IMG/VR virus record: IMGVR_UViG_3300035670_000158
Span: 51,251-71,250 of that record
Reading direction: 5' to 3' (one strand)
DNA from: an uncultured virus (IMG/VR IMGVR_UViG_3300035670_000158)
Lineage: Duplodnaviria; Heunggongvirae; Uroviricota; Caudoviricetes
Length of the DNA: 20,000 nucleotides
Part shown: positions 1-20,000 of the stretch, piece by piece
How positions within the stretch are numbered: position 1 is the first letter of the stretch
How the letters are laid out: every line of letters begins with the position of its first letter
The notes under the pieces: generated by a model
Database searches by the model: none
Told to the model about the DNA's origin: nothing
What the model saw: only the letters and a program-made list of their open reading frames with translations
Position numbers and translations under genes: made by a program

Positions 1-90
1 GAATCTGGAGATGATCCTCCTGTAAGGAGGAAAAAGAAAAGGTACATTTCTCTAGGAACAGGAAGCAGATCCAGATGGACTGTCAAATAA
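1..90 (+). CDS. 3' end of hypothetical protein (partial)
   Basis: Frame 1 is open from the window start (ESGDDPPVRRKKKRYISLGTGSRSRWTVK*), TAA at 88-90, overlapping the next ORF start. Confidence 0.55.
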   Translation, partial: ESGDDPPVRRKKKRYISLGTGSRSRWTVK

Positions 91-479
91 AAGTAGCCGT
101 TTTGGAAGAAAAGGTCGATCATTTTGAGCGACTTGTTTCAAAATTAGATTCTGCAATTGAAAAAATTGCAGAGGTAAATAATACTGTGTCAAGGATGCTA
201 GCCGTCCATGAAGAAAGAATTACAAAGCAGGAAGAAACTGACGAACTATTATTTACTAAAGTTGACAAACTCCGTGATAAAGTGGACAGCGATAATGAGT
301 CACTATCTACAAGAGTTTCGTTACTAGAAAAAAAACTTTGGATATCAATAGCCATTGTTGGTTTGATAATGGTTGCCACTAATCCAAAATCTTTAGAGCA
401 TGTAAAGGATATGATGACATCTAACAGCAAACCTGCTATAATGGCAGTACACGCTAAGACTGTGGATGGATCACATTGA
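75..479 (+). CDS. hypothetical coiled-coil protein with C-terminal hydrophobic segment
   Basis: 134-aa ORF, heptad-like pattern, LWISIAIVGLIMVAT hydrophobic stretch, overlaps primase start. Confidence 0.75.
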   Translation: MDCQIKVAVLEEKVDHFERLVSKLDSAIEKIAEVNNTVSRMLAVHEERITKQEETDELLFTKVDKLRDKVDSDNESLSTRVSLLEKKLWISIAIVGLIMVATNPKSLEHVKDMMTSNSKPAIMAVHAKTVDGSH

Positions 480-1437
480 TGCAAAATATATTGGACTGCT
501 CTCTTCACGACTGGATAAGTTCAAGAAAGTAAAGAATAACTTATACAATTTTAGATGTCCAATTTGTGGTGATTCGAAAAGGAATAAGAACAAAACACGG
601 GGATATATTTACGCAGTAAAGGCAAATACAAACTTCAAGTGTCATAACTGTGGATCTTCCATGTCTTTCAATACTTTTTTGAAGAAACTTGATGTTACTT
701 TACACAAACAGTATGCTTTAGAAAAATTTAAGGAAGGATTTACTGGTAAGAATTTTGTAGTCGAAGAACCAAAATTTGTTTACACTAAACCAGTATTTCG
801 CAAAAAAGTAAATTTGCCCAAAGCATCAGAGGTAGAAGTCGCAAAAAAGTATCTTGAGGCACGAAAGATCGATGCCTCAAAATTTTACTATGCCGAAAAA
901 TTTAAGACTTGGGTAAATACGATAAAACCTACGTTTGAGTTTACCCAACATTATGATATTGGACGGATTGTGATTCCTATATTTTACAATCAAAGTTTAG
1001 TTGGATTACAGGGAAGAAGTATAGAACCAAATCCTGTTAAATATATCACTATAATGTTTGACGATGATGCACCAAAAATCTATGGACTCGATGGGATTCA
1101 AAAAGACAAGACTGTTTACGTTACAGAAGGACCATTTGACAGCACGTTCATTTGCAATGCGATTGCTATGTGCGGAGCTGACGGTGATGTTGGTAAGTGG
1201 GGTATTAGCAATCCTGTTTGGGTATACGATAACGAACCACGTAATACAGAAATCGTATCAAGAATTTCCCGTGTTATCGAAATGGGACAAAAAGTTGTCA
1301 TCTGGCCTTCATCAATAACTGAAAAAGATATAAATGATATGGTGATGGCTGGACATAATGTTCAGACTCTGATAGAATCAAATACCTATTCTGGTCTAGA
1401 AGCAACTCTCAAATTTAACCTTTGGAAGAAGATATGA
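466..1437 (+). CDS. 61: T4-like DNA primase (gp61)
   Basis: Zn-finger CPICGDS...FKCHNC; TOPRIM motifs YVTEGPFDS, YDNE, KDINDM; next to nrdA. Confidence 0.95.
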   Translation: MDHIDAKYIGLLSSRLDKFKKVKNNLYNFRCPICGDSKRNKNKTRGYIYAVKANTNFKCHNCGSSMSFNTFLKKLDVTLHKQYALEKFKEGFTGKNFVVEEPKFVYTKPVFRKKVNLPKASEVEVAKKYLEARKIDASKFYYAEKFKTWVNTIKPTFEFTQHYDIGRIVIPIFYNQSLVGLQGRSIEPNPVKYITIMFDDDAPKIYGLDGIQKDKTVYVTEGPFDSTFICNAIAMCGADGDVGKWGISNPVWVYDNEPRNTEIVSRISRVIEMGQKVVIWPSSITEKDINDMVMAGHNVQTLIESNTYSGLEATLKFNLWKKI

Positions 1438-3731
1438 GCAACGGTATCAAAGTTACAAAACGAGATGGAAGAATCGAATCAATTGATTTGAACAAGATGC
1501 ATCTCATGGTTGAGGAGGCGTGTAGAGGTCTTGCAGGAGTCTCTGCATCTCAAGTAGAAATGCAATCAGGCATTCAGTTTTATGATGGCATTACTACATC
1601 GGAGGTGCAAGAAATTCTTATTCGTAGTGCTTCTGACTTGATTGATCTTGATCATCCAAATTATCAATATGTTGCTGCAAGGTTGCTTTTGTTCTCTCTT
1701 CGTAAGGGTCTATATGGTAGAACCAGAGAACTGCCTACGTTGAATGAGCATATTACAAAACTTGCATATCAGGGATTGTATGATAAAGAAGTTTTCCAGA
1801 AGTATTCTTCTGAAGAGATTGATCGTGCTGATTCGTTCATCGATCACGATCGTGATTTTATGTTCACTTATGCTGGTTTACGTCAAGTTGTTGACAAATA
1901 TTTGGTGCAGGACAGATCATCTGGGGCAGTTTATGAAACACCTCAATTTATGTACATGATGATTGCCTTGACAATCTTTCAAGAGTATCCAAAAGAAACC
2001 CGTCTTTCTTACGTAAAAAGGTACTACGATGCAATCTCAAGACACAGAATCAACATTCCTACGCCAATCATGGCAGGTGTTAGAACCCCACTTCGCCAAT
2101 TTGCAAGTTGCGTTCTTGTTGATGTTGATGACACCCTTGATAGCATCTTCAGCTCTGATATGGCAATTGGTCGCTATGTTGCTCAAAGAGCAGGAATTGG
2201 TATCAACGCAGGTCGTATCAGGGGCATCAATGCTAAAATCAGAGGCGGAGAAGTTCAGCATACGGGTATTATCCCATTCCTCAAAAAGTTTGAGGCAACT
2301 GTTAGATGCTGTACACAAAACGGGATTCGCGGTGGAAGTGCTACTGTCCACTTTCCAATCTGGCACCAAGAAATAGAAGACATCATTGTATTAAAAAACA
2401 ACAAAGGAACTGAAGATAACCGTGTTCGTAAGTTAGACTACTCTATCCAAATCAGCAAACTGTTCTATGAACGATTCATTCAAGACGGAGAAATCTCACT
2501 CTTCTCTCCTCACGACGTTCCTGGTCTGTATGATGCTTTTGGCACTGATCGATTTGACGATCTATATGTGGGTTATGAACGAGATACAACTATTCCAAGA
2601 AAGACTGTTAGAGCACAGGGACTCATTCTGGATCTTCTGAAAGAACGTGCTGAAACTGGTCGTATTTACATTATGAATATTGACCATTGCAATTCGCACT
2701 CTTCTTTTAAAGATAAAGTGAACATGAGTAATCTTTGTCAAGAGATCACTCTTCCAACTGACCCTCTTCAGCACATTGATGATAGTATGGGTGAGATTGC
2801 CTTGTGTATTCTCTCCGCTATCAATGTTGGCAAAGTGAAATCTGATGAAGAACTTGCCGATCTTTGCGATCTTTCTGTTCGTTCTCTTGATGAGTTGATT
2901 GACTATCAAGAATACCCTGTAAAGGCAGCAGAGATTGCCACCAAGGCACGTCGTTCCCTTGGTGTAGGATTTATTGGTCTAGCTCATTATTTGGCAAAAC
3001 TTGGTTACAAATATGAGTCTCAAGAAGCATGGGATGCAATTCATAAGTTGTCTGAAAGCTTCCAGTACTATCTTCTGGTAGCTTCAAACCAACTTGCGAA
3101 AGAAAAAGGACATTGCGAATACTTTGGTCGTACTAAGTACTCTGATGGTATTTTGCCTATTGATACATACAAAAAAGATGTAGACGAAATTAGTAACCCA
3201 GAGTATCAACATGATTGGGAAACACTTAGAGCATCTATCCTGGAACACGGTCTTAGGCACTCAACACTGTCCGCACAGATGCCATCGGAGAGCAGTTCCG
3301 TTGTGTCAAATGCAACTAATGGAATCGAGCCACCTAGAGACTACTTGTCCGTTAAAAAATCAAAGAAGGGCCCTCTCAAACAAATCGTTCCTGGGTATCA
3401 CAACCTCAAAAACAACTATACTCTTCTTTGGGACATGCCTGACAACAGTGGGTATATTAATATTGTTGCTGTGATGCAGAAGTTTTTTGACCAATCAATT
3501 TCTGGAAATTGGTCCTACAATCCAGAGCATTATCCAGATAGTGAAGTTCCAACTTCAGTTATGGCAAAAGACCTTTTGACTACATATAAGTACGGTTGGA
3601 AGACCTCTTACTATCAAAATACAAATGATCAGAAAACCGATGAAGTAGAGGACAAATCTGTTAAACTAGAAGCACTGATGTCCGAACTAGAAAACGTCAA
3701 CGAAGGGGAGTGTGAGTCTTGTGCAGTATAA
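1434..3731 (+). CDS. nrdA: class Ia ribonucleotide reductase alpha subunit
   Basis: N-terminal ATP cone (VTKRDG), ASCVL, SNLCQEI active site, SYY tyrosine pair, C-terminal CESC; ATG at 1434 overlaps primase stop (ATGA). Confidence 0.98.
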   Translation: MSNGIKVTKRDGRIESIDLNKMHLMVEEACRGLAGVSASQVEMQSGIQFYDGITTSEVQEILIRSASDLIDLDHPNYQYVAARLLLFSLRKGLYGRTRELPTLNEHITKLAYQGLYDKEVFQKYSSEEIDRADSFIDHDRDFMFTYAGLRQVVDKYLVQDRSSGAVYETPQFMYMMIALTIFQEYPKETRLSYVKRYYDAISRHRINIPTPIMAGVRTPLRQFASCVLVDVDDTLDSIFSSDMAIGRYVAQRAGIGINAGRIRGINAKIRGGEVQHTGIIPFLKKFEATVRCCTQNGIRGGSATVHFPIWHQEIEDIIVLKNNKGTEDNRVRKLDYSIQISKLFYERFIQDGEISLFSPHDVPGLYDAFGTDRFDDLYVGYERDTTIPRKTVRAQGLILDLLKERAETGRIYIMNIDHCNSHSSFKDKVNMSNLCQEITLPTDPLQHIDDSMGEIALCILSAINVGKVKSDEELADLCDLSVRSLDELIDYQEYPVKAAEIATKARRSLGVGFIGLAHYLAKLGYKYESQEAWDAIHKLSESFQYYLLVASNQLAKEKGHCEYFGRTKYSDGILPIDTYKKDVDEISNPEYQHDWETLRASILEHGLRHSTLSAQMPSESSSVVSNATNGIEPPRDYLSVKKSKKGPLKQIVPGYHNLKNNYTLLWDMPDNSGYINIVAVMQKFFDQSISGNWSYNPEHYPDSEVPTSVMAKDLLTTYKYGWKTSYYQNTNDQKTDEVEDKSVKLEALMSELENVNEGECESCAV

Positions 3732-4317
3732 AGACTTATTTTTGGGAGTGCGACAGTACGACTGTGATTTGAGCGAAGATGATTGTGCGAATATTATAGA
3801 AATTAGTAAGAGTGCAATAAGAGATCCTTACATGCCAGGATTTCAGTTCTCTATATTTGGCACTCCTGGTGTTAAAAGTTTAGGACCAACTAAACATAAA
3901 GGAGTTGATCATCCAAGTGTACATAGAGTTCGTGAGTCTTTTGTTAAGTGTTGTAAAAATTATTTTAAAACTGATTATAATAACTATGAATGTTCTGGTT
4001 GGTTTTACTTAGATTGGAAAGATTTCCCTAATAAAGAGTTATACTGGCATCGACATTCTGATACTCCAAATTATACATTGTCTGCTGTTTTATATTTAAC
4101 TCTACCAAAAAATTCTACAACAACTGGATTTTCAAAAAATCCAAGAATTATATATGATACTGGTGATGGTTCTACTATTGAAAATAGTGATATACTTCGT
4201 CTTCCTAAATTAACTCATAAATGGTTTGTTTATCCATCAACTTTGCCACATGTCCCTGGTATCTCTGGGACAAATGAAATGCGTATTTGTATAGCATCAG
4301 ATTTTTGGTTTACATAG
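3712..4317 (+). CDS. putative 2OG-Fe(II) oxygenase-like protein inserted between nrdA and nrdB
   Basis: WHRHSD...LSAVLYL...FVYPSTLPHVP...RICIASDF resembles the HxD/H...H...R double-stranded beta-helix pattern. Confidence 0.6.
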   Translation: MSLVQYKDLFLGVRQYDCDLSEDDCANIIEISKSAIRDPYMPGFQFSIFGTPGVKSLGPTKHKGVDHPSVHRVRESFVKCCKNYFKTDYNNYECSGWFYLDWKDFPNKELYWHRHSDTPNYTLSAVLYLTLPKNSTTTGFSKNPRIIYDTGDGSTIENSDILRLPKLTHKWFVYPSTLPHVPGISGTNEMRICIASDFWFT

Positions 4318-4327
4318 GAGAAAAAGA

Positions 4328-5506
4328 GTGCAGTTTAAACTAAACACAAAAGGAGAATCCAAAATGGTTGATGGTATTACCGTTTTCAACCAAAAACAAG
4401 TAAATACTAAAAAACAACCAATGTTTTTTGGACAACCACTAGGAATACAACGATACGATTCTTACAAATACCCAATCTTCGATAAACTTACAACTCAACA
4501 ACTTGGATATTTTTGGAGACCTGAAGAGGTTTCTCTTCAAAAAGATCGTGCCGATTATCAAACTCTTAGATCAGAACAAAAACATATCTTTACATCAAAC
4601 CTGAAATATCAAGTTATGCTTGATAGCGTTCAGGGTAGAGGTCCTGGTATGGCGTTTATTCCATATTGTTCATTGCCCGAATTAGAGGCAGCAATGACGG
4701 TATGGGAGTTTATGGAAATGATTCATTCTCGTTCATATACTTACATCATCAAGAATGTTTATGCAAATCCCAGTGAGGTTTTTGATAAAATTTTGACTGA
4801 TGATCGCATTTTAGAACGTGCGGAAAGTGTGACGGAATCCTATAATGACTTCATCAATGAGGCACATCTTTATGACTCTTCAAATGCTTGGATTCATGCA
4901 AATGAGGGTGTCGATTCCGCACGATTCACTAAGTTTGAACTCAAACGCAAACTATTCAGGGCAATTGCCAATGTGAATGTATTAGAAGGTATAAGATTTT
5001 ATGTGTCATTTGCATGTTCTTTTGCCTTTGGTGAACTCAAACTCATGGAAGGATCTGCTAAAATTATATCCCTTATCGCCAGGGATGAAAACCAACATCT
5101 AGTTCTCACTCAAAATATTATTAATAAGTGGGCAGAGGGTGATGACCCTGAAATGAAGCAGATCTTTGAAGAAGAACAAGAGTGGTTGTATGCTCTATTT
5201 GATCGTGCCGTAAACGAAGAAAAACGTTGGGCACAATACTTGTTCAAAGATGGTAGTATGATTGGGTTGAACGACAAACTTCTACATCAATACGTTGAAT
5301 GGATTGCAAACCGCCGCCTCAAGGCAATTGGTCTAAAACCAAAGTATGATATTGCTGCAAAGAATAATCCACTTCCTTGGACACAGCATTGGATTTCTTC
5401 AAAAGGACTCCAAGTTGCCCCTCAAGAAACAGAAGTGGAATCATATATTGTAGGTGGTATCAAACAAGATGTTACAAAAAACACCTTTACAGGATTTCAA
5501 CTATAG
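4328..5506 (+). CDS. nrdB: class Ia ribonucleotide reductase beta subunit
   Basis: FWRPEEV, LDSVQGR, EMIHSRSY, LEGIRFYVSF, RDENQH, APQETEVESY; GTG start after AGGAG (alternative ATG at 4364). Confidence 0.98.
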   Translation: MQFKLNTKGESKMVDGITVFNQKQVNTKKQPMFFGQPLGIQRYDSYKYPIFDKLTTQQLGYFWRPEEVSLQKDRADYQTLRSEQKHIFTSNLKYQVMLDSVQGRGPGMAFIPYCSLPELEAAMTVWEFMEMIHSRSYTYIIKNVYANPSEVFDKILTDDRILERAESVTESYNDFINEAHLYDSSNAWIHANEGVDSARFTKFELKRKLFRAIANVNVLEGIRFYVSFACSFAFGELKLMEGSAKIISLIARDENQHLVLTQNIINKWAEGDDPEMKQIFEEEQEWLYALFDRAVNEEKRWAQYLFKDGSMIGLNDKLLHQYVEWIANRRLKAIGLKPKYDIAAKNNPLPWTQHWISSKGLQVAPQETEVESYIVGGIKQDVTKNTFTGFQL

Positions 5507-5513
5507 GAGAATC

Positions 5514-5690
5514 ATGTTAATCGAAAATGCATCAAAAGACATCTGGACTGAAGTGTACCTTTCATGGAAAGGTGCTACTTTATCTGAAAAACAAATTCAA
5601 CTTCTAACAGAAGGACCTAAGTCTCTAACAGATGCTTGGGCTCTTGGTGCAATGCACAACGAATACAAGAAACATTTTGTTCGAGAGTGA
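5514..5690 (+). CDS. small hypothetical protein
   Basis: AGGAG RBS before ATG 5514; 58 aa MLIENASKDIW... Confidence 0.7.
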   Translation: MLIENASKDIWTEVYLSWKGATLSEKQIQLLTEGPKSLTDAWALGAMHNEYKKHFVRE

Positions 5691-5693
5691 TCA

Positions 5694-5849
5694 ATGCCTA
5701 GAAATTTTCTTTCAAAACAGGAGATGAAAATTAGGGTTCTAAAATTAAAAAATAGTTTATACGAAGAACACAGATCTGAGCATGATAAAGAACTTGCCCA
5801 CAAGTACTTGAATCAGGTTCTTGACATTCTTGAAGAATATAGAGAGTAA
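5694..5849 (+). CDS. small hypothetical protein (51 aa, not in ORF track)
   Basis: MPRNFLSKQEMKIRVLKLKNSLYEEHRSEHDKELAHKYLNQVLDILEEYRE*; fills the gap between neighbours. Confidence 0.7.
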   Translation: MPRNFLSKQEMKIRVLKLKNSLYEEHRSEHDKELAHKYLNQVLDILEEYRE

Positions 5850-5876
5850 ATAAATACCTCCATCTTGGAGGTATTT
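5849..5876 (+). promoter_or_regulatory. T4-type late promoter overlapping an RBS-sequestering hairpin
   Basis: AATAAATA at 5849-5856; 11-bp stem AAATACCTCCA (5852-5862)/TGGAGGTATTT (5866-5876) buries GGAGGT of the gene at 5881. Confidence 0.7.
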
Positions 5877-5880
5877 TATT

Positions 5881-6228
5881 ATGCGCCCACAATCAGCAAA
5901 AGCAAAAGGTCGCCGCCTTCAGCAGTGGGTAAGAGATAAACTGGTAGAGTGTCTTCATATTCATCCAGAAGACATTGAGTCTCGTAGCATGGGAGCAGGC
6001 GGTGAAGACCTTATTATGGCTAGAGCAGCCAGGTCAAAGTTTCCCCATAGTATTGAATGTAAGAATGTTGAAAAACTAAATATCTGGGATGCCTATGAGC
6101 AAGCATCTGCCAACTGTGGTGATTACGAACCTATCGTTGTGATGAAAAAGAACGGAAAGAAACCATTGGTTGTAGTGGACGCAGAGTATTACATTCAACT
6201 ATTCGGAGACAAAGATGGCACGAATTGA
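5881..6228 (+). CDS. PD-(D/E)XK nuclease, Holliday-junction resolvase-like
   Basis: SAKAKGRRLQ...GEDL...IECKN motif order typical of Hjc-like phage nucleases. Confidence 0.75.
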   Translation: MRPQSAKAKGRRLQQWVRDKLVECLHIHPEDIESRSMGAGGEDLIMARAARSKFPHSIECKNVEKLNIWDAYEQASANCGDYEPIVVMKKNGKKPLVVVDAEYYIQLFGDKDGTN

Positions 6229-6919
6229 TCTTCATAACTTTTTTAAACATTACGACGAAAACAATCCAAAGCATGTAGAAGCTGTTAGATATTTTGAGGA
6301 TGCTCTTAATAAAAAAGCACCAGAAGAAATGGAAGATTCTTCTGGGTGGGTTGTGACATATAGAAGTCAACCAAACAAACCAAAATCAAATATTCTTGAT
6401 GTGCCTTTCTTTCCACAGACAGACAATTATAGAGATGCTAATCGCACCTGTAATTCATCTGCCTGTGCCATGGTGTTAGAATACTTCAAACCAGGCACAC
6501 TCAAAGGAGCAAAAGGCGACGACGCTTATGTTCAAAAAGTCTTTTCAATCGGGGATACCACAGATCACTTGGTTCAAACTCGTGCTCTTGCGTCTTATGG
6601 AATTAAGTCAAGTTTCAGTTATTCCCTTACTTTTGCTGATCTTGATAGAGAGCTTGCCGCTGGCAGACCTGTTGTTATTGGCATTCTTCATAGGGGCACT
6701 CTATCTAATCCGACAGGAGGACATATGTTAGTTGTCATTGGCAAAACGCCATCAGGTGATTACATTGTTAACGACCCCTATGGTAGTCTCAATGACGGTT
6801 ACACCAGTGCCGTAAGCAACGGTAAGGGTGCAGTGTATAAGCGTAGTGTGTTGGCACGTAGATGGTGCCCAGCTGGCAATGATGGATGGGGTAGAATCTT
6901 TGATGCAAAAAAGGCGTAA
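6215..6919 (+). CDS. C39-like cysteine peptidase (putative cell-wall hydrolase)
   Basis: VPFFPQTDN...RTCNSSACAM (Cys), GGHMLVVIG (His), VNDPYG (Asp). Confidence 0.85.
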   Translation: MARIDLHNFFKHYDENNPKHVEAVRYFEDALNKKAPEEMEDSSGWVVTYRSQPNKPKSNILDVPFFPQTDNYRDANRTCNSSACAMVLEYFKPGTLKGAKGDDAYVQKVFSIGDTTDHLVQTRALASYGIKSSFSYSLTFADLDRELAAGRPVVIGILHRGTLSNPTGGHMLVVIGKTPSGDYIVNDPYGSLNDGYTSAVSNGKGAVYKRSVLARRWCPAGNDGWGRIFDAKKA

Positions 6920-6959
6920 GCTCCACTCTTGACGGTATTCCCGTAAAGGGACTGGAGCT
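6907..6959 (+). other. putative programmed -1 ribosomal frameshift signal
   Basis: In-frame slippery heptamer A_AAA_AAG at 6907-6913, 5-nt spacer, then stem-loop 6919-6959. Confidence 0.8.
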
Positions 6960-7395
6960 GATCAAAGAGTTTGAAGGATGCCATCTTTCAGCATACCCAG
7001 ACCCATTTACAGGAAATCTTCCCATCACCATAGGTTGGGGAAGCACCAGAGACTTCAACGGCAAACCATTCAAACTTGGTGATAAGATTTCACAAAAGGT
7101 TGCTGATGATTTGCTCATCAGTCAAATCAAGCGGGAGTTTATTCCTGCCCTGTCTAAGATACCTTACTGGAGTGAAATGAATGACAATCAACGAGGAGCA
7201 CTTTTATCATTTGCTTACAATCTCGGTGCTCGCTTTTACAATTCAAGCAATTTCAATACTATTTCTCGCAATTTGCGTGAGAAAAATTGGGCAGCAATCC
7301 CAAAAACATTAGAGATGTATCGCAATCCTGGTAGCAGTGTAGAGGCAGGATTGCTCAGAAGAAGAAAGGCAGAGGGTAAACTTTGGATAAGTTAA
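6913..7395 (+). CDS. GH24 (phage lysozyme) domain in the -1 frame, probably fused to the C39 peptidase
   Basis: GLELIKEFEGCHLSAYPDPFTGNLPITIGWG (E-x8-D...T), QRGALLSFAYNLG, GLLRRRKAEGKLW; in-frame TGA at 6901-6903 and no ATG/GTG/TTG before the catalytic Glu. Confidence 0.85.
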   Translation, partial: GVSSTLDGIPVKGLELIKEFEGCHLSAYPDPFTGNLPITIGWGSTRDFNGKPFKLGDKISQKVADDLLISQIKREFIPALSKIPYWSEMNDNQRGALLSFAYNLGARFYNSSNFNTISRNLREKNWAAIPKTLEMYRNPGSSVEAGLLRRRKAEGKLWIS

Positions 7396-7637
7396 TCATC
7401 CATCTTTGCTTTTAGTCCAAGTAGAGCAGTAAACAAAGTAAATAACGCATTATATCCTCTACTCTCAGACTCTTTGCAGTCTAAGGGTGGAGGATTTACT
7501 AATCCACCTAAAGCATCTGCTCTTTCCATGGAACCTGGAACCATAAAATTGCAGTTTGCAAAAGTAATACCAACGTATCCTAGTGTTCCTATTACAAGAG
7601 TGACAATGAGTTTATCAAGTAGCTTTAGATTTTTCAT
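7392..7637 (-). CDS. small two-TM membrane protein (holin-like candidate)
   Basis: 81 aa, two hydrophobic segments; minus-strand late promoter AATAAATA at 7666-7659. Confidence 0.65.
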   Translation of the reverse strand: MKNLKLLDKLIVTLVIGTLGYVGITFANCNFMVPGSMERADALGGLVNPPPLDCKESESRGYNALFTLFTALLGLKAKMDD

Positions 7638-7677
7638 CTTGCTTCTTGCTGACAGGTCTATTTATTTGGAGGGGGTC

Positions 7678-7707
7678 TTGACAAACCCCTAAATACTCAC
7701 TTATAAT
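7678..7707 (+). promoter_or_regulatory. sigma70-type promoter with embedded late-promoter-like CTAAATA
   Basis: TTGACA 7678-7683, 18 nt, TATAAT 7702-7707; CTAAATA 7689-7695. Confidence 0.7.
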
Positions 7708-7737
7708 GAATTTTCGTCATTAGTCCTTGACGTGTCT

Positions 7738-7803
7738 TAGAGCCGTGGGATCTGCCCTCTGAGAAGAGGGAAGTGCGCTTTTCCTATACGGATGTAGAGT
7801 TCA
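7738..7803 (+). ncRNA. candidate structured 5' leader of rlpA
   Basis: CCCTCT-GAGA-AGAGGG GNRA hairpin (7755-7770) enclosed by CCGTGGGA (7743-7750)/TCCT-at-ACGG (7782-7791). Confidence 0.4.
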
Positions 7804-7813
7804 ATCGAATTTA

Positions 7814-8176
7814 ATGCTTTTCAAATCACTTTCAATTCTCGCCATTGCCGCTGCAGGACTAGCACCCCTTCAGGCAAAGGCAGCGAGCGGATGTTCCCTC
7901 GCATCACATTATGGAGTCGGTGATGGATATCATGGGCAGACAACTGCAAATGGTGAAAGATATAACGCTTATGGAAAATCAGTAGCACATAAATGGCTTC
8001 CTTTTGGAACCAGATTGAGAGTTACAAATCAACGAAATGGTAAGTCAGTAATTGTGCGTGTAAATGATCGCGGTCCCTACGTTGGTGGGAGAGACCTTGA
8101 CTTGTCTTATGGTGCGTTCTCTTCTATTGCTCACCCAGGTCAAGGCGTTACTAGCGTCTGTTATTCAAGGGTCTAA
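7814..8176 (+). CDS. rlpA: RlpA-like lytic transglycosylase (DPBB domain) with signal peptide
   Basis: ASHYG...TANGERY...AHKWLPFGT...VRVNDRGPY...DLDLS; hydrophobic N-terminus ending AKA. Confidence 0.9.
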   Translation: MLFKSLSILAIAAAGLAPLQAKAASGCSLASHYGVGDGYHGQTTANGERYNAYGKSVAHKWLPFGTRLRVTNQRNGKSVIVRVNDRGPYVGGRDLDLSYGAFSSIAHPGQGVTSVCYSRV

Positions 8177-8192
8177 TTGAATACTAAATATT

Positions 8193-8220
8193 GGGGAGTG
8201 CTGCAGACCTCCCCTTTTTT
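8193..8220 (+). terminator. Rho-independent terminator
   Basis: GGGGAG...CTCCCC stem followed by TTTTTT. Confidence 0.7.
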
Positions 8221-8631
8221 ATGTTTAATTTCGGAAAGAAAAAACCCGATATAAAACAATACGCAATTGTAGGAGTCGTATTATCTTCTATTATTGCAGT
8301 TCTTTCGCAGTGTACCGGAATTCATGAGAACAATCTTTGGGATTTGTTTGATGAGATTCAAAGAAAGTATTTTCCACAAACTATGTTGAATGAGTTTATA
8401 CTTAAAGATCCTGATAAACTGAATCGTAGAATTCAAAGAGATGTTGATAAAGCAATCAATAATGTAACACCAGAGTATGATCGGATTATTTCCGATTATA
8501 CCCGAAAATATCAACCAAAATATGTGGAAGAACAAAATGACGAGACTGTGTGCTATACTAATGAATGTAAATCGTTAGCACCTCCCATGAGAATCTGTGC
8601 TCCTTGGGTTGACACCTGCCCTAAGGACTGA
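8221..8631 (+). CDS. hypothetical membrane-anchored protein
   Basis: ATG 8221 (MFNFGKKK), basic N-terminus, hydrophobic helix, Cys-rich C-terminus; ACTAAATA at 8183-8190. Confidence 0.7.
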   Translation: MFNFGKKKPDIKQYAIVGVVLSSIIAVLSQCTGIHENNLWDLFDEIQRKYFPQTMLNEFILKDPDKLNRRIQRDVDKAINNVTPEYDRIISDYTRKYQPKYVEEQNDETVCYTNECKSLAPPMRICAPWVDTCPKD

Positions 8632-8637
8632 TATAAT
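8609..8637 (+). promoter_or_regulatory. consensus sigma70 promoter for the tRNA array
   Basis: TTGACA 8609-8614, 17 nt, TATAAT 8632-8637, just upstream of tRNA-Arg. Confidence 0.85.
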
Positions 8638-8648
8638 AGGTGAGTTGA

Positions 8649-8720
8649 GGGCTCATAGTTAAATGGATATAACCCGATCCTTCTAAGATTGTGTTCTTGG
8701 TTCGATTCCAAGTGAGCCTG
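8649..8720 (+). tRNA. tRNA-Arg(TCT)
   Basis: Acceptor GGGCTCA/TGAGCCT, anticodon loop CTTCTAA, T-arm CTTGG-TTCGATT-CCAAG. Confidence 0.9.
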
Positions 8721-8722
8721 TT

Positions 8723-8805
8723 GCTTCAGTGGTGGAACGGTAGACACAGCGGACTTAGAATCCGCCGCCCTAAAAAGCGTGGAAGTTCAAATCTTCTCTG
8801 GAGCA
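8723..8805 (+). tRNA. tRNA-Leu(TAG)
   Basis: Acceptor GCTTCAG/CTGGAGC, GCGGA-CTTAGAA-TCCGC, long variable arm, TTCAAAT T-loop. Confidence 0.92.
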
Positions 8806-8806
8806 C

Positions 8807-8835
8807 TTGACAATCAAACCTAAATGGTTTATGAT
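8807..8835 (+). promoter_or_regulatory. sigma70-type promoter inside an inverted repeat
   Basis: TTGACA 8807-8812, 17 nt, TATGAT 8830-8835; GACAATCA/TGATTGTC arms. Confidence 0.7.
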
Positions 8836-8889
8836 TGTCTTATATCAAAAGGTATGATATAATAAATAAATATATTATACCTTAAGATT

Positions 8890-9243
8890 ATGCCATATAA
8901 AAACAAAGAGGACTATAAAAACTGGGAAAAGAGATATCGTAACGAATATTATCAAAGACCAGAAACAAAACAAAGATTGTCAGAGCAATCTAAGTTGCGT
9001 AGAGAACGAAATAAAAGTTTTGTTCTAGATAAAATGATTCCTTGTATTGTATGTGGTGAGAGTGACCCTATTGTTATTGATTTTCACCATTTAGATGAAT
9101 CTCAAAAAGATAAAGGAATTTCTCAAATGATGCAAAGTAATTATTCTTTGCAAAAAATACAAGAAGAACTTGACAAATGTGTTTGTTTATGTTCTAATTG
9201 TCATAGGAGAGTTCACGCAGGAACTCTTACTTTGCGGGTATAG
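8890..9243 (+). CDS. HNH endonuclease (putative free-standing homing endonuclease)
   Basis: CIVCG...DFHHLD...CVCLCSNCHRRVH; upstream hairpin 8849-8883 with AATAAATA in the loop region. Confidence 0.88.
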   Translation: MPYKNKEDYKNWEKRYRNEYYQRPETKQRLSEQSKLRRERNKSFVLDKMIPCIVCGESDPIVIDFHHLDESQKDKGISQMMQSNYSLQKIQEELDKCVCLCSNCHRRVHAGTLTLRV

Positions 9244-9304
9244 TTTAGGGGTAAAATGCCATCCTTCCAAGTTGGAGTCACCGGTTCGATTCCGGTTACC
9301 CGCT
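9234..9304 (+). tRNA. tRNA-Gly(TCC)
   Basis: Acceptor GCGGGTA/TACCCGC, loop CTTCCAA, T-arm ACCGG-TTCGATT-CCGGT. Confidence 0.9.
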
Positions 9305-9326
9305 CTGAACCTTTGGGTTCTTAAAA

Positions 9327-9432
9327 TGTGGTTCTGGGTGGAATTCCCAGCGGTTCCGTTAGGGACTGTCCTTTGTAGGTTCGATACCTACATCTTCCTT
9401 ATGGGAGATAAGAACGGCTATTGGAAACCACA
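9327..9432 (+). ncRNA. unassigned multibranch structured RNA with T-loop hairpin
   Basis: Closing stem TGTGGTT/AACCACA, four internal hairpins including TGTAGG-TTCGATA-CCTACA. Confidence 0.6.
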
Positions 9433-9433
9433 A

Positions 9434-9505
9434 CCTCTGGTAGTCTATTGGTAAGGACAGGCAGACAATGCACTTGGATACTAGGTTCGATTCCTAGACA
9501 GAGGA
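9434..9505 (+). ncRNA. tRNA-like RNA lacking a canonical anticodon stem
   Basis: Acceptor CCTCTG/CAGAGG, D-arm GTCT-ATTGGTAA-GGAC, T-arm CTAGG-TTCGATT-CCTAG; anticodon-arm positions do not pair. Confidence 0.65.
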
Positions 9506-9509
9506 CAAC

Positions 9510-9582
<73 letters not shown>

Positions 9583-9601
9583 AAATAAATCAAAAACTAT
9601 A

Positions 9602-10039
9602 ATGGAAACTTTATATGAAGTGCTTCATAAAGCACAGACAACATTATTTTGCTTGATGCAAAAGACTTGGGTATATCACTGGAATGTTGTGGGTAGTGAG
9701 TTCTTTCAATTGCATGAAGCATTTGGAAATCAATATGAGACTATGATTGAAGAAATTGATAGACTCACTGAACATATGAGGTACTTGAGAATGAAAGCAG
9801 TCGCACCAATTTCCATGGTTGCTGATACATCAGAAATTCCTGAAGCTACTTCTGGAGCGTCTGATAGAACCATGGTTGCTCAACTGTATAAAGACAACCA
9901 AAAACTGATTGAGGTCTTTACAGAAGCAATTGAAGCAGCAGAAAATAATAAGCAACGCTCTACTTCCAATTTACTTCAAGATCTGGTAGAATCTCATGGT
10001 AAAAATGTTTGGATGCTCAGATCATTTTTGAAAGAATGA
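9602..10039 (+). CDS. dps: Dps / ferritin-like DNA protection protein
   Basis: HWNVVGSEFFQLHEAFGNQYE...EIDRLTEH ferroxidase signature; C-terminal WMLRSF. Confidence 0.92.
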   Translation: METLYEVLHKAQTTLFCLMQKTWVYHWNVVGSEFFQLHEAFGNQYETMIEEIDRLTEHMRYLRMKAVAPISMVADTSEIPEATSGASDRTMVAQLYKDNQKLIEVFTEAIEAAENNKQRSTSNLLQDLVESHGKNVWMLRSFLKE

Positions 10040-10236
10040 AAGACAAAAAATTTAAAAAACTTATACAGAAACCATTGAGGTTTCATCACCAAGATATACA
10101 TGAAGAACTTGATGAAATTAAAGGGATGCTAAAAAATGTTATCAGTCAGATGCAAAGTTTGCAACAAAGAGTTGTCGAGCACGAACAAAACACAGTGCTG
10201 CGGATGCCCGAACATGACAACCGTGAGGGAGGATAA
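10036..10236 (+). CDS. hypothetical protein
   Basis: ATG overlaps dps stop (ATGA); MKDKKFKKLIQKPLRFHHQDIHEEL...; overlaps next ORF by 101 nt. Confidence 0.5.
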   Translation: MKDKKFKKLIQKPLRFHHQDIHEELDEIKGMLKNVISQMQSLQQRVVEHEQNTVLRMPEHDNREGG

Positions 10237-10384
10237 AATCTCTGCGGTTGACTTAAGTAAAGTTCTATTGCTAAATTCCGAAAAGAAGGTAAATAATCAT
10301 GGAATCCTGACAAATAAGGATTTAGAATTTCAAGAGAACAGACGGAAACGCAAAGTTCGTAAACTTTACTTTGAAGAAAGATGA
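10136..10384 (+). CDS. small putative Zn-binding protein
   Basis: CKVC...CCGCPN motif, basic C-terminus; stop overlaps next ATG. Confidence 0.75.
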   Translation: MLSVRCKVCNKELSSTNKTQCCGCPNMTTVREDKISAVDLSKVLLLNSEKKVNNHGILTNKDLEFQENRRKRKVRKLYFEER

Positions 10385-10608
10385 TTAACCTTCACCAACG
10401 ATTCAATCATTATCTCAATACAGATAAAACAATCAATGAACAAGACGTGAATGAGAAATTGATTAGTTATGGTTGGTTAGATAATGGTGTAGACATCACG
10501 GGATACTATCTCTTGACAGAGAACTTTGAATTGGTGTATGATATGCAAGAGAACTTCAAGCATAAGGTCCCACGGAGATCCTATGCTTGCCTCAAAACAA
10601 AAGGATAA
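10381..10608 (+). CDS. hypothetical protein
   Basis: 75-aa ORF translationally coupled (ATGA) to the previous gene. Confidence 0.7.
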   Translation: MINLHQRFNHYLNTDKTINEQDVNEKLISYGWLDNGVDITGYYLLTENFELVYDMQENFKHKVPRRSYACLKTKG

Positions 10609-10609
10609 T

Positions 10610-10633
10610 GGAAAGGTGGTCGAGTGGTTGAAG
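10610..10633 (+). pseudogene. truncated 5' fragment of a tRNA (Ser-like)
   Basis: GGAAAGG-TG-GTCGAGTGGTTGAAG is an acceptor 5' strand plus class II type D-loop, ending abruptly at an AT-rich hairpin. Confidence 0.7.
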
Positions 10634-10671
10634 TTCTAATTTTTCTAAATAAATTAGAACCATAAATAATT

Positions 10672-11061
10672 ATGCCATACAAGGATATAAAAAAGCAAAG
10701 AGAAGCGCAGCGACTCTGGGCTGAAAAACAATCTAGTGAGTTTAAAAAGGTAAAATACCAACGAGAACAAAACCACAAAAAGTTGATGGTTGAAAAACTA
10801 AATCAACTAAAATTAGAAAAAGGTTGTTGCGAATTGTGTGGTGAGTATCATCCACCATGTTGTTTTGATTTTCATCATTTGGACAAAACAACTAAATCAA
10901 AAGAAGTATCTCAGTTAGCTGCAAAAGGATACAAATGGGACACAATCTTGACTGAAGTTGAGAAGTGTGTTATGCTATGTGCTCCATGTCATCGTAAGAT
11001 ACATGCGGGACTGCTAACAATCTTGGAGAGTCAATCCGATTGGCGACGGAACCTGTCTTGA
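10672..11061 (+). CDS. HNH endonuclease (putative free-standing homing endonuclease)
   Basis: CELCG...DFHHLD...CVMLCAPCHRKIH; similar to 8890..9243; hairpin 10633-10660 and TAAATA motifs upstream. Confidence 0.88.
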   Translation: MPYKDIKKQREAQRLWAEKQSSEFKKVKYQREQNHKKLMVEKLNQLKLEKGCCELCGEYHPPCCFDFHHLDKTTKSKEVSQLAAKGYKWDTILTEVEKCVMLCAPCHRKIHAGLLTILESQSDWRRNLS

Positions 11062-11111
11062 AAACAGTTGAGGTGTTAAAGCCCTTGGGCGTTCGACTCG
11101 CCCACTCTCCG
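11025..11111 (+). tRNA. tRNA-Ser(TGA), atypical D-arm
   Basis: Acceptor GGAGAGT/ACTCTCC, CTGT-CTTGAAA-ACAG, long variable arm, GGGCG-TTCGACT-CGCCC, G discriminator. Confidence 0.85.
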
Positions 11112-11139
11112 TTGCTTTTTTATAAAAAGCATATTTCTT

Positions 11140-11213
11140 CGGGCATTAGCGCAGTTTGGTAGCGCGTTCCGTTTGGGGCGGAAAGGTCATAGGTTCAAAT
11201 CCTATATGCCCGA
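11140..11213 (+). tRNA. tRNA-Pro(TGG)
   Basis: Acceptor CGGGCAT/ATGCCCG, TTCCG-TTTGGGG-CGGAA, TTCAAAT T-loop. Confidence 0.93.
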
Positions 11214-11240
11214 TATATAAAACAAGTAACTAAAACTCAA

Positions 11241-11423
11241 ATGTCGTTACCAAAAAATCAAATCACAATTGATGAATTCAGATCTAATCATGAACATTAC
11301 CTAGAAAGAATGCAAGCTGGAGAAACGTTTTCTTTCACAGATTTTGACCAAAATAAACATAACTTACATGAACCAGTAAACAATAAAGGAATACCGATCG
11401 ATATTGAAGAGATCAAATTCTAG
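11241..11423 (+). CDS. small hypothetical protein (weak Phd/YefM-like N-terminus)
   Basis: 60-aa ORF between tRNAs; ITIDEFRSNHEHYLERMQAGETFSFT. Confidence 0.6.
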   Translation: MSLPKNQITIDEFRSNHEHYLERMQAGETFSFTDFDQNKHNLHEPVNNKGIPIDIEEIKF

Positions 11424-11433
11424 TCTAGTGTTT

Positions 11434-11506
11434 GCTGGTTTAGCTATCTGGTGAAAGCGCCCGACTCATAATCGGATACAGGTGAGTTCGATCCTCACAA
11501 CCAGCA
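11434..11506 (+). tRNA. tRNA with CAT anticodon (elongator Met or Ile2)
   Basis: Acceptor GCTGGTT/AACCAGC, CCGA-CTCATAA-TCGG, GTGAG-TTCGATC-CTCAC; paired 1-72, so not initiator-type. Confidence 0.88.
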
Positions 11507-11512
11507 TTGGAG

Positions 11513-11541
11513 TTGACAGCAACTCCAAATTGTCCTAAAAT
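11513..11541 (+). promoter_or_regulatory. sigma70-type promoter inside an inverted repeat
   Basis: TTGACA 11513-11518, 17 nt, TAAAAT 11536-11541; TTGGAGTTG/CAACTCCAA arms. Confidence 0.75.
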
Positions 11542-11563
11542 GACTGGGTAAACACAAAGTCCA

Positions 11564-11776
11564 ATGTCTATTTCAGAAAAGTTTCAAAAGTACCTTCCTA
11601 TTCTTGAAGAAGCTGTTGAAGGATCCGTTTTTCTTGATCTTAAAAACCCCAAACTTTATAAAAAAATTGTTCGTTATTACGCAAATGAGGGTGTAAAGTT
11701 CTATGACGATCCCAACGAAGACTATGCCACAGTGGTAGAATGTCTTGCAAATGATCTGAAGAAGGTTGCTCGATGA
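11564..11776 (+). CDS. hypothetical protein
   Basis: 70-aa ORF downstream of a promoter, coupled to the next gene. Confidence 0.75.
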   Translation: MSISEKFQKYLPILEEAVEGSVFLDLKNPKLYKKIVRYYANEGVKFYDDPNEDYATVVECLANDLKKVAR

Positions 11777-12006
11777 AACCAAATGTTCTTATGGAGCGGC
11801 ACCCATACCGCTATGTGAGCACAGGAACTCTGGAAAATGGGTTCCCAGATTACAGAATTCAAAAGTTCAATGAATGGTCAAAACGTTATTCTGACATGTA
11901 TCTGTGTGACAATCAAATGCAAATTTTGACTGCCATTGAAGATTTTGAATATACAAAGTGGTTGGATCCAGATCCTGAAGTCGGTGCCTATAGGCATTGG
12001 ACATAA
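11773..12006 (+). CDS. hypothetical protein
   Basis: 77-aa ORF, ATGA overlap with previous gene. Confidence 0.75.
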   Translation: MKPNVLMERHPYRYVSTGTLENGFPDYRIQKFNEWSKRYSDMYLCDNQMQILTAIEDFEYTKWLDPDPEVGAYRHWT

Positions 12007-12036
12007 TAAATAACACAGAAGATTTTCAATTCACCA

Positions 12037-12210
12037 ATGGTAACTTCAAAGTCAACAACTGGATCGTTCACATCTGAAATTGAAAAGAGACTACAATCTC
12101 TTGAAGAAAAAGCACATGCTCCCTGTGGTGGTGCTTCTGTTCCTGCAGATTTAGCTGCTAAGTTTGAAGAACTTTGGGGTTGGTATCAATCCGTAAAATC
12201 AAAAGTTTGA
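12037..12210 (+). CDS. small hypothetical protein (57 aa, not in ORF track)
   Basis: MVTSKSTTGSFTSEIEKRLQSLEEKAHAPCGG...KSKV*; late promoter AATAAATA at 12005-12012. Confidence 0.7.
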   Translation: MVTSKSTTGSFTSEIEKRLQSLEEKAHAPCGGASVPADLAAKFEELWGWYQSVKSKV

Positions 12211-12330
12211 TTTCTTATTTTTTCAAAATAAGTGGCGCGTCTGATTTCCTAGTTTGGCAAACTAGGTGGTGGAGTCAATGACCCAAAGACACGGATGGTC
12301 TATAACAGCACTGGTCGGGAGAACCCCCCT
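12209..12330 (+). ncRNA. structured RNA, two TTTC-hairpin-GTGGYG units (wcaG/manA-like)
   Basis: CTTATTTT/AAAATAAG then TGGCG; CCTAGTTT/AAACTAGG then TGGTG. Confidence 0.5.
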
Positions 12331-12331
12331 T

Positions 12332-12559
12332 ATGGCAAAGTCTAATGTATTTCGATACATTGGTAACTTTCTTCTCCTAGCAGGATACTTTTTTCTGCTC
12401 TGGGGAGATATGAAGATTGGATTATTTGTAAAATGTATAGGAAACATATTTGTTGTTCCTTTTGCAATCAAATATAAGTTTTGGGACATTCTTTTTTTAT
12501 GTGGGTTTTATGCCGCGATAGAAGTTCCAAAACTAATTCAATTACTGATTGTTAAATAG
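12332..12559 (+). CDS. small multi-TM membrane protein
   Basis: MAKSNVFRYIGNFLLLAGYFFLLWG...; three hydrophobic segments; ATG 12332 preferred over upstream GTG. Confidence 0.7.
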   Translation: MAKSNVFRYIGNFLLLAGYFFLLWGDMKIGLFVKCIGNIFVVPFAIKYKFWDILFLCGFYAAIEVPKLIQLLIVK

Positions 12560-12649
12560 TTTCCAATTTTTCTCAAAAATTGGTGGTGCGGATGGGGAAT
12601 TCTTTCTCCGCCTAGTTTCTTGGTTCTAGTCAAAAACCAAGTGGCGAGC
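12559..12649 (+). ncRNA. structured leader RNA upstream of the sugar operon (wcaG/manA-like)
   Basis: CCAATTTT/AAAATTGG-TGGTG, GCGGA...TCCGC stem, CTTGGTT/AACCAAG-TGGCG; family assignment from recall only. Confidence 0.55.
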
Positions 12650-12671
12650 ATATTAGTTTCTTGAGTATAAG

Positions 12672-13571
12672 ATGCAAAAAGTACATTGTATTGTAATGAC
12701 GCGCAATGATGATTTGATCATTGAGCATTGGATCAAAAAGCACATCAACGTCTTTGATACTATCTCAGTTGTTGATGGATCTGATGGTGACTTTACAGAG
12801 AATCTCTGTAAACAATACGATATCCTCTATACCAAAGACCCTGCCGATAAGCCGTTTCACGAACAGTATCTTCGTGAGGCGGCTTTTAATAATTTGAAAC
12901 CACACATTGAACTTGGGGAGTGGGTAGGATGTTTCATGGCAGACGAGTGGGTATACCATGATCCACGTAAAGTAGTTGAACTTGTGGAACCATGGGCAAA
13001 TGTGATTTCATGGAATCAACTTAATGTTCTTCCTCACCCATCGGAAAGAGAAGAATATGATAAAAGTATCAAAGAAAATAATTATAACCCAACTGAAGTA
13101 TTCAAACATTATTGGTTCCGAGATAATACCAAGACATGTTTTGAACCAAGAATGTTCAAGTACACTGGCGATGAATATTGGACTCATCAAATTCCTAGTG
13201 AAAATCCAGTAGCAGGAAGAATTGAACCAGTATCACATAATACAAAATCTAATATTATTCCTACATACTTTCACTATAAAGTTTTTGATCTTGATCCTGG
13301 TAAGTATAAGAATGATGGATTTGCTCACTTTGAAAAGAGTAATCTAAACACTGGTATTGGTTATGGCAAAGGTCAAAGTGTAAGGACCATTGAAAATATT
13401 GATGATCTTTTCTTTGATGAAGACAATATCTATTGTAATATGGGAACAGCAGATGATGGCACTGATTACGTTCATGGATATTGTGCTAGAATTGGTGATA
13501 ATGGGTTAATTCCAGAAGGTACAAATTACAACCGATTAGGTAACAGCGAAGACGTGAGATTAATTCTATGA
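12672..13571 (+). CDS. GT-A fold glycosyltransferase (GT2-like)
   Basis: [18 protein letters not shown]...VVDGSDG...MADEW (DxD-like). Confidence 0.7.
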
Positions 13572-14638
13572 AACGTGCATTGATTACTGGAGTCACAGGA
13601 CAAGATGGATCTTATCTTGCCGAACTCCTTCTCTCTATGGGGTATGAAGTTCATGGTATCAAGAGAAGAAGTTCTTCTTTCAATACCGATCGTGTCAATC
13701 ATATCTTCAACAATAATAAAAACTTCACCATGCATTATGGTGATCTAACTGACTCCACAAACCTCATCCGAATCATTCAGATGGTTCAACCTGATGAGAT
13801 TTATAATCTTGGTGCTCAAAGTCATGTGAAAGTTTCATTTGAAACCCCAGAGTACACTGCAAACAGTGATGCTCTGGGGACTCTTCGTATTCTTGAAGCA
13901 ATTCGTATTCTTGGATTAGGAGAAAAGATTCGCTTCTATCAAGCATCTACTTCAGAAATGTTTGGTTTAGTTCAGGAAAATCCTCAGAAAGAAACAACTC
14001 CATTTTATCCTCGTTCACCATATGGTGTTGCTAAACTGTATGCTCATTGGATTACTAAGAACTACCGTGAGTCTTATGGAATATATGCTTGTTCTGGGAT
14101 TCTGTTTAATCACGAGTCACCTCGTCGTGGAGAAACATTTGTAACTCGTAAGATTACTCGTGACCTTGCCCGTGTAAAACTTGGATTGCTCAAAACTTTG
14201 AAACTGGGTAATCTAGATGCTAAACGGGATTGGGGACATGCTAAAGATTATGTTCGTGCAATGTGGTTGATGCTCCAACAAGATCATCCAGATGATTATG
14301 TAATTTCTACCATGCAACAAATTACTGTTCGTGAATTTTGTGAACGAACTGCTAAAATTCTGGGCATGAATATTGAATGGAGAGGAGAAGGTTTGGATGA
14401 AATTGGTGTGGATACAGTAACTGGAAATACCGTAATTACAGTTAGTCCAAGATACTTTCGTGATGCAGAAGTTGAAACACTTCTTGGAGATTCCACCAAA
14501 GCACGTGAAGAACTTGGATGGAAACCTGAGATCACTGTTGATCAAATGATAGAAGAGATGGTCAAAAAGGATCTTGAATTTGCTCTAAGAGATGAACATC
14601 TTGCCGCAGGAGGATTCAGTAAGTATGCATACGAATGA
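13568..14638 (+). CDS. gmd: GDP-mannose 4,6-dehydratase
   Basis: [56 protein letters not shown]. Confidence 0.97.
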
Positions 14639-15554
14639 TAAAATTTATATTGCAGGACACAATGGACTTGTTGGATCTGCAATCGTAAGAGGGTTGAGGC
14701 AACAAGGATATAAAAATCTTATCCTAAAAACAAGAAAAGAACTAGATCTTACAGATGAAAATGCGGTAAAGATTTTCTTTAGAACAGAAAGACCAGACTA
14801 TGTTTTCTTAGCAGCTGCAAAGTGTGGTGGAATTAAAGATAACATTGATCATCCAGTTCAATTTCTTGAAGATAACATAAAGATTCAAAACAACATCATT
14901 CATTATGCTCATACTGTAAATGTAAAAAAACTAATGTTCTTGGGGTCGGCGTGCATCTATCCTAAAGACTGTCCGCAACCAATTAAAGAAGAATATCTTC
15001 TTTCTGGATATCTTGAACCAACGAATGAAACATATTCTCTAGCAAAAATTGCTGGCATCAAATTGTGTCAGGCATACAGAAAACAATATGGGTGTAATTT
15101 TATTTCGGTTCAACCTTCAAATGTTTATGGTCCTAGAGATAACTATGATCCAGAATCAAGTCACGTGATCGCTGGTTTGATTCATAGATTTCATGATGCA
15201 AAAATTAAGAATCAAAAAGAAGTTGTATGTTGGGGATCTGGTTCTGCAAGGAGAGAATTTATCTTTGTTGAAGATCTTGCAGATGCTCTTATCTTTTTGA
15301 TGAAATCATATAATAATAATGAAATTATCAATGTGGGAGTTGGGAAAGATATTTCCATCAAAGAATTAGTAGCACACATTGTAGATGTGATAGAATATAA
15401 GGGAAAAATATCTTGGGATTTGAGTAAACCTGAAGGTATGAAACAACGTCTTTTAGATACAACTAAACTAAGAGAACTTGGTTGGCAACCAAAAACATCA
15501 TTAGATGAAGGTCTTCGTCTTGCATATGAATATTTTAAGTTGGAGGTAAAGTAA
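14625..15554 (+). CDS. fcl: GDP-L-fucose synthase family epimerase/reductase (Fcl/WcaG; possibly ColC)
   Basis: [48 protein letters not shown]. Confidence 0.9.
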
Positions 15555-16720
15555 TGTATTGGCCCTTGATGGAAGACACGATTACATTGAGTGATCGTAT
15601 GAAAATGGCAACATTTTTGTTGACAAGTAGCAGACTCACTAATGGTCCAAAGGTTCGTGAGTTTGAATCTGCCTGGTCAAATTGGTTGGGAGTAAAGCAT
15701 TCACTGTATGTTTCTAGTGGCAGCACTGCTAACTCTCTATTGATTGCTGCTGTAAAGGAAAAATATGATTTGAAAGATGGTGATAAAGTTCTCGTTCCTG
15801 CAACTACTTGGATGACTAATGTTGCTCCAGTGTTTCAGGCAGGACTACAACCAATCTTTTGTGATATTAACTTGGGGAACTTTTCTTTTGATGAAAAAGA
15901 ACTAGAGTATGTTGCGACTCAGTATCCAGATATCAAGGTTGTTTTTATTACACACTTGATTGGTCTGTCTTCCAACGTTGAAAAAGTTCGTGAGATCTTT
16001 CCAAATGCAATCATTTTAGAAGACGTTTGCGAATCTCATGGAGTATGTGGACCTGATGGAGAAAAGAGAGGAATAAAATCTACTGGTTCTACTTTTAGTT
16101 TCTATTTTGGTCATCATATGACTACTATTGAAGGTGGAGTTGTATGCACCAATGATACTGAATTGTATGAACTGATGCGTCTCAAGCGTAGTCATGGTAT
16201 GGCAAGAGAAGCTTCTCCTCATATCTTTAAGAAGTATGCAGAACAAAATCCAGAAATTGATAAAATGTTTTTGTTTGTGACTGATGGATATAACTTCCGT
16301 AATCATGAAGTTTGTGCTGTGCTTGGTTTATCTCAATTGAAGAGACTTGATAGAAATATTGAAATTCGTAGAAGTAATTACAAAAAATTTCACACTGGTT
16401 TAGTGCATACTTCGGGATACAAACTTCCCCACTATCAAAAAGGTAATAGTAGTTTCTCTTTCCCAGTTATTGCAAATGATGAAAGCACTATCAAGGTGCT
16501 GAAAAAAGTTTTGACTAATAATCAAATTGAGTATCGTCCAATTATCAGTGGCAATCTTTTGAGGCATCCAGCATTTAAAAAATATGAACTTTGCACACAA
16601 AGAGAAAATCCAAATGTAGAAATTCTTCATCGCAATGGTCTTTATGTTGGTAACAGTCAATTTGTTACTCATAAAAAAGTAGATCGTCTTCTTCAGATTC
16701 TTGAACAAGTATCGTCATGA
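15554..16720 (+). CDS. DegT/DnrJ-family PLP enzyme, ColD-like GDP-4-keto-6-deoxymannose 3-dehydratase
   Basis: SSGSTAN, EDVCESHG, FSFYFGHHMTTIEGG (His at the usual PLP-Lys position), GYNFR. Confidence 0.8.
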   Translation: MYWPLMEDTITLSDRMKMATFLLTSSRLTNGPKVREFESAWSNWLGVKHSLYVSSGSTANSLLIAAVKEKYDLKDGDKVLVPATTWMTNVAPVFQAGLQPIFCDINLGNFSFDEKELEYVATQYPDIKVVFITHLIGLSSNVEKVREIFPNAIILEDVCESHGVCGPDGEKRGIKSTGSTFSFYFGHHMTTIEGGVVCTNDTELYELMRLKRSHGMAREASPHIFKKYAEQNPEIDKMFLFVTDGYNFRNHEVCAVLGLSQLKRLDRNIEIRRSNYKKFHTGLVHTSGYKLPHYQKGNSSFSFPVIANDESTIKVLKKVLTNNQIEYRPIISGNLLRHPAFKKYELCTQRENPNVEILHRNGLYVGNSQFVTHKKVDRLLQILEQVSS

Positions 16721-17130
16721 AAAAAGTTCCCACAGTTTATCTTGCAGGACCAATTGAGGGATGTACAGATGAAGAAATTTTTATTTGGAGAAATGAAGCA
16801 AAAGATCTATTATTTGATGGGGTAAGGGGAATTTCACCTACCAGAATGGAACTATTAGATCCATCTGCTGTAATCACACAAAATTACATGGACATCAAAA
16901 CATGTGATGTTGTTCTTGCATATCTTCCAAAATGTATTAGTGATAGGAGATGTTCCTATGGAACTATTTGTGAAGTTGCCTGGGCATATTCGCACCAAAC
17001 TCCAGTTGTCATAGTTTCTGATGATCCGTACATTCATGAGCATCCTGTTCTAAAAATGATCGGAGTTCATTTTGATTATCTAGAAGATGCTACAACATAC
17101 ATAAATCAATTGCTTGGTGATTATGTTTGA
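16717..17130 (+). CDS. nucleoside 2-deoxyribosyltransferase / nucleotide N-glycosidase-like protein
   Basis: VYLAGPI...DIKTCDVVLAYL...SYGTICEVAWA. Confidence 0.75.
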   Translation: MKKVPTVYLAGPIEGCTDEEIFIWRNEAKDLLFDGVRGISPTRMELLDPSAVITQNYMDIKTCDVVLAYLPKCISDRRCSYGTICEVAWAYSHQTPVVIVSDDPYIHEHPVLKMIGVHFDYLEDATTYINQLLGDYV

Positions 17131-17890
17131 CGTAAAAACAACTGGCACTCTTTCATCTGAGGGTCAGTATAAAAAGAAGGTTCATATTGCATATGATTCT
17201 TTAGTTTATGATCCTAATTGCGATGTGAATGTGATGGTTCAGATTGAACCACCTTCTATCATTAATATTGTTGATGATATTCGCAATCGTGCCGAAAATT
17301 TTGATCTTATTCTGACTTGGAATGAGGATCTCCTTGATCTCCCCAATGCCCAAAAGTTTTTATTTGGAACGTGTTGGATTGACTTTGATACTTTTGAATT
17401 GAAGAAAAGGGATGTTGTATCTTTTATAACAAGTGATAAGGGATGGGCACCAGGACATCAACTTCGCCAACAAATCTGGGCAGGTCTTGAGGATGCTGAA
17501 GATCTAAATGGAATGTCAATCATTAAACATAAGTCACCACCGCGAGTGCCGAACAAGAACTTCCTCTTTGAGGAAGCTAAATATCATATAGTTGTAGAAA
17601 ACGAACAACGAAACAATTGGATAACAGAAAAACTTATTGATTGTTTCGCTTCTAGAACTATTCCAATTTACTGGGGTGCTCCAAACATCGGAGAATATTT
17701 TGATACCGATGGTATGATTATTTTCAATACTATTGAAGAACTCAAGGATATACTTGACAATATATCTCAAAGATTTTATTTTGATCATACAGAAATTATT
17801 ACTGAAAATTATGAAAGATCCAAGCAATATTGGGACTTTCATGCTAGAATTAGAAAAACTATTGAAGATTTCGTAGAAAACAATGACTAA
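17123..17890 (+). CDS. GT10-like (alpha-1,3-fucosyltransferase-type) glycosyltransferase
   Basis: KYHIVVEN...WITEKLIDCF...IPIYWGAPNI motif. Confidence 0.8.
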   Translation: MFDVKTTGTLSSEGQYKKKVHIAYDSLVYDPNCDVNVMVQIEPPSIINIVDDIRNRAENFDLILTWNEDLLDLPNAQKFLFGTCWIDFDTFELKKRDVVSFITSDKGWAPGHQLRQQIWAGLEDAEDLNGMSIIKHKSPPRVPNKNFLFEEAKYHIVVENEQRNNWITEKLIDCFASRTIPIYWGAPNIGEYFDTDGMIIFNTIEELKDILDNISQRFYFDHTEIITENYERSKQYWDFHARIRKTIEDFVENND

Positions 17891-18920
17891 AACTGCACTT
17901 GTTTGTGGCGCTGGTGGATTCATCGGTAGTCACATGGTCCGCCGACTGAAAGAAGAAGGATATTGGGTACGTGGTGTTGATATCAAATATCCAGAATATT
18001 CTCAATCATCTGCCGATGAATTTATTCTGGGCAATCTCACTGATCAAAAGTTCGTAGAAAGAGTAGTTCGTTACTCTGGAGAACAAGGTAATTTTTATCA
18101 TCAAGTGCCTGAAAATTTTCAACAACCATTTGATGAGATTTACCAGTATGCTGCTGACATGGGCGGCGCTGGTTATATCTTTAGTGGTGAAAATGATGCA
18201 GAGGTAATGTATAATTCTGCCATGATCAATCTCAATATTTTGAGAGCACAATTTGAACTTAATAATAGAAAAGAAACTAATAAAACTAAAATATTCTACT
18301 CTTCATCTGCTTGCATGTACCCTGAATATGCTCAGATGGATGTGGATAATCCTGGACTGAAAGAGTCTGATGCATATCCTGCTGGTCCTGACTCTGAGTA
18401 TGGTTGGGAGAAACTGTTCTCTGAGCGTCTGTATCTGACGTTCAATCGTAACCATGGCATTCCTGTTAGGATTGCTCGCTTCCATAACATCTACGGTCCT
18501 GATAGCACCTGGGAAGGTGGTAAGGAGAAGTCTCCTGCTGCTATGTGCCGTAAGGTTGCATATGCTGAGGATGGTGGCACCATTGAAGTATGGGGTGATG
18601 GTGAGCAGACACGTTCATTCCTTTATATTGATGAGTGTGTTGAAGCAACCCGTCGTCTTATGGAGTCCGATTTCCTTGGTCCTGTGAACATTGGTTCTGA
18701 AGAAATGGTTAGTATCAATCGCCTGGTAGAAACTGTTGCTAAGGTGGCAGGCAAGACAATCAACATTGAACACGTTGATGGTCCTTTGGGTGTGCGTGGT
18801 CGTAACTCAAACAACGATCTCATTCGTGAAAAACTTCAGTGGGATTATGGCATGACTCTGGAAGAAGGTATTGCTAAAACTTACGCATGGATCTCTGAAC
18901 AAATTGCTGCTAAGAAATGA
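17883..18920 (+). CDS. NAD-dependent epimerase, GDP-mannose 3',5'-epimerase-like
   Basis: GAGGFIGSH, AADMGGAGYI, SSSACMYP, YGWEK, RFHNIYGP, GGKEKSPAAMCRK, GVRGRNS. Confidence 0.85.
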   Translation: MTKTALVCGAGGFIGSHMVRRLKEEGYWVRGVDIKYPEYSQSSADEFILGNLTDQKFVERVVRYSGEQGNFYHQVPENFQQPFDEIYQYAADMGGAGYIFSGENDAEVMYNSAMINLNILRAQFELNNRKETNKTKIFYSSSACMYPEYAQMDVDNPGLKESDAYPAGPDSEYGWEKLFSERLYLTFNRNHGIPVRIARFHNIYGPDSTWEGGKEKSPAAMCRKVAYAEDGGTIEVWGDGEQTRSFLYIDECVEATRRLMESDFLGPVNIGSEEMVSINRLVETVAKVAGKTINIEHVDGPLGVRGRNSNNDLIREKLQWDYGMTLEEGIAKTYAWISEQIAAKK

Positions 18921-19780
18921 AAACTGTAACTATTCTTGGATCAAGTGGGCAGATCGGTGCCTACTTGACCACTTATCTTCGTGACAAAGGTTACAAGGTA
19001 TATGAGTTTGATATTGTCAGATCACCTCTTGAAGACCTGACGTATTTTCCTAACCAGATTCTTGAAAAAAAGATTCAGGATAGTGACTTTGTGTTCTTCT
19101 TGGCATTTGATGTGGGTGGTTCACGTTATCTTGCCAAGTACCAGCACACATTTGATTTCATCAATAACAATACTAGGTTGATGGCACAAACTTTTAGTCT
19201 TCTTGAAAAATATAAAAGACCATTTGTTTTTGCATCATCCCAGATGAGTAACATGAGTTACTCTCCCTATGGTGTACTCAAGCGTGTAGGAGAACTTTAT
19301 ACCAAGTCACTCAAAGGATTGACCGTAAAGTTCTGGAACGTATACGGCATTGAGCATGACGAAGAGAAATCTCATGTCATCACAGATTTCATTCGTAAAG
19401 GATTTGAAGTTGAGAGCGGTGGAACTGTTGAAATGTTAACTGATGGCACAGAGGAACGTCAGTTCTTGTATGCTGAGGATTGTTGTGAGGCACTAGAAGA
19501 AGTGATGAATTCATTCAGTGATTTCAAAGTTGATGATCCTCTTCACATCACATCTTTTAGGACTACAACCATCAAAGAGATTGCTGGTATTATTACTGGT
19601 CTCTTTAATATTGCAGGAAAGCAAGTCATCTTCAAACCAGCAGAGGCAAAGGATACTGTACAACAGAATAAAAAGAATGAGGCAGACACTTACATTACTG
19701 GTTGGTGGATGCCGAAAACAAACATTCAAGATGGAATTCAAAAAGTTTTCAATGACATGAAAAGGGAGTATACAAAATGA
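18917..19780 (+). CDS. NAD-dependent sugar epimerase/dehydratase (extended SDR)
   Basis: GSSGQIG, FASS, YGVLK, NVYG, RQFLYAED. Confidence 0.85.
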   Translation: MKTVTILGSSGQIGAYLTTYLRDKGYKVYEFDIVRSPLEDLTYFPNQILEKKIQDSDFVFFLAFDVGGSRYLAKYQHTFDFINNNTRLMAQTFSLLEKYKRPFVFASSQMSNMSYSPYGVLKRVGELYTKSLKGLTVKFWNVYGIEHDEEKSHVITDFIRKGFEVESGGTVEMLTDGTEERQFLYAEDCCEALEEVMNSFSDFKVDDPLHITSFRTTTIKEIAGIITGLFNIAGKQVIFKPAEAKDTVQQNKKNEADTYITGWWMPKTNIQDGIQKVFNDMKREYTK

Positions 19781-20000
19781 GTATTGGATATAATGGACTT
19801 GGAAACAATGGTCGTCTAGGAAATCAGATGTTTCAGTATGCCGCTCTTCGTGGCATCGCTGCTCATCGTGGATTTGACTTCATGATTCCTCCTCCGTATG
19901 ACAGCGTAGATAATTACGGTCTTCACGATTGCTTCAAACTGACTAATGTGAATGATAGGAATATTGGATTCCATCCTTCACAGCAGTATGTGCAAGAAAG
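19777..20000 (+). CDS. GT11-like (alpha-1,2-fucosyltransferase-type) glycosyltransferase, partial
   Basis: MSIGYNGLGNNGRLGNQMFQYAALRGIA; runs off the window end. Confidence 0.8.
   Translation, partial: MSIGYNGLGNNGRLGNQMFQYAALRGIAAHRGFDFMIPPPYDSVDNYGLHDCFKLTNVNDRNIGFHPSQQYVQE

Follow-up and report, generated by a model that had tools for sequence, protein, structure and literature searches.

A predicted programmed -1 frameshift joining a C39 peptidase to a lysozyme without its own start codon in T4-like cyanophages

A single cyanophage locus very probably yields two proteins by programmed -1 ribosomal frameshifting, a 234-aa peptidase and a 393-aa fusion of this peptidase with a lysozyme, as judged from the sequence of the locus and from its conservation among related phages. 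The locus lies in a stretch of 20,000 nucleotides, referred to here as the window, which is the end portion of a 71-kb virus contig and whose source is a T4-like cyanophage. If the prediction is right, cell-wall enzymes would join the structural and chaperone proteins as phage products of productive -1 frameshifting, and T4-like phages would be added to those that use it.

The peptidase-lysozyme locus and its predicted recoding signal

The features of the locus, in window coordinates, are as follows.

5851-5874, + strand: T4-type late promoter motif TAAATA (5851-5856) with an overlapping hairpin (5854-5874)
5881-6228, + strand: RusA-like Holliday junction resolvase (PHROG 244, E 2.6e-22)
6215-6919, + strand: zero-frame reading frame of 234 aa, N-terminal module (N module) plus papain-like C39 peptidase, the predicted short product
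6215-6382, + strand: the N module, helical, about 55 aa, of no named family (sequence alignment; structure model with pLDDT 88)
6888-6892, + strand: Shine-Dalgarno (SD)-like GGGGT, 14 nt upstream of the heptamer
6901-6903, + strand: TGA closing the -1 frame
6907-6913, + strand: slippery heptamer A_AAA_AAG
6913-7395, + strand: GH24 lysozyme in the -1 frame (profile match and catalytic residues), 160 aa, predicted C-terminal part of the 393-aa fusion
6917-6919, + strand: zero-frame stop TAA, one codon past the heptamer
6919-6959, + strand: stem-loop and putative stimulator, 5 nt after the heptamer, arms AGCTCCA (6919-6925) and TGGAGCT (6953-6959)

The 234-aa reading frame matches Pfam Peptidase_C39_2 (PF13529; E 7e-13, 49.8 bits against a cut-off of 24), and its triad, Cys79 at 6449, His170 at 6722 and Asp187 at 6773, is invariant in 68 sequences. 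No sequence relative of the peptidase was found among solved structures, and its best fold match is 3erv, a C39-like peptidase (E 1.7e-5). The domain probably cuts peptidoglycan, because the N module accompanies several kinds of wall hydrolase; the C39-like N5 domain of mycobacteriophage endolysins is a second basis for this putative substrate (PMC3314691).

The N module gave no Pfam match at cut-off, no usable Atlas match and no fold match (Foldseek E at least 5.6; best VIA Z 2.9), a result that speaks neither for a new fold nor for the absence of one. It has 228 representatives at E<=0.001. Of 57 carriers scanned, which were the longer ones of 150 listed, 37 combine the module with a GH24, C39, M15, glucosaminidase or muramidase domain, 17 have no family and three are unrelated repeats; the module sometimes stands in tandem. 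It is thus probably a lysin accessory domain, since these linkages are with wall-hydrolase domains. Its likeness to the 48-aa extension of 204-aa coupled lysozymes is weak (hhalign probability 18%, E 0.0014; hmmsearch best E 7.6e-4, on 8 sequences). In three further loci (L188-L190) it precedes what appears by eye to be a GH19 domain.

The -1 frame matches Pfam Phage_lysozyme (PF00959) over the whole profile (1-125 of 125, E 4.8e-23, 82.3 bits against a cut-off of 22.3) and is the sole GH24 match in the 71-kb contig. Its catalytic codons, Glu at 6973, Asp at 7000 and Thr at 7027, align with those of the solved GH24 lysozymes 9kbq and 7m5i, and we take their roles to be those known from the T4 lysozyme family. 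An earlier note on this DNA had described a full lysozyme with no ATG, GTG or TTG before the catalytic Glu, and indeed none of the three precedes it in the window's -1 frame. The TTG at 7111 chosen by the ORF caller lies 46 codons past the Glu and so omits the active site, as the same note stated; the product lengths of 234 and 393 aa given there are correct. The near-canonical codons before the Glu are ATT 6937, which sits in the hairpin loop, CTG 6952, CTG 6958 and ATC 6961.

The peptidase frame ends GCA AAA AAG GCG TAA, which places A_AAA_AAG in the slippery phase, and entry into the -1 frame must fall in 6904-6919 because the TGA at 6901-6903 closes that frame upstream. The stem-loop that begins five nucleotides after the heptamer has a folding energy of -20.6 kcal/mol (z -3.33), a value reached by 3 of 200 shuffled sequences, and its 3' arm codes for the first lysozyme helix. 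Heptamer, closing TGA and stem-loop had all been pointed out in the earlier note, and all three are borne out by the sequence. The heptamer signal of a single genome is modest, for AAAAAAG alone is common in the window (10 copies); its conservation across related loci, treated below, raises the junction signal far above chance.

The SD-like GGGGT, which had been proposed as an upstream element of the same signal, is present, and its distance of 14 nt is the upper limit of the 9-14 nt reported for internal SD stimulators (PMC5009743). As independent evidence for a stimulator we rejected it: it is encoded by Trp-Gly codons found in all architecture classes, and pairing with the anti-SD is no stronger in frameshift loci than in other loci (-6.6 versus -6.9 kcal/mol, p 0.40). 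It therefore adds no support, because the conserved Trp-Gly codons force GGGGT in every class. With this element excepted, the description as a dnaX/IS3-type -1 signal holds, with a heptamer of an efficient class and a conserved 3' structure. After Gly-Trp-Gly (region 6888-6895), Arg is encoded by AGA in 69 of the 90 frameshift loci versus 21 of 69 others, and by AGG in 6 versus 29; this bias may reflect kinship or a tuning of the SD-like pairing.

Conservation of the junction among related phages

We classified 280 loci, 279 and the window, which gave 192 distinct entries; 19 of these without a C39 C-terminus and 9 truncated ones were left out of the main count. An in-phase heptamer stands near the peptidase end in all 90 distinct junctions with an adjacent ATG-less -1 lysozyme and in 5 of 64 controls overall, counts that overstate independence because the loci are kin. 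Among the controls it occurs in 4 of 19 junctions whose lysozyme has its own ATG, in 1 of 28 loci with the peptidase alone, and in none of 12 separate arrangements and none of 5 reverse (lysozyme-peptidase) fusions. The cultured phages S-PM2 and S-CAM7 have the same junction layout as the window. The heptamer is A_AAA_AAG in 87 of the 90 junctions, T_TTT_TTT in two (the S-CAM7 type) and C_CCA_AAG in one; the first belongs to the class listed as most efficient in E. coli, and the other two are on the same list of efficient sites (PMC4066793).

On codon evidence, this conservation is one of nucleotides. The base preceding the Lys codons is A in 87/87 (codons GCA, GTA, GAA and ACA), against a third-position A in those genes of 37% for Ala and 29% for Val, and the junction Lys-Lys is always AAA AAG, which accounts for 5 of 78 Lys-Lys pairs elsewhere in the same genes. 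The zero-frame stop follows the heptamer directly in 74 of 90 junctions, after one codon in 14 and after two codons in 2, and in 84 junctions the -1 frame has a stop no more than 30 nt ahead of the end of the heptamer.

Downstream of the heptamer, a segment of 55 nt folds at z<-2 in 77 of 90 frameshift junctions, and in 37 of 46 after the hairpin segment was clustered at 80% identity. The same threshold is passed by internal control windows of the same loci in 10/88 and 3/90 cases, by 2/28 peptidase-alone loci and by 3/19 own-ATG loci. Stem positions -19, -22 and -25 each show four to six pair types (at -22, A-U 34, U-A 29, G-C 7 and C-G 5, with a few loci one codon out of register). A locus's own arms pair at -15.7 kcal/mol versus -8.8 for swapped arms, although in only 11 of 39 cases does no foreign 5' arm pair better than the locus's own. 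By these pairing patterns, the hairpin is kept as a structure by differing sequences, with compensating changes in the stem. The alignment of related phages proposed earlier as a check thus came out in favour of the frameshift, with heptamer, frame offset and compensatory stem changes all retained.

The same offset bears on whether the frame break is an assembly indel in what is truly an in-frame fusion, or the mark of a lysozyme pseudogene. Such fusions do exist, PHROG 3617 covers both halves, and the break falls at a homopolymer. Against an error stand the recurrence of the offset in 90 junctions and in the isolates S-PM2 and S-CAM7, and the contigs of four sequencing runs, which have no inserted or missing letters, a check that the earlier note had called for. 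Those from the P2 and P3 studies run across the junction without a gap and differ by 50 and 37 substitutions; the other two are identical to the window, come from one study and are possibly its source data, and thus carry little weight, and contigs in general drop rare variants. Against decay, no stop interrupts the lysozyme frame, and the catalytic residues are all in place. Indel and decay are thus largely refuted, and we give them next to no credence. The in-frame peptidase-lysozyme fusions, found at 10 junctions including ACG-2014f, show that such a fused protein truly occurs, and are no sign of an error in the window.

An altered mRNA could give the same fusion, if RNA polymerase added an A (or U) within the run. 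T. thermophilus dnaX reaches the same outcome in this way (PMC5009743), and the S-CAM7-type loci have eight consecutive T. In the window type, however, the run is six A ending in a G that is invariant in 87/87, C_CCA_AAG and the G_GGA_AAG sites described next contain no homopolymer run, and a conserved 3' hairpin at ribosome spacing suits translation, so that transcriptional slippage appears highly improbable.

A second type of junction involves the N module only. Here a bare N-module reading frame of 72-80 aa with a CxxC (CPHC) tail ends in G_GGA_AAG plus a stop, and the lysozyme follows in the -1 frame. All 20 distinct junctions of this kind, out of 80 loci, carry G_GGA_AAG (they fall in L282-L313, for instance L290 and L313, together with L130, L134, L137, L139, L140, L142 and L144). 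The use of another partner with another efficient heptamer gives strong support to selection acting on -1 slipping into the cyanophage lysozyme. A hairpin with z<-2 is found in only 8 of the 20, and two of the 20 have no ATG before the catalytic Glu, the other 18 having ATGs 9-12 codons before it.

Such starts bring up the possibility that ribosomes terminate at TAA 6917, open the hairpin and begin anew at ATT 6937, CTG 6952 or CTG 6958, giving a stand-alone lysozyme. Stand-alone lysozymes of 151-154 aa exist. Of the 19 own-ATG junctions, 15 lack the heptamer, and in 13 of these the two genes overlap by ATGA, which indicates that translational coupling is in use at related loci; and the MS2 lysis gene, by the titles cited in PMC5009743, was first attributed to frameshifting and later to termination-activated restart. 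The earlier note named an independent non-canonical start as one finding that would speak against the frameshift. No conserved alternative start was found across the 90 junctions, which favours frameshifting, although 54 of them have ATT, ATC, ATA, GTG or TTG 12 codons before the Glu, where the window has ATT 6937. This Ile/Val-Pro position is kept also in in-frame fusions and in ATG-started lysozymes, and is therefore a protein constraint. When only codons 8 or more before the Glu are counted, ATG, GTG or TTG is present in 32 of 90 junctions, in varying places, and absent from 58, and 14 of 90 contain none of ATG, GTG, TTG, CTG and ATH; CTG occurs in 6 of 90. Restart, moreover, leaves unexplained the invariant heptamer and its exchange for other heptamers. 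As the sole route to the lysozyme we regard it as unlikely, while as a side route it may run alongside frameshifting, because 4 loci with the heptamer and the 18 of 20 G_GGA_AAG loci carry their own ATGs.

In S-SRM01 (L162) and in L116, L011, L014 and L073, A_AAA_AAG occurs together with an ATGA or GTGA overlap, and these loci are possible intermediates between frameshifting and translational coupling. One peptidase-alone locus (L207) ends in A_AAA_AAA plus a stop with no lysozyme behind it, which looks like a relic left by lysozyme loss. In a quick tree of 96 rows, which is poorly resolved (11 of 93 branches starred), the frameshift class is spread among other architectures and the two T_TTT_TTT rows fall outside a starred A_AAA_AAG clade of 25 rows. 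A separate origin of the T_TTT_TTT site did not hold up as a claim, neither constraint being rejected (p-AU 0.52 and 0.26, with 37 hand-picked rows of the 96).

Proposed mechanism and known systems

In the frameshift mechanism that we propose, a late transcript would begin at the TAAATA of 5851-5856, and ribosomes would read through the N module and the C39 peptidase until they pause at A_AAA_AAG on the hairpin five nucleotides downstream. Both lysine tRNAs could then re-pair one base back, the single tRNA-Lys(UUU) pairing weakly with AAG. Ribosomes that do not slip would end one codon later and release the 234-aa peptidase, while slipped ribosomes would read on from 6913, cross a short linker, enter the lysozyme and produce the 393-aa N module-peptidase-muramidase. 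The rate of shifting would set the amount of muramidase relative to the N-module product, because no conserved route other than frameshifting leads to an intact lysozyme. The slipping itself, its rate and a role in lysis are what we infer from sequence, as are the "set ratio" of products in the earlier note and the label lysin.

A_AAA_AAG is prone to shifting where AAA and AAG are both read by a single tRNA-Lys (PMC5009743). Among cultured phages, the peptidase has its closest relatives in S-CREM1 (81%) and S-PM2 (79%), both of which infect Synechococcus, and that of the lysozyme is in the Synechococcus phage S-PM2 (82%); the probable host of the window phage is taken from these relatives. Among the 121 genomes of the family called alpha-cyanobacterial by CsoS2, 119 have a tRNA-Lys(UUU) pattern and 9 a CUU pattern, two of these 9 matches not looking like tRNAs. 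In a phylum-wide scan 137 of 201 genomes showed the CUU pattern, which at first seemed adverse; among 39 genomes re-examined, 4 of 5 CsoS2-positive ones had UUU only, and the count within the family decided the matter. No tRNA-Lys is among the seven tRNAs of the phage contig, which is incomplete. The likely hosts, as inferred from the relatives, thus appear mostly to carry one tRNA-Lys, as A_AAA_AAG favours.

The closest known arrangement seems to be the reversed form of dnaX. E. coli dnaX tau/gamma likewise has A_AAA_AAG, a downstream stem-loop and a single tRNA-Lys, and in the "reversed" arrangement it is the shift that yields the long product, with the zero-frame stop right after the site, as in the window (PMC5009743). 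The window differs in encoding a phage cell-wall enzyme and not a polymerase subunit, in that the shift adds a second catalytic domain, and in that a 5' SD stimulator is without support at its locus. OrfA-OrfAB of IS3/IS911 shares X_XXA_AAG with a 3' structure, a short N-terminal product and a long catalytic fusion (PMC4066793), whereas the window locus is no mobile element, has what is predicted as a simple hairpin, and would give a short product with its own catalytic triad. The lambda G/GT tail chaperone and the extended capsid or tail proteins of T3/T7, A2 and A118 are dsDNA phage systems with two co-N-terminal products at a fixed ratio, which for the window is an expectation, and with a signal conserved despite sequence drift, as here; their products are virion-assembly or structural proteins, unlike those of the window, and G-T shifting is absent from T4 (PMC5009743).

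Two lysin forms from one locus are known by another route. Ms6 LysA, CTP1L, Lys170, LysIME-EF1 and LysP7951 are each made as a longer and a shorter polypeptide from a single locus; the two have a common C-terminus and arise by an in-frame internal start, in phages with Gram-positive hosts, and several of these endolysins assemble at fixed ratios of 1:3, 2:2 or 1:5 (PMC9430671, PMC3314691). The predicted window products share their N-terminus, lie in different frames and would require a frameshift, so that the window lysin may act like these heteromers without being one of them. We put forward, as a tentative idea that is possible and hardly probable, that the N module binds the wall or assembles with itself, and that frameshifting is a stoichiometry device for a multi-subunit lysin. 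An excess of N module, with the peptidase in the window or bare in the G_GGA_AAG loci, would then carry lysozyme on a minority of subunits. If true, this would be an N-terminal mirror image of the CTP1L/Lys170-type heteromers, reached by recoding at two junctions and perhaps repeatedly, and a heteromeric lysin in phages that infect Gram-negative cyanobacteria, hosts whose lysis is still little understood.

The same three domains also occur in single ORFs with one product, as an in-frame N-C39-GH24 of the same order in ACG-2014f (405 versus 393 aa) and as an in-frame GH24-N-C39 in S-CREM1. Together the loci form a natural series of in-frame fusion, reverse fusion, coupled genes and frameshifting at two junctions with four heptamers, which bears on why two lysin forms persist, and they bring to light an unnamed module common to cyanophage wall hydrolases. 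The lysin annotation in GenBank is shortened, to 72 aa in S-PM2 and 90 aa in S-CAM7, and the probable main muramidase is missing from the proteomes of both phages because these annotations omit the active site. S-PM2 and its host are both cultured, so that direct testing is possible.

The mechanism is a classical one, in a gene class for which we found no verified precedent. The lysin case of Shearman et al. 1994 reportedly involves an unusual start codon and another gene inside the first, with no demonstrated -1 shift. The PRFect paper counts lysins among genes with a known frameshift and cites that work, PMID 7944354 (PMC10885494). The phage frameshifts reviewed in PMC5009743 are those of tail chaperones, capsid and tail proteins, cro and the MS2 replicase; the part of this review that was covered names no lysin, and "lysozyme", "endolysin" and "cyanophage" do not occur in it. 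Likewise "frameshift" does not occur in the main text of PMC9430671 and PMC3314691. No report of a frameshifted cyanophage lysin was found in the main-text literature searched, which took in few subscription journals.

Genome setting and neighbouring features

The gene order of the window is primase, nrdA, nrdB, RusA-like resolvase and then the peptidase-lysozyme locus. The 3' end of the resolvase gene overlaps the peptidase start, and a resolvase adjoins 32 of the 90 frameshift junctions. Upstream of it stands TAAATA (5851-5856), which we take, from T4 biology, to be a late-promoter motif and which is present in 44 of 45 distinct upstream segments of related loci; it is the probable start of a late transcript spanning resolvase, peptidase and lysozyme. 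The overlapping hairpin (5854-5874) pairs the SD of the resolvase gene (5867-5871). In the 45 upstream segments the SD-like word is paired in 22, and no such word was found in 23. In read-through RNA this hairpin would mask the resolvase SD, much as T4 keeps late genes silent on early transcripts, for which gene e and gene 49 are the precedents. A T-rich run follows the motif and hairpin (region 5851-5881).

Downstream, one more reading frame converges on the lysozyme gene.

7392-7637, - strand: 81-aa reading frame with two hydrophobic stretches (no Pfam match; PHROG only at E 0.073)

Its product is at most holin-like, a holin or spanin candidate by appearance, and no holin was identified in the window by Pfam or PHROG profile searches. 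Small reverse reading frames occupy the equivalent place in S-PM2 and S-SRM01, a likeness of position only, and a TAAATA-like motif lies near 7665, by the 81-aa frame. A perfect 12/12 sigma-70 consensus at 7678-7707 overlaps a TAAATA motif and precedes an RlpA-like lytic transglycosylase (DPBB_1, E 6.8e-22; region 7678-8176), which is the third wall enzyme of the cluster. The seven tRNA genes of the contig (contig positions 59899-62757) follow, and two HNH-like endonuclease reading frames, recognized by eye from CxxC ... DFHH, lie in the tRNA region at 8890-9243 and 10672-11061. Further on, 13568-19780 has the appearance of a nucleotide-sugar enzyme cluster, with GDP-mannose dehydratase-, fucose synthase-, aminotransferase- and epimerase-like genes, of a type common in some cyanophage islands.

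What the first reader, a model, noticed from the sequence alone, without database searches (positions are those of the whole stretch)
8849..9304. Second, related HNH cassette with the same architecture, ending inside tRNA-Gly
Seen: a 13-bp hairpin (8849-8861/8871-8883) enclosing TAAATA motifs precedes an HNH that shares MPYK..., CxxCGE, DFHHLD and KCVxLCxxCHRxxHAG with the 10672 protein. Its last codons and TAG stop (9241-9243) are tRNA-Gly positions 1-10. No upstream tRNA remnant is visible here. Inference: two insertions of one HNH family, each fused to the 5' end of a different tRNA, suggest a family of tRNA-associated mobile nucleases.
Basis: partly seen in the sequence, partly recalled or inferred. 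Interest (0 to 1): 0.7.

Follow-up and report, generated by a model that had tools for sequence, protein, structure and literature searches.

The report
Selfish nuclease docked on glycine tRNA
A small selfish DNA-cutting-enzyme gene has slotted in directly in front of this cyanobacterial virus's glycine tRNA gene and borrows the tRNA's own bases as its stop signal; the general layout is known from phages T4 and T5, but the control hairpin in front of the gene resembles a piece of the tRNA gene, which may reveal where the enzyme cuts.

Summary
Observation confirmed. In a T4-like cyanophage, a 117-aa zinc-finger HNH gene (8890-9243; PHROG 2255/3106) ends at tRNA-Gly nt 8-10, behind a 13-bp hairpin with NATAAATA late-promoter motifs. 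Relatives lack 8846-9233 precisely (42 of 43 tRNA-Gly contexts fetched via neighbours are empty); near-identical HNH+tRNA units sit in unrelated flanks; dN/dS 0.07-0.20. Among genes ending at a tRNA, the stop lies inside it for 39 of 46 HNH-family events versus 5 of 42 other genes; 13 amino-acid types, with isotype-faithful clades. Best reading: a free-standing homing endonuclease that travels with a replacement tRNA-Gly; cleavage and homing are inferred, not shown. Correction: relatives keep 12-18-nt tRNA-Gly remnants upstream, and the hairpin arms match tRNA-Gly nt 3-14 in register (9 of 12 relatives, p<=0.05); Pro/Ser clades carry T-loop-like arms instead. The arms may be operator/target copies or relics. 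Precedent: T4 SegB (hairpin, processing-based control proposed) and T5 hegC/hegD (stops inside tRNAs; a different HNH class). This scan noted the stop-in-tRNA layout before in other genomes. Verdict: new variant of a known kind.

The parts
8723..8806 (+). tRNA-Leu(tag), left flank; shared with empty-site relatives
8807..8835 (+). sigma-70-type promoter (TTGACA-17-TATGAT) of the resident tRNA-Gly, lying in its own conserved hairpin 8808-8840; present in empty alleles, so host-phage side, not cassette
   Evidence: 11 of 12 consensus matches; fold; empty alleles
8846..9233 (+). inserted cassette (388 bp) between the promoter leader and tRNA nt 1; absent from empty alleles
   Evidence: L081 matches the window at 90% to 8845 and resumes at the tRNA; joint 8845 to tRNA in run X4 and loose end at 8845 in run X8; alignment A3
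8849..8861 (+). hairpin 5' arm; resembles tRNA-Gly nt 4-14 of another allele (relic or operator/target copy)
8861..8872 (+). two overlapping NATAAATA late-promoter-like motifs (8861-8868, 8865-8872) in the loop and the start of the 3' arm
   Evidence: cyanophage consensus NATAAATA from PMC2984593 passages; function inferred
8871..8883 (+). hairpin 3' arm, ending 6 nt before the ATG; in relatives complementary to tRNA-Gly nt 3-14
8890..9243 (+). HNH endonuclease gene, 117 aa: long N-terminal helices, CxxC...CxxC zinc finger, DFHH and CxxCHRxxH; no stop codon of its own
   Evidence: PHROG 2255 E 2e-28, 3106 E 8e-27; invariant residues kept; AlphaFold pLDDT 95.7; dN/dS 0.07-0.20
9234..9305 (+). 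tRNA-Gly(tcc), intact; co-travels with the HNH; nt 8-10 (9241-9243) are the HNH stop
10610..10633 (+). displaced tRNA-Ser nt 1-24 remnant before the second cassette (context)
   Evidence: 24 of 24 match to a tRNA-Ser(tga) allele (locus L001 identical to the window)
10672..11061 (+). second HNH (Ser subfamily), stop TGA is the anticodon of tRNA-Ser(tga) 11024-11112 (context)

Best explanation
A free-standing homing endonuclease cassette specific for the phage tRNA-Gly(tcc) locus. SHOWN: the cassette (hairpin + late-promoter motif + HNH) occupies the slot between the resident promoter and nt 1 of an intact tRNA-Gly; most relatives have the slot empty; HNH and tRNA allele move together into different flanks; the protein is under purifying selection. 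INFERRED: (1) in mixed infection the enzyme nicks or cuts an empty tRNA-Gly gene, probably in its 5' third (acceptor stem to D-loop), and repair copies the HNH plus the donor's spare tRNA over the recipient's, sometimes leaving the recipient's nt 1-12/18 as an upstream remnant; (2) the insertion is harmless without splicing because RNase P removes any 5' leader; (3) the same cut at 9233/9234 removes the last codons and stop of the HNH message, and the hairpin blocks initiation on early transcripts (fold -13.0 kcal/mol) but not on late ones begun inside it (-1.4), so little enzyme is made and only late; (4) the tRNA-like hairpin arms provide recombination homology at the left junction and may double as an autorepression operator.
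For: Empty sites: 42 of 43 distinct tRNA-Gly contexts in loci fetched via neighbouring features (the one filled, L149, is the contig identical to the window), exact boundary at 8845/8846; empty (depth 55 and 7) and filled (4.5) alleles in one sequencing run, X4. Unit transfer: L002 ORF 99%, tRNA 100%, but tRNA-Leu 58% and upstream 45%; L003 vs L004/L005 ORF 92-93%, tRNA 100%, downstream 48-49%. Enrichment 39 of 46 vs 5 of 42, Fisher p 4e-12 (events not independent). 40 cluster-by-isotype events, 13 amino acids, 21 at nt 8-10; where the tRNA offers a stop at 8-10, 18 of 25 use it (p 9e-5). Gly clade (7 rows, SH-aLRT 94), Pro (98), Ser (99), Met (99) clades. Three loci (L013, L015, L279) join three different tRNA-Gly 5' ends to the same cassette end at about nt 18; S-RIM50 has a 12-nt direct duplication of tRNA nt 1-12. 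Early versus late transcript folds. Precedent for hairpin/late-promoter control and for processing-based control in PMC2988022 and PMC2330249.
Against: No cleavage, homing or expression data. The window's tRNA-Gly allele, and one other of the 10 filled alleles, also occur in empty sites (L113), so immunity cannot rest on the tRNA allele alone. HNH and tRNA are not always co-inherited (L013 vs L015: ORF 90%, tRNA 68%). Only 6 of 77 fused loci keep a clear same-isotype remnant. Ordinary genes also end inside tRNAs at times (CpeT in S-WAM2; 5 of 42). The window's hairpin does not contain the ATG or a Shine-Dalgarno sequence. Fold searches gave no match above Z 3.9. Most cellular homologues have no tRNA next to them.
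Confidence: 0.72

Rival explanations
1. Mobile, but the tRNA is only a safe landing pad: the enzyme cuts a neighbouring gene or a loosely defined site, and the stop overlap comes from genome compaction (spacer lost because RNase P trims the leader anyway).
For: T4 free-standing endonucleases often cut hundreds to thousands of bp from their gene (PMC2988022 passage); other genes also end inside tRNAs (5 of 42); the HTH-tailed clade hops among Thr, Lys, Val, Asp and Met tRNAs with near-identical protein; the window's allele exists at empty sites.
Against: Isotype-faithful clades over 55-60% protein divergence; hairpin arms match the matching tRNA in register; repeated junctions at tRNA nt 12-18; preference for the nt 8-10 frame.
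Confidence: 0.15
2. Domesticated gene: the phage keeps it for its own benefit, e.g. to cut competing phage or host tRNA genes, or to amplify tRNA genes against anticodon-nuclease defence as shown for SegB.
For: Strong purifying selection; SegB-driven amplification of anti-defence loci (PMC13096335, abstract start and passages).
Against: Rare and patchy (1 of 43 contexts filled); precise insertion and unit transfer are what selfish spread predicts; selection is also expected for an active homing gene. The two readings are not exclusive.
Confidence: 0.1
3. The tRNA (or its precursor) is an RNA cofactor or guide of the nuclease, as in OMEGA/HEARO or TIGR-Tas systems.
For: Fixed physical fusion to a structured RNA; top but non-significant fold rows include TasH and IscB HNH domains (Foldseek E 0.87; VIA Z 3.9).
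Against: The protein is 117 aa with no further domain; the tRNAs are ordinary and exchangeable alleles also found alone; most homologues have no RNA beside them; no Rfam match other than tRNA in 7600-12300 above gathering score.
Confidence: 0.03

Closest known systems
Phage T4 SegB (GIY-YIG free-standing homing endonuclease in the tRNA cluster; PMC2330249: abstract, first part of Discussion and passages read)
   Same: Free-standing, in a tRNA cluster, absent from relatives; upstream hairpin; the paper proposes that tRNA-Arg maturation cuts the message between the last and the stop codon; SegB recognises the T-loop motif GGTTCRANTCC, the motif that the Pro/Ser-clade hairpin arms resemble.
   Different: Different nuclease family (1.9 bits against profile A2); 221 aa; the annotated segB stop ends 5 nt before mature tRNA-Arg rather than inside it; relaxed multi-tRNA specificity, whereas clades here track one isotype; the paper reports no promoter close to segB.
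Phage T5 hegC (F-TflI) and hegD (F-TflII), and T5.069 (RefSeq NC_005859; Akulenko 2004 seen only as a reference entry; the hegC/hegD = F-TflI/II mapping comes from earlier finding e1-6082833, not checked)
   Same: HNH genes in a tRNA cluster whose annotated stops lie inside the next tRNA (hegC 14 nt into tRNA-Ser, hegD 23 nt into tRNA-Gln, T5.069 24 nt into tRNA-Asn); control by transcript processing proposed.
   Different: Not homologous at profile level (0.5, 1.6 and -1.1 bits); about 190 aa with other domains; no late-promoter hairpin seen in the 60 nt upstream (by eye).
PHROG 2255 / 3106 HNH endonucleases, incl. cyanophage S-RIM50 AMO42802.1
   Same: S-RIM50 orthologue is 56% identical with the same 10-nt overlap with tRNA-Gly; family hits E 2e-28 and 8e-27.
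   Different: Annotated only as putative/HNH endonuclease; no target, activity or tRNA link found in the 8 paper searches.
Hairpin- and operator-regulated T4 homing endonucleases I-TevI/II/III and Aeh1 mobE (PMC2988022, passages read)
   Same: Late promoter inside an RNA hairpin upstream of the ORF; operators resembling the homing site overlap the promoter.
   Different: Those hairpins sequester the RBS; here the stem ends 6 nt before the ATG (closer to the seg43(25) exception in that review); here the target-like sequence forms both arms of the inverted repeat.

Membership tests
HNH (beta-beta-alpha-Me) zinc-finger nucleases, PHROG 2255/3106 | Profile match to the family | tested here: met
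   E 2.3e-28 and 8.3e-27; Pfam HNH_2 only E 0.039, below cut-off
HNH (beta-beta-alpha-Me) zinc-finger nucleases, PHROG 2255/3106 | Catalytic and zinc residues intact | tested here: met
   C52, C55, H66, H67, C101, C104, H105, H109 invariant in 64 sequences and present in the window protein; residue roles assigned from recall of McrA-type HNH, the usual Asn is Lys96
HNH (beta-beta-alpha-Me) zinc-finger nucleases, PHROG 2255/3106 | Fold match to solved HNH nucleases | tested here: inconclusive
   Top rows are HNH proteins (IscB Z 3.9, Gme HNH 3.8, T5 SciA 3.7) but weak; no Foldseek E<=0.001; profile hits EcoKMcrA E 9e-5
Free-standing homing endonuclease genes | Optional element with allelic empty sites | tested here: met
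   42 of 43 contexts empty, exact boundary
Free-standing homing endonuclease genes | Horizontal spread with co-converted flank | tested here: met
   Segment identities; one pair (L013/L015) shows the tRNA exchanged behind the ORF
Free-standing homing endonuclease genes | Site-specific cleavage of the empty allele and sparing of its own | not testable with these tools
   Needs an assay; allele comparison only suggestive
Free-standing homing endonuclease genes | Biased inheritance in co-infection | not testable with these tools
   Needs crosses
Free-standing homing endonuclease genes | Late promoter inside an upstream hairpin | tested here: met
   Sequence level only; TAAATA inside 28 of 54 inverted repeats of fused relatives
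Free-standing homing endonuclease genes | Hairpin sequesters RBS/start codon (I-TevI type) | tested here: not met
   Stem ends at 8883, ATG at 8890, no Shine-Dalgarno in the stem; met in the HTH-tailed clade, whose 3' arm has GAGG next to the ATG
SegB / GIY-YIG Seg endonucleases | GIY-YIG domain, homology to SegB | tested here: not met
   SegB scores 1.9 bits against A2
T5 F-TflI/II type HNH (hegC, hegD) | Stop codon inside the next tRNA | tested here: met
T5 F-TflI/II type HNH (hegC, hegD) | Sequence homology | tested here: not met
   0.5 and 1.6 bits against A2
Group I intron-encoded HNH in a tRNA gene | Intron RNA core interrupting the tRNA | tested here: not met
   tRNA contiguous; no intron family in the Rfam scan of 7600-12300; cassette has only 44 non-coding nt

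The most novel reading that the evidence does not exclude
The inverted repeat around each cassette's late promoter is an operator built from two copies of the enzyme's own tRNA target (nt 3-16 in the Gly/Val clades, the T-loop in the Pro/Ser/Thr clades), so one element serves as RNA hairpin, autorepression site and left homology arm. The family would then be a natural panel of 90-120-aa nucleases, each addressed to one tRNA isotype with its specificity readable from its upstream DNA, that drives the turnover of tRNA alleles in cyanophage populations using RNase P processing in place of splicing.
Probability: 0.3. Interest if true: 0.72.

Novelty: new variant of a known kind. Interest (0 to 1): 0.48.

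Why it matters
If right, it explains why phage tRNA clusters are so polymorphic (53 allele calls, 51 distinct tRNA-Gly sequences, in these loci alone): selfish nucleases overwrite tRNA genes with spare copies, which bears on the open question why phages carry and swap tRNAs. It shows a way to sit at a conserved target without an intron, and makes two testable predictions in a culturable system (S-RIM50 carries the orthologue): a cut in the 5' third of tRNA-Gly, and self-limitation by RNase P removing the stop codon. The layout itself has precedent in T4/T5 and was noted before in this scan; the hairpin-mirrors-target link is the part not found in the papers or earlier notes searched.

Tried and rejected
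Homodimer prediction gave no verdict. Foldseek found nothing at E<=0.001 and VIA-align nothing at Z>=5; absence of a family there excludes nothing. Pfam gave no hit above cut-off. An RNA run (X15) has a contig over 8821-9240, but contigs cannot show ends, strand or transcription, so it is not used. ARAGORN's tRNA-Phe(gaa) calls behind the HTH-tailed clade are the small RNA also at window 9330-9400, not tRNAs; 12 Phe rows were dropped before the final counts (11 false, 1 in genome locus L365 probably real). The first filled/empty labelling flagged any HNH within 400 nt and was replaced; L349 (Gly, other clade) was left out of the allele comparison. Loci fetched via tRNA neighbours (L081-L208) were excluded from the homologue tallies because they are biased to tRNAs. 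'Immunity by tRNA allele': 0 of 10 filled vs 14 of 43 empty alleles carry the commonest D-arm type (Fisher p 0.047, post hoc), but 2 filled alleles also occur empty, so only suggestive. The window's own 3' arm does not match tRNA-Gly nt 1-18 better than shuffles (p 0.39); its best whole-tRNA match is at nt 15 onward (p 0.03). 39 of 54 inverted repeats show no significant tRNA likeness, including the window's second HNH (p 0.66). The tree is a quick IQ-TREE search (SH-aLRT only, 118 columns, 150 rows; cellular-genome rows and rows under 70 bits left out), deep forks unresolved; no formal label-change test was run. Paper searches showed no title or abstract start describing this family's tRNA fusion or tRNA-like operators; the library lacks most subscription papers, and no supplements were read. 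Earlier-findings look-ups by sequence and for 'hairpin mimics tRNA operator' returned nothing.

Full report
Setting. The window is the tRNA cluster of a T4-like cyanophage: its primase is closest to Synechococcus phages Bellamy and S-SM2 (69%), and the record is a 71-kb virus fragment that holds only these two members of the HNH family.

Observation. ORF 8890-9243 (117 aa) overlaps tRNA-Gly(tcc) 9234-9305 by 10 nt; its TAG is the tRNA's U8-A9-G10. The 13-bp hairpin folds with one G-U pair (z -4.0) and holds two overlapping NATAAATA motifs, the cyanophage late-promoter consensus given in PMC2984593 (passages). The protein is 38% identical to the 10672 protein, matches PHROG 2255/3106 HNH endonucleases, keeps all residues invariant in a 64-sequence alignment, folds confidently (pLDDT 95.7: two long N-terminal helices and a zinc-finger HNH core) and is under purifying selection (dN/dS 0.07-0.20 against 7 relatives). 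Fold searches returned HNH proteins only weakly.

It is an optional insertion. Relatives fetched by the upstream gene or by tRNA-Leu mostly read tRNA-Leu, a 38-40-nt spacer with a sigma-70 promoter, then tRNA-Gly. L081 matches the window at 90% up to 8845 and continues straight into a different tRNA-Gly allele; the cassette is 8846-9233. Of 43 distinct tRNA-Gly contexts in those loci 42 are empty (not all at the Leu slot), the filled one being the contig identical to the window. One sequencing run holds both forms (empty joints at depth 55 and 7, filled contig 4.5). HNH and tRNA allele travel together: L002 has ORF 99% and tRNA 100% identical to the window but tRNA-Leu 58% and upstream DNA 45%; L003 shares ORF (92-93%) and tRNA (100%) with L004/L005 but not the downstream DNA (48-49%, background level). 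L013 and L015 are a counter-example (ORF 90%, tRNA 68%).

Family-wide test. Of 141 viral homologue loci scored (142 fetched), 78 end inside a tRNA, 11 are fused to a tRNA-like small RNA mis-called Phe, 14 end within 150 nt before a tRNA, 36 have none, 2 are cut; these loci are redundant (24 clusters at 60%, 10 with overlap). In the best 80 of at least 593 metagenome hits 19 of 78 scored overlap; in the best 80 of at least 581 cellular-genome hits 2 of 79. So tRNA fusion marks phage lineages, not the whole family. As control, among conserved genes whose stop lies within 60 nt before or inside a tRNA, the stop is inside for 40 of 47 family events (39 of 46 without Phe) against 5 of 42 other genes and 3 of 6 other nucleases (p about 4e-12, events not fully independent). 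Forty cluster-by-isotype events cover 13 amino acids; 21 stop at nt 8-10, and 18 of the 25 whose tRNA offers a stop there use it. When nt 8-10 are TGG (L015) the frame simply reads on to nt 15, so the stop is borrowed. The quick tree shows Gly (7 rows, SH-aLRT 94, sister to a mainly Val group), Pro (98), Ser (99, with the window's second HNH) and Met (99) clades, plus one HTH-tailed clade of near-identical proteins on Thr, Lys, Val, Asp and Met tRNAs. Of 8 annotated phage regions inspected, overlaps occur in S-RIM50, a Salmonella phage, a Streptomyces phage and S-WAM2, while 4 have no annotated overlap.

The hairpin is tRNA-like. Four Gly-clade relatives keep one: S-RIM50 has tRNA nt 1-12 duplicated on both sides of the cassette, and L013, L015 and L279 join three different tRNA-Gly 5' ends to the same cassette end at about nt 18; overall only 6 of 77 fused loci keep a clear remnant (2 of 77 score as high for another isotype). 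The complement of the 3'-arm region matches tRNA-Gly nt 3-14 in constant register, better than shuffles in 9 of 12 sequences (p 0.003-0.05; the window's own is not significant, its 5' arm is, p 0.02). Across the family 15 of 54 inverted repeats beat shuffles at p<=0.05 (2.7 expected; rows related): Gly/Val arms map to nt 2-9 onward, Pro and some Ser/Thr arms to the T-loop, and one Ser remnant (L213) breaks off in the T-loop. Either the 5' arm is a relic of the first insertion and the 3' arm evolved to pair with it, or both arms are binding sites, like the homing-site-like operators of I-TevI (PMC2988022 passages). Both readings point to the target. Filled alleles avoid the commonest D-arm type (0 of 10 vs 14 of 43, p 0.047, post hoc), yet the window's allele also occurs empty, so self-protection probably also depends on the replaced leader or on low expression.

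Mechanism (inferred from the above and from established tRNA processing). The enzyme nicks or cuts an empty tRNA-Gly gene in its 5' third; repair copies HNH plus spare tRNA. RNase P removes any leader, so no splicing is needed, and the same cut strips the HNH stop codon. Early transcripts from the 8807-8835 promoter fold the hairpin (-13.0 kcal/mol), late ones starting at about 8874-8877 do not (-1.4, -0.9).

Comparison. PMC2330249 (abstract, first part of Discussion, passages) shows SegB homing in the T4 tRNA cluster, recognition of the T-loop motif, and proposes both hairpin occlusion and cleavage between last and stop codon during tRNA-Arg maturation, also citing T5 F-TflI-type genes. In RefSeq, T5 hegC, hegD and T5.069 end inside tRNAs, T4 segB 5 nt short of tRNA-Arg; none is homologous to this family. 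PMC6409571 (passages) notes HNH genes in mycobacteriophage tRNA clusters; PMC13096335 (passages) adds SegB-driven amplification; PMC7344957 (passages) was not relevant. The scan's earlier notes report the same stop-in-tRNA layout in at least 48 genomes. Eight searches showed no paper on this family's isotype fidelity or tRNA-like arms; supplements were not read and subscription papers are mostly absent.

Verdict. Real, well supported as a mobile tRNA-docked HNH cassette; works like SegB/F-TflI, is a member of neither family; new variant of a known kind; interest 0.48, with a 0.3 chance that the arms are operators that spell out each enzyme's target.

Noticed in passing
window 9330-9400: Conserved small RNA with a T-loop-like hairpin after tRNA-Gly; in L055, L056, L071-L077, L079, L080 an HTH-tailed HNH is fused to its 5' end, where ARAGORN mis-calls it tRNA-Phe. 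The nucleases thus also dock on a non-tRNA stable RNA.
   Followed up: partly
window 9434-9506: tRNA-like element not called in the window but called Leu(caa) or His(atg) in L002, L004, L005; conserved at 83-96%. Possibly the sealed tRNA look-alike of earlier finding e1-5377556.
   Followed up: no
window 8808-8840: The sigma-70 promoter before tRNA-Gly is itself a hairpin whose arms covary across empty-site relatives; similar hairpins overlap TTGACA before other tRNAs and at window 11510-11528.
   Followed up: no
L033, L041, L052, L059, L069, L078 and related: A clade of 180-aa HNH proteins with a C-terminal HTH-like tail, near-identical in sequence, is fused to Thr, Lys, Val, Asp and Met tRNAs with junctions a few nt after the same motif; its upstream hairpin sequesters a GAGG ribosome-binding site.
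   Followed up: partly
L213 about 1380-1460: 72-nt tRNA-Ser remnant broken off in the T-loop directly before the Ser-clade hairpin.
   Followed up: partly
L277 143-667 and 658-731 (S-WAM2): The cpeT gene, not a nuclease, also ends 10 nt inside tRNA-Asp; in S-RIM50 cpeT precedes the HNH-tRNA-Gly unit. Phd-like genes before tRNA-Ala and the phrog_6312 gene before tRNA-Ser do likewise.
   Followed up: partly
L147, L166, L031, L012 1314-1988: A second, more distant HNH-like family also ends inside tRNA-Leu(tag), Val or Arg (mostly nt 21) in these cyanophages.
   Followed up: no
L439 10007-10525 (T5.069): Annotated hypothetical, looks by eye like a GIY-YIG-type nuclease (label recalled, not tested) and ends 24 nt inside tRNA-Asn.
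   Followed up: no
window 12150-12246: Sub-threshold wcaG RNA match (24.6 bits, gathering 42) ahead of the sugar-nucleotide gene cluster.
   Followed up: no
L012, L013, L015, L019, L051: Single phage tRNA clusters carry two or three different members of this family, each on a different tRNA.
   Followed up: partly

Follow-up and report, generated by a model that had tools for sequence, protein, structure and literature searches.

The window, the whole 20,000-nt stretch of DNA analysed, belonged to a T4-like cyanophage and contained a primase, NrdA/B, an endolysin, a Dps-like protein, two HNH genes, a sugar-epimerase cluster, and a wcaG RNA. The source virus record was 71 kb with a completeness of 38%. 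The RNA under study (9327-9432) was located in a tRNA array between tRNA-Gly and a tRNA-like gene, the latter preceding tRNA-Val; the RNA, its parts, and its neighbours described below all lie on the + strand. The upstream neighbour, tRNA-Gly(UCC) (9234..9305), was followed by a 24-nt spacer with a small hairpin before the core of the RNA. The downstream tRNA-like gene (9434..9505), which was separate from the RNA, matched the Rfam tRNA model with 31.9 bits and received no ARAGORN call here. Both the letters and coordinates quoted for 9327-9432 in a preliminary description of this DNA and its account of tRNA or tRNA-like flanks were correct. The nearest upstream sigma-70-type promoter match (8807..8835; 11/12, a match to the consensus only) would place an HNH gene, tRNA-Gly, the RNA, and the tRNAs after it on one transcript.

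The tRNA-like gene at 9434-9505 had normal D and T arms and an open acceptor, and its anticodon arm was a short hairpin with a GACAA loop. It was conserved, unannotated, in S-PM2, S-CREM1, S-RIM32, DSL-LC03, and S-RIM8, was named Leu or His by ARAGORN in some loci, and was covered by one RNA-run contig at a depth of 416. Elsewhere in the window, the frames of two related HNH genes (8890-9243 and 10672-11061) ended inside the next tRNA genes (Gly at 9234 and Ser at 11024, respectively). The DNA primase occupied two overlapping frames (75-479 and 466-1437) that matched consecutive parts of phrog_451 (5-128 and 130-461), which may reflect a split gene, a frameshift, or an assembly error. The endolysin-like protein also lay in two frames (6215-6919 and 7111-7395; phrog_3617 positions 2-235 and 312-404) and may represent an interrupted or a split gene. 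The segment 7678-7813 contained a strong sigma-70-type promoter and then a GC-rich, probably structured leader, which had no match in Rfam, before a lipoprotein-like gene at 7814. The wcaG RNA occurred at 12150-12246 and 12555-12655, ahead of the sugar-epimerase cluster; one copy was strong (94 bits), and the second, which lay upstream of it, was weak (24.6 bits).

The segment 9327-9432 had a minimum free energy of -40.5 kcal/mol with a z score of -3.63, and none of 200 shuffled sequences folded equally well. Alignment of 58 distinct sequences defined a conserved core of about 100 nt (9330..9429), with an identity of 96% in the stems versus 59-73% in the flanks. The core was closed by the helix P1 (9330-9333/9426-9429), in which all four pairs showed two-sided changes and were 100% paired. 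P1 had been drawn with 7 bp; the inner 4 bp were conserved, and the outer three, extending to 9327/9432, were found in this genome only. Within P1 the RNA was composed of two tRNA-like heads, A and B. The T arm of head A (9334..9350), a hairpin that the preliminary description had already recognised, consisted of a 5-bp stem and a 7-nt loop (9339-9345) of the UGNAA T-loop type. The stem was 99.3% paired, with a change from U-A to C-G in 6 sequences, and the loop varied at positions 1, 3, and 6 only. It was followed by a sealed acceptor-like stem of 7 bp (9351..9368) with two-sided changes in 4/7 pairs and a variable loop of 2-5 nt; the loop was down to 2 nt in 6/58 rows, where the stem amounts to a 6-bp tetraloop hairpin.

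Head B was reached through the helix Px (9369-9371/9423-9425), whose 5' strand together with a 3-nt connector to the T arm spanned 9369..9374 and whose 3' strand (9423..9425) was continuous with that of P1. Px showed a change from U-A to G-C in 5 sequences and from C-G to U-A in 1, with one mismatch in 174 cells; it is only 3 bp long and was broken in 1/58 rows. The T arm of head B (9375..9391) had a 5-bp stem and a canonical tRNA-type T-loop (9380-9386) with invariant C56, G57, and A58. Its sealed acceptor-like stem (9392..9409) had 7 bp, with two-sided changes in 4/7 pairs and a loop of 3-5 nt, or 9 nt in one member. These two hairpins had also been proposed before and were borne out, as were the two 7-nt loops of T-loop type and the tRNA-like character. 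P1, the first two hairpins, and Px joined without any unpaired base to form a perfect four-way junction, and the second junction beyond Px comprised 3 nt, the T arm, the acceptor-like hairpin, and 13 nt. Each half of the RNA was thus a tRNA top half, that is, a 5-bp stem with a 7-nt T-loop followed directly by a 7-bp loop-closed stem. This arrangement of two T-arm/acceptor units, each with a G3·U70 pair, had been missed in the preliminary description.

The six-helix model was 99.3% paired over 1798 cells of the 58 distinct sequences, although the mean pairwise identity of 89% (minimum 65%) means that the cells are not independent events. Two-sided compensatory changes occurred in 17/31 pairs and in every one of the six helices. 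Slid controls were 38-55% paired; these and the shuffle statistics ignore the kinship of the rows, and some columns were fixed by the search patterns. Unaided, RNAalifold on 47 distinct sequences returned P1 and four hairpins (5/6 helices), and Px emerged after 11 further rows were added. The loop indels were 1, 2, and 5 nt long, which argues against coding. The core is a conserved, self-contained RNA fold under selection.

The inner multibranch part had been drawn differently, with a stem CCGTT/AACGG and a hairpin AGGGA-CTG-TCCTT, and this did not hold. These stems were about 90% paired versus 99% for the alternative helices, and their variant pair types were kept in 7/18 cases, the chance level of 38%, versus 23/31 for the alternative helices (p 5e-5; chance 38%). 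The earlier fold was 4.8 kcal/mol less stable on this sequence, its full model was 92.4% paired versus 99.3% for the six-helix model over the 58 rows, and RNAalifold on the 47 sequences gave none of those inner stems. CCGTT was mostly inside a variable loop, and the data favoured the hairpin 9351-9368 and the helix 9369-9371/9423-9425. Further pairings were discarded as well. A majority C·A mismatch spoke against a long helix in which the linker would pair with 9347-9355, and variation across the alignment against the pairings GTTCT/AGAAC and TCCTT/AAGAA. Variation also ruled out a D stem, whose candidate was only 74% paired and likewise had a C·A mismatch in the majority of rows.

The 13-nt linker on the 3' side (9410..9422) was unpaired and was intact in 67/67 members retrieved by the 5' pattern; its AAGA and GCUA segments were invariant and had no Watson-Crick partner. 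The RG dinucleotide at 9416-9417 is likely the equivalent of G18/G19 of the tRNA D-loop, with a presumed tertiary role. In two related rows, counted as one event, G at 9416 was replaced by A together with a change from U to G at T-loop position 55. A swap from G18·U55 to A18·G55 is known from tRNA, and the co-change would fit such a swap. T-loop A lacked C56 and had no identified partner.

These loops also bear on a different reading, in which the tRNA likeness is ancestral only and the T-loops and linker form a new tertiary fold, e.g., interdigitated T-loops binding a tRNA elbow, a scaffold, or a ligand site. Paired T-loops serve tertiary folds in T-box RNAs, in RNase P, and in the FMN riboswitch. 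A fold of this kind would agree with the invariant linker segments and with T-loop A, whose sequence drifted away from the tRNA type to UGNAA on a stem that was retained. However, such a fold leaves unexplained why 7 bp and G3·U70 were kept in both stems while the loops varied freely, and T-loop B kept C56 and co-varied with the D-loop-like purine. We therefore regard the new fold as unlikely.

Both sealed stems began with the pairs G-C, G-C, G·U, and A-U. The wobble pair G3·U70 was represented by G9364·T9355 in head A (55/58 rows) and by G9405·T9396 in head B (53/58 rows). It was replaced by A3-U70 in 3 and 4 rows of the two heads, respectively, and by G-C once in 116 stems; each of the 47 rows checked had it in at least one head. 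Pairs 1-4 of head B were unchanged in 10/10 diverged members that were not pattern-fixed there, and pairs 5-7 varied. G3·U70 is the identity element read by alanyl-tRNA synthetase (AlaRS), which also charges minihelices. Among the 948 tRNAs of the fetched loci, the pair was present in 15/15 tRNA-Ala versus 8/933 others. Weighing against an alanine-specific reading, the probability that two stems would each gain a wobble at position 3 by chance was, by estimate, as high as about 1/49; single-position conservation is moderate evidence here, as the family is mostly closely related. Other features of an alanine acceptor were not matched: the fourth pair was A-U, where tmRNA and most tRNA-Ala have G-C, the discriminator position 73 was mostly G or U (A in 4 and 5 of 47 rows), and neither head had a CCA end.

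Head A was scored against 915 tRNAs read in permuted order, from the T arm through the acceptor 3' strand to the nine bases at the tRNA 5' end (mean 15.3, sd 2.9). Cyanophage tRNA-Ile(UAU) matched at 29/33 positions and made up 13 of the top 15. The best match, in L137, came from a locus retrieved via the Dps gene and not via likeness to the RNA. A permuted tRNA-Ile(UAU) is therefore the likely parent of head A by sequence likeness. Because this likely parent has G3-C70, the wobble in head A would be derived. For head B, a tRNA-Ser(GCU)/tRNA-Ile(GAU) junction was the best of 237 tandem junctions (29-30/38; mean 19.7, sd 3.1), a comparison that gave no weight to loci picked by means of the T-arm pattern. 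A permuted tRNA-Val(UAC) fitted the head B stems about equally (26/33), so that both are candidate parents. Two other origins were rejected. In one, the first two hairpins were the anticodon and variable arms of tRNA-Ser, for which the topology fitted and the sequence did not, tRNA-Ile(UAU) being better; in the other, head A came from host tmRNA, which matched at 20/33 versus 29/33 for tRNA-Ile(UAU).

The available text of PMC3978253 presents a model in which permuted RNA genes arise from tandem genes losing their outer parts. It also describes permuted tRNA genes, as they occur in archaea and in red and green algae, in which, as in the present RNA, the 3' part of the tRNA precedes the 5' part, and a common mode of origin from tandem tRNA genes losing outer segments is probable. 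Unlike those genes, the RNA is a bacterial-virus chimera of two tRNA top halves, without a decoding anticodon arm or a splice junction that would restore a cloverleaf.

A clear tRNA ancestry and HNH genes within the array are also what would be expected if the RNA were a functionless relic of fused tRNA genes that homing-endonuclease recombination had spread. Covariation makes this reading very improbable, as the compensatory changes lay in helices absent from any parent tRNA (P1, Px, and the sealed stems). Moreover, the RNA was present in one copy per genome in 15/15 records and in two phage groups.

The RNA was found in 82 IMG/VR records (union by contig name), many of them near-duplicates, and one record (L129) was identical to the window across the RNA. 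With two independent end patterns, 67/71 and 68/68 IMG/VR matches were true members, and a looser pattern, with 81 matches of which 6 were false, contributed 13 further, diverged records. In metagenomes, 57 loci were picked up, and 38 of them proved true. Searches for an isolated head A, or for one with a longer loop, retrieved full members (63/63) and no intermediate form, and three loose patterns gave mostly tRNAs or coding DNA among the matches listed. No match to the specific pattern was found in GTDB genomes, and BLAST against cultured phages gave a 25-nt chance match only, with a similar outcome for a diverged-member query. A model search of nine records (S-CBS2, S-CRES1, S-CRES3, PSS2, S-CREM1, S-PM2, DSL-LC03, S-RIM32, and T4) found no member; two weak matches in S-PM2 were a tRNA-Ser junction and a stretch folding unlike the RNA. 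Contigs from 4/4 freshwater RNA runs (24 runs listed, 20 recorded as RNA) spanned the RNA or most of it at a depth of 3-29, which gives no ends, strand, or level and, as DNA may be present, is not evidence of a discrete transcript.

Six diverged members formed a supported clade; their records measured 48-93 kb, and the four complete ones 72-93 kb. The one portal protein compared from this clade shared 67% identity with its counterpart in Synechococcus phage S-CBS2. The RNA is therefore common to T4-like cyanomyoviruses and S-CBS2-like siphoviruses, two unrelated cyanophage groups. An exact TATAAT was located 5-7 nt upstream of P1 in 4/6 members of the siphovirus clade. Across genomes, neighbours were exchanged freely on both sides while the boundaries stayed at P1. 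The distribution was patchy, with the RNA in 1/78 loci of relatives found via the neighbouring Dps gene. With the covariation, the sharp boundaries across many contexts, and the -10 box of the siphovirus clade, the earlier suggestion of a stand-alone phage noncoding RNA was upheld.

These settings were also weighed against a role as a cis element of a polycistronic tRNA transcript, in which the RNA would serve RNase P or RNase Z as a cleavage site, or would act as a stabiliser that helps to release or protect its neighbours. In 66/68 viral loci, tRNA calls lay no further than 1.2 kb away and were all on the same strand, some of these calls falling on the tRNA-like neighbour gene, and the downstream RNA often began 3-4 nt past P1. 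However, the neighbours were freely exchanged, the siphoviruses had their own -10 box, two complete carrier genomes held only 2 tRNA genes, and most related arrays lacked the RNA, so that a cis role is improbable.

No family had been recognised in the RNA before, and this agreed with Rfam 15, in which the window and 7 diverged members had no match at the gathering threshold with E up to 5-10. One of the known RNAs closest in architecture was YrlA (RF02553), which according to the available part of PMC4201824 is likewise about 100 nt long, has paired ends and a circularly permuted tRNA-like module with a T arm followed by a loop-closed acceptor stem, and occurs in phages. The loop-closed T-arm/acceptor unit is present twice in the RNA versus one head in YrlA. 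The Ro-binding motif GNCGAAN0-1G, which the same partial text defines near the 5' end of YrlA, was absent from the 58-sequence alignment. There was no conserved D stem-loop of the YrlA type after the acceptor stem, the candidate being the 74% paired stem above. The RF02553 model with E up to 10 did not match the RNA and did match a tandem tRNA junction nearby. Furthermore, Ro60/TROVE (PF05731) was found in 0/5 and 0/11 carrier records, seven of which had a completeness of 90% or more, with positive control genomes, and RtcB was found in 0/5 complete carriers.

Among host RNAs, head B resembled the permuted tmRNA of picocyanobacteria in the order of T arm, acceptor 3' strand, insert, and acceptor 5' strand, in G3·U70, and in a stemless D region. 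The host tmRNA had the permuted order in 24/25 loci examined, with an insert of 7-40 nt. In contrast, the RNA had a length of 100 nt, inserts of 2-5 nt, no tag frame or pseudoknots, and a second head; its sequence matched host tmRNA at 20/33 and 17/33 positions, A73 was present in head B in 5/47 rows only, and neither ARAGORN nor Rfam called it a tmRNA. As for a tRNA, the sole candidate for an anticodon loop (Y32, U33, R37) had G33 and a pyrimidine at 37 in 58/58 rows, and tRNA-Sec scores were weak (14-19 bits versus a cut-off of 47). Judged from sequence, the RNA is neither a Y RNA, nor a tmRNA, nor a tRNA.

The tmRNA likeness raises the alternative that host RNase P and 3' trimming open head B or both heads, which receive CCA and alanine; the product would be a tmRNA-like acceptor in two or three pieces that has no tag frame. 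The combination of a 7-bp acceptor and a 5-bp T stem is the geometry of the Mycobacterium smegmatis YrlA that is cut by RNase P and gains CCA, as given in the available part of PMC4201824, and the available part of PMC3978253 includes an archaeal permuted tRNA with a 1-nt insert. Picocyanobacterial hosts already open a permuted tmRNA, the 13-nt stemless D region and 3-nt connector of head B compare with 12-13 and 3-4 nt in host tmRNA, and one member had the loop GCCA. Nevertheless, the loops were 2-5 nt in 57/58 rows, below any host insert seen, the position 73 residue was rarely A, and the tmRNA D-loop and connector sequences were not kept, nor were a tag frame and pseudoknots. Opening of the heads is accordingly doubtful.

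Other small phage RNAs were compared in the same way. The T4 species 1 and 2 RNAs (rnaC/rnaD) are also small, stable, non-tRNA RNAs in a tRNA cluster beside a homing endonuclease gene, but rnaC has an open T-arm/acceptor end versus the sealed heads of the RNA. No match was found between the T4 cluster and genome and the RNA, or between the RNA and the rnaC/rnaD covariance models. The cyanophage manA, wcaG, abiF, and glnA RNAs (PMC9964418, in the part available) occupy the same neighbourhood in related phages and are different Rfam families, none of which matched 9327-9432. The available part of that paper, on S-CREM1, listed only these four and mentioned CfrI and PhotoRC-II. No description of the RNA was found in the literature covered; subscription papers and the supplements of RNA-motif surveys were outside that scope and could include it. 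A new RNA family within the tRNA-mimicking small RNAs, with two sealed top halves per molecule, is well supported.

Without an anticodon and a free 3' end, the RNA can neither decode nor be charged as it is, and binding is therefore the simplest role. The shrinking of the head A loop to 2 nt favours staying sealed, and the alanine mark on both heads suggests a decoy for host tRNA-handling proteins. The best explanation, although we hold it at slightly less than even confidence, is a decoy that stands alone, cannot be charged, and engages host proteins reading the top halves of tRNA or tmRNA. Phage tRNAs as a decoy or supplement against tRNA-cleaving defences are discussed in the available text of PMC13096335. 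In myoviruses, the RNA would be released from a tRNA-array transcript, starting near 8840, by trimming of its neighbours; in siphoviruses, it would be made from its own promoter. The 13-nt linker might then dock its purines into the T-loops to give two elbow-like corners, and the resulting stable, non-chargeable RNA would act in trans, binding without turnover. The most plausible targets would be those that read the alanine mark, namely AlaRS, the tmRNA pathway, or a defence enzyme, whether nuclease or modifier, directed against tRNA-Ala or tmRNA.

A more specific form of the decoy is rather unlikely: two different tRNA ends that converged on the alanine mark would form a bivalent tRNA-Ala/tmRNA decoy titrating AlaRS, SmpB and trans-translation, or a tRNA-Ala/tmRNA-directed defence enzyme of picocyanobacteria. 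If true, the RNA would be an RNA-only agent of anti-defence or translation control common to unrelated cyanophage families. A decoy in the broader sense would already name a class of host targets, and it would mean that abundant freshwater viruses have a further, RNA-based way of countering defence or controlling translation. It would also bear on why phages carry tRNA arrays and on the role of the non-tRNA RNAs in them, a question since the T4 species 1 and 2 RNAs. The origin of the RNA can be traced to tRNA genes of the same arrays, and the model makes predictions on G3·U70, sealed versus opened ends, and the linker purines.

ARAGORN labelled the RNA as tRNA-Phe(GAA) in some genomes (L905 13521-13613, L909 10053-10145, and L363), and some phage tRNA-Phe annotations may thus be the two-headed RNA. 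Exchangeable RNA-like modules adjoined the RNA in related arrays (L516 1231-1500, L522, L520, and L002 2400-2500). The neighbouring modules included an abiF-like hairpin after tRNA-Asn, a two-hairpin module shared with S-PM2, and two further hairpin modules. In L567/L515, a complete genome of 250 kb with 2 tRNA calls, the RNA was followed by tRNA-like fragments and by a sequence that may resemble a group I intron in a tRNA gene.
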